Part shown: piece after piece, positions 1-64,000 of the stretch
How positions within the stretch are numbered: position 1 is the first letter of the stretch
Layout of the letters: each line of letters begins with the position of its first letter
Notes under the pieces: generated by a model
Database searches by the model: none
The model's input: only the letters and a program-made list of their open reading frames with translations
What the model was told of the DNA's origin: nothing
DNA from: Candidatus Cloacimonadales bacterium
GTDB lineage: Bacteria > Cloacimonadota > Cloacimonadia > Cloacimonadales > JAIOQZ01
Reading direction: 5' to 3'
Assembly: GCA_963665815.1 (NCBI GenBank)
Contig: OY762463.1
Location: 2,592,001 to 2,656,000 of the forward strand
DNA length: 64,000 nt
Made by a program: the position numbers and the translations under genes

Positions 1-929
1 AACTCATTGATTGCTTCTTCATATTCAGCTGAAAGATCACCCAGACTTATTCTTTTATCAAAAGACACACTTGAAAGATTTTCAATTCTTTCCCAGAAAT
101 CAAACACAATTGTATCTATTGATCTCAGTTCCTTTCCCAATAACTCAAAATTCTTCTTTGTATTCAGCAGTTTATCCAGCTTGCTTTCAATATTTTCATC
201 TTGAGCTATTTCTTTGTACTCATTAACAAATTTGTGTATATAATCATTTTCATTGTTCATTTCAAGTATCATACTTTCAAGATTATCAACCAGAATATCT
301 TTCTTTTTGCTATCTGTATCTACAACCTTAAGATTCATTATTATCAATTTCAGCTGTTTTCTAAAACTGAGGGCTCTGTTAACATTATCCCGGAGCTTAA
401 TCATTTCATTGTTCAGCAAAGATACATTCTCACTGATTCTGTTTTCTTTATTGAAAATCATAGAATTGTGAAACTCTTTAAATCCTTCTTCGTATTCTTT
501 AATGTTTCCTGATATGTTCTTCAGACTTCCGGCAAGATTATTAAAGTACGTATAATCTCCATAAACTTCATTTAACTCTTTTAATGTGTTGTTAATTTCT
601 ATAGCAGCTGTAAGTAATTCTTTTCTATACTTATTTATAAGATTATCAGATTGCTCAATTCTCTTGAATTTTCTGGATGTTTCACGTAAAACATCATCGG
701 AGATTTTTAGAAAAACATCTGAAACATAATTTGCATATTCGTTAGTATCGGAACTTTTTTTTACTATCTTTTTAATTTCAAGAACAAGGTTATTCAAGTC
801 TTCGTACTTATCAGCAATATCAATTTCATCTAAGCTCATTTCACCTTTTTTCAAGGCAGTCTGTATATCCCTGATACTCTTCTTCATCTCATCAAGAGAC
901 ACATTTACGTCTCGTGCATCTTTCCACAT
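1..929 (-). CDS. Hypothetical coiled-coil-rich protein, partial (runs off window start)
   Basis: Manual translation from ATG at 929 (MWKDARDVNVSLDEMKKSIRDIQ...) stays open to position 1; E/K/L-rich; directly follows the DUF116 gene stop. Absent from ORF track because it has no stop in the window. Confidence 0.8.
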   Translation of the reverse strand, partial: MWKDARDVNVSLDEMKKSIRDIQTALKKGEMSLDEIDIADKYEDLNNLVLEIKKIVKKSSDTNEYANYVSDVFLKISDDVLRETSRKFKRIEQSDNLINKYRKELLTAAIEINNTLKELNEVYGDYTYFNNLAGSLKNISGNIKEYEEGFKEFHNSMIFNKENRISENVSLLNNEMIKLRDNVNRALSFRKQLKLIIMNLKVVDTDSKKKDILVDNLESMILEMNNENDYIHKFVNEYKEIAQDENIESKLDKLLNTKKNFELLGKELRSIDTIVFDFWERIENLSSVSFDKRISLGDLSAEYEEAINE

Positions 930-930
930 A

Positions 931-1686
931 TTACGTCCTTATTACTGATTTAATTACTTCTTCAATACTTTTAACGCCTACGACTGTATTTATGCATGGC
1001 CCTTCAGGACGTTCATTCAGCAATCCGTAAACGGGTATAGGAAAAACATCTTTTATTCCATCTACGAGATCTCTTTCACAGGCAACAGCAATAATAAACC
1101 TGGGACGCACATTCATTATAATACGCCTTGCAAGTGTTCCACCTGTTGCAATTGCGAGATTAACACCATATTTCTCTTTCAAAGTTATTATTTCACCAAT
1201 ATTGCATCTTCCGCATTTTACACAGTTTTCAAAGTTATAAGTCAACCTGTAAGGACAATCATAATTCTGAATGCAGTGCGGTAGCAAAATGAGTATTTTA
1301 TCTGGCTTTACTTTTAGTTTTTTAATAAATGAATTGTTTACATGTACAAATGAGTTCCTGATTTTTTCTCTTGATATTCCTATTATCCTGCCGAGAAATA
1401 TGGTTATGGGAAACAAAAACTGTATTGTCAATCTGACAGCAAAAGAAGAAACAAGCAAGTTATATCTGGAATATGAAGTTATAAAAATAAGTAATATTCC
1501 CAGCAATACTATTATATAAAAAATTCTCAATGAAGTTAGAATGACAGTTGCAAAAATAGATGAAATTTCATGAAGACGCGGAGATACAAAATACCATAGA
1601 ATAGTTGTTACAAACATCATCAAAATTAATGATAATGCAAAAAGCAAAAGAAATAAATGCTTATTACTCTTGAATAAACTTCTCAT
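931..1686 (-). CDS. DUF116 family membrane protein
   Basis: LLPHC, CVKCGRC, ATGGTLAR, AVACERDL and GPCINT motifs; N-terminal TM helices; ATG at 1686 preferred over the track start. Confidence 0.85.
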   Translation of the reverse strand: MRSLFKSNKHLFLLLFALSLILMMFVTTILWYFVSPRLHEISSIFATVILTSLRIFYIIVLLGILLIFITSYSRYNLLVSSFAVRLTIQFLFPITIFLGRIIGISREKIRNSFVHVNNSFIKKLKVKPDKILILLPHCIQNYDCPYRLTYNFENCVKCGRCNIGEIITLKEKYGVNLAIATGGTLARRIIMNVRPRFIIAVACERDLVDGIKDVFPIPVYGLLNERPEGPCINTVVGVKSIEEVIKSVIRT

Positions 1687-2605
1687 TTTCTGATATTCTT
1701 GCTCCCAGATTAAATTCAAATGATTTCATAATCTTCTTACCTTCTCTTTGAACCTCAGTAACGGATACAACTTTATCCTGACACTTAACCAGAATACCTT
1801 CATCTCTGGTAACTCTCAAAATTGTACCTGGTTCCACATCAGATTCTATATCGGAAGGTCTTACCTTAATCAGCTTAACTCGTTTACCTCTCAATAAGGT
1901 AAATGCTCCAGGTTTAGGCGCATAAGCCCTTATGGTATTCATGATTTCATCAGCCGATTTGCTCCAGTCTATCTGCGCATTGTTAAATATCTTTTCACAA
2001 TATGATGCTTCAGAATGATTCTGCTTTTTTAGATAATCAAATCCATCTCTTTTCAGAATCTCAAGTGCAGATATCATATCCTCCGCCCCATGATTCGACA
2101 ATCTGTCATGAAGCATACCATAATCCTCATTAACACCAATCTCCGTTTTCCATTGATAAATTATCGGTCCGGCATCCATTTTTCTTGTCATTCGATATAT
2201 TGTATTTCCAGTAAATTTATCACCGTTAATTATTGCCGAACGTATAGGAGATGCTCCTCTGAAATACGGTAAAAGCGAAGGATGAAGATTCCAACAACCA
2301 TATTTTGGTAAATCCAGTACATTTTTCTTTAAATAACCACCATATGCGGCTGTAATTATCACATCTGGACCAATATCACTAATTTTTTCTAAAACCTCGT
2401 CAGAATTAATATTTGAAGGCTGGATTATCTCAAGACCAAGCTCAATACCCGTTTTTTTTACTTCAGGAAAGCTAATTTTCTGCTTTCTTCCCTTTTTTTT
2501 GTCAGGCTGAGTAATTATTAACTCTATTGAATATTTCTCATTAAGAATTTTTAAAACTGGAACTGAAAACTCAGGAGTACCACAAAAAATTATTTTATTG
2601 ATCAT
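1664..2605 (-). CDS. fmt: Methionyl-tRNA formyltransferase
   Basis: FCGTPEFS, NLHPSLLPYFRGASPI, MDAGPI motifs; next to def. Confidence 0.97.
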   Translation of the reverse strand: MINKIIFCGTPEFSVPVLKILNEKYSIELIITQPDKKKGRKQKISFPEVKKTGIELGLEIIQPSNINSDEVLEKISDIGPDVIITAAYGGYLKKNVLDLPKYGCWNLHPSLLPYFRGASPIRSAIINGDKFTGNTIYRMTRKMDAGPIIYQWKTEIGVNEDYGMLHDRLSNHGAEDMISALEILKRDGFDYLKKQNHSEASYCEKIFNNAQIDWSKSADEIMNTIRAYAPKPGAFTLLRGKRVKLIKVRPSDIESDVEPGTILRVTRDEGILVKCQDKVVSVTEVQREGKKIMKSFEFNLGARISENEKFIQE

Positions 2606-3164
2606 AAACGCGAATATTATTACCGTCAGAATCTGTTGTACTTTCTATTTGACGAATTTTCTTTTTTAATGGAATTAATTTTAACTTAGACAATCTTTGA
2701 GTAAATAAAATACCATCAAGGTGATCATTTTCATGCTGTAGAACAACACCAAAGTATTCTTCAGCTTCAATGACGAATTCTTTACCTTCAATATTCTGAG
2801 CTTTCATGACTACTTTATTTGCTCGTTTCACATCTTCGTAGATTCCCGGGAGACTCAGACAGCCTTCCTGGTATGTATAAACACCTTCGCTTTCCAGGAT
2901 TTCAGGATTTATGAATACCAGCGGATTCTTTTTCTTTGTCTCGAAATACATAGGATCCACAACAAAGATTCTTTTAGAAACACCAACCTGAGGAGCAGCT
3001 AAACCTGCCCCGTCTTTGATATACATTGTATGAAGCATATCTTCAACAAACTCTCTGAGATCCTGATTGAACTCAGTTACAGGTTCAGCTACCAGATTGA
3101 GGACCTTATCCCCAATCATTCTGATATCGAGTAATTTAGGATTTCTCTTCGTTTTTTTCTTCAT
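2595..3164 (-). CDS. def: Peptide deformylase
   Basis: GAGLAAPQVG, EGCLS, QHENDHLDG motifs. Confidence 0.97.
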   Translation of the reverse strand: MKKKTKRNPKLLDIRMIGDKVLNLVAEPVTEFNQDLREFVEDMLHTMYIKDGAGLAAPQVGVSKRIFVVDPMYFETKKKNPLVFINPEILESEGVYTYQEGCLSLPGIYEDVKRANKVVMKAQNIEGKEFVIEAEEYFGVVLQHENDHLDGILFTQRLSKLKLIPLKKKIRQIESTTDSDGNNIRVYDQ

Positions 3165-3549
3165 TCATTACTCCTGCAATTGCTTGTCTTTGAAACTCTA
3201 TTTTTGTATTAGTAGTATCATCAACTCTGACCACAACAGTATTCTTATCTTTTTTAATATTAACTACTTTTCCAATCATACCGGCATTAGTTACAACAAC
3301 ATCATTGATTTTAAGAGCATTCTGCATCTCATCAACTTTTTTCTGCTGTTTTTTCTGTGGCCTAATAATAAGAAAATAAAAAGAGAGAATTATAACACCA
3401 AACATAATAAATGTGAAATATGGTGATTGTTGAGGTTTTTTAGCAGTATCCTGAACTTCATCAACAGGTGCATCAGGGTCAATATCCTGTGCAAAAAGAA
3501 CAGGGCTTATTAGTAATATAGCAATTACAAAAAACATTAAATATTTCAT
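3136..3549 (-). CDS. yajC: Preprotein translocase subunit YajC with N-terminal signal-like extension
   Basis: FYFLIIRPQKKQQK, VVTNAGMIGKV, IEFQRQAI motifs. Confidence 0.9.
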   Translation of the reverse strand: MKYLMFFVIAILLISPVLFAQDIDPDAPVDEVQDTAKKPQQSPYFTFIMFGVIILSFYFLIIRPQKKQQKKVDEMQNALKINDVVVTNAGMIGKVVNIKKDKNTVVVRVDDTTNTKIEFQRQAIAGVMNEEKNEEKS

Positions 3550-3558
3550 TTTATCTCC

Positions 3559-4041
3559 TTAGACTAATTTTTCTATAAATGGTATTAATAATAACAAACG
3601 TATTATTATGTTAGATACAAAACCTGCAAGTAAATCATCTGCCATAATTCCGTAACCACCTCTTAAGTCTTGTATCTTATTTATTGGATAAGGCTTGAGA
3701 ATATCAAATATTCTGAAAAGCACAAATCCAGCTATCATAACGAACAGACTTTTTGGAAGCAGAATTACTGACAAGTAATAACCTGCAAATTCGTCAATTA
3801 TAATTCTTTTATCATCATGACCAAGTGATTTCTCCGCTTCAAATGCAGAGATAGTTCCAATTACACTTATAAACGCAACACCGGTTAAACTGAGATACCA
3901 GTATTCCCCATACATGGAAAGAACTGATTCAGGAATAAGCCAGTAGAAACATAAAGCAAAGAGGCTGCCGAAAGTTCCGGGAGCCACTGGAAAATAACCT
4001 GTACCAAAGCAGGTTGATATAAATATACTTAATTTACGCAC
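3559..4041 (-). CDS. pgpA: Phosphatidylglycerophosphatase A
   Basis: APGTFGS, IIIDEFAG, FRIFDILKPYPI, GIMADDLLAG motifs; GTG start. Confidence 0.93.
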   Translation of the reverse strand: MRKLSIFISTCFGTGYFPVAPGTFGSLFALCFYWLIPESVLSMYGEYWYLSLTGVAFISVIGTISAFEAEKSLGHDDKRIIIDEFAGYYLSVILLPKSLFVMIAGFVLFRIFDILKPYPINKIQDLRGGYGIMADDLLAGFVSNIIIRLLLLIPFIEKLV

Positions 4042-5301
4042 TTACAGTAAAACCTCTATAAATTTCTCACTTTTCAATTCTTCAATAAGCTCTCTGTATA
4101 GCTCTTCCTGCTTTTTAGAAGTCACAGCTGATCTTAATTGATCTTCCAATTCATTGAACTTGAATTTTCTTTCAGGAATCTTTTCAATTTTCGTAAGTAT
4201 GTAGAAAATATCGCCTTCATTTACTACTTCAGAATATTCACCATAACCAAGTTTATTCAATCTTTCTTTGAAAAGCTCAGGGTATTCATCCTTTGAAAAC
4301 TCACCCATAACTCCACCTTTTACAGCGGTAGAATCATCTTCGGAGAATTTAGCAGCAATTTCAGCAAAGTCTCCCCCATCTCTCAATTGCTTTAAAAGAT
4401 TATTCATGAGAATTCTTTCAGCTTCATAGTCGTTCTCAGATTTCTCAAGTTTCTTAAGTATATGTTGTACTTTGATTTCTCCGTCTTTTTTCTCGTTTAC
4501 TTTTATAATATGATAGCCAAACTGAGTTTCAACAATTTCAGAAACTTCACCTTCCATTAATGCAAATGCAGCATCTTCAAAAGGTTTCACAGTTGCTCCT
4601 CTGCTAACAAAACCCAGATCTCCACCATTCTTGCTACTTGGACATTCACTTTCATTTTTTGCAAGTTTATCAAAGCTTTCGCCTTTACGGATTTTTTCCA
4701 GAATTTCATGGATTTCTTTATATTTCTTATCCTTAGTAGCTTTACCAACTTTAACTTCTCTCATAATAAAACCAATTTTATCTTTTTCGGGTCTAAGAGG
4801 TATTGTACTGATATTTTCTCTATAATATTCTTCAATTTCAGCTTCAGTAATATGAACTTTCCTACTTATATTCTGACTGATAATTCTCTGTTTCAGTTCT
4901 TCTTCTCTTATATTTTCAGATATTGTCTGTTTAAGATCAGAAATCTTCATTCCTGCATTTTTCAGCTCTTGATTAAACTCAGCTTCACTTCTGAAACGTC
5001 CTTTAATTTCTTCAAGCTGACTATCTACCTGCTTGAGTATTTTCAGTTCATCAATATTAAAACTCTCTTCCTTTGCCTTCTGAATAACAAGTCTTGTCTC
5101 AATCATGTTGTTAAGAATATCAGCTTCATCAAGTTTGGATTCTTCAATTCCCATACTCTTAAGCTGTGCAATCCTCATTTTTAATTCAGATTCCAGGATA
5201 ATTTCTCTTCCTACTTTTGCTACGATTCTGTCCAGCTCAACAGCATTAAGACCGGTTAATACCAGAATCATTAATAATATAAGCGATTTTAAATGTTTCA
5301 T
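4042..5301 (-). CDS. surA: SurA-like periplasmic chaperone/PPIase
   Basis: Signal peptide, DRIVAKV SurA N-terminus, two parvulin domains (SECPSSKNGGDLG...TQFGYHII; SEDDSTAVKGG). Confidence 0.88.
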   Translation of the reverse strand: MKHLKSLILLMILVLTGLNAVELDRIVAKVGREIILESELKMRIAQLKSMGIEESKLDEADILNNMIETRLVIQKAKEESFNIDELKILKQVDSQLEEIKGRFRSEAEFNQELKNAGMKISDLKQTISENIREEELKQRIISQNISRKVHITEAEIEEYYRENISTIPLRPEKDKIGFIMREVKVGKATKDKKYKEIHEILEKIRKGESFDKLAKNESECPSSKNGGDLGFVSRGATVKPFEDAAFALMEGEVSEIVETQFGYHIIKVNEKKDGEIKVQHILKKLEKSENDYEAERILMNNLLKQLRDGGDFAEIAAKFSEDDSTAVKGGVMGEFSKDEYPELFKERLNKLGYGEYSEVVNEGDIFYILTKIEKIPERKFKFNELEDQLRSAVTSKKQEELYRELIEELKSEKFIEVLL

Positions 5302-6122
5302 AAAGCCCCCATAATTTCGATATCTGCACTTTCTTTCAAGTCATCTAATTTATTATTTATAATATCTTTCTGTTTCAATGCCATGAGTGTTTCCTCAATT
5401 TCTTCTTTCACGTTATTATATTCTTTTACAGCTTCAATTTTCCTGTTATCATAATATCTTACTATCTCATAATGATCAGGTAATTCAACATAACCGTAAT
5501 AATATTTTCCCTTTAATTCACCAAGTTTATTCCATACTATAGGATCAAGATCTTTTCTCGATTTGAATCCAAGATATCCGTCTTTGGAAGCCATATTATC
5601 TTCAGAATATCTTCTCGCTGCATCTTTGAATTTCATTCCAGCATTAAGGCTATCAAGAACAATCTTAAGCTTGCTTTTATTTTTGATCGTTATTCTCTGA
5701 ACTTTATACTGTGTCACCATATGAGCAAAATCTGCAGAATGAGCTCTGTAATATGAAAACTTTTCTTCCTCTGTCAGTTCAAAATCACTTAAAAAAGAGT
5801 TTATATATGAATTAGCAAGAATTTTTGTTCCGGCATTTTCAATCTTCTTCTTAATCACATGATTATCATTATAACCGAGTTCAATGCTCTTAAGAGCAAA
5901 AAGTTGAAGAGAAATCCAGTTGTCAATAAATCCCGATTTATCCTTTTGTTTCATTTGCTTCCAGTCATTCATTCCTATCATGGAATCAATATCCTGTAAG
6001 GTAAGATAAGAATTATTTACTCGGGCAATAAAGTTTTCAGGTACTTCTTCTTTTTTACCACAGCCTGATATTACCAGTACTATAGTAATAATTAACAGAA
6101 AAAATGCAGTATGTTTCATCAT
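5298..6122 (-). CDS. PpiC/parvulin-type lipoprotein foldase
   Basis: Lipobox ISGC, IARVN, FKDAARRYSED...DGYLGF parvulin motif. Confidence 0.8.
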   Translation of the reverse strand: MMKHTAFFLLIITIVLVISGCGKKEEVPENFIARVNNSYLTLQDIDSMIGMNDWKQMKQKDKSGFIDNWISLQLFALKSIELGYNDNHVIKKKIENAGTKILANSYINSFLSDFELTEEEKFSYYRAHSADFAHMVTQYKVQRITIKNKSKLKIVLDSLNAGMKFKDAARRYSEDNMASKDGYLGFKSRKDLDPIVWNKLGELKGKYYYGYVELPDHYEIVRYYDNRKIEAVKEYNNVKEEIEETLMALKQKDIINNKLDDLKESADIEIMGAL

Positions 6123-7306
6123 TCATTATCCAGATAGTTGGTGTAAATCAGCTCCAGTTTAGGATTTTCAAATTTTATTCTGTTGAAATTTGAACTGGTT
6201 GTTGTTGATCGGATAACAATACCATGATTTGTATAGATATTTGATACAAAATACTGAAGCATAGGACTGATATCAACTGATAACTCAGTATCATCCTTTT
6301 CAAATTCAGAAATTTTTATTCTTGATAACAAAGTGAAATGTGTACCTATTTCTAACGGTACCTGCATTGTATCAGGATCTACATAAACCATGTAAGCTAC
6401 CAGATTAACATTTGATGTTGATATATCAGTTTCAAGAGGGTCTATATCGAAAACAAGTCTTGCTGAATTAATTGCAACTTGCTTCATATTTACAGTGTCA
6501 TTTACAATTCCATTAGCCTGAAATAGACTGTCGCTGAAATCAATATTCAGATAAACTGATTGAGGTAAAATGTTTTGTATCTTTAATTCATCGATTTTTT
6601 CTGTACTGATATCATTAGGAATAATAAAAGCATCAGAAGTAGCATATAGAGTATCAATTATTTCAGAGTCATTTTTAACAACCATCATGGGAATAGAGCT
6701 GCTTTCTGAGGAATAGAATAGAAAATCAGTATCAAATGATTCGGTGTAAAAAGCAAGTCCGAAATTACCTGTTTCAGAACTTAAACTATCTGTTAATTCG
6801 TTATATTGTATATTGATAGTTAAAGTTTCAGTTGAATCAATAATACTTTTTTCGAAATCATATGTAAAATCAAGATCTTCCAGAAATGGATATTCCCAGC
6901 TGTAATTAGAATCTGAAGTTGTATATCTGTATTCATATGAAGATGTAGATTCTGACCAATTTTGATTAATCATTCCACCACTGATATTCATTGAAGAATG
7001 ATCGTCATAATCAGTATTTACTCCTGTGAGAATGATCTCTATATCAGACCACTGAACACTATCGTCAATTGTTGGGAACTTTATTAGTGAATATGTCATT
7101 AAAGTATCAGTTTTACCAATTACCATTGTTGTTGAGTTTTTGTTAACAAAGTTTTCCTGATAAGAATATGATTCGATAATATCAAGATTTTCAATTGTTT
7201 TTTTAACAGGTACTACATTGTTATCAATGTTGCCTGTAATGTTTGATTTATCAGAGCAGGAAAAAATTATTAAAGCTGCTGCTAAAAGAATCAGAATTTT
7301 TTTCAT
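6119..7306 (-). CDS. Acidic lipoprotein of unknown function
   Basis: Lipobox IFSC, D/E/S/T-rich beta-type sequence, C-terminal PKLELIYT. Confidence 0.75.
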   Translation of the reverse strand: MKKILILLAAALIIFSCSDKSNITGNIDNNVVPVKKTIENLDIIESYSYQENFVNKNSTTMVIGKTDTLMTYSLIKFPTIDDSVQWSDIEIILTGVNTDYDDHSSMNISGGMINQNWSESTSSYEYRYTTSDSNYSWEYPFLEDLDFTYDFEKSIIDSTETLTINIQYNELTDSLSSETGNFGLAFYTESFDTDFLFYSSESSSIPMMVVKNDSEIIDTLYATSDAFIIPNDISTEKIDELKIQNILPQSVYLNIDFSDSLFQANGIVNDTVNMKQVAINSARLVFDIDPLETDISTSNVNLVAYMVYVDPDTMQVPLEIGTHFTLLSRIKISEFEKDDTELSVDISPMLQYFVSNIYTNHGIVIRSTTTSSNFNRIKFENPKLELIYTNYLDNE

Positions 7307-7309
7307 TAT

Positions 7310-7564
7310 TATTCCTTATTACAATAATATACTATTTAAGATATAAATATAGTTGTAGTAGTAGACAGTGTGTATATGAGTATAACCATGTTTCATTGAT
7401 GATAATTCTCTGTTATGATGTTATTTAGAAAATTATATTTATTCAATTTTGCTTGTGGATAACTCATTTTACTCATTGTGCTTATACACATAACAACTTT
7501 TTTCATATTTTTAAACGCTGTTATCCACATCTTGTTACAGTTGTCAATGTGAATATGTGGATAA
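7310..7564. other. oriC part downstream of dnaA: DnaA boxes, DnaA-trios and AT-rich unwinding element
   Basis: Consensus boxes TGTGGATAA 7454-7462, TTATACACA 7482-7490, TTATCCACA 7521-7529, TGTGGATAA 7556-7564; near-consensus TGTGTATAT 7369-7377; TAG-TTG-TAG-TAG-TAG 7350-7364; AT-rich 7310-7349. Confidence 0.88.
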
Positions 7565-8908
7565 TTAATTTCCGGAGTCATTTTTTATCTCTTTTATAAG
7601 CAGTTCTATCTGAATTCTAAGCTTGTTATCAGTGCGAAACTGGTTGTCTATCATCTTCTTTGCGTGAAGCACTGTTGTGTGATCTTTGCGGTGATAATAG
7701 CTGGCTATTTCCTTTAAGGATATTTGTGGAATAAGCAGATTAGACAGATACATGGCAACTTGTCTCGGAAATGCAATATTCTTCTTTCTGGTCTTATCTA
7801 CTATCTGTACAGGAGTAATATTGTAGATATCACAAACCTTATGCATAATAGTATCCAGATTGATTGTCTGAATCTTTTCAGATATCATATCTGATAGAAT
7901 ATCTTTTGCAACATTCAGATCAATATCAGAGACGTCATAATTGTTATAAGATGCATAAGCAAGCAGTCTGATCATTGATCCTTCCAGAGCTCTGATACTT
8001 GAAAAAACATTTTCCGCAATGTAATCCGTTACTTCCGGTTGAAGTTCAATTCCTTCGTTTTCTGCTTTTTTACGTAAAATGGCAGCACGAGTTTCAAAAT
8101 CAGGACTTTTAAGATCCGCCAGTAATCCCCATTCGAATCTTGTAACAAGTCTTTTCTCAAGATCATGTATTTCCTTTAATGGTCTGTCACTCGTCAGAAC
8201 AATTTGTTTCTTATTTTCATATAACGCATTGAATGTATGAAAGAACTCTTCTTGAGTACCCTCTTTCTTTGCCAGGAAATGAATATCATCCACCAGAAGA
8301 AGATCAACATTCCTGAATTTGTTACGGAAGGCTGACATTGATTTATTTTGAATTGCTTCAATCATTTCGGTAGTAAACTTTTCACTTGTTGTGTAATATA
8401 CAACTAAGTTACTGCCTTCTTCTTCAACAAAGTTACCTATAGCCTGCATCAGGTGGGTCTTACCCATTCCTGATTCACCGTAAATAAACAGCGGATTGTA
8501 TATTGTACCCGGTGATTCTGCAACAGCCATGGAAGCTGAATGCGCAAAATTATTGCTCTTCCCTACAACAAACTGCTCGAATGTGTATTTATCATTCAGT
8601 TTTGTCTGAAGCTGAATTCTCTTTTTATTCTTAATCTCATTGTTCTTCTTAATAATCTGATTTGTAGAGTTTAAGAATCTTACTTTATACTTTCTTTTAT
8701 ATAAACCATAAGATATTTCTGACAGTAATACAGTGTAATTCTGATTCAGATAATCTGCTGCAAATTTCGTAGGCACTTTTACGTACATAGTATTATTATC
8801 GATTTGCATTAAAGTTGTATCGCTGAACCAGGTTTTAAAACTCTGACTGTTAATATGATCTTCAAGCTTATTTAGAATATTTTGCCATATATCCTGATCT
8901 CTTTCCAT
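7565..8908 (-). CDS. dnaA: Chromosomal replication initiator DnaA
   Basis: YNPLFIYGESGMGKTHL Walker A, LLVDDIHF, EEFFHTFN, PRQVAMYL, KDHTTVLHA. Confidence 0.99.
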   Translation of the reverse strand: MERDQDIWQNILNKLEDHINSQSFKTWFSDTTLMQIDNNTMYVKVPTKFAADYLNQNYTVLLSEISYGLYKRKYKVRFLNSTNQIIKKNNEIKNKKRIQLQTKLNDKYTFEQFVVGKSNNFAHSASMAVAESPGTIYNPLFIYGESGMGKTHLMQAIGNFVEEEGSNLVVYYTTSEKFTTEMIEAIQNKSMSAFRNKFRNVDLLLVDDIHFLAKKEGTQEEFFHTFNALYENKKQIVLTSDRPLKEIHDLEKRLVTRFEWGLLADLKSPDFETRAAILRKKAENEGIELQPEVTDYIAENVFSSIRALEGSMIRLLAYASYNNYDVSDIDLNVAKDILSDMISEKIQTINLDTIMHKVCDIYNITPVQIVDKTRKKNIAFPRQVAMYLSNLLIPQISLKEIASYYHRKDHTTVLHAKKMIDNQFRTDNKLRIQIELLIKEIKNDSGN

Positions 8909-8929
8909 TTTCTATCCTAATAAATATTA

Positions 8930-9175
8930 ATTTATCCACAAAGTTATTAACATAGTTTGAATTCATTCTAATTGTTTAATAGATAGTTAATTATATCAAC
9001 AATCCTTACTATGTTGAGAAGACTTATCCACATATTGTGTATACATAATGTGGAAAGCTTTGAAATAGCTTTGCAGTACAGCACTTCATGCAAAATTGCT
9101 GTGCTGTGGGATTTTGTCAAGCTATGAAACATTATCTGAAAATATGATTATAATTTATTTTATTTTTCACAACTA
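8930..9175. promoter_or_regulatory. DnaA-box cluster upstream of dnaA (autoregulation / second oriC part)
   Basis: TTATCCACA 8932-8940 and 9024-9032, TTTTTCACA 9163-9171; one-mismatch boxes TGTGTATAC 9036-9044 and TGTGGAAAG 9049-9057. Confidence 0.82.
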
Positions 9176-9373
9176 TATTATTTTATTGTAGAGCAACTAC
9201 TTATAAAAAGTATGTAAAAACAGATGAAAACAGACTTAGTATAGATAATTCACTGATGTTAAAGTCTTAAAAAAAAAATATCTTGTTGAAAATTACATGT
9301 CTATTTTTGTTGACTGTTAAAATAAACATAATATTTTTAAACTTAAGAAGATAGATGAAATTTTGAGGATAAA

Positions 9374-9820
9374 ATGAAAATTATAAAAAACAGAAAAGCA
9401 TTTCATGAGTATTTCATTATTGATACATATGAAGCTGGAATTGTACTGGTTGGTACGGAAATAAAATCCATCAGACAAGGTAAAATTAATTTTAAGGATT
9501 CTTACGCAAAAATAGATGATAATAATGAGGTCTGGTTAGAGAATATGCATATTTCCATTTACGATAAAGGTACTCATTTTAATCATAAACCTGAACGTAG
9601 CAGGAAACTTCTTCTTTCTAAAAGAGAGATTAAGAAGCTAAAGCAGAAAGTAGATGAAAAAGGTATGACTCTGGTTCCTACTGATCTTCATATTACAGAA
9701 AATGGGCTTGCAAAAATCAGTCTTGGACTTGCAAAAGGTAAACACACTTATGATAAACGAGACACTCTTCAAAAGAAAGATATGAAAAGAGATCTGGAAA
9801 GAAAATTGAAGAGCTACTAA
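9374..9820 (+). CDS. smpB: SsrA-binding protein
   Basis: NRKAFHEY, EAGIVLVGTEIKSIR, RKLLL, GKHTYDKR. Confidence 0.97.
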   Translation: MKIIKNRKAFHEYFIIDTYEAGIVLVGTEIKSIRQGKINFKDSYAKIDDNNEVWLENMHISIYDKGTHFNHKPERSRKLLLSKREIKKLKQKVDEKGMTLVPTDLHITENGLAKISLGLAKGKHTYDKRDTLQKKDMKRDLERKLKSY

Positions 9821-9832
9821 AACTTTTGTAAA

Positions 9833-10336
9833 ATGAAAAAGAGAATAATACTGATTGGATTTATGGGAGCGGGGAAGAGTTACACCGGAAAATGGCTTTA
9901 TGAGAAAACAGGAATTCCATTTGAAGATACTGACAGTATTATAGAAAAAGAAACAGGTTTATCAGTTAAGCAGATTTTTCAAGACAGGGGAGAAGTCGGT
10001 TTCAGACAGATCGAAGCAGATATATTCTCTGATCTTCCTCAGGGCATTATTGCAGCCGGTGGTGGATGCATCCTTACAGAATCTATTCGAGAGATACTCA
10101 AAAAAGATGAAAACCTTGTAATATGGTTGAATACTAGTTGGTCTACTATATTAGGCAGGATAATGTGTTCTGATCGCCCTCTGGTAAAAAAAAGCAGTGA
10201 AGAACAACTCCACTGCCTTTATCAAAATAGGATTCCTTTATATGAGGAATGTGCTGATTTAGTAATCGATAATTCTGATGAAAATATAAGTAAGTTCATT
10301 ACAATTATAAAACAACACTTTTCTGATATTCAATAA
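9833..10336 (+). CDS. aroK: Shikimate kinase
   Basis: [25 protein letters not shown] motifs. Confidence 0.93.
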
Positions 10337-10994
10337 TTTCTGCGATACTTCCGGAAGCTGCATCAATCATTTGATTCAGTTCATCACGGGAAAAGAGATT
10401 TTTTTCTGCAGTACCCTGAAGTTCTACAAATTTTCCGCTTTCCGTCATTACAATATTGAAATCAACATCAGCCTGTGAATCTTCTTCGTAACATAAATCT
10501 ACAACAGGTTTTCCGTTAACAATTCCAACACTGATAGCAGCAACAAACTCTTTCATGGGATTTTCTTCGATCATTCCCTTTTCTATCATTTTGTTAAAAG
10601 CATCATGTAAAGCTACACATGCTCCACAGATAGAAGCAGTTCTGGTTCCTCCGTCAGCCTGAATTACATCACAATCAACAACTACTGACATACCGGGCAT
10701 TTTCCTTCTGTCTACAACCGCACGTAAAGATCTGGCAATAAGCCTCTGTATCTCTGCTGTTCTACCGGATACTTTTCCTGCTGCTGATTCTCTTCTGTTT
10801 CTGGTGTTGGTTGCTCTTGGAAGCATTGCATATTCGGCAGTTACCCATCCTTCATCAGAATCTCTCAGGAAGTTCGGAACTGAATCCTGAACTGTTGCAT
10901 TGCAGATAACTTTAGTATTACCTGTTTCTATCATTACAGATCCTTCCGGATGCATAAGATAGTTTCTATGTATTTTCATTTCTCTTCTACTCAT
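10305..10994 (-). CDS. rph: Ribonuclease PH
   Basis: [42 protein letters not shown]. Confidence 0.97.
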
Positions 10995-11006
10995 AATAAT
11001 ACTCCG

Positions 11007-12098
11007 TTATAATGATATTTTGTTACCGGGAAGCCTTCTTATTACACCTTTCATATCGAGTTCAGTAATAATTGATAACAATCCCGAGATAGGTATTCTA
11101 CTGATCATATATATTTCATCTACAGTAATTTCTCTGTTTTCTTTTTCAATAAGTTTATAAACTGTGCTTTCATCTTCAGTTAACTCCGGAAATGCCTGTA
11201 ATTGCTGTGTACCGGATTCCAGAATTCCAAAGTCTTCCATTATATCTGATGCCGAAGTAACAAGTTTTGCTCCTGAATTCTGAATCAGGTAATTAGGGCC
11301 TTCCGCTTGAGGTCTGAACACATCTCCCGGAACAGCATAAACTTCTCTGTTCTGTTCCAGAGCGAATTTACCAGTAATAAGGGCACCGCTTTTTCTGTTT
11401 CCCTCAATTATTAACGTAGCTTTACTCAATCCGCTTATTATTCTGTTTCTCTTTGGAAAATTACCTCTTGTAACCGGATAGCCCGGAACAAATTCTGAAA
11501 TCAAAGCTCCATTATCAATAATTTTTTCAGCAAGATATCTGTTCTTAACGGGATGGATAGTTTCACAGCCGGTTCCCATTACTGCGTAAGTTCTGGATTT
11601 TGTTTCAACTGCTGCAGTATGAGCAATAGAATCAATTCCGTGTGCCAATCCACTCACAATGGTAAATCCGGATTCTGCCAGATCCTTGCTGATACTTTTT
11701 GCGGCTTTAACACCATAATTACTTGGTTTTCTTGTTCCGACAATACCTACGGAGTAACGAAAATCCTCATTCCTTATTTTTCCTCTGTAAAAAATGAATG
11801 GGGGAGGACAGTATATGTTCTTCAGTATTACGGGATAATCTTCATCCAGAATGCTTGAGAATTTAATATTGTATTTATCAATAAGTTCTTTTGTTTTAGA
11901 CCATTTATTAAAAACAGGTTTCTGAGAGAGTTGAACAATATGGTTATTGCTCAAGAAGTTACAGTCTTTAAAGTAACTCCTGTTTTTACCAAGAAAACTA
12001 CTCGGCTCACCAAGTTTTTCTACCAGATCCTGTATTGTAACCCCACCAAGCGATTTCAGTTCAGATAAATATATCCAATACTTAATTCGTTCTTTCAT
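11007..12098 (-). CDS. dprA: DNA-processing protein DprA
   Basis: IVGTR, IVSGLAHGID, FPKRNRIISGLS, SGALIT, C-terminal winged helix. Confidence 0.95.
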   Translation of the reverse strand: MKERIKYWIYLSELKSLGGVTIQDLVEKLGEPSSFLGKNRSYFKDCNFLSNNHIVQLSQKPVFNKWSKTKELIDKYNIKFSSILDEDYPVILKNIYCPPPFIFYRGKIRNEDFRYSVGIVGTRKPSNYGVKAAKSISKDLAESGFTIVSGLAHGIDSIAHTAAVETKSRTYAVMGTGCETIHPVKNRYLAEKIIDNGALISEFVPGYPVTRGNFPKRNRIISGLSKATLIIEGNRKSGALITGKFALEQNREVYAVPGDVFRPQAEGPNYLIQNSGAKLVTSASDIMEDFGILESGTQQLQAFPELTEDESTVYKLIEKENREITVDEIYMISRIPISGLLSIITELDMKGVIRRLPGNKISL

Positions 12099-13101
12099 AT
12101 GCCTCAACTAACTGATATAGTTTATTTTTCAGAATATCAATGTTTTTACCTGTTACGGATGATATAAAAAGAATGTTTTCCTTAAACTTTTCTTTAAACA
12201 TTTCAGTAAGAGTTTCCTCTTTTTCCATTAATGATTCTTCATCGAGAGTATCTGTTTTACTGAATGCAACATAATGTAGTTTTGAGTCCAGTGCTTCATC
12301 ATACTGATGCAGTTCGTTCTTCAGGGTTTCAAAATCATCAAGAGGTGTTTCTGAATTTACATCAATAAGGAAGAGCAGTATTCTGGTTCTCTGGATATGC
12401 TTAAGGAATTGTATTCCAAGTCCTTTTCCATCGTGTGCACCTTCGATAATTCCCGGAATATCAGCTACTACAAAGGATTTGTAGTTCTTCATATGAACAA
12501 CACCGAGAGATGGTTCCAGAGTTGTAAAAGCATAATCTGCAACTTTAGGTCTGGCAGCACTGATTGTACTGAGAAGAGTTGATTTTCCTGCGTTAGGAAA
12601 ACCAACAAGACCGATGTCCGCCATAAGTTTAAGAACCAGTTCTAGTTCAACTTGTTCAGTTTCCATACCAGGCTTGGAAAATCTTGGAGCTTGTCTGGTA
12701 GATGTTGCAAAACATGCGTTTCCTCTACCACCATTTCCACCTTCGCAAATTATGTATTCTTTATTCTGGTCGGTTACATCGCAGATCCTTGTACGTTGTC
12801 CACCGGATATTTTCCATACTTCAGTTCCCTGAGGTACTTCAATTATTGTAGGTTTACCGGTTCTTCCTGTTCTGTTACTTCCAGATCCGTTTTTACCGTT
12901 TTCAGCTTTGAAAAGCTTTGTGTATCTGAAGTTTATAAGAGTATTAATGTTTTCATTTCCAACAATAATAATATCACCGCCTTTTCCGCCACTTCCACCG
13001 TCAGGTCCACCTTTAGCAACAAACTTCTCTCTTCTGAAGCTGATACAACCTTTTCCACCGTTTCCTGCTTTCACAATAATTCTGGCAAAATCTAAAAACA
13101 T
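12082..13101 (-). CDS. obgE: GTPase Obg/CgtA
   Basis: FRREKFVAKGGPDGG, GFPNAGKST, DIPGIIEGA; ATG at 13101 with GGAG RBS. Confidence 0.97.
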   Translation of the reverse strand: MFLDFARIIVKAGNGGKGCISFRREKFVAKGGPDGGSGGKGGDIIIVGNENINTLINFRYTKLFKAENGKNGSGSNRTGRTGKPTIIEVPQGTEVWKISGGQRTRICDVTDQNKEYIICEGGNGGRGNACFATSTRQAPRFSKPGMETEQVELELVLKLMADIGLVGFPNAGKSTLLSTISAARPKVADYAFTTLEPSLGVVHMKNYKSFVVADIPGIIEGAHDGKGLGIQFLKHIQRTRILLFLIDVNSETPLDDFETLKNELHQYDEALDSKLHYVAFSKTDTLDEESLMEKEETLTEMFKEKFKENILFISSVTGKNIDILKNKLYQLVEAYERTN

Positions 13102-13291
13102 TTTTTCTCCTTGGGAATTATAATATTTACACACACATAAAATATATTATAATCAATGCTTTATCATAATAAATTTATTAAAATCAATATAATTTCAAAA
13201 AAAAAGGTATGATTTTTGGGTCAAGTTCTTTGTTTTAAAATAATTATTCAACTACCCAATTATGCAAAGGTCTTATGAATTGTGAGTGAAT

Positions 13292-13326
13292 AAAAAAAGC
13301 AGACTGCGGTACCTGGCAGTCTGCTT
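13292..13326 (-). terminator. Intrinsic terminator
   Basis: AAGCAGACTGC/GCAGTCTGCTT stem with T-tract on minus strand after the 13347 gene. Confidence 0.8.
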
Positions 13327-13346
13327 ATACATATATTTATGACGTT

Positions 13347-15911
13347 TTATTTCATTAATACCATTTTACTGATTTTTGTCTCTTTTGAAGTTTGAATTTT
13401 GTAGAAGTATATACCACTGGAAACAGTATCACCATCAGAGTTTTTACCATTCCAGACTACTTCATGATCACCTGAGAATTGTTTTTCTTTGACGATTGTA
13501 TTAACTTTCTGTCCTTTAAGATTATAAACAGCGATGCTAACATCAGATTCTTCAGAAAGTGAATATTGAATTACAGTTTCCGGATTAAACGGATTAGGGT
13601 AGTTACCTTTTAGGGTAAGTGCAGATTTAACTTCAGGAGCATCAGTTACCTGTGGAATTGGTCTTCCTCCTCCACCAGCACTTGAGTAATCGAAGAAGTA
13701 TACCGCTCCCCCGGAAGGATCGTCCGGAGCACCTACAATAATTGTTGAACCGTCGTAATCCATTGCTGTGCCGAAGTTGTCGGTACCAGAGCAATGTGAT
13801 GTGAAAGTATCGCAAATAGTTGAACCTGATTCTAAGTAAACATATACATAATCTTCACAACTTACAACAGCAAAATTGCCATCCTTTTCGATATTATAAA
13901 TTTGATAAGCCGGATTTATTGAATATACACTGAAGGGATAGTCAGGATTATTATTCAAGTGGAATCTTTCATCTGATCCACCTTGTTTATAATAAACAGC
14001 AGTTCCGACATAATCAATATTTGGAATATTTCCAAAGTAGAATCCATAATTACCTGTACACATTGGAAAAGCTGTAATCCTCTTATCTATCGATACCATC
14101 TTTCCATAATCATTGCAACCACAATTGTTAAAAAGAGAATAACTATTTCTATTGACTAACGAGTCGCCTCCTGAACTAAAGAAACTCACAGCACCTACGT
14201 CTATGTAATAACCTCCTATTTCCTGTATTGTTCTCTCAGGTGAGCCGGCAATAATAATTCCATGATCACTGATATCGATATCATAACCTAATTGTTGATA
14301 ACATTCATCCCCTGTCCATGTATATGGTCTGCTTTCATAACTGTATAATGTTTGATCTAATGGATAATAAGCAACTTTACCAACATCTATATCTGTTCCA
14401 TCATCGTACCGAGGAATTCCTACAGCAAGGTTTCCATTGATGTCTATCTCAAATGTAGTACCAATTTGTTCGTTTGCTTCTCCAAACAAAACATCCCTTA
14501 ACGACCACTCTTCTGAAGTACTATTATACTTAAACAAATAAATTGCTCCACATTGATAATGTGTTATAAATCCGTTATCATGTTGACTGTATAAAGGAGC
14601 TCCAACAGCCAGATAAACGCCATTCATGGACAGGTGTGCTCCAAATTTTGAATCAGAATTATATGGATCAGAATAATATGTAACAGGACCTGAATATTCC
14701 CAGATATCATTATCATTCTTCCTATATGTTACTACTCCATTTGGATGAGAGGCTGCTGCATTATCTCCGTAAACAGCTACTTGTTGTCCAATTTCTGAAG
14801 TGCTTGATGGCAAATAGTTTGAGTATACGTCATAAGTTTCTGGAACACTATCTCTTGATAATACAACAAACTCAAACTGTTCTAATTCAGTTCCATTTGT
14901 TTCAGGGTTAAGAGTTTTCACTCCATAGAAGTCACCGCAATCTTTGTAGCTAATCATGTGACGAGTGTCTAATGAAACTGAATTTTTAAAGACATACAGG
15001 TTATCTCCATCACTGAGAACAAAGTTACATACATCTTCATATGTACCATTAGTACCCATATCACTTGACATCAGGTAGCTTCTAAGATTGAGACCATCTA
15101 CATCTGTCTGATTCAGTGCTACTTGTATACCATTAACTACATCTCCATTACATTCTCCAATCCAATACATGAGATAATGAAAGAAAAGTTCATCAATTGT
15201 AGCATCATTATCTGACACATTATTGTTGAAGTCATGATAATAAAACCAGTCACACGCATCATTGAGAAAATCTTGTATAGCTGATCTACATGTGTTATCA
15301 AGGTTGCAATCAGCAATGAAGCTATATGTAATTGAAGTACTTAACAGACTATCTTCAAAAGTAAAAGGATGATTTCCTTCATAGCTTGTACCCTCGGAAA
15401 CATGACCAAGTATTGTCTTTACATCATTTTCAGCTGGTTGTTTCAATTTAAGAGGATCAAAATCACTGACATTGGTTGTCCAGTAATAGGCAGCATTCAT
15501 TTGCTCGCCATTGTCTGCATCAATGCTTAGTGTATCACTATCATAATATTTTTTGCTTCCTCTGCAAAAGAATCTCTGGCAGTCATATTCATTATAATAT
15601 TCATCAGGACCAATAAGGTTACTTCCATCAGCATAATAAATTACACCGTATCCATTATCATTATCCTTATACTGCAAAGCTGTTGGCCAGTCATATATAA
15701 GATAAGGAACCTGATATGAAGCATCATTTGACATTAATATTAAAAAGTCGTAATAATCGAAAGGATCGTTGAATTCTCCAGCAGCTTGTTCTTCTACTGA
15801 AAGAGTGTAATTATTTTTCGCCAGCATGGCAACCATATCACCATTTGCGAAAAGAATACCAGTTAACAAAATTGAAACTAATACGAGAAAGATAACTTTC
15901 TTAGTTGTCAT
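13347..15911 (-). CDS. Secreted multidomain protein: degenerate class II glutamine amidotransferase (Ntn)-like domain, FG-GAP-like propeller, FlgD-Ig/T9SS-type C-terminal domain
   Basis: Signal peptide; DNGYGVIYY, GHV, NHPFTF, NFVLSDG motifs; FG...LAVGAP...GAIYLF repeats; NYPNPFNPET...VWNGK...SSGIYFY; ATG 15911 with GGAGG. Confidence 0.78.
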   Translation of the reverse strand: MTTKKVIFLVLVSILLTGILFANGDMVAMLAKNNYTLSVEEQAAGEFNDPFDYYDFLILMSNDASYQVPYLIYDWPTALQYKDNDNGYGVIYYADGSNLIGPDEYYNEYDCQRFFCRGSKKYYDSDTLSIDADNGEQMNAAYYWTTNVSDFDPLKLKQPAENDVKTILGHVSEGTSYEGNHPFTFEDSLLSTSITYSFIADCNLDNTCRSAIQDFLNDACDWFYYHDFNNNVSDNDATIDELFFHYLMYWIGECNGDVVNGIQVALNQTDVDGLNLRSYLMSSDMGTNGTYEDVCNFVLSDGDNLYVFKNSVSLDTRHMISYKDCGDFYGVKTLNPETNGTELEQFEFVVLSRDSVPETYDVYSNYLPSSTSEIGQQVAVYGDNAAASHPNGVVTYRKNDNDIWEYSGPVTYYSDPYNSDSKFGAHLSMNGVYLAVGAPLYSQHDNGFITHYQCGAIYLFKYNSTSEEWSLRDVLFGEANEQIGTTFEIDINGNLAVGIPRYDDGTDIDVGKVAYYPLDQTLYSYESRPYTWTGDECYQQLGYDIDISDHGIIIAGSPERTIQEIGGYYIDVGAVSFFSSGGDSLVNRNSYSLFNNCGCNDYGKMVSIDKRITAFPMCTGNYGFYFGNIPNIDYVGTAVYYKQGGSDERFHLNNNPDYPFSVYSINPAYQIYNIEKDGNFAVVSCEDYVYVYLESGSTICDTFTSHCSGTDNFGTAMDYDGSTIIVGAPDDPSGGAVYFFDYSSAGGGGRPIPQVTDAPEVKSALTLKGNYPNPFNPETVIQYSLSEESDVSIAVYNLKGQKVNTIVKEKQFSGDHEVVWNGKNSDGDTVSSGIYFYKIQTSKETKISKMVLMK

Positions 15912-16068
15912 AAATTCCTCCAAATTTACATTTAATGCTGATTCCTCCAGGACGGTACCACTCCCTGAATAAAATCATAAAATCCCAAATAAACTTATGT
16001 GTACCATACATACATATAACAATATTGAACCGATAAAATAAATATTGTCAATAAAAAAATATCAGGTT

Positions 16069-16482
16069 GGTATCCCCCCGTTTTTTCTTGAAAATCTGAT
16101 TTCAAGAAAATTGGAAGGATTTTTAGCAGACATTTCTTAGAAAAATGCATTCTTCATTTTCTTTGGTGCCAAAGAAAACGAAACAAAAGAAAATGGAGAA
16201 GTTGATGAAATTGTAAATTTCATCGAAAAGCACTCTTTTTAAAATGTATTTCCAGTAAACTGGAACCATAAATTTTTCCTGAAATCCTTCCAAGGCTTCA
16301 GGATTTCTTAACGGTTAAATTTATTATACAGTAAAAAAGAGAAAATGCTATCATCAATGCAAAACAATCATACTTAATTAAAAGCTATTACATTGATTCA
16401 TATTTTCCACTGATTTACTGTTTCAAAACTTTTATTTATAATAAGTTATATATACATTGTATTTGGTTTTCGGGGGGATGCC
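16069..16482. mobile_element. MITE-like non-autonomous element, complete copy
   Basis: TIRs GGTATCCCCCCG / CGGGGGGATGCC; flanking direct repeat AAAAAATATCAGGTT (16054-16068, 16484-16498); second copy at 52947-53308; no ORF. Confidence 0.85.
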
Positions 16483-16513
16483 TAAAAAATATCAGGTTTA
16501 ATGTAATAAAAAT

Positions 16514-16554
16514 TTGACATGTTTAGAATTATTCTTAAATTGTAATCATAACAA
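16514..16554 (+). promoter_or_regulatory. Sigma70-type promoter overlapped by two Per/Fur-like 7-1-7 boxes
   Basis: TTGACA 16514-16519; TTAGAAT-T-ATTCTTA 16523-16537 and TTGTAAT-C-ATAACAA 16540-16554 resemble TTATAATNATTATAA; directly upstream of perR. Confidence 0.7.
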
Positions 16555-16571
16555 AAATGAAAGAGGTTGCT

Positions 16572-16982
16572 ATGGACTGGAAATTTGTTCTAAGAGAAAA
16601 GGGTATTTCACCCACGTTCCAGAGACTGCAGATTATTGCTTATCTTGAAGAGAACAGAGTTCATCCTTCAGTAGAGATGATCTATAACGAGTTGAAGAAT
16701 CTCATTCCTACTCTGTCAAGAACAACTGTATATAATACTATGAAGCTTTTTCAATCTTCTGCCCTGGTTAAACCTATATTATCAGAAAACAACGAGATAC
16801 ATTATGAGTTCAACATGGAACCTCACGCTCACTTTGAATGCACAGAATGCGGTAAAATCTATGATGTTTTTGAGGAATTCGAGTTTATTAAAGATAAGAT
16901 TGTTGATGGTCATAAAGTTACTGAACATCAGATTTCACTCAAGGGAATATGTTCTAAATGCTTAGAGGAGAAAAATGCCTGA
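16572..16982 (+). CDS. perR: Fur-family peroxide stress regulator (PerR-like)
   Basis: TFQRLQI, HPSVE, SRTTVYNT, HAHFECTECG, GICSKC; heads an oxidative-stress operon. Confidence 0.85.
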   Translation: MDWKFVLREKGISPTFQRLQIIAYLEENRVHPSVEMIYNELKNLIPTLSRTTVYNTMKLFQSSALVKPILSENNEIHYEFNMEPHAHFECTECGKIYDVFEEFEFIKDKIVDGHKVTEHQISLKGICSKCLEEKNA

Positions 16983-17784
16983 ATTACCTGAAGTTCAGAC
17001 AATTGTAACAGAGTTGAAATCCGGTGTACAAGGGAAGATTATCAAGGGTATTGAATCCTTCAGGGAAGGTACTGTTGAAATCTTCGGTGATGAACTGAGT
17101 AGTGATGAATCTATCACAGAAGTTTACAGACGAGGAAAGTATATTATTATCAAAACTCTTCGTAATACAATTGTGGTTCATCTCAGGATGACTGGTAAGC
17201 TGATTCTTGATAATCAGATTCCTGAAAACCTCAAGCATATCAGAGCTGTCATTTCTTTATACGATAACACATTCATTATCTTCGATGATGTCAGGACTTT
17301 TGGAACTATAAGGATTTATCCTGCAAGTATGTCTATTTCCAGTCTGGAAAATCTCGGTGTTGAACCTCTCTCAGAAAGCTTTAATGCAAGTTACCTGAAG
17401 GACAGAATAAAAAACAGTAAGTCTCCCATTAAAAATATCTTGCTTAATCAACAGATAATTGCTGGAATAGGAAATATATATGCGTGTGAAATCTTGTTCA
17501 GATCATTGATAAATCCTACAGCAAAACCTCATGAATTATGTAACGATGATATAGTAAAAATTGTTAAGAATACAAAAGAAGTTCTCAAAGAAGCTATCAA
17601 GTGTAACGGTACAACTATTTCCGATTATAGAAGAGTTGATGATAAACAGGGAAGTTTTCAGAATTTTCTACAAGTTTATGGAAAGGAAGTATGTCCGTTA
17701 AATCATAAAATATTAAAAATAAAACAAGCTGGCAGAACAACATATTATTGTCCTGTCTGTCAGAATCAGGAGATTATAAAATGA
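16975..17784 (+). CDS. mutM: Formamidopyrimidine-DNA glycosylase
   Basis: MPELPEV, RRGKY, HLRMTG, IAGIGNIYACE, GTTISDY, C-terminal zinc finger. Confidence 0.96.
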   Translation: MPELPEVQTIVTELKSGVQGKIIKGIESFREGTVEIFGDELSSDESITEVYRRGKYIIIKTLRNTIVVHLRMTGKLILDNQIPENLKHIRAVISLYDNTFIIFDDVRTFGTIRIYPASMSISSLENLGVEPLSESFNASYLKDRIKNSKSPIKNILLNQQIIAGIGNIYACEILFRSLINPTAKPHELCNDDIVKIVKNTKEVLKEAIKCNGTTISDYRRVDDKQGSFQNFLQVYGKEVCPLNHKILKIKQAGRTTYYCPVCQNQEIIK

Positions 17785-18947
17785 AACCCGTAGAAATGAA
17801 AAAAGGAATTTACTGGGTCGGAGCTATTGACTGGGATTTAAGAAATTTTCACGGATATCTCACTCAAAGAGGTTCAACTTACAATTCATATCTTATTATT
17901 GATGAAAAAGTAACTCTGATTGATAATGTTAAAAAAGCTTATTTTGATCAGCAACTTAAGAGAATATCAGCAATAATTGATCCTGCAAATATTGACATAA
18001 TCATTCAAAATCATGTTGAGATGGACCACTCCGGATCACTTCCTGAAATTGCAAAATACGCTGTAAATGCAAAGATTTACTGTTCACCTAAAGGTAAAAC
18101 AGGGCTTGAAAAGCATTACAAGAATTCAAACCTCAAACTCAATGAAGTCAACTCAGGTGAAACAATCAATATTGGTAAAAGAAACCTTTCTTTTGTATTG
18201 ACCCCAATGGTTCACTGGCCGGATAATATGATCACATATTGCCCGGAAGAAAAAATTCTTTTCTCAAACGATGCCTTTGGTCAGCATATTGCATCATCGG
18301 AAAGATTCACCCATGATTATCCAATTAATATCACAATGGAAGAGGCTAAAAAATACTATGCAAATATTGTGCTTCCATATGGACGTATGGTATTGAAAGT
18401 ACTTGAACAGGCTGCTGAACTTGATGTAGAAATGATTGCTCCAAGTCACGGACTTATCTGGACAGACCATATTGCTGAAATTATTAGTGAATACCAGAAG
18501 TGGGCTTCGAATAAAACGGATGAGGAAGCTTTGATAATTTATGATTCCATGTGGGGATCTACCAAGCAGATGGCTTGTAAAATTATGGAAGCTTTTGAAG
18601 ATAAAAATATCAATACCAAGCTTATAAATTTGCAGAACAATCACATATCAGATATTATGACTGAAGTTATTACAGCCAGATACATCTGTGTAGGGTCTCC
18701 AACCCTGAACAATAACATGCTTCCGACAGTAGCGGCTTTTCTGTGCTACATGAAAGGACTTGCTCCAAAAGGCAGAAAGGGTCTGGCATTCGGATCTTTC
18801 GGCTGGGGCGGTCAATCCATAGGTTTGATTAACAACGAACTTAAGGACGCTGGTTTTGATGTGATGGATATGCAGAGAATTAACTATATACCGGAAGAAT
18901 CTGCACTGGAAGATCTCAAAAAGATCATTTCAGAACAGATACAATAA
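17781..18947 (+). CDS. fprA: Flavodiiron protein (FprA, rubredoxin:O2/NO reductase)
   Basis: GSTYNSYL, NHVEMDHSG, HWPD, FSNDAFGQH, flavodoxin domain YDSMWGST, FGSFGWGG. Confidence 0.95.
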   Translation: MKPVEMKKGIYWVGAIDWDLRNFHGYLTQRGSTYNSYLIIDEKVTLIDNVKKAYFDQQLKRISAIIDPANIDIIIQNHVEMDHSGSLPEIAKYAVNAKIYCSPKGKTGLEKHYKNSNLKLNEVNSGETINIGKRNLSFVLTPMVHWPDNMITYCPEEKILFSNDAFGQHIASSERFTHDYPINITMEEAKKYYANIVLPYGRMVLKVLEQAAELDVEMIAPSHGLIWTDHIAEIISEYQKWASNKTDEEALIIYDSMWGSTKQMACKIMEAFEDKNINTKLINLQNNHISDIMTEVITARYICVGSPTLNNNMLPTVAAFLCYMKGLAPKGRKGLAFGSFGWGGQSIGLINNELKDAGFDVMDMQRINYIPEESALEDLKKIISEQIQ

Positions 18948-18961
18948 TACACGGAGGAATA

Positions 18962-19468
18962 ATGATACCAAAGAAAGTAGAAGAAGCTATTAACAAGCAG
19001 ATTAATCAAGAATTATTTTCTGAGTACTTTTATCTTTCAATGGCAGCTTATTTTGAATCTGAAGGCTTATCAGGACTTGCTAATTTCTTCAAGGTTCAGG
19101 GAGAAGAAGAAAGATTTCATGCAATGAAGTTCTTTAACTATCTTAATGAACGTGGGGGAAGAGTAGTTCTGGAAGCAATCAAGAAACCGGCTACAGAGTT
19201 TAAGTCAGCAATTGAAGTTTTCGAAATGGCATATAAGCACGAACAGCTGGTTACTTCACTGATAAATGACCTAATGGATTTAAGTATCAAAGAAAAAGAT
19301 TTTGCTACTATGAGCCTTCTTAACTGGTTTATTGACGAACAGGTTGAAGAAGAAGCAAGTATGGATAATATACTCAATCAGCTCAAACTGATAGACGGAA
19401 AAGGCAACGGTTTACTTATGCTGGATAGAGAACTGGGTGCCCGAACTTTCACACCACCAGCACAATAA
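18962..19468 (+). CDS. ftnA: Non-heme ferritin
   Basis: QINQELFSEYFYLSM, EERFHAMK, HEQLVT, WFIDEQVEEE. Confidence 0.93.
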   Translation: MIPKKVEEAINKQINQELFSEYFYLSMAAYFESEGLSGLANFFKVQGEEERFHAMKFFNYLNERGGRVVLEAIKKPATEFKSAIEVFEMAYKHEQLVTSLINDLMDLSIKEKDFATMSLLNWFIDEQVEEEASMDNILNQLKLIDGKGNGLLMLDRELGARTFTPPAQ

Positions 19469-19477
19469 GGAGAAATA

Positions 19478-19858
19478 ATGACACATTTAAGAGATATTTA
19501 TTACTGTCCAATTTGTAAAAATGTTGTAGAACTTGTACATGAAGGTGCTGAAGCACTTGTTTGCTGCGGTAAACCAATGGAAAAACTTGAAGAGCAGTCA
19601 AAAGATGCTGCTACAGAAAAACATGTGCCTTACGTAGAAGAAACAGAAAACGGTGTTATCGTAAAAGTTGGTCAAAACCAGATGCACCCGATGACAGAAA
19701 AACATTACATTAAATTCATCGAAATTCATACAAAAGACAAGGTTTGCAGAGTAGAACTTACTCCGGAAGATGAACCTGTTGCTGAATTCCCTGTAAAAAA
19801 ATCAGATATTATCAAAGTTCGTGAATATTGTAATGTTCACGGATTATGGAAATCATAA
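19478..19858 (+). CDS. dfx: Desulfoferrodoxin (2Fe superoxide reductase)
   Basis: CPIC...CCGKPM, EKHVP, HPMTEKHYI, CNVHGLW. Confidence 0.95.
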   Translation: MTHLRDIYYCPICKNVVELVHEGAEALVCCGKPMEKLEEQSKDAATEKHVPYVEETENGVIVKVGQNQMHPMTEKHYIKFIEIHTKDKVCRVELTPEDEPVAEFPVKKSDIIKVREYCNVHGLWKS

Positions 19859-19971
19859 CAATTTAGCTTCGGAGCCGGTGATAAACCGGTTCCGAATACA
19901 ATACTCAGCTGACGCATAGAATATTGATTAACTGTCAGCAAAAAAATCAAAAAAATTGAACCGGAGGAATA

Positions 19972-20508
19972 ATGAAAGATTTAAAAGGAACAAAAACAGA
20001 AAAAAATTTATGGGAAGCGTTTTCAGGCGAATCTCAAGCAAGAAATAAATACACTTACTTTGCAAAAGTAGCTAAAAAAGAAGGATATGAGCAGATTGCT
20101 GATTTATTCCTTAAAACAGCACAAAACGAAATGGAACATGCTAAACTTCATTTTAAAGCTCTTCAGGGAATAGGTAACACAATGGAAAACCTTCAAGCTG
20201 CAGCTGATGGTGAAAACTACGAATGGACAGAAATGTATCCTACAATGGCTAAAGAAGCCAGAGAAGAAGGGTTCAACGAAATTGCAGCAATGTTCGAAGG
20301 AATTGCAAAAGTTGAAAAACGCCACAACGAAAGATATATAAAGCTTCTTGAAAACCTTAAAAACGGAACTGTATTTGTAAAAGACGGTAAAATTTGCTGG
20401 GAATGCAGAAACTGTGGTCATATTCATGAAGGTCTTGAAGCACTTAAAATTTGTCCTGTTTGTAAACATCCTCAGTCATATTTTGAAGTTGAAGCAAAAA
20501 ACTATTAG
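19972..20508 (+). CDS. rbr: Rubrerythrin
   Basis: [30 protein letters not shown]...CPVC. Confidence 0.96.
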
Positions 20509-20575
20509 TCTGATCGTTTGAAAAAGATTAACTTGTTTCTGAACTTTAACATAAACCATTAATAAGGAGAGAAGT

Positions 20576-20830
20576 ATGGAAAAAAGATTTCTAATTATTG
20601 TGATTGATATCAGAAAGAAAGAAGCCGTTACAGTACAAAAGATTCTCACTGAGTGGGGCTGCTTTATTAAGACACGTCTTGGTCTGCATGAAGGAGTATT
20701 AGATAATTGTTCGGAAATTGGAACAATCTTTATTGAACTTGCAGGTAATAAAGAAAAACATGATGAACTGAACAGAAAACTTAATCTCTTACAGGGAGTT
20801 AGCTCTCAAGTTATAGAAATGCAAGTATAA
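20576..20830 (+). CDS. TM1266-like small ferredoxin-fold protein (putative iron-only hydrogenase system regulator family)
   Basis: [20 protein letters not shown]...C..GTIFIEL pattern. Confidence 0.7.
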
Positions 20831-20841
20831 TCGGAGGAAAA

Positions 20842-20982
20842 ATGCAAAAATACGTATGCGATGCATGTGGATACATCTACGATCCAGCAGAACATGATAA
20901 TGTGGCTTTTGAAGATCTGCCAGAAGATTGGACATGCCCTGAATGCGGCGTTGGAAAAGACCTTTTCAGCCCAGTTGACTAA
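20842..20982 (+). CDS. rub: Short-type rubredoxin (46 aa), not in ORF track
   Basis: [54 protein letters not shown]. Confidence 0.96.
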
Positions 20983-20991
20983 AATATTACT

Positions 20992-21022
20992 AAAGGCTGT
21001 CTTTTAAAGGCAGTCTTTTTTT
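20992..21022 (+). terminator. Intrinsic terminator
   Basis: AAAGGCTGTCTT/AAGGCAGTCTTT stem followed by T-run. Confidence 0.75.
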
Positions 21023-21111
21023 GTTTTAAATATATAATCAACTTAATTAATTGACAGTATTTTTAAGAGTTGATTAATTATAAAAATATCACAAAGCAAC
21101 CGGAGTTATTT

Positions 21112-21570
21112 ATGGAAAAGACAAAATTTGATACAATTCTTGATTTTGCAATTGAAAGAGAATATGAAGCAGTTGAGTTTTATACAGATTTGAGTAGCAA
21201 AATTCTTTTTGCAGCTCAGAAAGTTATGCTTAAAGATCTTGCAGATATGGAAAAAGGTCATGCAGCTGCTCTTGAGAGAATCAGAACAAAGGGATTTGCT
21301 CAAACAAAAAAGGTGAATCAGGATGTAGAAGATCTTCATATTGCTGATTATCTCGTTGATGTAGAAATCAAACCAAATCTCTCATATCAGGATATTATTC
21401 TGATTGCTATGAAAAGAGAAGAAAAAGCAAAAAAACTGTATCTTGATCTTGCAAACAAAGTCAGTGACGGTGAAATGCAGAATTTATTCCGTCGACTTGC
21501 GGATGAGGAAGCAAAACATAAACACCAGTTCGAAGTAATCTACGACGAAGAAGTTTTAAAAGAAAATTGA
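21112..21570 (+). CDS. Rubrerythrin/ferritin-like diiron protein
   Basis: FAIEREYEAVEFY...EKGH and AMKREEKAKKLY...EEAKHK duplicated ExxH motifs. Confidence 0.88.
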   Translation: MEKTKFDTILDFAIEREYEAVEFYTDLSSKILFAAQKVMLKDLADMEKGHAAALERIRTKGFAQTKKVNQDVEDLHIADYLVDVEIKPNLSYQDIILIAMKREEKAKKLYLDLANKVSDGEMQNLFRRLADEEAKHKHQFEVIYDEEVLKEN

Positions 21571-21578
21571 AAATAGAT

Positions 21579-21615
21579 GGTGTTAAAGCTTGCCCGGTTT
21601 TAACACCTTTTTTTT
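21579..21615 (+). terminator. Intrinsic terminator
   Basis: GGTGTTAAAGC/GTTTTAACACC stem followed by T-run. Confidence 0.75.
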
Positions 21616-21761
21616 ATTGCTAAAAAACTTTTGAAGAGCTTTGCATAATAGTTAAACCGGAATTATTTAACAGTAAAGCATAATCAACTTGAATTTTCTG
21701 GAGAAAAGAAATATAATAGATGATTACGCCGATTATGCAGATATCTCACCCTGGAGATCGT

Positions 21762-22268
21762 ATGATTCACATTTATACAGGTAACGGCAAAGGTAAAACA
21801 ACTGCATCACTTGGTTTAATATTAAGAGCATTAGGAAGAGATAAGAAAGTCTGTCTTATACAATTTATGAAGAAAAATTATGAATATGGGGAGATTAAGT
21901 TTCTACAAAAATGCGATAATATTGATATTTTCCAGTTTGGTACGGATAAACTGATTGACCCGAATAATCCTGCCGAAATCGACTTCAAAGAAGCTGAACT
22001 TGCTGTGGAAAAAGCTGAGTTTGTGATAAAAAATGGTAGTTATGATTTAATTGTTATTGATGAAATCAATGTAGCTGTGTCCTGGAAACTTATCCCACTT
22101 GATAAACAACTTGCTCTAATGGATATTGAAACTGAATCTGAACTTGTAATGACAGGAAGATATGTCAGTGATGAAGCTATTGAAAAAGCTGATCTTGTAA
22201 CAGAAATGAAAGAAATAAAACACTATTATATGCAAAATGTTCCTGCAAGAATTGGCATTGAGTATTGA
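21762..22268 (+). CDS. cobO: Cob(I)yrinic acid a,c-diamide adenosyltransferase
   Basis: IYTGNGKGKTTASLG, IQFMK, DEINVA, MTGR, ADLVTEM, ARIGIEY. Confidence 0.93.
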   Translation: MIHIYTGNGKGKTTASLGLILRALGRDKKVCLIQFMKKNYEYGEIKFLQKCDNIDIFQFGTDKLIDPNNPAEIDFKEAELAVEKAEFVIKNGSYDLIVIDEINVAVSWKLIPLDKQLALMDIETESELVMTGRYVSDEAIEKADLVTEMKEIKHYYMQNVPARIGIEY

Positions 22269-22286
22269 TGATGTGAAGGACAGATA

Positions 22287-23327
22287 ATGGTATCTCAGGA
22301 ATTCATTAAGAAAAACCTATATAACAGAACTGTACTATCGTATTTGCTGTTGCCATTATCAGGGCTGTATTCCTTTGCTCAGATTGTTCACAGGAACCAT
22401 TACAAAATATTCAAACCCCAAAGGCAATCCGAAAATGTACAGGTCGTTTCTGTGGGAAATATTACAGCAGGTGGGAGCGGAAAAACTCCATTCACTATTT
22501 TCCTGGCTGAACTGCTGATGAAAAACAAAGTTAAAACAGCAGTATGTTTGCGCGGTTACAAGGGAGATTTTGAGGAATCCAACAGAATCATATCTTCTTA
22601 TGACAGGATATACGAAATAGCGGGAAAAGCCGGTGACGAAGCACAATTGCTGGCATCAAAACTGCCTGGTGTTCCAATAGCAGTTGGCAGAAACAGAGCT
22701 CTCTCTGTTAATCTACTGGTGAATGAATTTAAAGACCTGGATGTGATAATCCTCGATGATGCATTTCAGCACCTGAAAGTTCATCAGGATCACAGAATAG
22801 TACTGTTTAACAAATCTGCCGGACTGGGAAACGGTTTTGTAATTCCGGCAGGTATTCTGAGAGAACCTTTGTCTGCTCTGAAAGACGCAGATTTTTTCGT
22901 ATGTAATGGTGGAGATATTAAAGGGCTTCCCGGAAACAAGAAAACATACACAGGCAAATATGTAATTGATACTATCTATAATCTGAATGGGGAAGAGGTA
23001 AAACAGGATGATTTACAGGGAAAAAGCATTGGGCTTCTTTCCGGGCTTGGTTTTCCGGAATCATTCGAAAAGACAGTTAATGATGCATGTTTCACGTTCA
23101 ACCATCATTTCCGCTATCCTGATCATTTCAATTATACATCTGATACAATGGACTCTATAAGAAAAGAAATGACAGCAAAAGGGCTGGAAATCATTCTCAC
23201 GACAGAAAAGGATTATACAAAGCTATCTCTTCTTAAGAGCAGTATTGATTTTCCTGTTTATGTAGTAGCTATCAAATATGCTGTAGCTGGAGCAGAAGAG
23301 ATATTGAGGATTGTGACTGGAAGATAG
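22287..23327 (+). CDS. lpxK: Tetraacyldisaccharide 4'-kinase
   Basis: SVGNITAGGSGKTP, RGYKG, GDEA, LDDAFQH, PAGILRE, YPDH, TTEKD. Confidence 0.96.
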   Translation: MVSQEFIKKNLYNRTVLSYLLLPLSGLYSFAQIVHRNHYKIFKPQRQSENVQVVSVGNITAGGSGKTPFTIFLAELLMKNKVKTAVCLRGYKGDFEESNRIISSYDRIYEIAGKAGDEAQLLASKLPGVPIAVGRNRALSVNLLVNEFKDLDVIILDDAFQHLKVHQDHRIVLFNKSAGLGNGFVIPAGILREPLSALKDADFFVCNGGDIKGLPGNKKTYTGKYVIDTIYNLNGEEVKQDDLQGKSIGLLSGLGFPESFEKTVNDACFTFNHHFRYPDHFNYTSDTMDSIRKEMTAKGLEIILTTEKDYTKLSLLKSSIDFPVYVVAIKYAVAGAEEILRIVTGR

Positions 23328-23330
23328 AAA

Positions 23331-24104
23331 CTAATACTTTTTCCCAAAATGTACATCAATCCAGTCTCGTATTCGTATTTCATTACCATGTTTGATAATT
23401 TGATTTGAGATCCCATTAAACAGTCTTGATCTTGTATCTTCATCAAGAGCAATATTATCTGAATATGTTGCAAGTAGTCCTGTATATTCCTCAGCAGACA
23501 TGTATCTTTCAGTCTTATATACGGTACATTGAACTTCGTTAAAACCTGTCGTTTCTATTGCCTGATCAATCACGTTAAACTTCTTCATTAATTCTTCATG
23601 GGCTGCATGTTCAGAGCTACCGAAAACCTGTTTATACACATCCTGAATTGCAGTATGGAGTGGATTATCAGGATCATTGACCATTGGTCTGTTCCAGAAT
23701 AAGGCAATCATTCTTTCGTTTTTCAGAAGGTCAAATGCTTTTTTCATACCGAAATCGTAATCAATCCAGTGGAAAGATGTTCCTGCATATATCAGATCGA
23801 AATGATCCTTATCGGATTCGAAATCTTCAAAGCTGCAGTTAATGATACTGAAATTTTCATAGTTACTGAATTTTTGTCTACAGATTGCTGTAAGGTTTGG
23901 TCCGGGTTCTACACATACTACCTTTGCTCCGGTTTTCAGGAATGGTTCTGTAGCCTGTCCTGTACCGGGTCCAATCTCCAGAATCTTTGAATTTGCATTT
24001 ATTCCTGAGAACTCAATAATATCTTCAAACAATTCTTTTACATAAATTGGACGGCTGGTATTGTATTGCTCTGCAACAGTATCGAATAACATTTTTCTTT
24101 TCAT
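23331..24104 (-). CDS. Class I SAM-dependent methyltransferase
   Basis: LEIGPGTGQAT, FDLIYAGTSFHWI. Confidence 0.9.
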   Translation of the reverse strand: MKRKMLFDTVAEQYNTSRPIYVKELFEDIIEFSGINANSKILEIGPGTGQATEPFLKTGAKVVCVEPGPNLTAICRQKFSNYENFSIINCSFEDFESDKDHFDLIYAGTSFHWIDYDFGMKKAFDLLKNERMIALFWNRPMVNDPDNPLHTAIQDVYKQVFGSSEHAAHEELMKKFNVIDQAIETTGFNEVQCTVYKTERYMSAEEYTGLLATYSDNIALDEDTRSRLFNGISNQIIKHGNEIRIRDWIDVHFGKKY

Positions 24105-24151
24105 TTTGTTAAAACCACTGATTATATATCTGATTCAGTATACAAAGTACA

Positions 24152-24967
24152 CTACTTAAATTGACTTTCAATAAACCTTATTACTCTCTCTGCTTCATCT
24201 ATATTATATGTAAACTCCATCTGTGAAGTAAAAATCTGTGCTCTTTTATGCACGAACTGCTGTGTAAGAAAAAGTTTTTCCCGAATATCACCTGGATCTG
24301 CAGATGGATAAATTTTTTGAAAATCAGTGTATACTTCATCAGTTAGAAAGTTTTTCAACCATTTCCCGCATTTTCCTGTGTTAACTTTCCAGTAATTTTC
24401 AAGACCAATCTGCCAGTTAAGAATCTTTTTAACACACTCGATCAGGATGTTATCAAACATAAATTTTGCATAAGGAATCTCATTTCTGAGCAGTCCCTTG
24501 GTAATATAAGGCTGTATCCACCAGAATTCATTCATCAGTTCAGCGAATTCTTTTTCGGTTGGTTTAACTATATAATATGATGATTCATCAGGAACCGGAA
24601 GATCATTTATCAAACTGTTCTTATCAAGAAGGACCTTCGTTAATGAATCTTTTGCTATAGTCTCTTCAAGCATTTTAAGATCATAAAAGTTCAGATCAAT
24701 TCTCAATCCGTTCTCATACTGAGTCATCACAATATATGACCCGTTCTCAAAATCATTCTGTTGAGAAATAACAGGTTTACCAAATCTGTTTATCCAGGAC
24801 AAATCTGATTTGAAGTCATGCTTAGCCAGATCCTCAACAAAGAAAATTAAATCATAATCCTGAAACTCATCTTTCGGGGCATTAGGATTGACACGTGAGC
24901 CATTCATAACCACAACTTTTACTGCCGAAATAGACTCTGCAAACTGAAGTATTTGATCTAAAATCAT
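24152..24967 (-). CDS. Aminoglycoside 6-adenylyltransferase (ANT(6)/AadK-like) family protein
   Basis: MNGSRVNPNAPKDEFQDYD, LLDK, NEFWW..PY..KGL.RNE, GKCGKWLK. Confidence 0.88.
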   Translation of the reverse strand: MILDQILQFAESISAVKVVVMNGSRVNPNAPKDEFQDYDLIFFVEDLAKHDFKSDLSWINRFGKPVISQQNDFENGSYIVMTQYENGLRIDLNFYDLKMLEETIAKDSLTKVLLDKNSLINDLPVPDESSYYIVKPTEKEFAELMNEFWWIQPYITKGLLRNEIPYAKFMFDNILIECVKKILNWQIGLENYWKVNTGKCGKWLKNFLTDEVYTDFQKIYPSADPGDIREKLFLTQQFVHKRAQIFTSQMEFTYNIDEAERVIRFIESQFK

Positions 24968-24970
24968 GTC

Positions 24971-25555
24971 TTAAAGGCTTGCTCCTCTATCCTCAATTTC
25001 TTTCGCAAATTGATTCACTTTAGGCTGTAAAAAGAATATCCCGATAGGGAAAATCAATATCATAAAAAGATTATACAAAATATCTTCAGTCTGAACTTTT
25101 CTTTTCAGTTCATACAGCTTTAACGATCTGGCAGCATAGAATATATTATAGGCAGATAGTGCCGTAACAACAGCATGGAATGGAACAATACCTACAAAAA
25201 AGCCTGCCGACAAAGGATGAGTAACCGACAACATAAAACCAAACGCAAAAGTAACAGTATATGCAAAACTGAATATCATGGAGAACTTGAAGAATGTTGA
25301 ACTCTTTTTTAAGTCTTCCGGTAAATGCCTGTTCAGTGTAAAGCCAATATTCCATGTCCAGAAGAAATGAATTATATAAGGTATGCTTGTACCGACAAAA
25401 TAAGTGGTAAACAGCTTCAGTAAAATATTTTTATCAAAACTGGATGTGAGAAATGATACAAATAGAACAGAGCCAAAGATTGTTGATGCAATAAGACTGC
25501 CGGCTACGATTATCAGTGCTATCTGCCAGGCTTTCAGTTTCATGAGGAATTTCAT
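24971..25555 (-). CDS. Hypothetical membrane protein
   Basis: About 5 hydrophobic segments; FPIGIFFLQPKVN C-terminal motif; GGAGG RBS. Confidence 0.75.
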   Translation of the reverse strand: MKFLMKLKAWQIALIIVAGSLIASTIFGSVLFVSFLTSSFDKNILLKLFTTYFVGTSIPYIIHFFWTWNIGFTLNRHLPEDLKKSSTFFKFSMIFSFAYTVTFAFGFMLSVTHPLSAGFFVGIVPFHAVVTALSAYNIFYAARSLKLYELKRKVQTEDILYNLFMILIFPIGIFFLQPKVNQFAKEIEDRGASL

Positions 25556-25578
25556 TTACCCTCCAATATTATGTTAGA

Positions 25579-26421
25579 TTACATAGATTTAGGTGAATCC
25601 AGGAACATTGATTTTGTTTGAGAAATGTCTACTTCCGGCAGATATTTTTCCACAATAGCAAAAGTTTCAACTATCAGGGAATAGAGATCATCGAGAATAT
25701 CTTTTCCAGGATTCGACATTATTTTCAATATCCTGTTGTAAAGGTTTTCCGGTTTGATCTCGAAGGCATCTGTGACATTCTTAATTTTGCGGAAGTCTCC
25801 CGGTATATACATTTTATTTACTCCAAGAAGCAAACCTATCACTCGTTTTATCAGAATACTTTTCACATCTGTTGTCCAGATGATATTATCTTCTTTCTGA
25901 AACCTGTATTTAAGCTCATTGAAAGAACCGAATCGCATGAATTTTTCAATAGTCTTAACAGCCAGCTCTTCCGGATAATCTGCCAAACACTCCTTTACGC
26001 TGTTAATATATTCCTCACCGAATAACGGAACAACAGTTTTGAAGCCATCCGCAACCAGATGATAGAGAGGTTCCATTGACTTGTTTTCGATGATCTCATG
26101 AATAACAGCTTCATAGAAATCAGGTTTAGCATGTGAAAGCTGTACTTCTGTACCATCAACATAGTATAGTTCCAGACAGCCATGCTCTGACTTATTCATG
26201 AAAGTTCTGTCTGTTCCCTTGTTATGCTCAAAGGCTTTGTCCAGCATCTCATCTGTAGGTATTTTGTCCCAGATCATTATTGTGTCGATATCAGAAAACT
26301 CGGTTGCCTGTCCTTTACTGATTGACGCACCAATTGCTATAGCCTTCAGTCCTTCGAAAGTTGTGTAGATTTCAGTTACCTGCTTTGCGAGATTAAGTAG
26401 TTCTTTGGATGTGTTTTTCAT
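25579..26421 (-). CDS. Pol-beta-type nucleotidyltransferase-domain protein
   Basis: GASISKG...FSDIDT (GS-x-DxD variant), helical C-terminal domain; ATG 26421 with AGGAG. Confidence 0.7.
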   Translation of the reverse strand: MKNTSKELLNLAKQVTEIYTTFEGLKAIAIGASISKGQATEFSDIDTIMIWDKIPTDEMLDKAFEHNKGTDRTFMNKSEHGCLELYYVDGTEVQLSHAKPDFYEAVIHEIIENKSMEPLYHLVADGFKTVVPLFGEEYINSVKECLADYPEELAVKTIEKFMRFGSFNELKYRFQKEDNIIWTTDVKSILIKRVIGLLLGVNKMYIPGDFRKIKNVTDAFEIKPENLYNRILKIMSNPGKDILDDLYSLIVETFAIVEKYLPEVDISQTKSMFLDSPKSM

Positions 26422-26587
26422 TAGATTCTCCTTTGTGCTCAAAAAAAAGCTATTATTTGATCCATCTCGTTTTTACCTGTTCAATAATATATTTGTCTAT
26501 ATTTTTCTTATTCTGAGATATTTGTCATTCTCATATTGACAAACATACAATCAAAATCTACAAATTAACTTTAGTGAAGGAGGTTAT

Positions 26588-27772
26588 ATGAAAAAGAGCA
26601 TGTTGCAGCTGTTATCTTTTATGGTATTAAACTCATATGGAGATATGATGACTTATATTTCTACAAGAAAGACTTACAATAAGTTCTGTACTGACAGTAA
26701 AGCTGCCGGTTTAGCCGGTATCCAGAATTTTAACAATGCCTCAGGATCAACATTATTCAAAAATCCTGCAGGGTTAGCATTAGTCAAGATGGGACAAATA
26801 GGAGTTGATTTTAATTTTGAAAGTGCAGCTATTGAGTCAGAAGACCAATATACTGAAAATCTTGAATATAATCCATCCTATGAGTTTGGCGCTGTGTATG
26901 GGCTTTTTCCTGTATCGATTTCCGGAAGAGAATTCAGTTTCGGAGTTGGATACAATAACCTGTTTCATACAGTTTGTGATATTGAAAATCTTCCCAATTC
27001 CACTGTCGAAAAGAGTGGTGGAATCAACTTTCTTACGTTTGGAACAGGATATAAGCATGGAAATTTTTTTGGTGGATTCAGTTATCATGTGACATGCAAC
27101 TCAGAGGTTGAAACTGAAGAAAAATTATACAATATTGAATACTATTTTAATGATAAGTTCAAATATAAATACGAAGGTGATTTTTTTTCCCTCGGAGCCG
27201 GATATATATTTGATAATTTCATTTTCTCACTCCACTATAAATCTGAGCTAATTTTAGATAGAACTGCAATGCAATCATATAGTGATGATTCTTTTTATCC
27301 AAACTATGAATACTATTCCCCGGAGTTTATTGCTGCAGGTCTACAATATGAGAAAAATAATTTCACATATCTGACTGAAATTGAATACCATGATATTTCA
27401 GAAATTACTATTGATTCTAATTATTCTGTTGAACGTACGGAAAGAGCTCCTTTTCATGAAGAAGATTCAAAATTCAGTTACAGGTTTGGAGTTGAATACT
27501 CGAGCAAGTATACTTATAGAGTAGGTATTGCTCTTAATAATCTGGCAGCTAAAGACTATTGGTATTATCAAGATAAAAAAGCGAATAGTGATTCGAATTA
27601 TGAATATGTGTATAGCGGAGTGATTACTATACCGTATAAAGATATTCTTGAATTGGATTTCGCTATGCAGCTAAGTGACAATACAGAAGTTGCCGATGGA
27701 AAATTATGGTTTTTCAATGCCTACAGTGGTGTAAAAATTTATCTACATGATTTATTTAAGATTAAGATATGA
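26588..27772 (+). CDS. FadL/OmpP1-like outer-membrane beta-barrel protein
   Basis: AAGLAG...LFKNPAGL N-terminal motif; alternating aromatic beta-strands. Confidence 0.65.
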   Translation: MKKSMLQLLSFMVLNSYGDMMTYISTRKTYNKFCTDSKAAGLAGIQNFNNASGSTLFKNPAGLALVKMGQIGVDFNFESAAIESEDQYTENLEYNPSYEFGAVYGLFPVSISGREFSFGVGYNNLFHTVCDIENLPNSTVEKSGGINFLTFGTGYKHGNFFGGFSYHVTCNSEVETEEKLYNIEYYFNDKFKYKYEGDFFSLGAGYIFDNFIFSLHYKSELILDRTAMQSYSDDSFYPNYEYYSPEFIAAGLQYEKNNFTYLTEIEYHDISEITIDSNYSVERTERAPFHEEDSKFSYRFGVEYSSKYTYRVGIALNNLAAKDYWYYQDKKANSDSNYEYVYSGVITIPYKDILELDFAMQLSDNTEVADGKLWFFNAYSGVKIYLHDLFKIKI

Positions 27773-28806
27773 AGTTTGGGTATATAGACACAGCCTTCCA
27801 CATCTTTTACTATCCCTGGTATGGAAACCCTGAGCATGATGGAGAGTACAGGCAGTGGAATCATAGAATCTTGCCGCACTGGTCAGATAAAACCTGGGAC
27901 GACGCAGGAAGTTATTCCGGTGGAGGTGATATAGGGGCAAACTTCTATCCTCAGTTAGGCTGCTATAGTTCAAATGATCCGGGCATTATTGATAAACACA
28001 TGCAGATGATCAGCAGCACGGGGATTGGAGTAGTAGTTGTTTCATGGTGGGGAGAAGGAAGCTTTGAAGATAAGACTATACCATTACTTCTTGAATCAGC
28101 AATAAAACATAACCTCAGAATAGCTTTTCATATAGAACCGTTTTACTCTAATGTTGATGAGTTTTACGCCTGTCTGGAATACCTGCAGAAATATATGGAG
28201 CACCCGGCAATATTCAAACTGAATGGTAAACCTCTGCACTATATATATGATTCATATAAAATAGAACCGGATGAATGGGAAAGAATTCTTTCGATTGAAG
28301 GTGATTTTTCTGTGCGTAATTCAGTACTTGATGCTGTATTTATTGGACTTTGGGTGGAAGAAGAGGATGGAATCAAGCTATCCAAATCCCATCTCGATGG
28401 GTTTTACACTTATTTTGCGTCAGACGGTTTTGTTTATGGAAGCACCACAAAAAACTGGAAAAGTATGGCAGAATTTGCCAAAAAAAAAGACATGCTGTTT
28501 ATTCCTTGTGCAGGACCGGGATATTCCGATACTCGTATAAGACCATGGAATGCTGAGAATTATAAATCCAGAGACAATGGAAGATATTACAAAGATATGT
28601 TCAGAGCAGCAACTATGGTTAGTCCTGACTTCATTGGTATTACGTCTTTTAATGAATGGCATGAGGGTACACAGGTTGAGCCGGCAATTCCATTTCGTAC
28701 TGGGAGTTATCTTTATGAGGATTATGAGAATAGTGATCCTGAGTTTTACCTTAAAATGACAGGAAAGTTGATCAAGGAAAGTTCGCTGCATTACTGGAGT
28801 AGTTAA
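27769..28806 (+). CDS. GH99 endo-alpha-mannosidase/mannanase-like protein
   Basis: FYYPWYGNP, DIGANFYPQLGCYSS, DGFYTYFASDGF, PGYSDTRIRPWN, TSFNEWHEGT (catalytic ExxE). Confidence 0.92.
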   Translation: MKFGYIDTAFHIFYYPWYGNPEHDGEYRQWNHRILPHWSDKTWDDAGSYSGGGDIGANFYPQLGCYSSNDPGIIDKHMQMISSTGIGVVVVSWWGEGSFEDKTIPLLLESAIKHNLRIAFHIEPFYSNVDEFYACLEYLQKYMEHPAIFKLNGKPLHYIYDSYKIEPDEWERILSIEGDFSVRNSVLDAVFIGLWVEEEDGIKLSKSHLDGFYTYFASDGFVYGSTTKNWKSMAEFAKKKDMLFIPCAGPGYSDTRIRPWNAENYKSRDNGRYYKDMFRAATMVSPDFIGITSFNEWHEGTQVEPAIPFRTGSYLYEDYENSDPEFYLKMTGKLIKESSLHYWSS

Positions 28807-28841
28807 AAAAACTCATAAAACTCATATTTTAATGACAGTAG

Positions 28842-29159
<318 letters not shown>

Positions 29160-29182
29160 TCAAACAAATTACATAGATTTTT

Positions 29183-29214
29183 ACACCGTTCCGGCTTCCG
29201 GGACGGTGTTTTTT
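29183..29214 (+). terminator. Intrinsic terminator after the gap fragment
   Basis: ACACCGTTCCGG/CCGGGACGGTGT stem plus T-run. Confidence 0.8.
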
Positions 29215-29347
29215 GTGTAAAGAACACTTCCTGTAAGACGTTGTTGATGAAATGCCTTGCGAATGTCATTAGACCCGTAGATGTTTTCGAAGAAATACAT
29301 CCAGAATTGACGTAGATGTTTTCAACCATTCCAAAGGTGTTCTAGTA

Positions 29348-29426
29348 AGACAACCGTCCGGTTGTCTCTACGCGGTGTTGGAACAGCAGATAGTTTTCAG
29401 ATGTAGAGACGTTGCATGCAACGTCT
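29348..29426. repeat. Pair of GTAG-class REP-like palindromes in inverted arrangement
   Basis: GTAGAGACAACCGGACGGTTGTCT (minus, 29348-29371) and GTAGAGACGTTGCATGCAACGTCT (plus, 29403-29426). Confidence 0.7.
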
Positions 29427-29603
29427 AAATATATTCCCGGACTGTATAAGTTCCTCCTGGCAAGAGGAAAGAATTTCGTTTGTAACAACCCAAATCCACG
29501 CATTGCCATTTCATTCCGTTTCTTCTGTATTCTCAATATAGTAAATTAATTAAATACAATAACTAAATCAATTTTTGTGCAAAATAAACAACAGGAGAGA
29601 CAA

Positions 29604-30086
29604 ATGAAAAAAAATATTGTGACAATACTATTCCTTTTAATGGCATTATCTGTTTTCGCTCAGAAAAATATAGGAGTTACCGGCTTTCTGGACAGAGAAT
29701 CAACACAGATTAACGTCTCTGTGAGACCAAACCAAACCGCTGAACTGATTGGAATGTTTGCACTGAATTCCTCTGAAGACCAATATAGCGAAACTAAATT
29801 TGGATTAGCATTAAGAAGATACATCAGATCTGGAAAAATTGAACCATTCGCCGGTGCACACTTTAAAACCATACTGCTTAATATTGATCATGGTGGTGAT
29901 GCTGCAGATTTTGTTGTCGGAGTAAATGGTGGTGCTCAATATGCAATTATGGAAAACTTATATGTAGGTTTCCAGATGGAGTTCAATATGAATATATCTG
30001 ATGATAACTCATTAAGGTTTAATAACCCCGGCAAAAATACCTACAATACATCAGTTTCACCTTTATATATAACAATATACTGGTAG
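29604..30086 (+). CDS. Small outer-membrane beta-barrel protein
   Basis: Signal peptide, amphipathic strands, GGAQY, C-terminal YITIYW; AGGAG RBS. Confidence 0.75.
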   Translation: MKKNIVTILFLLMALSVFAQKNIGVTGFLDRESTQINVSVRPNQTAELIGMFALNSSEDQYSETKFGLALRRYIRSGKIEPFAGAHFKTILLNIDHGGDAADFVVGVNGGAQYAIMENLYVGFQMEFNMNISDDNSLRFNNPGKNTYNTSVSPLYITIYW

Positions 30087-30090
30087 ATGT

Positions 30091-30627
30091 ATGAAACATA
30101 TATTTCTAATAGTGATTTCAGCACTGCTTTTCAGTTGTAATAGTAGCGGAGATAAAATTCTGATGCCTCCAACTTCAGCAAACATTGTTAATGGAATCGC
30201 TGTAACAACAGCTTGTGGACCGGAATATACTAAAATAGTCGGGAATCCTCATTATGACAGTGTAATAAGGGGAGTGTATCCAAATCCGTCAAACGGAGAA
30301 TGTATGATTGATTTCAATATGTTTCAAGCCGGTAAGTGCAGGATTTGGATTGAGAATGCTTATCCTAGCGATTTTTTAAATCCACTATTGGGCAACTATT
30401 TTGATATACCTGAAAACAAAGTACGGAATGAAGTAAGATTACTCTGCGACCAAAACTTTAGTAAAGGAATTCATAATGTAGTGTGGCGTGCAATTGATAA
30501 TTATGGTAATACAGTTTCTGAAGGATTCTATAGAGTTTATCTGCAGACTGGGGGTGAAATCCATTTTGCCGATATTCTGATTGCCTGGAACCCAATACCG
30601 GGTATGTCATATGGTGAAGTTTACTAA
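30091..30627 (+). CDS. Lipoprotein with FlgD-Ig-like domain
   Basis: Lipobox LFSC; YPNP...VRLL...GIHNVVW..IDNYG..VSEGFYRVYL. Confidence 0.7.
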   Translation: MKHIFLIVISALLFSCNSSGDKILMPPTSANIVNGIAVTTACGPEYTKIVGNPHYDSVIRGVYPNPSNGECMIDFNMFQAGKCRIWIENAYPSDFLNPLLGNYFDIPENKVRNEVRLLCDQNFSKGIHNVVWRAIDNYGNTVSEGFYRVYLQTGGEIHFADILIAWNPIPGMSYGEVY

Positions 30628-30653
30628 TTGTTGTACTTAATGTATAACTATAG

Positions 30654-30685
30654 AAAAAAGCCTGTTGTATTCTCAGCAGGCTTTT
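30654..30685. terminator. Bidirectional intrinsic terminator
   Basis: A-run AGCCTGTTG/CAGCAGGCT T-run between convergent genes. Confidence 0.75.
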
Positions 30686-30701
30686 CTGTATAGCTCTTTG
30701 T

Positions 30702-31478
30702 CTATTTCAATTTAATAATATCTTTCACATTCACTTCAGGATGATGATACCTTGTTCTGCCTATAGTTTTTCGTCCAGACTCAATTGCTGCCTGCGGACA
30801 CCAGCTTAGACAAGCATAACAGAACTCACATTTGTTGTGCCAGACTGGTTTACCACTTTCTATCGTAATATTGCTAACAGGACATACTCTGGCACAGAGA
30901 CCGCAGCTATTACACTTATCGGTAACTGAAAACGTCATTGCCATCTTCTGAATCATGATGTAGCCTAATCCGTAGAAAAGCCCCGGATGAATATTTGCCT
31001 CAAAGAAACTGGTATTTGTGTTACCAAAGTGCTTCTTTCTATTCTTGATTATCTCAGCAGCATTTGCGAGGTGTTTATCTGCCTTCGAAAGTAAATCCTT
31101 CTGTTTTTCAACCGGAACAACACCAAAATTTATATAATTTGAAGGTAATGGTATGTTAAAAAGAGCATCCAGTTTTAGTCCGCTTTGTTTGAATGCTTTC
31201 ACAGCTGCTTTGTCACCATTTCCAAGATCGCCTGCACCGGTATACATCATAAACGTGTAATCTGCCTTTTTCAGTTTCTTTATGAATCTTCTGACAATAA
31301 CAGGCATATTATACATGTATATTGGGCAAAGTATTCCGACTGACTCTCCTGAAAAGGATTCTGTACTTATGACTTTCGGGATTGAATAAATTTCACAATC
31401 ATTAATCAGTGCCTTAAGCTTCTTAGCCATGATCAGAGTATTCCCTGTTCCACTGAAGTAAAATATTTTAGTCTTCAT
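30702..31478 (-). CDS. EFR1-family flavodoxin/4Fe-4S ferredoxin fusion
   Basis: YFSGTGNT flavodoxin start; CNSCGLCARVCP and CEFCYACLSWCP; RYHHP. Confidence 0.9.
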   Translation of the reverse strand: MKTKIFYFSGTGNTLIMAKKLKALINDCEIYSIPKVISTESFSGESVGILCPIYMYNMPVIVRRFIKKLKKADYTFMMYTGAGDLGNGDKAAVKAFKQSGLKLDALFNIPLPSNYINFGVVPVEKQKDLLSKADKHLANAAEIIKNRKKHFGNTNTSFFEANIHPGLFYGLGYIMIQKMAMTFSVTDKCNSCGLCARVCPVSNITIESGKPVWHNKCEFCYACLSWCPQAAIESGRKTIGRTRYHHPEVNVKDIIKLK

Positions 31479-31935
31479 TGCTCTTCTCCTGTACCGGATT
31501 TTTTATACAAAAAAACGACAATAATGCAATCAGATTAATTGCTTCTCATATTTCACAGAGAATAAGAATTAGTTAGATTATGCATAACTCCTGACAAGAA
31601 GAACATTTAACTTGATAAATGTCAATTCTTTTCGTGTTGCTGTAGGGGAATTTTGCTGCGATATGAAATATTAAAAAACAAACCTTATAAATAATTGAAA
31701 ATAAGTTATTTAATGAATGTTTTTGAAAAGAAATCAAGAAAAACACAAATGTGAATATAATAAACTCTGTAATAATGAATTAATATGATGTTTAATATCG
31801 TTATTGATGAAATGCTAAAAGATTTAAAATAAGTGTTTTAATTGACAATTTGAGAACTAATCACTTGTATTGGTATATAAATTTCTTATATTTTCATAAT
31901 AGAGAATAAAAAAATTACAAGAGTAATACTCATGT

Positions 31936-32026
31936 ACTCCGAGCTGTTTTTCCTAAGGCTGTTGCTATGGATTTCAGCCAATGGGTTCACCGGAAACGGC
32001 AGAGCCTCCCGTGTTTGGAAAGGAGT
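31936..32026 (+). ncRNA. Moco RNA motif lacking P3 (Tuco-type candidate riboswitch)
   Basis: ACTCCGAGC...CCTAAG...TATGG...CCG-GAAA-CGG...GCCTCCCGTGTTTGGAAAGGAGT; P1 ACTCC/GGAGT; upstream of AOR. Confidence 0.88.
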
Positions 32027-32046
32027 TCAAACTAAAGGAGGTAGAT

Positions 32047-33858
32047 ATGAGTTTTCTTCTCGCAAATTCAAAACTTTTGAGAATTAATTTAACAACTGGA
32101 AACATCACAACTGAGAACGTCAAAGAAGATTATTTCGAAAAATATCTTGGAGGACGAGGTTTGGGTACTAGAATTTTCTGTGATGAAGTAGACCCGAAAA
32201 TTGCCCCCTTTGATGCTGACAACAAACTGATTTTTGCAAACGGTTTCCTGAGCGGAACTATAATGCCGACAGGCGGCAGATACATGGTTGTAACCAAGTC
32301 ACCTCTAACAGGAACTATTGCTTCCAGTAACTCAGGTGGTTTTTTCGGTAATGAACTCCGCAGAGCAGGTATATCCGTAATAATATTTGAAGGAAAAGCA
32401 GAAAAACCTGTGTATATCTCCATTGCAGATTCAGAAGTAAAGATTAATGATGCAGCCGAAGTATGGGGATTGGATACTCACAAAACAACAGACATCTTAT
32501 CCGAAAAATTCGATAAAAAAGGCTGTAAAGTAGCATGTATAGGTCCTGCCGGAGAAAATCTGTCTAAGGTGGCTGCGATAATCAATGATAAAGGCAGAGC
32601 AGCGGGAAGAAGTGGAGTTGGAGCAGTAATGGGTTCAAAGAACCTTAAAGCTATTGTAGTGAAAGGTTCAGATAATCATGAGCTTAATGCGGAAACAGGA
32701 TTCAGAGAAACTGCAAAGAAGCATGTGGGTATGTTGAAGGCTCATCCTGTTACAGGAGAAGGTCTGCCTGCACTTGGAACAAAAGTTCTGGATAATATTA
32801 TAAACTCTACAGGATTGTATCCTACCAGAAACTTCCAGTTTGCGACCTTTAAGAATGTGGAAGAGGTTAGTGGTGAAGCTCTGGTGGAAAAAAACTATCT
32901 CAAGAAAAACAAAGCCTGTTTCGCCTGTCCGATTTCCTGTGGTAGAGATGTTGTTCTGCCAAATGGGCACAAAGGTGAAGGACCAGAATATGAAAGTGGC
33001 TGGTGTTTTGGTGCTGCCTGTGATGTAGACGACCTGATTGCAATTACTGAGGCTAATTTCCTCTGTAATGAGCTTGGTCTGGATACTATCTCAACAGGAG
33101 TAACAATTGCTACGGCGATGGAATTATATGAAAAAGGCTATATCCCTAAAGAAGATCTGGAGCATATGACAGTCCCACGCTGGGGAAGTTCGGAAGCTGT
33201 TGTATATTATACTAAAGCAATGGCGTACAGAGAAACAAAACTTGCGGACAAAATGGCTGAGGGTGCATACAGATTGGCAGCGTATTATGGTCATCCGGAA
33301 CTGGCAATGGTCGTTAAGAAACAGGAATTACCTGCTTATGATCCGCGTGGTGTTCAAGGCCACGGTCTGCAGTATGCAACCTCAAACCGGGGCGGTTGTC
33401 ACGTAAGAGGTTACATGATATCTCCTGAGGTACTCGGAGTGCCGGAAAAACTTGATACACAGCAGATAGAAGGTAAAGCTCTCTGGGTAAAAATATTCCA
33501 GGATCTGACTGCAGCTATTGATTCACTCGGACTGTGTCTGTTTACATCTTTTGCTCTGGGAGCAGGAGAATATGCTGAAGAAGTAAATGCTGCAGCAGGC
33601 ACAAAACTTTCTGCCGATGATATACTTACAATAGGTGAGAGAATCTGGAATCTGGAACGTAAATTTAACATTGAAGCAGGTATTTTGCCTGATCAGGATA
33701 CACTTCCTGCCAGATTTGATGAACCGTTACCTGATGGTCCACAGAAAGGTGCTAAAACCAGATTCAGAGAAATATTACCTGAGTACTACAGTCTGCGAGG
33801 CTGGGACGAAAAAGGATATATTCCTGAAGAAAAATTGAAAGAGTTAGAAATAGATTAA
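32047..33858 (+). CDS. aor: Tungsten-type aldehyde:ferredoxin oxidoreductase
   Basis: LGGRGLG, KSPLTG, GRSGVGAVMGSKNLKAI, CFACPISC, GPEYE, GLDTIS, YDPRG, RGGCH; ATG 32047 with AAGGAGG. Confidence 0.95.
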   Translation: MSFLLANSKLLRINLTTGNITTENVKEDYFEKYLGGRGLGTRIFCDEVDPKIAPFDADNKLIFANGFLSGTIMPTGGRYMVVTKSPLTGTIASSNSGGFFGNELRRAGISVIIFEGKAEKPVYISIADSEVKINDAAEVWGLDTHKTTDILSEKFDKKGCKVACIGPAGENLSKVAAIINDKGRAAGRSGVGAVMGSKNLKAIVVKGSDNHELNAETGFRETAKKHVGMLKAHPVTGEGLPALGTKVLDNIINSTGLYPTRNFQFATFKNVEEVSGEALVEKNYLKKNKACFACPISCGRDVVLPNGHKGEGPEYESGWCFGAACDVDDLIAITEANFLCNELGLDTISTGVTIATAMELYEKGYIPKEDLEHMTVPRWGSSEAVVYYTKAMAYRETKLADKMAEGAYRLAAYYGHPELAMVVKKQELPAYDPRGVQGHGLQYATSNRGGCHVRGYMISPEVLGVPEKLDTQQIEGKALWVKIFQDLTAAIDSLGLCLFTSFALGAGEYAEEVNAAAGTKLSADDILTIGERIWNLERKFNIEAGILPDQDTLPARFDEPLPDGPQKGAKTRFREILPEYYSLRGWDEKGYIPEEKLKELEID

Positions 33859-33864
33859 AAAAAC

Positions 33865-33888
33865 AGGGCTTCCGTTCAGGGAGCCCTT
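33865..33888 (+). terminator. Terminator-like hairpin after aor
   Basis: AGGGCTTCC/GGGAGCCCT stem. Confidence 0.6.
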
Positions 33889-33908
33889 AACTTATTAATG
33901 TCAAAGAT

Positions 33909-34050
33909 TTTGACTCCGCTCTATCAATTTAACTTACTGATAAAGATAGAGTTGGAAGTTTCCTGAGTCCCGATGAAGTCGGGAAAGGAAATATACTTTG
34001 AACAAAAAAAAATCAAAATTGCGTTTTTACACACTGTGAACGGAGTCGAA
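33909..34050. repeat. Nested palindromic intergenic element
   Basis: Outer imperfect IR TTTGACTCCGCTC / GAACGGAGTCGAA enclosing CTCTATC/GATAGAG and TCCCGA-TGAAG-TCGGGA hairpins. Confidence 0.5.
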
Positions 34051-34104
34051 GGGAATATGGCTTGAGCATGCAGATTTCCATAAAATGTCGCATGAAGGTT
34101 AAAT

Positions 34105-34383
34105 ATGATTACAATAAAATTTTTCAGTTTGTTGAGGCTTTTAATAAAAAAATCTGAACAGGTTTTGGAAGTAAAAGAGATTAAACTGCTTGATCTTCTT
34201 AAAAGGTCACAGGAGGAAATTTCAACTCAGTTCATTCATAAACTGATTGATGAAAATGAATCTCTTATAACAGGTACAATAATACTGGTGAACGGAAAAA
34301 ACGTGCATCATCTGCAAAAGCTTAATACAATAGTGCAGGATGGAGATCTTGTATCATTATTCCCACCCGGTGGCGGTGGATGA
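34105..34383 (+). CDS. moaD: MoaD/ThiS family sulfur carrier
   Basis: ILVNGKNV, LFPPGGGG C-terminal di-Gly. Confidence 0.9.
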   Translation: MITIKFFSLLRLLIKKSEQVLEVKEIKLLDLLKRSQEEISTQFIHKLIDENESLITGTIILVNGKNVHHLQKLNTIVQDGDLVSLFPPGGGG

Positions 34384-35069
34384 TGAATAAACAAGAGCTG
34401 TTCTCAAGAACTACAATATTTACAGGCAGTGATCAACTGGAGACTCTGCAGAATTCAACTGTTCTGGTGGCAGGTGTGGGTGGACTTGGCTGTGTTGTAA
34501 GTCATCTTTTGGTCAGAAGGGGGATAGGGAGGATAATCCTGCTGGACTGCAAGCAAATAGATTTGCCTGACCTGAACAGACAGATGCTGTATACATCTGA
34601 AGATCTGGGTAGAAACAAAGTTGAAGCTGCAACAGATTTTCTTCAGAAAGTACATCCATATACTGAAGTTGAAAAAGTGCATGCTGTAATTTCAGATTCA
34701 AACGAATTTTCAGATATAATCAGTAAACTGGATTTTGATTTGATTGCAGATTGTCTCGACAACTATGAATCAAGATTTGTTCTGGAGAAGTTTCTGAGAA
34801 ATGATTGCCAATATCTTGTCCATGGTGGAGTCAGCCATGATTTCGGACAGGTAACATCAATAAGAAAAGGAATGAGCATGCGTAGTCTGTATTCCGGAGT
34901 AAAGGAATCAGATGGAGTTATTCCTGTCATTCCGGAAATCGTGAATATTATTGGCAGCCTTATGGTTAAGGAAATTATCAATTGTCTTTCAAATGAACCT
35001 GAATTATTACAGAAACTTCTAATAATGGAACTTTCAGACTTTTCATCATTTATTGTAGACTGGTGTTAA
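34380..35069 (+). CDS. moeB: MoeB/ThiF family adenylyltransferase
   Basis: VAGVGGLG, DLNRQ, DCLDNYESR; lacks CxxC Zn motifs. Confidence 0.85.
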   Translation: MMNKQELFSRTTIFTGSDQLETLQNSTVLVAGVGGLGCVVSHLLVRRGIGRIILLDCKQIDLPDLNRQMLYTSEDLGRNKVEAATDFLQKVHPYTEVEKVHAVISDSNEFSDIISKLDFDLIADCLDNYESRFVLEKFLRNDCQYLVHGGVSHDFGQVTSIRKGMSMRSLYSGVKESDGVIPVIPEIVNIIGSLMVKEIINCLSNEPELLQKLLIMELSDFSSFIVDWC

Positions 35070-35246
35070 AAAAAATCAATTCAATTAATTCTTACATACA
35101 CAAAAAATCTTGACTTATTGAATACTGCTCAGTAATAATAACGTTATGATATTATTATTGTTGAAAACATTTCAATATCATTGGTAATAAAAGTATACAC
35201 CCTAAAAAGAACTAATCATTATTTCTTATATTTTTAAGGAGTTAAA

Positions 35247-36032
35247 ATGAAAAAAATTATAGCTGTTTATATTTTGTTTTCTTTTACTATTTTTGCCTTT
35301 GCAGGTACTACTATTGAGAAAATAACCAGGAGACTTGATGCCTCAGAAACGTTTTACAAATCGTTCGGAGATATAAAAGATGCAGAGAACTGCAATCTGA
35401 TGATCAGGCATTTTATTGCTGACTTCGAATATTTCATGAAAGGCTTTCAGAATTTACTGGAGGATGAGATGAGTAGAGCGCTTAATGGGGACGTTCAGGT
35501 TGATCAGGATGTTCAGACTCAATCATATCGATTTGATCATTTAACTGATATTGTAATCGACAAAATAACTTTATTCAGAGGTGACAAAGAGTTGGAGAAA
35601 AGTCTGGATGAACTTAACAAATTAGGTAAGTCATTCAACTCAAAAATAGAAGTAACTTCGAAGCTTAGTCAAACCGGAAATCTGGAACAGGATTTGTTTA
35701 CTGCTATGGATAAGCTTGCTGCACTGTCTGTTGAAATGGATAAGATTGTAACAGCAGATGACTGTGTAAAGGTTATAGAAAAATTGAATAGCAGGTTTGC
35801 CGAAGTTGCGAATTTAATATTGAAAGTAGCTAACAAATACGGCAATATGAATGATGTCCCGAAATCTTTTAATGATGAGTTCGAGTTGAAATCAAAAAAA
35901 ATGAATGAAATGATGGGTAAATTTCCGGATGCTGTTGCAAGGTTCAAAGATAGTGATGTAGTCATAAAGTCAGTACAGGCATTTCAGAAAACTGCAAATA
36001 CCTGGGACAGCAGACTGAGAAAATTCTATTAA
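35247..36032 (+). CDS. Secreted helical hypothetical protein with internal duplication
   Basis: Signal peptide; DIKDAENC/KIVTADDC and LFRGDKEL.KS/RFKDSDVV.KS paired segments. Confidence 0.7.
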   Translation: MKKIIAVYILFSFTIFAFAGTTIEKITRRLDASETFYKSFGDIKDAENCNLMIRHFIADFEYFMKGFQNLLEDEMSRALNGDVQVDQDVQTQSYRFDHLTDIVIDKITLFRGDKELEKSLDELNKLGKSFNSKIEVTSKLSQTGNLEQDLFTAMDKLAALSVEMDKIVTADDCVKVIEKLNSRFAEVANLILKVANKYGNMNDVPKSFNDEFELKSKKMNEMMGKFPDAVARFKDSDVVIKSVQAFQKTANTWDSRLRKFY

Positions 36033-36052
36033 TTACATTAAAGGTTCAAATA

Positions 36053-38638
36053 ATGAGAAAATCCATTTTCATAATTCTGATATTCACTTTCGCATTACTG
36101 CATGGAGAAGTCTTTAATCCTGTAAATCCCGAAGTTCACTCTCTTGTCTGGAAATCTGTTACAGATCCGGAAGTAGTTTACTTCATGGACAGACTTGGGT
36201 TGAGACCGGAGAATTTCGCTGAAACATACTACCAGACATACAAATGCGATTCTTATGAAGTTCAGGTAATGCTTAAGAAAGACAAAATCTGGAATATCAA
36301 GTATACTTTTCCTGATCCGATGACTGCTGAAAAGACTTCCGAACCAATTATGAAGTACTATGGACTATCTCATATTTATGAAGAACCGGACCATAAAATA
36401 TGGAAAGATGATGATGACAGATTTGGAGAGGGGAGTATTGAATACGTTAAAAAGAATAATGAGGATTTTCTTACACTTGCAAGACTTGATGATAATAATA
36501 AGGAAATAATTGAAGTTTACTACGCAAAACAAGATGATAAATACATTGTCAATCTTATATATGTCTACGGTGAATTTCCCAAAGAATATAAGAAAGAATG
36601 GGCAATGGAGGCTGAGAATTACTACTCTACAATCTCTGAAGAAAGAAAAAAAGATATAGAAAATGCATTCTCAGATGACCCGGAAGTAAAAAAAGCTGTC
36701 GCCCAAAAAGCGAAGAAACTACCTAAGCCGAAAATTGCTGCCCGAATCGATCCAGAATTAGCTGCTGAAGCTGAAAAAAGGGAGAGAATGGAATCAGTTA
36801 TCACAATCTGGGATGATTACATCATTGATAACTGGAAAATTACAGAGCTGACGAAGTTATTCTCACTCACAAACATAAGTGTTGATGATCTGAAAATGCT
36901 GATAGATAAGTTTGGCTTCACTAAATCATATTACGAAAAATATACACATCCTGAAAAGAAATACTCTTTTCAGTTTACAAAAAACGATGAGAGTTTTTAT
37001 CTCTCAAAAATCGAAATCCCTGTTACTTATGGAGATTCTTTTCCTTCTATAGGTCTCGAAGAGGAAGTTACCCTTGAAAAACTGGAGAAAAAGTACGGAT
37101 TATGCTGGTACAAGAACATAAATTTATCACCATATACTATTCATGCTTCCGGACATTCATCTCAAAAGAAATATAACATGGATTTCTCATTTGAAAGAAA
37201 AGCGTACTCAGATATAATCAATAAAATTGAGATTACTCTGAATGACAAAGAGTATCGTGAATTCGACGGACAAATAACATTTAAAAAAGGCGAATCTCTC
37301 TGGGGGGATTGTGAAAACGGGAAAGGCATATACAAGTATACAAACGGCAAATGGGTTGTCGGATTATTCAAAGATGGAAAGAAAACTCATGGATATGCAG
37401 AAGATTATGACCCATTAAAGGTTGTAGAAGAAATTGGTTATCAGGATAGACATCCCTGTTCATTTGCACGCAGAATTGATAATTCTGTCTGGGGGAAACT
37501 TCTAACTCATAAGATCGGTTTATCAGCCATGACCTGGGCTTTTAACAAGAAAGACTATACGAAAGAAGACTGGGATATACTGAAAAAGAATTACTGGTTT
37601 AAGCATGACTCCGGAGTATACAGGTCTCCGGATGGTAAGATTTCTCTTATAGCTCCTACCAATGGACATTACATTAAGGAGATTGCTTTAAATATAGATA
37701 ATGAAAATGATTTAAAATCCCTTGGTCTGGCGAAGCATTACTCCAAGCAGGAACTTGAGAGAATATACGGATATGAGTACATCGGATATAGCAGCTCATA
37801 CAGAACAATTATGATTCCTGAAGGTGACGAGGATAAGAATAACCACATTATAATGGTCCTGGGTCTGAACACAGCGGAGAATAAAATAACAAAAGCCCAA
37901 CTCAGCCCAATTAATCCGGAAAAAATTATCGTAGGTAAAACACTCAGGTATATCGCAACCGGAATTGTGAATAAACCCGGAGTTACTTATCAATTTGCGG
38001 ATGGACCACGATTTGTTGGAACTGTTCGGGGAGGTATTCCATTTACCGGGACAATCTTTGACTATATGACTGATACAAGTTTAATGACTCTCAGGTCATA
38101 TAAACCGGATCAGGGATTTGCACCGGCATTTATTGCCAATGCAGAGAAAATGAGAGATCCACTGCTGAAGCATATGGATAGATTTGCAATTGAAATCAAT
38201 GCATTCAGAGAAGATGAAAAAGAAATGGCACTTAGTATGGAAGGTTATATGGAAAAACCGGAAGAATCGGAATTCTATTCAGGGTGGATTAAGGAATCTG
38301 CCACCAAAGCTGAAAAGCATATTAAAAAAGCCAGGCTGCACATGGACAACATTTTTGATCTTGTCGGAAAAGCTGATCTGGAGTGTAATATTGCTTCAAC
38401 CCATATTGCAGAGATATATACAAGTTTATCCTATTTCCAGGATCTTATTGGTACTGCCAGAAAACTTGCTCAGAATAATAGAGAAAGAGCATATAAATAT
38501 AAGGAAGTTCTGGAAAAGTACAATAAGTATGACAAGCAGATGAGAGGAGCCTATGACAGCTTGATATCTGATCTGGAAAACTGTGGATATTTCAATAAAA
38601 TGTATGAAATGGGAAAGAAGGAAATGGATAAAGAATAA
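36053..38638 (+). CDS. Large secreted hypothetical protein, tandem paralog A
   Basis: Signal peptide; MORN-like WGDCENGKGIYKYTNG...GLFKDG; colinear homology to next gene. Confidence 0.8.
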   Translation: MRKSIFIILIFTFALLHGEVFNPVNPEVHSLVWKSVTDPEVVYFMDRLGLRPENFAETYYQTYKCDSYEVQVMLKKDKIWNIKYTFPDPMTAEKTSEPIMKYYGLSHIYEEPDHKIWKDDDDRFGEGSIEYVKKNNEDFLTLARLDDNNKEIIEVYYAKQDDKYIVNLIYVYGEFPKEYKKEWAMEAENYYSTISEERKKDIENAFSDDPEVKKAVAQKAKKLPKPKIAARIDPELAAEAEKRERMESVITIWDDYIIDNWKITELTKLFSLTNISVDDLKMLIDKFGFTKSYYEKYTHPEKKYSFQFTKNDESFYLSKIEIPVTYGDSFPSIGLEEEVTLEKLEKKYGLCWYKNINLSPYTIHASGHSSQKKYNMDFSFERKAYSDIINKIEITLNDKEYREFDGQITFKKGESLWGDCENGKGIYKYTNGKWVVGLFKDGKKTHGYAEDYDPLKVVEEIGYQDRHPCSFARRIDNSVWGKLLTHKIGLSAMTWAFNKKDYTKEDWDILKKNYWFKHDSGVYRSPDGKISLIAPTNGHYIKEIALNIDNENDLKSLGLAKHYSKQELERIYGYEYIGYSSSYRTIMIPEGDEDKNNHIIMVLGLNTAENKITKAQLSPINPEKIIVGKTLRYIATGIVNKPGVTYQFADGPRFVGTVRGGIPFTGTIFDYMTDTSLMTLRSYKPDQGFAPAFIANAEKMRDPLLKHMDRFAIEINAFREDEKEMALSMEGYMEKPEESEFYSGWIKESATKAEKHIKKARLHMDNIFDLVGKADLECNIASTHIAEIYTSLSYFQDLIGTARKLAQNNRERAYKYKEVLEKYNKYDKQMRGAYDSLISDLENCGYFNKMYEMGKKEMDKE

Positions 38639-38664
38639 TTCATCCAAAACATACAAGGTAAAGA

Positions 38665-41232
38665 ATGAGAAAAACAATTATATGCGTTTTGTTTCTAATT
38701 TCATTAATTACTCTGTTTGCAGAGTTTGATCCAATATCTCCGGAGATTCAATCTTTGATAGGGAAACCTGTAACAGACCCGAAAGTAATCTACGTCATGG
38801 ATAAAATTGGACTAATACCCGAAAAATTCGCTGATACTTCTTATCAGACATATAAAGCAGATAATTATGAATTACTGATAATGCTGAAAAAAAATAAAAT
38901 ATGGTATATAACGCTAACTTTTCGTAATCCTGAAACTGCTGAGAAAGCTTCTAAACCAATTCTTAAACACTATGGTATACCTTATGTTTATCAAGAGCCT
39001 GATCACAAGAAATGGAAAGATGGAAATGATTATCTGGGTGATGGAACAATTGAGAACACATTAAAGTATGGTGGAAATCACTTAGTATTGTATCACTATA
39101 AAGATAAAAATGATATTATCAGCCAGATATACTATAATAAACATGATGATAAGTATGTTGTTGGTTTGATATATATTTATGGTGAGTTCCCCAGAAAATA
39201 CAAGAAAAAATGGCAGGACGATGCTGACAAATACTATTCTACAATATCTGATGAGAGAAAAGCAGATATTGCAAATGCATTCTCAGCTGACCCTGAAGTT
39301 AAAAAAGCTGTTGCACAAAAAGTGGAAAAATTATCTAAAATGAAAATTGCTGCTCAGGTTGATCCCGTTATTGCTGCAAAAGTAGAGAAAATGAAAAAAA
39401 TGGCATCTGTTGTGACAATATGGGATGAGTATCTTAAAGATGAATGGAAAATTTTAGAACTGATCAGGATGTTTTCTCTTACAAATATCAGTGATAATGA
39501 CCTTCAAATGCTGATAGATAAGTTTGGATTTGATAGATCATACACCTATTATACGCATCCGGACAAAAAGTATAGACTAATTATTGAGCATGCTGGTGAT
39601 AGTTATAGATTAACAAAAATTGAGATTCTTACTCAATATGGAGATACTTATCCATCAATTGGACTTGATGAGAAAGTAACGCTTGATTATCTTGAGAGTA
39701 AATTTGGATTATGCTGGTATAAATATTCAAATGAGTCACCTTATGAAGTCTTTGCCTCTGGAAATAAGGATAATTCCGATCATAACATCAAGTTTCAATT
39801 TGTTCGAGGAGCATATGAAAAAAAAATTAAAAGAATTTCTATCGAATTGACTAATCGAGAAGGTTTTTTACTTGATGGGAATATCAATTTTCTAACTGGT
39901 GGATGCTTGTGGGGAGATTGTGAAAACGGTAAAGGAATATATCAATATACTAATAACAAATGGGTTGTCGGTTTATTTAAGGATGGAAAGAAAACTCATG
40001 GTATTCCTGAAGATTATAATGCAGAGAAAATTCTTGAGGAAATTGATTATCAGAAAAAAAATCCATGTTCCTGGGCAAGAAGACTTGATAATTCTGTCTG
40101 GGCCAAACTATTGTACAAGGAGAATGGAATTTCTGCCATAACTCTGGCATTCAATAAGAGAGATTTTTCTCATGAGGACAGAGATATATTATTAAACAAC
40201 TACTGGTTCAAATATGAGTATAACTGGTATAAATCACCTGATGGGAAGATATCTTTTGAAGTCCCCAAAAACAGCAATTACATTCATCAGATGGTTATTC
40301 ACATTAATACACTTGAAGATCTTCAATCTTTTGGTTTTGAAAGACATTATTCCAAACAGGAACTGGAGAGCATGCTTGGATATGAATATGTAAGGTATTC
40401 CAATAGTTTTAATGCTGTATTGGTGCCGAAGGATGATCCTGATAGGAATAATCATCTTCAGATTAGTTTGGGACTGAATACTACAAAAAATACAATTACA
40501 AGTGTTACATTAAGACCCTTCAACAAGGAAAAGATTCACATAAGCAATACACTTGTTTTTCTAAAAACAGGTTCTCTTGAGAGACCTGATGTAACATTTC
40601 AGTTTGCGGATGGACCCAGATTCATTGGAAAAACATTTATGGGTATTCCCTGGACCGGAACAATATATGCCTATCATAGAGACATAGACTTCATGAATCT
40701 TCAGTCCGGTAAACCTGATAGAGGTTTTGCTCCGGAATTTATCAGAAAAGCTGAAGAAAATGCTGATCCCGCTTTCAAAGCTATAAACAAGTTTACGCGA
40801 TTAATGGAAGCATATAGAGAAGATGAGATGACGATGCTTGAGCACCTTACAAATCTTGCAGAACACCCTGAGGATAACGATAAATATAAGCGTGCGGTTC
40901 TTGATGCCTGCAAGAAAGCTGAATACAAACTAATTGATGCTCGCAGTACATTTAACATTGTATTTGTAAATGTTGAGAGAAGTGAATTAGACTGTAAGAT
41001 TGCTTCAACAGAAATAGCTAGGATTTTTACCAGTCTTTCCTACTTTAGAGAAGTTCTTGATACTGCCAGAAAGCTGGTTAAGCAGAATGGTAAGAAGACT
41101 CCGGAAGATGAAAAGATAATGAATGGTTACGAAGAGTATGATAAGCAAATAGTTAAATCTTATGACAGTCTTGTCTCAGCTTTATTTGATTGTGGATTTT
41201 TCCAACGAGATCCTGAGAAGTGGAGTAAATAA
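38665..41232 (+). CDS. Large secreted hypothetical protein, tandem paralog B
   Basis: Signal peptide; same motifs as paralog A along the full length. Confidence 0.8.
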   Translation: MRKTIICVLFLISLITLFAEFDPISPEIQSLIGKPVTDPKVIYVMDKIGLIPEKFADTSYQTYKADNYELLIMLKKNKIWYITLTFRNPETAEKASKPILKHYGIPYVYQEPDHKKWKDGNDYLGDGTIENTLKYGGNHLVLYHYKDKNDIISQIYYNKHDDKYVVGLIYIYGEFPRKYKKKWQDDADKYYSTISDERKADIANAFSADPEVKKAVAQKVEKLSKMKIAAQVDPVIAAKVEKMKKMASVVTIWDEYLKDEWKILELIRMFSLTNISDNDLQMLIDKFGFDRSYTYYTHPDKKYRLIIEHAGDSYRLTKIEILTQYGDTYPSIGLDEKVTLDYLESKFGLCWYKYSNESPYEVFASGNKDNSDHNIKFQFVRGAYEKKIKRISIELTNREGFLLDGNINFLTGGCLWGDCENGKGIYQYTNNKWVVGLFKDGKKTHGIPEDYNAEKILEEIDYQKKNPCSWARRLDNSVWAKLLYKENGISAITLAFNKRDFSHEDRDILLNNYWFKYEYNWYKSPDGKISFEVPKNSNYIHQMVIHINTLEDLQSFGFERHYSKQELESMLGYEYVRYSNSFNAVLVPKDDPDRNNHLQISLGLNTTKNTITSVTLRPFNKEKIHISNTLVFLKTGSLERPDVTFQFADGPRFIGKTFMGIPWTGTIYAYHRDIDFMNLQSGKPDRGFAPEFIRKAEENADPAFKAINKFTRLMEAYREDEMTMLEHLTNLAEHPEDNDKYKRAVLDACKKAEYKLIDARSTFNIVFVNVERSELDCKIASTEIARIFTSLSYFREVLDTARKLVKQNGKKTPEDEKIMNGYEEYDKQIVKSYDSLVSALFDCGFFQRDPEKWSK

Positions 41233-41311
41233 TTAAACTTTTTCGTCTTAGTTTTACAATGTTAACATTGCCAGTTAATGCTCGATTACATTTTTTGTGT
41301 ACGGAGGTACA

Positions 41312-42271
41312 ATGAAAAAATTCATCGATGTGTTATTATGGCTGTTAATTGCTGTAATGTTTGTTTTATCGGTTTTTAGTGCATTTCTGGGAAGTATTTT
41401 AGTTGTTATGCTTTTTTCATCAATAATAGTGTTCCTGATCCCCCCTGTAAGGCGTGTCATTTTCCCAAAGATGTTTAAAGATAAGGATACACTTAAACTC
41501 AGAACTTTATTTTCTGTATTATATGTCGCTATAATCGCAACAATAATCTTCATTATTCTTCAGGGAGCAGATTTCAGTAAACTCAATCCCTACACTGGTC
41601 CTTACAAATTCAAGAAGCCGGCAAGGTACTTTGAAGGAACTCTGGTGGTCGATCGGGATAATGAGTACGTTTCTATGGAAATAACAACAAATGCACCGGA
41701 CAATGCTTTTTTCGAGCTTTCCATGGTTAATGATGACCAGAAGGTGATCAGTTCAATAGAGAGTGTATTGAATGGAAAGATAAACAGGGAGTTTACAATA
41801 CCGGAGGAATGGGGAACATCGCTTGTTTTATGTAATGCTGTAATGCCTTTTAACTTTCCCAGCGTTAAGCAACCGGATGCTGTCAAAAAGATATATGGGA
41901 TCAATGGCAGTAAAATGGATAGTCCCCTGGCAGAAGCAAACAACCTGAATGGATTTAACGGTGTGCTGAGGGCTCAGTATTTTACATATCCGGACAATAT
42001 ATCATATATTGATAAAGCTATAAAGAAAATTGTGAATGAAAGTGATCTTCTGGATGCAATTTATCCTGAGTCAGAAATGATGGACTGGACAGCTCCAATT
42101 GTTGTGTTTTCAATAGAATGGGATTCTCTCGAATCGTCTGAGAAGAAACAAATTTGTACAGATTTTGAAAAGGACCTTAAGCAATTCCTGAAGCAGCATG
42201 CGGAAGTGCCGAAAATCGACGTCAGGTTCATTGATTATCAGGGAAATGTAATTCAGGTTTCAGAATTATAA
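41312..42271 (+). CDS. Hypothetical membrane-anchored protein
   Basis: Three N-terminal TM segments plus soluble domain; ATG 41312 with GGAGG. Confidence 0.75.
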   Translation: MKKFIDVLLWLLIAVMFVLSVFSAFLGSILVVMLFSSIIVFLIPPVRRVIFPKMFKDKDTLKLRTLFSVLYVAIIATIIFIILQGADFSKLNPYTGPYKFKKPARYFEGTLVVDRDNEYVSMEITTNAPDNAFFELSMVNDDQKVISSIESVLNGKINREFTIPEEWGTSLVLCNAVMPFNFPSVKQPDAVKKIYGINGSKMDSPLAEANNLNGFNGVLRAQYFTYPDNISYIDKAIKKIVNESDLLDAIYPESEMMDWTAPIVVFSIEWDSLESSEKKQICTDFEKDLKQFLKQHAEVPKIDVRFIDYQGNVIQVSEL

Positions 42272-42301
42272 AAAAGGCTGAACATGTCAGCCTTAACTTA
42301 T

Positions 42302-42625
42302 CTATAATCCCATTAATGTTAGCTTATGAAATGAATTATCATTTATAAACTCCAGATAGATTATTCTATCAATCTCAGAAACACTGTAATAGTAATAATC
42401 TCCAACGAAATCACTCATATTTTGATTTCTTTATGACTTTATCAGGTTCAAATTTTGTGCACTATCGAAAACGTGGACCATATCATGATTAAATGCCACC
42501 ATCTTTTCATCATCTAATATCATCACATTGGTTTGATAACCGGGTGCAGAATCAGAAAAATCAAAATTAGACTGGTTCAATACTTCTGTTACTGGATTAA
42601 ATTTATAAAGGGTATATATACATAA
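42302..42625 (-). pseudogene. Possible gene remnant with one in-frame stop
   Basis: 108-codon frame (YTLYKFNP...MVHVFD...IKS*RNQ...LMGL*) with one internal TAA at 42431-42433; protein-like composition; in frame with upstream epimerase stop. Confidence 0.35.
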
Positions 42626-43570
42626 TTACAATAGAGGTTTAGATTCCAGTTTTCTAATGATTTCCTCAAACTCACTTAAATGTAAATAATTGTTCATGAA
42701 CTTAAACTGATGAATGTGAAGATTGTGATAATTAACGGATGCAAGGCTATGAGAGCAATACATAGATCTAGGTTGATCTGATGCCAGCCAATACTCATCA
42801 AAGTTATCAATAACTGATTTAATTCCAGCCTGGAAAATTAACCTGGCTTTCTCATCTCTAGTAATAGCATAGTATTCCCATATTCCCCATAATGCGTATA
42901 ATTTTCCATTTAATACGTGGCAATGTTCCTTATTTGGATATTCTTCAATCCAATAGTAATCGTTGTCGTCAATATGCACACACCAATATGGATCAGTGTT
43001 TGTTATCAGAGTTTCAAAGAGACTATTGGCAACATTAAGGTAATGAGAATCATTTGTAAGAATAAAACCTCTACAGAATGCACCCAGTAATTCTCCCTGA
43101 GCCATTCCACTAACCCAAACATCTCCCATGGGAACTCCAAAATGATTATGAGAAAATTTATATTCGGCGTAGTATGCGTGCGTTAGTTGCTTTTCAATAT
43201 ATTCTAAGTTTATTAAAATGATTTTCTTAAAATCTTCATTAAAATCATTTCTGTAAAAGTCATACAGAAAGCTTATTGCATGTGCATGTGAAACAGGATG
43301 GAATCCATCAAATGTATCATTGGGTGTATGTATGATTGAATCAGCATCTAAGTAATCTTCTATTACCATAGTTCTTCCAAAGCCTTCGAAGGTGTGCAAA
43401 GTGGAGTCTGCTTTTTCTTGAATATCTGAAATTTCAAGTTGCTTTACATTCTTGAAGTCAAGTTCTTCCACTTTGTCAACAACGTTAGTAGGGTTTGTTG
43501 ATGTTGTTCTGCAGGATGCAATTGTAATAAGAATTAATAAAGGTAATAATAAATTTCTGTTCTTTCTCAT
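42626..43570 (-). CDS. D-glucuronyl C5-epimerase C-terminal-domain lipoprotein
   Basis: Lipobox IASC; WVSGMAQG, WIEEYP, HVLNG.LYAL.G, YHNLHI.Q. Confidence 0.85.
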   Translation of the reverse strand: MRKNRNLLLPLLILITIASCRTTSTNPTNVVDKVEELDFKNVKQLEISDIQEKADSTLHTFEGFGRTMVIEDYLDADSIIHTPNDTFDGFHPVSHAHAISFLYDFYRNDFNEDFKKIILINLEYIEKQLTHAYYAEYKFSHNHFGVPMGDVWVSGMAQGELLGAFCRGFILTNDSHYLNVANSLFETLITNTDPYWCVHIDDNDYYWIEEYPNKEHCHVLNGKLYALWGIWEYYAITRDEKARLIFQAGIKSVIDNFDEYWLASDQPRSMYCSHSLASVNYHNLHIHQFKFMNNYLHLSEFEEIIRKLESKPLL

Positions 43571-43693
43571 TTTTTCCCCTTAATGTTTTAAACTCATACC
43601 CTATTGAGTTTTAAAAAAAAATGATTTGCAATATTAATGTCAAGCATATTGACTGAAAATTAAATGAGTCGTCTGAAAAGAATCATAAATGAT

Positions 43694-43725
43694 AAAAAGG
43701 CTGCCGTTTAATCCAGCAGCCTTTT
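43694..43725 (-). terminator. Intrinsic terminator of 2-oxoacid dehydrogenase operon
   Basis: AAAAGGCTGC/GCAGCCTTTT stem. Confidence 0.75.
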
Positions 43726-43730
43726 AACAT

Positions 43731-45062
43731 CTATTTATGCAGTGGTTCGTCTATAGCATCGAATCCCGCCTCCATGAATACTTCCGAAACAGTCGGATGA
43801 GCATGTATAGTCTTTGAAAGATCAAATACCGTTCCCTCGATTTTCATCAGGGCAGATGCTTCTGCTATCAGATCTGTTGCGTTTGCCGCAATAATCTGAA
43901 CTCCGAGTACTTCGCCGTATTTCTTTTCCGACAGGATTCTGATCTTACCTTCTGTGTTACCTTCTGCCAGAGCTTTACCATTTGCAGACAAGCTGAACTC
44001 AGAAACCTTGAAATCTGTTCCGGATTCCTCCAGCTCCTGCTCTGTCTTGCCTATCTGTGACATTTCCGGGTTAGAGTATACATTCAGCAGATCAATATCT
44101 GTTTCCTGATTCTCTATCCCTCTGAGATGGTTTACAGCGGCAAGTCCCTGTGCTGATGCAGAATGTGCAACACTGGCTCTGCCATTGACATCACCAACAG
44201 CATAAATACCTGAGATACTGGTCAGGAGGTTGTGATCAGTCTTAATAAAGCCGTTTTCCAGTCGGAACGCCTGTTTGCTTTCCGGGATAACGGCATTTCT
44301 TAGATTACAATTAACTATTTTATCAAACTCTATTTTTTTATCATTTACGAAAATTTCATCTTTCTCCATCTTCCACTCTGACCTTGGAAAATATTGTATC
44401 TTATCCTTCTTGAACTTGGAAACAATAAACTGCTCAAAGTGTTTGTCCATACCGGGCAGAATATTCTCTTCACTATTCAGTAATACAATATTTCTATCCA
44501 ACATTTTAAACAATTGAGCCATCTCCACAGCTACAGTACCGGATCCGATAATTACTGGATTTTCAGGAAGACTTTCTTCGCTCATCAGTGTTTCCAGATT
44601 GAGTATCAAGTCTTTGTTTTCAACTTCGATTGGTTCAGGATAAGAACCTGTAGCAATAAAGATATTCTTAGTTTCCAGCAGACGGGAGTTCACATCAATC
44701 TTGTGCTCATCTACAATTACTGCTTCACCATCAATTATCTCAACCCCGTTTTTCTTTAACAGAAATTGTACTCCGCGAGTCAGTTTTCCTGTTACACGTT
44801 TAACACGTTTTTGTGCCAATTTCCAGTCAAAATTGAGACTTTCCTTATCAATGCCGGTAATAGCAAAGTCTTTTGCTTTCTTTATCCTGTCATATAGTTT
44901 TGCCGACTCGATAAGTGTTTTTGTCGGGATGCAGCCCCAATTGAGACACATACCGCCAATATATTTTTTATCAATGATAGCTGTTTTCAGTCCAATCTGT
45001 CCTGCTCTTATTGCAGCAACATATCCGGCAGGTCCAGCTCCGATAATTATTAAATCATACAT
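43731..45062 (-). CDS. lpdA: Dihydrolipoamide dehydrogenase (E3)
   Basis: GAGPAGY, GGMCLNWGCIPTK, HAHPTVSE. Confidence 0.93.
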   Translation of the reverse strand: MYDLIIIGAGPAGYVAAIRAGQIGLKTAIIDKKYIGGMCLNWGCIPTKTLIESAKLYDRIKKAKDFAITGIDKESLNFDWKLAQKRVKRVTGKLTRGVQFLLKKNGVEIIDGEAVIVDEHKIDVNSRLLETKNIFIATGSYPEPIEVENKDLILNLETLMSEESLPENPVIIGSGTVAVEMAQLFKMLDRNIVLLNSEENILPGMDKHFEQFIVSKFKKDKIQYFPRSEWKMEKDEIFVNDKKIEFDKIVNCNLRNAVIPESKQAFRLENGFIKTDHNLLTSISGIYAVGDVNGRASVAHSASAQGLAAVNHLRGIENQETDIDLLNVYSNPEMSQIGKTEQELEESGTDFKVSEFSLSANGKALAEGNTEGKIRILSEKKYGEVLGVQIIAANATDLIAEASALMKIEGTVFDLSKTIHAHPTVSEVFMEAGFDAIDEPLHK

Positions 45063-45072
45063 CTTCTACCTC

Positions 45073-46365
45073 CTATTTCATTATCAGAGCTATCGGATCA
45101 TTTAGATAACTCATAACTTCAGTTACAAATCTGCCAACTTCTCCACCATCAACGATTCTGTGATCGACCGACATTGAGATAGGCATTACATTTCCAACAG
45201 CCAGTTCATGATTCTTAACAACAGGTTTTTCGGTAATCCTGCCTACACCAAAGATTGCAGCCTGTGGATAGTTGATTACGGGAACGGCGTACAATCCACC
45301 AATAGAACCGTAATTTGTAACGGTGAATGTTCCGTCTTTCATGTCCTCAAATGTAAGCTCACGTTCTCTGGCTTTTATTGAAATCTCAGTGAGTTCTTTT
45401 GCCAGCTCAAAAATAGATTTTTTATCAACATCTTTAATAACAGGAACAAGAAGACCATCTTCTGTATCTACAGCAATACCTATGTTATAGTACTTCTTGT
45501 AGATCATCCTGTCATTTTCTTCATCCATCTGACTGTTTAGTGAAGGGTGATTCTTAAGAGCTTTGGCAATTGATTTCAGGATAAACGGCAGGTAAGACAA
45601 CATTACATTTTCATCTGCAAAGATTTTCTTGTATTTCTTCCTGATTTCTATCAATTTGCTGACTTCGACATCTTCATGCACAGACATATGAGCAGCATTG
45701 TGCTTTGAGCGAATCATGTTCTTAGCTATTGTCTTTCTGATCTGTGATAACGGTTCATATACAACTCTTGGTTCCTGCTCAGTTACTTTTTGTACAGCCG
45801 GAGCAGCACTTTGTACTTTGTTAATGTATTGCTGAATATCTTTTTTCATCACTCTTCCGGCAGGTCCGGAACCTTTAACAAGATTGATATCCACACTAAG
45901 ATCCTTAGCCATAGCTCGTGCAACTGGAGTTGCCAATGCTTTCTTTCTGACAGGTTTTTCGTTTTTCTGCTGTTGAACTCCTTCATCGCTTGATGGCAGA
46001 TATCCACCATCTCCCGCAACTTCCAGGGTACCGACAACGCCAAAACCTTTTTCTTCAACCTGTTCTTCTTTAGGTCCTTCAGGCTGTTCCTGAGCTGTCT
46101 TTTGTGCTTCTTCTCCGCTTACACCTTCTATATCCAGTTCTACAAGTGGATTTCCCACTTTTACAACTTCTCCGGGGGAGCCATACTTCATTGCCACAAC
46201 ACCATCTTTAGGAGACGGAATATCTGTTACAACTTTATCTGTTTCCATTTTTACCAGAGAATCACCTGATTTGATTTCCTGTCCTTTTTCGACGTACCAT
46301 TCTATGATTTTTCCTTCTTCAAGACCTTCGCCTATATCCGGAAAGTTAAATATATACCTCATCAT
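45073..46365 (-). CDS. pdhC: Dihydrolipoamide acyltransferase (E2)
   Basis: Lipoyl ETDKV, E3-binding ATPVAR...GSGPAGRV, DHRIVDG. Confidence 0.9.
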   Translation of the reverse strand: MMRYIFNFPDIGEGLEEGKIIEWYVEKGQEIKSGDSLVKMETDKVVTDIPSPKDGVVAMKYGSPGEVVKVGNPLVELDIEGVSGEEAQKTAQEQPEGPKEEQVEEKGFGVVGTLEVAGDGGYLPSSDEGVQQQKNEKPVRKKALATPVARAMAKDLSVDINLVKGSGPAGRVMKKDIQQYINKVQSAAPAVQKVTEQEPRVVYEPLSQIRKTIAKNMIRSKHNAAHMSVHEDVEVSKLIEIRKKYKKIFADENVMLSYLPFILKSIAKALKNHPSLNSQMDEENDRMIYKKYYNIGIAVDTEDGLLVPVIKDVDKKSIFELAKELTEISIKARERELTFEDMKDGTFTVTNYGSIGGLYAVPVINYPQAAIFGVGRITEKPVVKNHELAVGNVMPISMSVDHRIVDGGEVGRFVTEVMSYLNDPIALIMK

Positions 46366-46370
46366 TCCTC

Positions 46371-47348
46371 CTAATAGTTCACTATCTTTTCAATGTTATA
46401 CATAATCTTCTCAGGTGTCTGCATATAGAACTTCTCACCCTGAGGAAGAGGAATTATTGTGTCAAAACCTGCGACTCTGGTTGGAGGAGCTTCCAGGCTT
46501 AAGAATGCTTCTTCGTTTGCAATTGCCATTATCTCACTTGATACACCAAAGCTTTGAGGTCCCTCTGTAACAACTATGACTCTACCTGTTTTTCGGATTG
46601 AGTCCGCTACAGTTTCTCTGTCTATCGGATAGATAGAACGCAGATCAATAATCTCTACTGATATTCCTTTCTGTTTTGCCATGGCAGAAGCTTTCTGAAT
46701 CTCGCGAATCATAGCTCCGTATCCAATTACTGTAATGCTGTCACCTTTCTGAACAACACGAGCCTTACCAATCGGGATATTGTATTTATCTTCGGATACT
46801 TCTTGTTTGATAGCCCTGTATATTCTCTTTGGTTCCATGTAGATTACCGGATCATCTGTCTGGATTGCTTCTATCAGCAGACCTTTGGCATCATGCGGTG
46901 TAGATGGAATTACTACTTTCAGTCCCGGAATATGTCCAAACAGAGCTTCCATACTTTCGGAGTGGTGTTCAAGAGCGTTAATCCCACCGCCGTATGGCAT
47001 TCTGATTACCATTGGTACTTTATATTTACCGCGTGTTCTGTTGTGATATCTGGCAACATGTGATATTATTTGATTAAATGCCGGATAGACAAAACCGGAG
47101 AACTGCATTTCCACTACGGGACGGAGTCCGCCAATTGCCATTCCTAGCCCTGTTCCCACAATACCGCTTTCTGCGAGTGGAGAGTCAAAAACTCTTTCTT
47201 TTCCAAACTGCTGCTGGAGGTTTTCAGTTACGCGGAACACACCGCCTTCTACTCCAACATCTTCTCCGAATACAACTACATTCGGATCTTCTTTCAGCAT
47301 AATTTCCATGGCATTGTTTACAGCCTGTACAATGTTCATCACTTTCAT
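46371..47348 (-). CDS. pdhB: 2-oxoacid (pyruvate or branched-chain) dehydrogenase E1 beta
   Basis: GEDVGVEGGVFR, DSPLAESG, EHHSES. Confidence 0.9.
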   Translation of the reverse strand: MKVMNIVQAVNNAMEIMLKEDPNVVVFGEDVGVEGGVFRVTENLQQQFGKERVFDSPLAESGIVGTGLGMAIGGLRPVVEMQFSGFVYPAFNQIISHVARYHNRTRGKYKVPMVIRMPYGGGINALEHHSESMEALFGHIPGLKVVIPSTPHDAKGLLIEAIQTDDPVIYMEPKRIYRAIKQEVSEDKYNIPIGKARVVQKGDSITVIGYGAMIREIQKASAMAKQKGISVEIIDLRSIYPIDRETVADSIRKTGRVIVVTEGPQSFGVSSEIMAIANEEAFLSLEAPPTRVAGFDTIIPLPQGEKFYMQTPEKIMYNIEKIVNY

Positions 47349-48430
47349 TTCTGTGCCTCCTTCCACTGCATAAACTGTTTGTGTTTCTGTTTCTGCTTCT
47401 TGAGCTCATCAGGCATTTCAACATATTGATACTCAAAGACATCATCGAAGTTGTATTCTGTTTTTTCAGCTTCATCAAACTCGATATTGATTTTCTTTTT
47501 GTATTCTTCGAGAAGCTTGTTTTCTTCTTCTTCTGAGTATATACCTTTAGCTATCAGATATTTTTTCAATCTCTCCAGCGGATCAGTCTTTTCCCATTCT
47601 GCTTCTTCGTCTTTTGTTCTGTATCTCGTAGGGTCATCTGAAGTTGTATGTGCTCCCTTACGGAATGTAACTGCTTCAATCAGGAATGGGCCATTTCCTT
47701 CCATAACATGCTTACGTGCTTCCTGAAGTACATCATACATAGCGAAAATATCATTCCCGTCTACTTTGATGCTTGGTACACCGGCAGCAACACCCTTAAC
47801 TGCCAGATTCATGGCAGCGGTCTGTCTGGCAACCGGAACAGATATAGCAAACTGGTTATTCTGAATTACGAAGACTACAGGGGCTTTCCATACTCCGGCA
47901 AAGTTCATTGCTTCATAGAAATCACCTTCGGATGTTCCACCATCACCAACATATGTAAATACGGCAGATTCTTCTTCCTTATGCTTCATGGCATAACCAA
48001 TTCCGGCAGCGTGCAGAAGCTGTGAGGCTATTGGTACCGAAAGAGGAACTATTCTGTTTGCTTTCTCAAAGTAAACTCCCCATTCGTCACCACGATAGTA
48101 CATGTACAATTCTTTTAATGTTGCACCTTTGGCAATATATGCTCCAAGTTCACGAAAAGCCGGCACAAGCCAGTCATCATGTCTGATTGTAAGACCGGAT
48201 GCCACAGCAACAGCTTCCTGACCAAGACTTGGGGGATATGTGTACATTCTGCCTTGTCTCTGAAAGCTTACAGCCATCAGGTCGGCAGTACGTGCGAACA
48301 ACATTTTATTATATATATCTTTTAACTCTTCATCTTCAAACGGGCAGGTCCAGTTCTCAGCAACAACCTTTCCGTCATTATCAAGAACCTTATACATTTC
48401 GTTCTTGAGCGGATCAAAATCACGAATCAT
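47345..48430 (-). CDS. pdhA: 2-oxoacid (pyruvate or branched-chain) dehydrogenase E1 alpha
   Basis: QRQGR, GDGGTSEGDF...NNQFAIS TPP motif, HTTSDDPTRYR. Confidence 0.9.
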   Translation of the reverse strand: MIRDFDPLKNEMYKVLDNDGKVVAENWTCPFEDEELKDIYNKMLFARTADLMAVSFQRQGRMYTYPPSLGQEAVAVASGLTIRHDDWLVPAFRELGAYIAKGATLKELYMYYRGDEWGVYFEKANRIVPLSVPIASQLLHAAGIGYAMKHKEEESAVFTYVGDGGTSEGDFYEAMNFAGVWKAPVVFVIQNNQFAISVPVARQTAAMNLAVKGVAAGVPSIKVDGNDIFAMYDVLQEARKHVMEGNGPFLIEAVTFRKGAHTTSDDPTRYRTKDEEAEWEKTDPLERLKKYLIAKGIYSEEEENKLLEEYKKKINIEFDEAEKTEYNFDDVFEYQYVEMPDELKKQKQKHKQFMQWKEAQK

Positions 48431-48719
48431 CTTTACCTCCTTGATCGTTATCTCTTACAATCAAACTAATTAAATTCCGGAGAAAAGAAACTATTTTTTA
48501 ATTGTTGACGGTGTTAAATATATCAAAAAATCAGATAAGGTCATGTTATAAAAGGTTTTTAGCGTGTATAAAAAATAATTACATAATCATGAAAATTATA
48601 AAACATTGCAGTTAAATATTTAGAATAGAGTGTTAGAAAACTGAAACAATTTATGTAGGTTCAGAATAAAATGCAATGATGTGCAGTTTTTATCGAAAGA
48701 AAAGCCACTTGCAGGAGAT

Positions 48720-48760
48720 GAGACAAAGGTCCTTTGCCTCTACGTATCTCGTAGAGACAG
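48720..48760. repeat. GTAG-class REP-like palindrome and degenerate partner
   Basis: GTAGAGGCAAAGGACCTTTGTCTC (minus, 48720-48743) back-to-back with GTAGAGACAG at 48751. Confidence 0.55.
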
Positions 48761-48808
48761 AACTATAGCTACTTCTCAGCAAAAAAAGAGAACATGGTGT
48801 TTACAATC

Positions 48809-48839
48809 TCAGAATTTTAGTAAAAAAAGGGGGGATGCC
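48809..48839 (-). mobile_element. Isolated left terminus of the MITE family
   Basis: Minus strand GGCATCCCCCCTTTTTTTACTAAAATTCTGA vs GGAATCCCCCCTTTTTTTCTTAAAAATCTGA at 52947; interior beyond about 31 nt is unrelated. Confidence 0.65.
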
Positions 48840-48918
48840 AACAAATGTATTAAATAATTGACACTTATCTCAGCAATTATACACATTGTTGTGAGATACT
48901 TTCAGGTAAGGAGAAGTA

Positions 48919-51900
48919 ATGAAACGCAAAGCATTTTTATGTATAATTTTTATATATTCATTATTGAACGGACTTGTTTACGAAACAGCATCCTTAAAAG
49001 ATTTTATTTATGGTGAAACTGACTCAACATCTTATGACAACTGGCAGAGCCATGTTGTAGAAAGTACTGCAACTTTTGGTTATGTATACGCTCCATTCGA
49101 TGTTCAGAGTGACGGTTTCGGTACTTTTGATGTTCCGGACTCCTCAGATACAATCTGTTGGACACAAATAATTGATAACATCCTTGATAATAATCTTAAT
49201 ATAGCCGATTCCTTGATTTCTGAGCAGAACTGGCCGTATGAGCTTGTAGCTTTTCATGACACAGATGTTGATAGAGATTATTTGATGCTGCGGGAATTGA
49301 TAAATCCTGTATATGTAGACTCAAACAATGGAGACTATATTGAGAGCGGAAGTTTTGACAAAGGCTGGGGATTATATATATTCAATTATGATTCCGATAA
49401 CAGTAATATTATATCTACCCCTCACCCAAGTGATGATTTTGTTTCTGTACCTGTATCCTGTTACGCTTTCCAGAAACTCAATGCCAGATACTGGTTTATG
49501 AGTGGTGCAAGTCGTGGAGCAGCTATTTCAGACTTTCAATTTAGTCCGGATTATTCTCTCTCAGATCCAACCAGAAATAATGTACATCCCAATAATGCAG
49601 CCTATAAGACTGTTGTTGATAGAATAAGAGCTGCCGGAGAACCTGAGTTTTGCCTGCAAATGCACTCCTATGATAGCCATGGAGACAATACTTACAAGCC
49701 TGTTGAAATTACAACCGGAAGAGCATATACTGTTCCTGGGCATCCTATAAGGGATTTCAGTGGAAACAATCTGGACTTGGTAAACTTCACTCCTTATCTT
49801 GTTGTAAATAATTATATTGGTTTGGTTTACAATAATGTAAATATTGATGATTATTATTCAATTAAGAATACATCAGAAGGAATATATAGAGACGGAAGCA
49901 ATTTTCAAATCGATGATTATCCACATCTCAGAGGTTATTATCAAAACAGGCAGGCACTGTATACAAACAATTATTATGATGATGAGGATATGTTCAGTCA
50001 TTTCATGCATGTTGAACTCAGTGAGTTTCCATATGCTTTTTATGAATCATATCCATATTTTTCTGCTCTTTATGAAGAGTACAATGGTACATTTTCCAGC
50101 AGATTTAACAGAATAGTACAATTCTATGAACCTTTTGTGGACGCTTTAGCTCAGTCAATGATGTACTATAATGAGTTTGATGATGGACTTACACCTGATG
50201 CTCCTGAGCTGAGAAACTGTAGAGATGGTGATTTTATTGGTTTAATATGGTCTGAAGATGATTCATATGATTTCCATACTTACAAAATCTATTACTCAAA
50301 TAATCCGATTCCAGATAGTCCTGACACAGTTGCAGATACAACAATACATGTTATAGACAGAGAAAACGATCCTCTTCTGGCACTACCTGTCAGTGCAAGA
50401 TTATCTGCATTAGATTATAATCTTTTAGATAAGTATGTCAGGATTCAGGTTCTGGATAAAAACGGGAATCAATCTCCTCTATCAAATGAAGTAAATGCAG
50501 CTACAATAAACGTTGATGTTTCATCATACTCGGTAATTGAAACTGGCAATGGAGTTGAGATAGAATGGACAACCGTATATCAGAATAATAATGCTGGATT
50601 TGTATTATATAGGAGTGAGTGGCCTTTTGATAATGATGTATTAATTGCTCATTATCAAGTTCAACAGGAATTAGCTGGATCAACTGCTCAGGATAGTGTG
50701 TTATATTCTTTTACTGATTCAAATGTTGAAAACAACAAAATATATAATTATTCTTTGTACTATTATGATACAATAACTAATCAGGAAATAGAAGTTGTGC
50801 CGGAAATTGGTATTCATCTGGAGGACGGATATAATATTGTACATGATAACCACGGTAATGAGTCGATATATACAATTTCAAACAACTATTACGCAGAAGA
50901 TGGTTTAGATGATTTGGATGTTTTATCGACAGATCATTCAATTTCTCGATATTCCGGAATCAGGGATGAAAACTACTATGATTTGCTGTATACTACTTCC
51001 AGAAAACAGTTTTATGATTCGACTGAAACATATAAGGAATGGCTATTTACCACTTACAGATGTTCCGGAAATAATGTCATTAAACTGGAACAGCAGCCAG
51101 ATAGCGTAAGCTCAAATGAAAGGATGCTGATCAGAAGTGGAAATCTTTACTGTGATCTTTTAACTGACAGTTTAGTGTATACTGAAAGCTCAAATGGTAT
51201 TATTCGTCGTTACTTCAACATCTACTGGGGTAATCTTATTCCGAATATTTCAACTTCATTGGATACTGTAAGATATTACAGCATTGGTGACTCATTAAAG
51301 TTAAACTGGTATAATGATAAAGAGTTTGCCTTAACGAGATATTATATTACTGCCGGAGACTCAGTTAACAGCACAATGGTTACCGCTTCTCTCAGCACGT
51401 ATTCATCAAGCTTTAAGTTTCTACTAAGTGAGGATTTTTTAGGTTTCACAACTTTTACTCTTCATGCAGTTATGTATGATAACACTGAGTTGCAGTTTGA
51501 ATTTCCACCTGTTTTTGTTAATCCTGTTTCTCAGGAATATGAGATTTCAACGGGTTTGAATCAAGTAACTTTCAGTAATCTTAGTACATCAGTAGATATT
51601 CAGTCTACATTTGGTAATACTCTTACAGCATATAAATATATTGATAGTGTATTTGTTGCACAAAGCTCTCTGACAAATGGCTCATATATTCTCAAAAGCA
51701 GTCAGAATAACAGTTTAAATATGCAAAACTGTCAATTTCCGGATGGTCCAAGAGGCATTATGCTCTATAGTGGTTGGAATCTGATTGGTTCTCCTTTTCC
51801 TCATGATTATCCTTTAACTTCATGCGAAGTAATCTCAGATGGAGTAACAATGAGCTTTAATGATGCAATTAATGCGGAAATTATTGGTGGTTATGGATTT

Positions 51901-52752
51901 GATTATTTTAATGCAGATCCTGTTAATAATGTTATTGAATCGGGAAAGAGTGTTTGGATTTACAGTTTTGCTGACTCAGTTGAAATGACTTTTAATGTAT
52001 ATCCTGATCAGAGCATAAACGCGATTTGTCCGTCTGATTTCAACCATTTGGAGCTATGTGTGACTAATATAGATCAGTCTAACAGTGCAAAATTTCTTGT
52101 TGGTAGTAATTCAAATGTTCCCCAAGGTTACAATCCTGCACTTGATTTACTTTCTCCACCAAATGATTTGAATGTTCTTCAGGTATTCACTATTGAGGAT
52201 AGTCTCCATTTTTTCAGAAACATCAAATCTTTTACGAATGAAGAGAACTCATTGATTGATTTCAATGTCAGAGTAATATCTCAGGCAGGAGACTCAGTGA
52301 GATTTTCAATTTCTGCTTCAAGTTATGATTTTGACAAATCTTTCTATGTTTTCGATGGTGCAGATAGAAAAAGACTGTATTTCGGTCATGGACTTACTTT
52401 TTTAAACTCAACCGGAACACTTGATCTGACTCTGAGAATCCAGAACTTCGAAACATCCAATGATGTAAATGAATTTGAGTTTGTCCCACTCGCAAACTAC
52501 CCTAATCCATTCAATCCGGAAACAACAATAAATTTCTCAATCCATAAACCTGAAGAAGTAGAACTTAAGATATACAATATTAAAGGACAGCTTGTGAAAA
52601 CACTTATTGATGAAAAGATAGAACCGGGAGTACATAAGGTAATTTGGAAAGGCAGAAATAACAATAACAAGCAGGTTGCATCCGGAGTCTACTTTATAAA
52701 ATTGAAAGCAAGTACGAACACTGATATCCGAAAAACAATTCTTTTGAAGTAG
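48919..52752 (+). CDS. Large secreted protein with FlgD-Ig/T9SS-type C-terminal domain; possible N-terminal metallohydrolase and FN3-like modules
   Basis: Signal peptide; TPHPSDD, QMHSYD, HVELSE; DKNGNQSPLSNEV; EWTT...NNAGFVLYRS; GWNLIG.P; NYPNPFNPETTI...ASGVYF. Confidence 0.8.
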   Translation: MKRKAFLCIIFIYSLLNGLVYETASLKDFIYGETDSTSYDNWQSHVVESTATFGYVYAPFDVQSDGFGTFDVPDSSDTICWTQIIDNILDNNLNIADSLISEQNWPYELVAFHDTDVDRDYLMLRELINPVYVDSNNGDYIESGSFDKGWGLYIFNYDSDNSNIISTPHPSDDFVSVPVSCYAFQKLNARYWFMSGASRGAAISDFQFSPDYSLSDPTRNNVHPNNAAYKTVVDRIRAAGEPEFCLQMHSYDSHGDNTYKPVEITTGRAYTVPGHPIRDFSGNNLDLVNFTPYLVVNNYIGLVYNNVNIDDYYSIKNTSEGIYRDGSNFQIDDYPHLRGYYQNRQALYTNNYYDDEDMFSHFMHVELSEFPYAFYESYPYFSALYEEYNGTFSSRFNRIVQFYEPFVDALAQSMMYYNEFDDGLTPDAPELRNCRDGDFIGLIWSEDDSYDFHTYKIYYSNNPIPDSPDTVADTTIHVIDRENDPLLALPVSARLSALDYNLLDKYVRIQVLDKNGNQSPLSNEVNAATINVDVSSYSVIETGNGVEIEWTTVYQNNNAGFVLYRSEWPFDNDVLIAHYQVQQELAGSTAQDSVLYSFTDSNVENNKIYNYSLYYYDTITNQEIEVVPEIGIHLEDGYNIVHDNHGNESIYTISNNYYAEDGLDDLDVLSTDHSISRYSGIRDENYYDLLYTTSRKQFYDSTETYKEWLFTTYRCSGNNVIKLEQQPDSVSSNERMLIRSGNLYCDLLTDSLVYTESSNGIIRRYFNIYWGNLIPNISTSLDTVRYYSIGDSLKLNWYNDKEFALTRYYITAGDSVNSTMVTASLSTYSSSFKFLLSEDFLGFTTFTLHAVMYDNTELQFEFPPVFVNPVSQEYEISTGLNQVTFSNLSTSVDIQSTFGNTLTAYKYIDSVFVAQSSLTNGSYILKSSQNNSLNMQNCQFPDGPRGIMLYSGWNLIGSPFPHDYPLTSCEVISDGVTMSFNDAINAEIIGGYGFDYFNADPVNNVIESGKSVWIYSFADSVEMTFNVYPDQSINAICPSDFNHLELCVTNIDQSNSAKFLVGSNSNVPQGYNPALDLLSPPNDLNVLQVFTIEDSLHFFRNIKSFTNEENSLIDFNVRVISQAGDSVRFSISASSYDFDKSFYVFDGADRKRLYFGHGLTFLNSTGTLDLTLRIQNFETSNDVNEFEFVPLANYPNPFNPETTINFSIHKPEEVELKIYNIKGQLVKTLIDEKIEPGVHKVIWKGRNNNNKQVASGVYFIKLKASTNTDIRKTILLK

Positions 52753-52946
52753 GGGTTGAGTTTATATGCTTTGATGATACAAGTAAAAGAAATTATCACC
52801 TATTGATGTAAAGTAATAGCTGACTAAGTGCAGCGTAATATGAGTTTGTTATCCTGAGCAGTTTGTGTTAATTTATCAGGAAACAATAAGACAAACTCAT
52901 CGCATAGTTGAGTTGGTTATCTTGTCAAAATAATGTTTATCAAATT

Positions 52947-53308
52947 GGAATCCCCCCTTTTTTTCTTAAAAATCTGACTTCAAGAAAATTGGAAGGATTT
53001 TTAGCAGGCATTTCTTAGAAAAATGCACTCTTCATTTTCTTTGGTGCCAAAGAAAACGAAACAAAAGAAAATGGAGAAGTTGATGAAATTGTAAATTTCA
53101 TCGAAAAGCACTCTTTTTAAAATGTATTTCCAGTAAACTGGAACCATAAATTTTTCCTAAAATCCTTCCAAGGCTTCAGGATTTCTTAACGGTTAAATTT
53201 ATTATACAGTAAAAAAGAGAAAATGCTATCATCAATGCAAAACAATCATACTTAGTTCAAAGCTATTACATTGATTCATATTTTCCACTGATTTACTGTT
53301 TCAATACT
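52947..53308. mobile_element. MITE-like element, second copy, truncated at right end
   Basis: 362 nt colinear with 16069-16430, about 10 substitutions by manual comparison; right TIR not found. Confidence 0.85.
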
Positions 53309-53394
53309 CAAACAAGCTATTCTAATGTTATGAGACCTTTGTATAATTGGGGTAGTTATCAGATCATATTTTCACAGAGAATAAAGTTATTTCT

Positions 53395-54546
53395 CTATTT
53401 GTATTCCTCTGTTACGATAATAAGCTTCTGGGTTTTCTTTCCTCTTAACACTTCCAGTTCTATCTGTTCGCCGATTGTTACATCTGAAACTGCCAGATTT
53501 GCATCCTTAGCGCTTTTCACAGGCATGTTGTCAATCTTGAGAATAATATCTCCGGGTTTCAATCCGGCTTTACCGGCAGGACCAGTTTTCTCTACAGATG
53601 AAACAATTACTCCATCAATTGATTTCAATCCAAGGTACTGCATAATATCTTTTGTTATATCCTGAACTAAAAAACCAAAACGTCGTTTTCTGATTTCTCC
53701 ATAATTAATCAGTTCGTAAGCTATTTTTTTAACTCTGTCAATTGGTAATGCAAAACCAATTCCGATACTCCCACCTGATTCTGAAAATATAAATGTGTTG
53801 ATTCCGATAACTTCACCAAGAATGTTTACGAGTGGACCACCACTGTTTCCCGGATTAATTGCTGCATCGGTCTGAATCATCTTTTTATAGATCTTTCCAT
53901 CCGAATTCTGGACAAAATTACGTTCAAGAGCTGAGATTACTCCAACAGAAACACTGGGTTTACTGGCCTTGATCACTAATGCATAGGGGTTCCCAACAGC
54001 GATTGCCCATTCTCCGATAATCAGGTCATCTGAAGCTCCAAGAGTTGCCACCGGGAGTTTTTTTCCATCAATTTTTATAATGGCTATATCGTTGATTGTA
54101 TCTACACCAATGAGCTCTGCACTATATTCCCTTCCGTCATTAAGTCGAACCTTTATGGAGGTTGCCTCTTCCACAACATGGGAATTAGTTATTATGTGCC
54201 CATCCTGATCAATAATAACACCGGATCCGATAGATTCATCTTCTTTTCTGTATGGTTCAAGAAATCCGAAAAACGGATGATCAAATGGTCTGACATATCT
54301 ACTGCCAATTGTTGTAGTAATAACGTTCACGCTGACAACCGAGGGTTTAATTTTTTTAACCGCATCAGTTATTGTATTCGATCTGCAGGCGTTAAGTATC
54401 TCATTATACTCCAGCCTGGTTTCAGCAGAAGTTTCTCCTGAACCGGTACTTGCAGTCATTTCATTAACTTTCTGAAACCAGTAGAGATTTCCGACAATTA
54501 ACAAAACTACAAGTATACTTAAAGCAATTATTACAACCTTTTTCAT
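53395..54546 (-). CDS. HtrA/DegQ-family serine protease with one PDZ domain
   Basis: GSGVII, TNSHVV, DIAIIK, IQTDAAINPGNSGGPL, PDZ. Confidence 0.95.
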   Translation of the reverse strand: MKKVVIIALSILVVLLIVGNLYWFQKVNEMTASTGSGETSAETRLEYNEILNACRSNTITDAVKKIKPSVVSVNVITTTIGSRYVRPFDHPFFGFLEPYRKEDESIGSGVIIDQDGHIITNSHVVEEATSIKVRLNDGREYSAELIGVDTINDIAIIKIDGKKLPVATLGASDDLIIGEWAIAVGNPYALVIKASKPSVSVGVISALERNFVQNSDGKIYKKMIQTDAAINPGNSGGPLVNILGEVIGINTFIFSESGGSIGIGFALPIDRVKKIAYELINYGEIRKRRFGFLVQDITKDIMQYLGLKSIDGVIVSSVEKTGPAGKAGLKPGDIILKIDNMPVKSAKDANLAVSDVTIGEQIELEVLRGKKTQKLIIVTEEYK

Positions 54547-54554
54547 AGTTAATC

Positions 54555-55583
54555 CTAAATTCTTAAATATTTTCTGAGAAGAAGAAATGTATTTTTGAGA
54601 GCATCAAGATGAGTTCTTTCATATCCGTGAGAAGCAAATATCCCAGGTCCTATCAACGCATGTTTAACATTATAACCAGCCCTGATTGCAGCACTTGCAT
54701 CTGATCCGTAATATGGATATATATCTGTTGCATAGGTCAGTTTGTTTTCCTCGGCAAGATTAATCAGTTCTGTTGTAAGACTGTAATCATAAGGTCCGGA
54801 TGAGTCTTTCGTACAGATTGACACACAATATTCATCCGTATCAAGATCATCTCCTACAGCTCCCATATCAACAGCAATCATGGATTTAATATCCTCAGGT
54901 AATCCGGAAGCTGCCCCATGTCCTACTTCTTCATACGCACTGAAATAAAGATATACTTTTCTGCTAAGCTCTATCTTGTTATCTTTAATATATTTTGCCA
55001 ATCCCATTAATATTCCGCTGCTGGCTTTATCATCGAGATGGCGAGACTTTATAAATCCGCTTTCTGTAACAATTGTTCTGGGATCGAATGAGATAAAATC
55101 TCCGTTTCTGATTCCAAGTTTTTTTACATCATCTGCGTTATGGACAACTTCATCAAGAATTACTTCCACATTCTTTTCAGTTCTTTTTGTCTGGTCAGTA
55201 CTCGGATACACATGCACAGCCGGAGTCGTCAGCTGGAATGTTCCGGAATACTCTTTTCCTGAGCGAGTATGTATTGTACAATTCTCAAGCTCAATTGAAT
55301 TTGCCGTGTAAGATCCGATTTTTGTATAAGCAAGTCTTCCGTCGGATTTGATTGATCTTACCATTGCTCCGAGAGTATCGACATGAGCGGCCAGTACAAC
55401 AGGGTCTCCGCTTCCACCAAGTTCACACAGCACAGAACCTTTGTTGGTAAGTTCAGCTTTGAATCCCATGTCTTTAATTGTAGTAAGCAGATATTCAGAT
55501 ATATTATGTGTATATCCCGATGGACTTGGTGTTGTACAAAGCGTTTCTATTTCTTTTACGATATATTGATAAATTTTTTCCAT
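54555..55583 (-). CDS. M42 family metallopeptidase
   Basis: PSPSG, AHVDTLG, SRHLDDK, YEEVGHG, VDMG, SHGYER. Confidence 0.93.
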   Translation of the reverse strand: MEKIYQYIVKEIETLCTTPSPSGYTHNISEYLLTTIKDMGFKAELTNKGSVLCELGGSGDPVVLAAHVDTLGAMVRSIKSDGRLAYTKIGSYTANSIELENCTIHTRSGKEYSGTFQLTTPAVHVYPSTDQTKRTEKNVEVILDEVVHNADDVKKLGIRNGDFISFDPRTIVTESGFIKSRHLDDKASSGILMGLAKYIKDNKIELSRKVYLYFSAYEEVGHGAASGLPEDIKSMIAVDMGAVGDDLDTDEYCVSICTKDSSGPYDYSLTTELINLAEENKLTYATDIYPYYGSDASAAIRAGYNVKHALIGPGIFASHGYERTHLDALKNTFLLLRKYLRI

Positions 55584-55686
55584 GTTTTCTCCATAATTTA
55601 TATTTTATGAGGTTGCGGCATAATATAGTCCCATTGAAACCATCAGTCAAAACTGACTTATTCGGTTATTATGCATAATTCTATGT

Positions 55687-58101
55687 TCATTGTTGTTTTC
55701 CCGTAGGCAGATGAACAGTAACTTTTGTTCCTCTGTCTTCTTCAGATACTATCTCAATAACACCATCATGTTTACTTATAACCGAATGTACTATTGAGAG
55801 TCCTAATCCTGTCCCTTTCTCACTTGAAACTTCCTTTGTAGTAAAATAAGGATCAAATACTTTTGGCAGGATACTCTTACTGATTCCCTTACCATTGTCT
55901 TCTATTGTGATTTTAAGACAATCTTTTATTACATCACCATTATTATAGCCAGGTTCATTTTCTACAAGAATATTTACATTTCCGTCTATTCCAACAGCCT
56001 CTTTAGCATTAACAAGAAGATTCTGGAAGACTTGAGAGATCTGCTCTTCATCAGCATATAAATCAAAAACGTCAGGATCATAGTCTATATTGCATTTAAT
56101 TGATAATTCTCCAAAAATAAGTGAACATGTATCGGTTAACAGTTTATGCAGCATAACCTTCTGTTTTTTGGGTGTTCCGCCTTTGGAAAAAGTTAACAGC
56201 CTGTTTGCTAAGTTAGAAGCCCTTTTTACAGCATCCTCGGAGTTTTTCAGTAAATTATGTATTTGTGTTTCATCCTTAATCATTTTTGCAAATGATATAT
56301 TACCCATTATTATTGATAGAAGATTATTAAAATCATGAGCTATACCACCGGCGAGTGCTCCCAGAGATTCAAGATTACTTATTCTGTTTTTATCTCCTTG
56401 AATTCTCTTCTTTTCAGTAATATCTCTTACAACAGTGAGATAAAGACAAATCTCATCTTCTTCAAGTAAGGTTGATGATATTTCCAGAGTAATAATTTTT
56501 CCAGAATGCGTTTTAACTTCTGTTTCAAAATGAGCATTAAGACTGTTCTTCATAATATTGTCAATTTCATCCTGGGATACGAAATCAAGTGTCTGATATA
56601 AGTCTGCTCCGGCAATCTCTAAAGAATCTATTGAAATTATATCTGAGAAAGTCTGATTACACATTACAATCTTATTATCTTTTACAAGCAGCACACCATC
56701 ATGTATACTTTCTATTAATGTAGTGAATCTGGCTTCAAAATCGGTTAAGGCAGCTTGTACTTTATGTCTTGACTCTATTTCTTTTTTTAACTGTGCCTCA
56801 TTCTGTTCAGACTGTTTAGTGATACTTTTTACAGAATTCTGGAGTTTTTCACTGAGCTTCAGTTTCTTCAGATATTTTGTATAGTATATAATTATCAAAA
56901 GAGTTACAACGGCAGCAAATAAAACAAGAATTACAATTATTAGATATTTTCTTCTGTTTTCCAGTTTCTGAATTTTGTTTTTATTTTTGAGCATATTAAC
57001 TTCATTAATAAGCTGCATCTGAAGTATTTCATCATTATCTCTTATGGAGTTGATTACTTCTTCCTGATTCAGATGCTTTTCGAGATATGATAATGCCAGA
57101 TTGGGTTTATCAATTTTTTTGTACAGAGAATAGAGATTTTCATAAGTTCTGCTAAGCAGTTTTTTATCTCCGATTGCAACTGCTGTTTTAATAATATTTT
57201 CTGCTTCAAGAAGGTATTTTTCTGCTTTTTTGTACTTTTCCCAGTTATAATAAAGAATCCCTATATTTCTCAGAGAACTGGCAATACCGCTTTTCTGATT
57301 AATCATCTGGCGAACTTCAAGTGCTTTTTCATTATATTTCAGAGACGCTTCAAAATCACCAAGTTTGTAATAAGACCATCCCAGATTGTTATAAGCACGA
57401 CTTTTCTTATATGAAGGCGGACCAGACTCAATGATGTTAAGAGCTTTAAAATTAAGAGAATTCACAGTTTCAAATTGTTCCAAATCCATATATACTGTGC
57501 TGAACTCAATCATAAGAATCGCTTTGTCGTCTTCTGAATTAACCTTATCATAATAATGAAGTGCTTTGTTAAACAGATTTATAGAAGTATCGAATTCTTT
57601 TTCCTGTTTATACAATCTTCCCAGAATTCTATAAATTTTTGCTCTTTCTACATAATTATCTTCAGGAAGTTTACTAAGAGCCAACTCATAATATTCCATT
57701 GCACGGGGTACATTATTGAGAGTTGTATAAAGATTTCCAACATTCCGAAGAAAATCATAATCATACTCATCTATTCTATCCTCAATATCCTGTAATGCCA
57801 TAATTGCATATTCAATTGCTATCAGAAATTCTCCAACATGTTGATACGCTCTGGCAATATAGACATATGCATTAATTTCTTCTTTTCTGTTATCTTCTTT
57901 ACGTGCTTTTTCCAGCATTTTGAATGCATATTTCAAAGCTGTTTCAGGTTTATAGCTGATAGTAGTATCCATTAGGCTATCAATTTTTGTCCGGAAATCC
58001 TGAAATGTGAAATTCTGAAACTGTTCCTCAGCATTCAATGAACACCATAAAACACTGATGAGAATTGCGGAAAGCACCTTAAATTTTAATACACAATTCA
58101 T
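55687..58101 (-). CDS. TPR-sensor, PAS-domain histidine kinase
   Basis: Signal peptide, TPRs, [43 protein letters not shown]. Confidence 0.92.
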
Positions 58102-60095
58102 ATATCTTTCAGCTCCATTATTCTGTCTCTTAACTCGGCAGCTTTTTCGAAATCCAGATTTTTTGCTGCTGATTTCATCTCTTTGGTCAGAATGGCAATA
58201 ATTTTTCCTTTATTCTTCAAATCAAGATATTCTCTGAAATCTTCCTTTTTATCCTGCTCAGGTTTTCTCGCAGTGTATTCGGCATATCCTTCTGCAACAG
58301 ATGTTGACTGCATAATATCTTCTACAGATTTCCTGATAGTTTGTGGAGTAATTCCATGTTTTAAATTATAATTGATCTGTTTTTCTCTTCTTCTATTGGT
58401 CTCCTCAACAGTCTGAGCAATAGCATCAGTTATCTTATCTGCATAGAAAATTACTTTTCCTTCAGCATTCCTGGCAGCACGACCGGCAGTCTGAATCAAC
58501 GACCTTGCAGATCTCAGGAATCCCACTTTATCTGCATCAAGTATTGCTACCAAAGATACTTCAGGAAGGTCAAGACCCTCTCTGAGAAGGTTTATTCCTA
58601 CCAGTACATCAAATTCACCAAGTCGCAGTTCTCTGATTATTTTTGATCTCTCTATTGAATCTATTTCACTGTGGAGATAGCGTGCTTTTATTCCTGCATT
58701 ATCAAGGTATTTTGCAAGATCCTCAGACATTTTTTTTGTCAGGGTTGTCACAAGTACTCTTTCTTTGCGGGGAATCCTGATTCTGATTTCTTCAAGCAGG
58801 TCATCAACTTGAGTTGCAATTGGTCGAATAAGAATTTCGGGATCAACAAGTCCTGTCGGTCTGATTACCTGTTCTACGAATACACCCTCAGTTTTGTTCA
58901 TTTCATAATCACTTGGAGTTGCAGAAACGAATATCACCTGATTGATATGATCCTCAAATTCATTGAATCTAAGAGGTCTGTTATCGAACGCAGAAGGAAG
59001 TCTGAAACCATATTCAACCAGATTTTTCTTTCTGGAGTAATCTCCACCATACATTCCGTTAACCTGAGGGATTGTAACATGTGACTCGTCAATTACCAGC
59101 AGGTAATCTTCTGGGAAGTAATCCAGAAGACAGAATGGAGGTGCTCCGGGTTCACTTCCGATGAGATGTCTGGAGTAGTTCTCAATTCCTGAGCAGACAC
59201 CAATTTCTCTGAGCATTTCAATATCAAATTTAGTTCTCTGTTCAATTCTCTGTGCTTCAACAAGCTTGTTCTCTTTCTGAAAATTAAGAATTGTTTCGTC
59301 CAATTCGTTTTTGATAGAAGTCAAAGCTCTTTCCATCTCTTCTTCTGTTGTCAGGAAATGATTTGCCGGATAAACAGAATATTCATCAACATCCTCAATT
59401 ACATGGTTGTCTATAGGATTTATTCGTTTAATTTTTTCAATCTCATCACCGAAAAATTCAACACGGATTGAATGCTCCATATAGGCTGGAAAAATATCTA
59501 CAATATCCCCGTTAACACGGAATGTTCCTCTCTCAAATGCAACATCATTTCTTCCATACTGAATTCCAACAAGTTTTTCCAGAAGCTGATCTCTTTCGAT
59601 GATATCACCAATTTTCAAAGGAATCTGTGCTTTACGGTAGTTCTCCGGTATACCCAGACCATAGATGCAGGATACACTGGCGACAATGATTACATCTCTG
59701 CGCTCCATCAGGGACATGGTTGCCCTCAGGCGAAGCATTTCTATTTCCTTGTTGATATCAGAGTCTTTCTCTATATAAATATCTTTACCGGGAATATAGG
59801 CTTCCGGTTGATAGTAATCATAATAGCTGATAAAATACTCTACAGCGTTATCCGGGAACAAAAGTTTCAATTCTCCGTAAAGTTGTGCAGCCAGTGTTTT
59901 ATTGTGAGACATGACGATAGTTGGTTTATTTATTCTATTTATAACATTAGCAATTGTAAATGTTTTTCCTGATCCGGTAACTCCGAGAAGTGTCTGGTAC
60001 TTTTGCTTTTCTTTAAGCCCTTGAACAAGTTCATTAATGGCTTCCGGTTGATCACCGCGAGGTTCATATTTTGATTGTAGATTAAATCTTTTCAT
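58098..60095 (-). CDS. uvrB: Excinuclease ABC subunit B
   Basis: [29 protein letters not shown]-terminal UVR domain. Confidence 0.99.
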
Positions 60096-60502
60096 TTTTT
60101 CTTCTTTTTGTTTCCATTAAATTCCAAGGGAAAAGAAATCCTGAGAAATTTCTTTTTATTAGGAGCAAATTTAATTTCTGCACTGTAAACTTTTAGAAAT
60201 GTATATTCTTCTTTAACGTATTTTCTTATATTCTGTTCATCAAAATATGAAGGAAGTAATTTTTCAAGATAGTGATCAAACAAATATTCTTTTTTCTGTT
60301 TCAGAAGCACGGGTTGTTTGCGAAAATGTCTGCTGTTTTCAAGTCTATACTCATAGTCAAGGATCATCTGGTTTTTTCTCATGTTGTACTCGAGAGAGAA
60401 TATGAAATCAGAGTTCACCATTGATAACCATATAGGAGAGACTTCAGATGTTAAAACCATCGTAAAACAACATGCTATTATTACACTAATCTTTTTTTTC
60501 AT
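60092..60502 (-). CDS. Hypothetical protein with signal peptide
   Basis: ORF overlaps uvrB start by 4 nt; N-terminal signal-like sequence. Confidence 0.55.
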
Positions 60503-60744
60503 AATACAAATTCATAATGTTGAACTAAATCAGGCTACTTTAAAATCATTATAGAAGATATTACATTTTATAAACAAAAAAACTTTTCCCCTGTATTCTA
60601 ACTGATTATTAACACATTATAATCAGCAAAATTCAGTTATTTTATTTACACATTGACGTATAAATATATTTTATGTCCATATAAATTATTAGTTTTTACA
60701 TTAAAAACGTTATTTTACCAGTTAATATTACATAAGGAAAAGAT

Positions 60745-61839
60745 ATGAAAATTATTAAAGTAGTGGATGTTCTTAATCTGATTCACAGTTTTGCAAATCC
60801 TGCACTTGCGTATAAATGGGATAATGTCGGATTGCAGCTTGGCAGTGCAGAACAACCTGTAGACAAAATTTTACTCACCCTTGATGTCACAGAAAATGCC
60901 ATTGCCATGGCTGTAGAAAACAATTATGATCTTATTGTTTCGCATCATCCTTTTATTTTTAAGGCAGTAAAAAAAATATGTGATCCGAGATTTGTCACTC
61001 TGATTAAAAATGATATATCTGTTATAGCTTCTCACACGAATCTTGATGTTGTAAAAGGTGGGGTTAACACTGTTCTGGCAAACAGACTTGGGTTAAAAAG
61101 TCATCAGTTTCTGTCTACATCGCTCGATAGTGAGCTATATCGTTTCGTCATTTATGTACCTGCTGAAAATGCCGATAAAGTTGCAGAAGCTGCATTCAGG
61201 GCAGGAGCGGGAATAATGGATAATTATAAAGACTGTATGAATTACAGCTACGTGCAGGGGCAATTTACACCCCAAGCAGACAGTAATCCAGTTGTTGGTA
61301 AAAACGGTGAAAAAGAGACCATAACTGAGTTGATGATGGAATTTCAGGTAGAATCATTCAAACTGAACAAGTTGCTGCGGGAAGTAAAAAAAGCACACAT
61401 TTATGAAACTCCCGCATATTATGTTTATCCTCTTAAACAGGACAGCCCGAACTATGGTCTTGGTTTGATTGGAGAACTTGATGAGGAAATTTCTCTCAGA
61501 CACTTTGCTGAGTTTGTAAAAAAAGAACTGAATGCTCCAAATGTGAAGTTATGGCCCGGTAATAAAACTCCTGACAAAATGGTGAAGAAAATTGCTGTTT
61601 GCGGTGGTTCCGGATCATCCCTGCTATCACAAGTACATGGTAGAGCGGATGTCCTTGTATCTGCAGATTTTACATACCATACAATTCTTGATTCAAAAGT
61701 ACCGATTATTGATGCTGGTCATTTCCACACGGAATATCCTGTTCTGGATATACTGTGTAACCTCCTGAAACCTCTGGATGTAACTGTTGATATAATGAAA
61801 ATGGATAATCATGAGATAACAAAACTGGAATATATATAA
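60745..61839 (+). CDS. Nif3-like dinuclear metal centre protein (GTP cyclohydrolase 1 type 2 homolog)
   Basis: WDNVGL, SHHPFIF, HTNLD, AGAG, H.YE.PA, CGGSG, DAGHFHTE. Confidence 0.93.
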   Translation: MKIIKVVDVLNLIHSFANPALAYKWDNVGLQLGSAEQPVDKILLTLDVTENAIAMAVENNYDLIVSHHPFIFKAVKKICDPRFVTLIKNDISVIASHTNLDVVKGGVNTVLANRLGLKSHQFLSTSLDSELYRFVIYVPAENADKVAEAAFRAGAGIMDNYKDCMNYSYVQGQFTPQADSNPVVGKNGEKETITELMMEFQVESFKLNKLLREVKKAHIYETPAYYVYPLKQDSPNYGLGLIGELDEEISLRHFAEFVKKELNAPNVKLWPGNKTPDKMVKKIAVCGGSGSSLLSQVHGRADVLVSADFTYHTILDSKVPIIDAGHFHTEYPVLDILCNLLKPLDVTVDIMKMDNHEITKLEYI

Positions 61840-61856
61840 GAAGTTGTTTATAGAAT

Positions 61857-61942
61857 AAGAATAGGCGTTCAGGGATAACGTCTATTCTTTTTTCCTCTAC
61901 TATTTCTAATACAAAAAAAACCTGCTGAAGGCTCAGCAGGTT
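61857..61942. terminator. Two convergent intrinsic terminators
   Basis: AAGAATAGGCGTT/AACGTCTATTCTT+T-run (plus) and A-run CCTGCTGA/TCAGCAGG (minus). Confidence 0.75.
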
Positions 61943-61964
61943 AAATTTATCATTGATTATGGAT

Positions 61965-62759
61965 CTATTTAACTTCCCTGATACGGGTTTTACTCCAGTT
62001 AATCTTTTCTTTACTCATAATATCTCCTTTTGTCATGATATTATTGAGTGCACTATTTCCATGTTCGTCTTCAATTTTGTCAACATTGTAAAGATTGATT
62101 TTTAACATATTTCTATCTGTCTTCAGCAACATGAAATTGTTTTCTACTGAGAATAGCTTACCCTCGTAAACATCTCCACTTTCCATTGCAACGCTCAACA
62201 TCATTCCTGCAGAAATTACAATATTAACATCTTTTCTTGCATTAGCACTGCTGCCTGCGTTAACATCAATTGAAACATCTCTCATAGTAACAGCATTAAG
62301 TTCTGCTGACATTTTTACAACAGCATCTTCCCCGGGAATAAGTATACCAAGATAGCAGCACAAAATGGCTGTACCAAAGGCTTCCAGGAAGTTGTCTTTG
62401 CCTTTTTCAGTGAAAGTAGCCTGAATAGGGATTTGTGTTCCGTCTACTGCAGCAATAGATGTTGCTTCAATTGATATTTTCCCCGGAAAACCGCAAATCA
62501 TTTTTTTTCTGGCTTTGATTACATTACCATGGGCTTTAGCACCGGCTTTGATTACAACTTTTCCGTCAACTTTAACATCATATTTGTTTATTAAAAGGAT
62601 ACCTGCACCTCTTGATTTTTTAGCACTTGAAACCGGGAAATTAGGTTTTAAAAATACCGGTGTGCCTGCAGGTACTACCAATTCTGCGAATAATGATGCC
62701 CCAAACATAAAAAATGTAAACATCAGAAATGAAATGAAACTCTTAAATTTTAGTGTCAT
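61965..62759 (-). CDS. Secreted hypothetical protein
   Basis: Signal peptide; VPAGTPV...DVKVDGKVVIKAG...AVDGTQIP domain, hydrophobic hairpin, C-terminal small beta domain. Confidence 0.75.
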   Translation of the reverse strand: MTLKFKSFISFLMFTFFMFGASLFAELVVPAGTPVFLKPNFPVSSAKKSRGAGILLINKYDVKVDGKVVIKAGAKAHGNVIKARKKMICGFPGKISIEATSIAAVDGTQIPIQATFTEKGKDNFLEAFGTAILCCYLGILIPGEDAVVKMSAELNAVTMRDVSIDVNAGSSANARKDVNIVISAGMMLSVAMESGDVYEGKLFSVENNFMLLKTDRNMLKINLYNVDKIEDEHGNSALNNIMTKGDIMSKEKINWSKTRIREVK

Positions 62760-62768
62760 TCTTACTCC

Positions 62769-63569
62769 TTAATTGAAACTGTTTAATAAGTTATTGTATT
62801 GTGTTTTGTTATATTTATCTGCTGACTGCATAGATCCGAAAATCGATCCAGAATGAAAACTGAAAGCAAACACAGAGAACGTATAACCTGCTTCATTATG
62901 GTTATTATCAAAGCTCTCTACTGCTCCGTAAATCATCATGGAATTAACAAGTAATGCAGCAAAACCTGTTTGTGGTCTCCCAACATAAAAGTATCCACCG
63001 CCTGGGAAAAGAGTACCAATCAGTGCAGCAAGATTCCTGTTCTTCTTTTTCAAGGGAGTATTTTCATTTAGTATCTTCAAGTATCTGTGTGCTTTTGGAT
63101 TTTCTTTGACCTTATTCAGTGTGATTTCCGCTTCTTCAAACTTCATTTGGTAAACACTGTTCAGTGAGGAAAGCAATAACAGACTGTCCTTTTGAGTCGT
63201 ATTAATCGTAATCTGGTTACTTATAAATTCTTCTGACAGGTCATACTCATACATTTTAAAATGCAGATAAGCAATTTTGTATTTAGCTTCCCAGTTGTCC
63301 GGCATAAGCTTCAGCGTAATCTTATAGAAATTCATAGCTTCCTGAAAATGCTCTCCTTCTTCATAGCATTCAGCAATTCTAAGGAAGTTAGCAGATTTGT
63401 TGCTGCTCTCGGGAAAATATGAATTAGCTCTTTTATATTCAGTGATAGCTCTGTATAGGTCACCCTCATTTTTTAAGGATTCTGCAAAATGTATCATTTT
63501 CTGTTCATCTGTATCACACAGACTGAAAGTAACTATATTCAATAGTAGAAAACATAAAATATATCTCAT
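62769..63569 (-). CDS. TPR protein with C-terminal membrane hairpin
   Basis: YRAITEYKR TPRs; AALIGTLFPGGGYFYVG motif. Confidence 0.8.
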   Translation of the reverse strand: MRYILCFLLLNIVTFSLCDTDEQKMIHFAESLKNEGDLYRAITEYKRANSYFPESSNKSANFLRIAECYEEGEHFQEAMNFYKITLKLMPDNWEAKYKIAYLHFKMYEYDLSEEFISNQITINTTQKDSLLLLSSLNSVYQMKFEEAEITLNKVKENPKAHRYLKILNENTPLKKKNRNLAALIGTLFPGGGYFYVGRPQTGFAALLVNSMMIYGAVESFDNNHNEAGYTFSVFAFSFHSGSIFGSMQSADKYNKTQYNNLLNSFN

Positions 63570-63943
63570 TATTCCACCGGATCGTAATAATAAATTTTGT
63601 CGTTGCTGTAGATTGTTCTGTAAGTGTGAGTATCATGTCCACAGCGATGCAGTCTGTCAAAGGTCATTAAGAGTCCTTTAAACTTGTATTTTCTGATACT
63701 CTGTCTTGAATATTCTGAACAGGAAGGGAACATTGGACATCCTTCCTGATTGATAGGAGATATATATCTTTGATAGAAATTCAGATACAATTCTGCTGTG
63801 ACCTTTACAGGATTGGTTGATAACTCTTTTTTCACAACATGTTCCTTTTCATAGAATTCCGCAGGAGAATTCATTACTCCATACATACAGCAAGAGATCA
63901 ATAAAAGAGATATTATTATAATTTGCTTTACATTTTGCTCCAT
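63569..63943 (-). CDS. YidD-like (membrane protein insertion efficiency factor) domain protein with N-terminal signal
   Basis: FYQRYISP...CPMFPSCSEY...DRLHRC...YDPV. Confidence 0.85.
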   Translation of the reverse strand: MEQNVKQIIIISLLLISCCMYGVMNSPAEFYEKEHVVKKELSTNPVKVTAELYLNFYQRYISPINQEGCPMFPSCSEYSRQSIRKYKFKGLLMTFDRLHRCGHDTHTYRTIYSNDKIYYYDPVE

Positions 63944-64000
63944 GAGTCCTAACTCGCAAGGAGATAGTAACAATGTCAATAAATTTTTAACTTGATATAG

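Follow-up and report, generated by a model that had tools for sequence, protein, structure and literature searches.

The repeat and its insertion site

The window analyzed here is a stretch of 64,000 nucleotides from the genome of a Candidatus Cloacimonadales bacterium (G000; GCA_963665815.1, contig OY762463.1, positions 2,592,001 to 2,656,000). At 16069..16483 it contains an element of ~415 bp (boundary ±1 nt, unstranded). The element opens with the left terminal inverted repeat GGTATCCCCCCG (16069..16080, plus strand) and closes with the right one (16471..16482, minus strand), which reads CGGGGGGATGCC on the plus strand. The two repeats pair at 11 of 12 positions and are kept at the ends of all full copies, 16 in number. 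The element is flanked by the target-site duplication AAAAAATATCAGGTT (16054..16068, unstranded), found as an identical 15-mer on the right side (16484..16498, unstranded). The source genome holds 17 copies with 84–100% identity, 16 of them with both ends; their flanks are unrelated, and their target duplications measure 15–16 bp, up to 18. At the matching position of a sister species (G001) the site is empty and holds a single diverged copy of the target 15-mer. The largest ORF of the element encodes 56 aa. A second copy in the window (52947..53306, unstranded) retains the left end and the core, is short of ~110 bp at its far end, where it has no inverted repeat, and is 97% identical to the first copy over 300 nt. 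The termini carry the end motif GGAATCCCCCCG; left ends vary between (T)GGAATCC and (T)GGTATCC, and right ends read CAGGCATCC, TAGGCATCC or CATGCATCC. Within G000 these end motifs are confined to the copies themselves, two mini-derivatives and a few solo sites, and neither an end pair at kilobase spacing nor an autonomous partner with such ends was found there. Judged by its ends and copies, the 415-bp repeat is a true miniature inverted-repeat transposable element (MITE), a non-autonomous DNA transposon. Its terminal inverted repeats and 15-bp target duplication point to insertion by a DDE-type transposase acting in trans.

Outside the left end lies a −35-like box, TTGACAA (16045..16051, minus strand), which points away from the element. 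TTGAC occurs 15–22 nt outside the left end in 17/17 copies, and the full TTGACA in 14 of them, while TTGTCAA is not enriched genome-wide in G000 (974 sites, equal to its reverse complement). MITE copies are situated upstream of genes, not downstream. This pattern suggests a striking target choice, always ~18 bp upstream of a TTGACA box. In two respects the element recalls the IS1202 family. According to the accessible part of the source, the direct repeats of the ISTde1 subgroup measure 15–17 bp (10.1101/2022.12.17.520857), similar to the 15–16 bp of most MITE copies, and in the related ISAba32 subgroup the distance and orientation of insertions relative to a specific motif are fixed (10.1101/2022.12.17.520857), which resembles the near-fixed distance seen here. 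However, ISTde1 inverted repeats begin with 5′-TGT, whereas the MITE ends start with TGG/GGA and CAGG/TAGG/CATG.

The structured core

The original prediction described this repeat as a densely folded candidate mobile non-coding RNA. Every motif that it named is present where it was placed: the hairpin TTTTCTTGAAA-N6-TTTCAAGAAAA in the left arm (16083..16110, unstranded; halves at 16083-16093 and 16100-16110), the stems CTCTTTTT/AAAAAGAG, ATAAATTT/AAATTTAT, GATGAAATT/AATTTCATC, TTTTCTTTG/CAAAGAAAA, TGTAT/ATACA and TTCCAG/CTGGAA, and the mirror repeat AAAGAAAA..AAAAGAAA. The left-arm hairpin lies outside the core module and occurs in MITE copies only, as does the adjoining 12-mer TTGGAAGGATTT (16111..16122, unstranded), a complement of 16282-16293. 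The core itself comprises the central ~195 nt (16152..16346, minus strand), with the RNA 5′ end near 16346 and the 3′ end near 16152, and is matched by the covariance models R1 and R2 with 129.9 and 128.2 bits. Taken as 199 nt, it has a folding energy of −54.7 kcal/mol for the minus and −52.9 for the plus strand; shuffled means are −33.5 and −31.4 (z −5.5 and −5.7), and 0/200 shuffles fold as stably on either strand.

In the module a basal stem surrounds two hairpins, and an H-type pseudoknot forms the 3′ part; all parts described below are given for the minus strand. The basal stem (16234..16240/16334..16340) has changed on both sides at 4/5 modelled pairs, with variants such as UCUUUAUCA/UGAUAAAGA, and the second basal helix, TGTAT/ATACA (16245..16249/16326-16330), at 4/4. 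A long helix, ATAAATTTTTCC/GGTTAAATTTAT (16268..16324; 11/12 pairs changed on both sides), surrounds a conserved junction (RNA CGUUAAGAAAU) and an inner hairpin (16282..16306) with the stem AAAUCCU/AGGAUUU and the 11-nt loop GAAGCCUUGGA (16289-16299). Here the original prediction had drawn a TCCTGAA/TTCAGGA hairpin, which is not retained in Bacteroidota; the conserved helix is instead the overlapping AAATCCT/AGGATTT (16282-16288/16300-16306), which covaries across genomes. Its stem appears as AAUUGGC/GCCAAUU, AAUUUUC/GAAAAUU, AAUUUCU/AGAAAUU and others, with 97.1% of cells paired, while the loop GAAGCCUUGGA stays near-fixed across relatives. The other hairpin of the pair, TTCCAG-N4-CTGGAA (16250..16265), is variable: its third pair is CG in 8, UA in 5 and AU in 2 copies within the genome, and in Bacteroidota the sequence is wholly different with pairing retained. 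An optional hairpin, GATGAAATT/AATTTCATC (16204..16224), separates pseudoknot stem 1 from the third strand; it is missing from 10/12 stand-alone cores and 5 MITE copies. On the modelled strand a predicted RNA of ~170–190 nt would end in ...CAAAGAAAAUGAA.

A pseudoknot with the signature of a triple helix

The terminal hairpin, UUCG-UUUUCUUUG/CAAAGAAAA-UGAA (16152..16183, minus strand), forms stem 2 of the pseudoknot and includes a conserved G.U pair. Of its cells 99.9% are paired. The outer pair is GC in 33 cases, CG in 12, UA in 6, AU in 1 and GU in 1, and the G.U pair is GU in 47, AU in 4 and GC in 2. The hairpin loop, RNA GCAC (16166..16169, minus strand), is the 3′ half of pseudoknot stem 1 and pairs with the 5′ half, RNA GUGC (16230..16233, minus strand), in a manner that covaries in relatives. 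Across the 53 tails of alignment A6, 4/5 pseudoknot pairs have changed on both sides, with 62 double-change cells against 22.6 in shuffled data (0/500) and 7–47 in slid controls. Helices of at least 5 bp form between an X segment and its own loop in 28/68 cases, and in 348/4428 cross-pairings.

Upstream of the terminal hairpin on the folded strand runs a U-rich third strand, RNA UUUCUUUU (16185..16192, minus strand), the mirror image of the 5′ strand of the hairpin. In the standard type and its variants, the sequence of this strand follows from that of the purine strand, without change of direction, by A→U and G→C. Variants that maintain the parallel register are L106 and L275/L276 (UUUUCUUU with AAAAGAAA), the second copy of L131 (UUUUUUCUUU with AAAAAAGAAA), L201/L214 (14 nt), L128 (9 nt) and L099 (U6/A6), as well as L274, where one additional U in the third strand is matched by one additional A. 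Third and purine strands co-vary in this way in no fewer than five variant types that arose independently. A few copies (L172, L176, L183, L152) have changes in the three strands that are not compensated. A signature of a U.A-U triple helix, formed by the U-rich strand and the last hairpin, is supported by these sequence comparisons. The original prediction, in which the mirror repeat of a minus-strand transcript was read as a possible U-A.U triple helix, is strengthened by the co-variation of third and purine strands and by a covarying pseudoknot that would position the third strand. An antiparallel reading of the third strand fails in L106, L131 and L201/L214. The connector from pseudoknot stem 1 to the purine strand is just 0–3 nt, which is sterically tight for a 4–6-bp stem; knot and full hairpin may therefore be alternative states that do not form together.

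Selection on the fold and its strand

Alignment A7 (33 sequences) has 90.1% of cells paired against 73.5% when shuffled, 36/49 pairs that change on both sides against 25.5 (reached by 0/500 shuffles; slid controls 13–19) and 266 double-change cells against 90.7, figures to be read in the light of the fact that A2, A5 and A7 were fitted to the model and that many of their rows are kin, by which the shuffle controls overstate support. The within-genome set A1 has 9 pairs changed on both sides against 5.8 in shuffled data (4/500). Because the core occurs without MITE arms and in other phyla, with compensatory changes in all helices, comparative evidence clearly indicates that the fold is under selection beyond the need of terminal inverted repeats, in line with the functional fold that had been proposed for the element.

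The folded strand is most likely the minus strand of the window, as suggested by the comparison of relatives. The minus strand is the more stable one in 31/31 and 30/30 relatives, and G.U outnumber A.C combinations by 91 to 61 in a model-fitted alignment, which moderately favors the same strand. In the first, plus-oriented within-genome alignment the G.U signal is carried by few columns. The conserved G.U of the last hairpin alternates with A-U.

Distribution and gene context

Beyond the MITE, G000 carries 12 stand-alone cores without MITE arms and 2 partial ones, and G001 has 21 strong covariance-model matches. One of these loci in G001, L034, is a clean insertion of ~360 bp with a 34-bp flanking duplication, missing at the matching G000 site; the copies L059, L069, L070, L071 and L075 are likewise missing at their matching sites. 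Around the stand-alone G000 copies at genome positions 1733314 and 2880130, G001 is rearranged. Among Bacteroidota, carriers are Aquimarina (4 matches), a Saprospiraceae MAG (2) and Flavobacterium sp. BFFFF2 (84; E<=0.01). With 18 candidates scored per genome, strong matches occur in 2/151 sampled Cloacimonadota, plus 4 single weak ones, and in 3/151 sampled Bacteroidota. The module architecture was recognized in 71/80 metagenome loci fetched and in 1/11 viral loci, where a pattern scan had produced the 11 loci and the covariance model confirmed L131 alone; a phage collection searched with the GC-rich form gave no match. At least three different composite repeats contain the module, and its stand-alone cores have neither inverted repeats nor a regular target duplication. 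Going by these occurrences, the cargo of the MITE is one copy of an older, independent module of ~175–195 nt. Tandem arrays and partial units of the module are found in Flavobacterium.

At metagenome loci the neighboring ORFs are unrelated housekeeping genes without any gene association, and the loci examined have no consistently adjacent large ORF. On the folded strand, 9/12 stand-alone G000 copies are immediately preceded by the end of a co-directional gene; at metagenome loci the 3′-side gene in most cases runs toward the element (~22 vs 9, a rough reading). Relatives share no conserved promoter-like motif upstream of the fold and no conserved canonical terminator downstream of it, which leaves the mobile non-coding RNA of the original prediction, taken as an RNA gene, a candidate. 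A scan flagged the last hairpin of the window's copy as terminator-like on the minus strand. Three Aquimarina copies have a hairpin and U-run at the 5′ edge of the module.

Candidate partner proteins were also sought. TnpB (PF07282) is found in 0/5 carrier genomes, with a control matched in 8/14 genomes, and a search of G000, a closed genome, for the reverse transcriptase family PF00078 gave 0 matches. CsrA, proposed as the partner of the loops of TwoAYGGAY RNAs, is encoded in G000 and G001 (PF02599) and in 0/3 Bacteroidota carriers. The 11-nt loop has one conserved GGA motif; another GGA is part of a stem and lacks conservation in Bacteroidota. A general role as a CsrA (Csr/Rsm) sponge was rejected because, among these carriers, only G000 and G001 encode CsrA.

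Relation to known RNAs and repeats

The comparison with Rfam that had been suggested for this element yielded no already described family. In the region 15500-17000 of the window, Rfam 15 has no family at or near its gathering score and no match to RF01731 (TwoAYGGAY) at E<=10; likewise nothing reached or approached a gathering score on 3 Bacteroidota loci or on 34 metagenome and viral loci, and RF01731 matched 0/5 carrier genomes at E<=1. The cut-off of RF01731 is 43 bits, and the positive control, locus L272 of Pseudoalteromonas sp. NC201, scored 56.7 bits. At this locus the RF01731 match is followed, in the same orientation and just beyond the Rfam model, by a module-type tail in the order GUGCC, U-rich strand, UUUUCUUUG, GGCAAG, CAAAGAAAA. 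Because this tail lies directly 3′ of a TwoAYGGAY RNA in Pseudoalteromonas, the module appears to be a relative of that RNA class, a new variant of the FCB group (Cloacimonadota/Bacteroidota).

TwoAYGGAY RNAs (Weinberg et al. 2010, PMC2864571) share with the module a basal stem around two hairpins, and they are likewise multi-copy, intergenic, patchy and mobile-like. In the available part of a recent preprint, extended TwoAYGGAY RNAs have a 3′ pseudoknot, a median of 11–23 copies per genome and a mobile-like spread, and are largely limited to Pseudomonadota (10.64898/2026.09.22.753630); the word 'triplex' does not occur in its main text, where 'triple' is found three times, each time within 'triplet'. 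Judged by the Pseudoalteromonas L272 tail, the 3′ pseudoknot appears to be common to the extended form and the module. There are also differences. TwoAYGGAY RNAs have two AYGGAY loops, whereas the module has one invariant loop, GAAGCCUUGGA, and a free tetraloop hairpin; the extended form is found largely in Pseudomonadota, whereas the hosts of the module are Cloacimonadota and Bacteroidota; and, unlike TwoAYGGAY, one module copy here rides in a TIR-bounded MITE.

Triple helices formed by an ENE and an A-rich tract are known from MALAT1, MEN-beta, KSHV PAN and plant and fungal transposon ENEs. These have in common with the predicted fold of the module a run of U.A-U triples broken by one C+.G-C, the strand order (Hoogsteen U-strand, Watson-Crick U-strand, 3′ purine strand) and an association with mobile-element transcripts. 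In ENEs, however, the clamp is the internal loop of a long hairpin, whereas in the module it would be a short covarying pseudoknot stem; the module is bacterial and ~60 nt long at this part, and its RNA 3′ end at the purine strand is a predicted one. H-type pseudoknots with major-groove triplexes are found in telomerase RNA and in the SAM-II/SAM-V and preQ1-II riboswitches. Their topology is the same, with stem 1, a U-rich loop 1 that occupies the deep groove of the second stem, and then stem 2 itself, but the putative triplex of the module is much longer (8–14 triples) and its loop 3 only 0–3 nt. In contrast to these riboswitches, the module has no riboswitch-like gene association, and their Rfam models do not match it.

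BOX, RUP, Correia/NEMIS and ERIC are modular intergenic repeats, each confined to a genus or family. Like the module, they are short, non-coding, multi-copy, modular and RNA-folding, and lie near promoters or gene ends; the module differs in that its fold is retained with covariation across phyla. A full-text literature search found no described triple-helix repeat in Bacteroidetes, and the accessible text of Brewer et al. 2021 (PMC8632094) contains no Bacteroidetes or triple-helix motif. The FopS sRNAs of Bacteroides are unrelated; the accessible part of their description presents them as 65–70-nt sRNAs of Bacteroidaceae (PMC11697453).

Proposed explanation and alternatives

The explanation favored here, with a probability of roughly 55%, is that the MITE carries a TwoAYGGAY-variant triple-helix-knot module made as a stable RNA with a protein-docking head. 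A DDE-type transposase acting in trans would paste the MITE in ~18 bp upstream of a TTGACA box. The module would be produced as a small and very stable RNA, in which the last hairpin (UUUUCUUUG/CAAAGAAAA) is predicted to accommodate the UUUCUUUU strand in its major groove, giving a triple helix of U.A-U and C+.G-C. By analogy with MALAT1/ENE-type elements, this knot may lock and protect the RNA 3′ end. A protein could then dock at the invariant loop GAAGCCUUGGA and at junction CGUUAAGAAAU, and the RNA might act as a decoy or scaffold. Copies would reach new sites as passengers of MITEs and other composite repeats.

A selfish element would equally account for the patchy distribution and the bursts in copy number. 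A purely selfish structured repeat would have no host role; its fold would be recognized, as ssDNA or RNA, by the machinery that copies or moves it, and the MITE would be one of several vehicles. Copy numbers from 1–4 to >80 per genome, patchiness across phyla, presence and absence that differ between sister species, the tandem arrays and partial units of Flavobacterium and the residence of the module within at least three different composite repeats all suit this idea. The preprint on TwoAYGGAY, in its accessible part, likewise views the expansion of that class as mobile-element-like (10.64898/2026.09.22.753630). Moreover, ssDNA tolerates G.T wobble, which makes the strand asymmetry compatible with DNA. 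We nevertheless regard selfishness alone as somewhat doubtful, given that no candidate enzyme was found in the searches for PF07282 (0/5 carriers) and PF00078 (0 in G000), that stand-alone cores have no inverted repeats or regular target duplication, and that a near-invariant 11-nt loop and junction amid freely covarying stems is typical of the ligand or protein site of a working RNA. It is less probable still that the module is not a free RNA and acts in cis within read-through transcripts, as a REP/BIME-like 3′-end stabilizer, insulator or terminator. The frequent location of stand-alone copies at gene 3′ ends (9/12 G000 copies co-directional), the convergent 3′-side genes at metagenome loci (~22 vs 9, read roughly), the hairpin and U-run at the 5′ edge of three Aquimarina copies and the terminator-like flag on the last hairpin in the window would agree with such a role. 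Yet the neighboring genes are unrelated, any promoter-avoiding insertion would give the same orientation bias, the U-tract precedes the hairpin and so does not make a canonical intrinsic terminator, and the MITE copies lie upstream of genes.

The original prediction had placed a 12-bp complement, 16111-16122 with 16282-16293, at the heart of a pseudoknot or switch. The sequence match between TTGGAAGGATTT and 16282-16293 is real, and by estimate ~0.04 such matches are expected by chance in 415 bp; pairing would also mask the conserved loop, as a MITE-specific on/off device. The pseudoknot or switch is unsupported, however: the complement is found in the MITE only, being missing in all 12 stand-alone cores and all other taxa, and arm variants at 555220, 1138244, 975848 and 2330166 are uncompensated, which makes it very unlikely to be the functional heart of the element. 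Guide RNAs of Cas12/TnpB have a scaffold that ends in a pseudoknot, followed by variable sequence. The module, a pseudoknot-ended scaffold before variable sequence, resembles them, and its flanking duplications, long and variable in length (15, 34 bp), are reminiscent of target-primed insertion. One might thus envisage an RNA that guides or templates an enzyme of a mobile element, either a TnpB/IscB omega-RNA whose guide is the flank or the template of a retroelement. The occurrence of PF07282 in 0/5 carriers (control 8/14) and the absence of PF00078 from G000, together with the lack of a consistently adjacent large ORF at the loci examined, renders this scarcely credible, and for the resident genomes the PF07282 and PF00078 searches refute it.

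Returning to the stable, protein-docking RNA, a wider version can be put forward tentatively: several phyla may make small RNAs in which a MALAT1/ENE-like triple-helix knot closes the 3′ end, and these RNAs may carry lineage-specific protein-binding heads and multiply like transposons. If so, the heads would be AYGGAY hairpins in Proteobacteria and the GAAGCCUUGGA loop in the FCB group, and a mobile element would seed ready-made stable decoy RNAs beside host promoters, with the MITE landing just upstream of −35 boxes. An uncatalogued repeat of Cloacimonadota and Bacteroidota is now tied to the TwoAYGGAY class, and the part common to that class would be the putative 3′ triple-helix tail, which lies outside the Rfam model; a tail-based model should recover many more members and aid the search for partner proteins. 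With the MITE, a transposon acts as carrier of a structured RNA module. The known long RNA triple helices are those of a few eukaryotic and viral RNAs and of short riboswitch knots. The module is an abundant bacterial triple-helix candidate, in which the three strands co-vary as a triplex demands.

Mobility of the repeat

The ~415-bp repeat at window positions 16069-16483 is a MITE bounded by GGTATCCCCCCG and CGGGGGGATGCC(T), with a longest internal ORF of 56 aa and the duplication AAAAAATATCAGGTT on both flanks (16054-16068 and 16484-16498). The closed 3.96-Mb genome that holds the window (G000) has 17 copies with 84-100% identity, 16 of which keep both ends; the remaining copy, at window ~52947-53306, is truncated. 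A duplication of 15-16 bp (once 18 bp) brackets every copy, and the flanks are unrelated between copies. In the sister species (G001) the flanks of the window MITE are adjacent and the duplicated 15-mer is single, an empty site which indicates that the window insertion is recent. G000 also contains a 113-bp derivative in which an internal deletion joins the left arm to the right end (1898326-1898438), and a 54-bp palindrome formed by the two MITE ends only (3249022-3249075). A solo end-like motif lies on the minus strand of the window at ~48839. Two copies (L006 and L007; G000 1444084 and 2330166) are identical over at least 60 nt of left flank and differ in their right flanks, which suggests rearrangement through recombination between MITE copies.

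No longer element bearing the MITE's ends was found in G000. Direct repeats of 15-17 bp, similar in length to those of the MITE, are described as characteristic of ISTde1, a subgroup within the IS1202 family (10.1101/2022.12.17.520857). However, the ends reported there for this subgroup start with TGT and those of the MITE do not, so this family is a lead only for the enzyme that would move the element. The 17 copies share one orientation, with a TTGAC located 15-22 nt beyond the left end and directed away from the element; TTGACA is complete in 14 of the 17 left flanks, and the box of the window copy is at 16045-16051. In 11 of the 17, an ORF of at least 80 aa begins 15-145 nt beyond the box. 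The MITE thus inserts just upstream of -35-like boxes and appears to target the upstream edge of such promoter elements. TTGTCAA is not enriched genome-wide in G000 (974 sites).

A separate core module with a conserved fold

The central ~195 nt of the MITE (16152-16346) constitute a module that is independent of it. BLAST and a covariance model of this core (R1) located the module, ~175-195 nt long and devoid of MITE arms, at 12 more G000 sites together with two partial variants; some arm-less modules are embedded in other repeat families that have arms of their own. Copies of the module may or may not contain the inserted hairpin GATGAAATT/AATTTCATC. G001 has 21 strong matches, several at the same sites as in G000 and others missing at the corresponding G000 site, among them L034, a clean insertion of ~360 bp flanked by a 34-bp duplication. 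At L066, G001 carries a tandem pair separated by 373 bp, where G000 (3274690-3274883) has one partial, diverged copy. Among 151 sampled Cloacimonadota, with 18 candidates scored per genome, strong matches were restricted to G000 and G001, and four genomes gave one match each of ~50 bits. The core was not matched in six further genomes of the same family.

Predicted folding energies of the central 199 nt are -54.7 kcal/mol (minus strand) and -52.9 kcal/mol (plus strand), whereas shuffles average -33.5 and -31.4, respectively; none of 200 shuffles folded equally well on either strand. On the window minus strand, taken 5′ to 3′, the fold starts with a basal stem followed by a short second helix. 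Next come a long helix, which holds junction CGUUAAGAAAU and an inner hairpin whose 11-nt loop is GAAGCCUUGGA, and then a free second hairpin; the basal helices are completed by their return strands, after which the tail follows. The stems listed in the original prediction were all found in place; its TCCTGAA/TTCAGGA pairing overlaps the AAAUCCU/AGGAUUU helix and is lost outside Cloacimonadales.

Comparison of 33 sequences from five sources demonstrates, at the level of covariation, that the fold is under selection. Paired cells amount to 90.1% (73.5% when shuffled), two-sided change affects 36 of 49 pairs against 25.5 in shuffles (0/500; slid controls 13-19), and double-change cells number 266 versus 90.7, in an alignment that is fitted to the model and includes kin, so that the controls flatter the result. 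A within-genome MAFFT alignment gives a weaker signal in the same direction (9 pairs versus 5.8; 4/500). The inner hairpin stem occurs as AAAUCCU/AGGAUUU, AAUUGGC/GCCAAUU, AAUUUUC/GAAAAUU, AAUUUCU/AGAAAUU and AAUUAUU/AAUAAUU while its loop is unchanged.

Pseudoknot and triplex signature of the tail

The tail, comprising the last ~60 nt, carries a pseudoknot and the sequence signature of a triplex. It is composed of X, UUUCUUUU, G-N, UUCG-UUUUCUUUG, X′, 0-3 nt and CAAAGAAAA-UGAA, where X pairs with the hairpin loop X′. This pairing is GUGC/GCAC in the window and has many compensated versions elsewhere: UGCC/GGCA, UGUC/GACA, CGUC/GACG, UUCCC/GGGAA, GCGACC/GGUCGC, GCGGCC/GGCCGC, GCUGC/GCAGC, GGCUC/GAGCC and CUUGAU/AUCAAG. 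In a gap-free alignment of 53 distinct tails, four of the five pseudoknot pairs change on both sides, with 62 double-change cells against 22.6 in shuffles (0/500; slid controls 7-47), and the hairpin-closing pair is GC in 33, CG in 12, UA in 6, AU in 1 and GU in 1. The position of X′ on the 5′ side of the purine strand rules out a single ordinary duplex between X plus the U-rich strand and X′ plus the purine strand, so that the U-rich strand must be oriented parallel to the purine strand. This predicted arrangement is the geometry of an H-type pseudoknot that holds a U.A-U / C+.G-C triplex in its major groove. The connector that follows X′ has 0-3 nt, which is little for a stem of 4-6 bp, and thus the hairpin top may open, or the pseudoknot and hairpin pairings may alternate.

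In tails with non-standard hairpins the third strand is altered too, in such a way that the parallel register persists. Aquimarina L106 and Cloacimonadota L275/L276 combine UUUUCUUU with AAAAGAAA, and the second tail of viral contig L131 combines UUUUUUCUUU with AAAAAAGAAA. L201/L214 have a 14-nt third-strand match in which the Watson-Crick strand is mismatched and the third strand is not, L274 answers one extra A with one extra U, and the match extends over 9 nt in L128 and U6/A6 in L099. Single uncompensated changes occur in L172, L176, L183 and L152, which we read as decaying copies. The original observation is confirmed, and the original prediction stands in its main point and in its predicted triplex; the 12-bp pseudoknot that it selected is judged wrong, and an RNA function is putative.

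The folded strand is quite likely the minus strand of the window. Its predicted stability exceeds that of the plus strand in all 31 Cloacimonadales cores (mean -45.5 versus -34.7 kcal/mol), and the equivalent strand is likewise favored in all 30 Bacteroidota cores (-67.5 versus -60.8 kcal/mol). The G.U pair conserved in the terminal hairpin (GU in 47 tails, AU in 4, GC in 2) becomes an A.C mismatch if the other strand is read, and the triplex requires the U-rich strand. In Pseudoalteromonas, the tail is in the minus-strand-equivalent orientation relative to a match to the Rfam family TwoAYGGAY (RF01731). Wobble counts in the fitted alignment (91 G.U versus 61 A.C) are only moderately one-sided. 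The folded form may be single-stranded DNA of the minus strand.

Distribution and kinship with TwoAYGGAY

An exact-pattern scan with the most conserved 25-mer matched 18 loci in one Cloacimonadales MAG, as well as Aquimarina litoralis, a Saprospiraceae MAG and Flavobacterium sp. BFFFF2, whose copies keep the architecture with different stem sequences. Covariance-model matches in the latter three number 4, 2 and 84, respectively, and only 2 of 150 other sampled Bacteroidota gave a match. Flavobacterium sp. BFFFF2 contains arrays with units 270-550 bp apart, full units alternating with 86-nt tail-only partial units (for example L114 and L123); GGCCC in its full units has two alternative pairing partners, the hairpin loop and an upstream GGGCC.

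A 23-mer from the tail was found in at least 121 metagenome contigs and 11 viral contigs; of the 80 metagenome loci with DNA retrieved, 71 were confirmed by a second covariance model of the core, R2, as was 1 of 11 viral loci. At many of these loci the same 3′ tail follows a different, larger, GC-rich 5′ domain. Metagenome members of this class (L161, L185, L173, L156, L142, L193, L145, L158, L178 and L184) are at least 230 nt in total, their 5′ domain is much larger, and their conserved blocks include CCCAUUG, GCCGAGCA, ACUGUYUGAGC-hairpin-GAGUU and GAGRAGCRCAGGG. Because junction CGUUAAGAAAU and its helix are shared by this class, and also by L273 and L274-L277, the GC-rich domain may be a homolog of the window module's inner hairpin that differs in its apical part. 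On the Aureibacter tunicatorum plasmid pAT2, L273 (168969-169157) matches the GC-rich 5′ domain beneath an annotated 62-aa 'hypothetical protein', an ORF call that may be spurious, with a primase-like gene on one side and two tyrosine recombinase genes on the other. Another subclass of metagenome loci (L169, L208, L159, L177, L147, L221, L204, L149 and L198) has a second small hairpin after the tail, and the loop of this hairpin complements the few bases that come next (for example UCGCCC-UUCA-GGGCGA-AAC-UGAA); changes here are compensated, so a second pairing, knot-like or alternative, results.

Rfam 15 had no match on the window, on three Bacteroidota loci or on 34 metagenome/viral loci, and RF01731 had none in five genomes carrying the module. 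A BLAST search of plasmid records with a GC-rich member matched the tail in two Pseudoalteromonas megaplasmid records; in one, an RF01731 match (56.7 bits) stops exactly at the start of the tail, which is outside the Rfam model. A September 2026 preprint describes TwoAYGGAY RNAs of Pseudomonadota that have a lengthened basal stem, additional hairpins and a 3′ pseudoknot and are present at a median of 11-23 copies per genome (maximum 202), often with flanking repeats; it proposes that they may be Csr/Rsm sponges with mobile-element-like spread, and reports the extended form as largely limited to Pseudomonadota (10.64898/2026.09.22.753630). In the main text of this preprint 'triplex' is absent and 'triple' appears only as 'triplet'. 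The module is a new FCB-group variant of this class, borne here by a MITE.

Possible roles of the module

The module has a mobile vehicle. We favor, at a probability of roughly 55%, the statement that it is a stable small RNA whose 3′ end would be sealed by the triplex knot, with the invariant loop and junction as the presumed site of protein binding; the functional part of this statement is putative and its weak half. Less likely is the main rival, in which the repeat is purely selfish and its fold promotes only its own spread. The neighbors of module copies are unrelated genes, and the copies favor gene 3′ ends.

Several candidate partners were rejected. None of 5 carriers encodes the TnpB domain PF07282 (the control was positive in 8 of 14 genomes), G000 lacks reverse transcriptase, and CsrA is present in the two Cloacimonadales carriers and 0 of 3 Bacteroidota carriers. 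Three other direct-repeat pairs in the window, with 72-82% identity (36491-36790 and 39103-39402; 37265-37500 and 39874-40109; 28867-28927 and 29644-29704), are probably paralogous genes.
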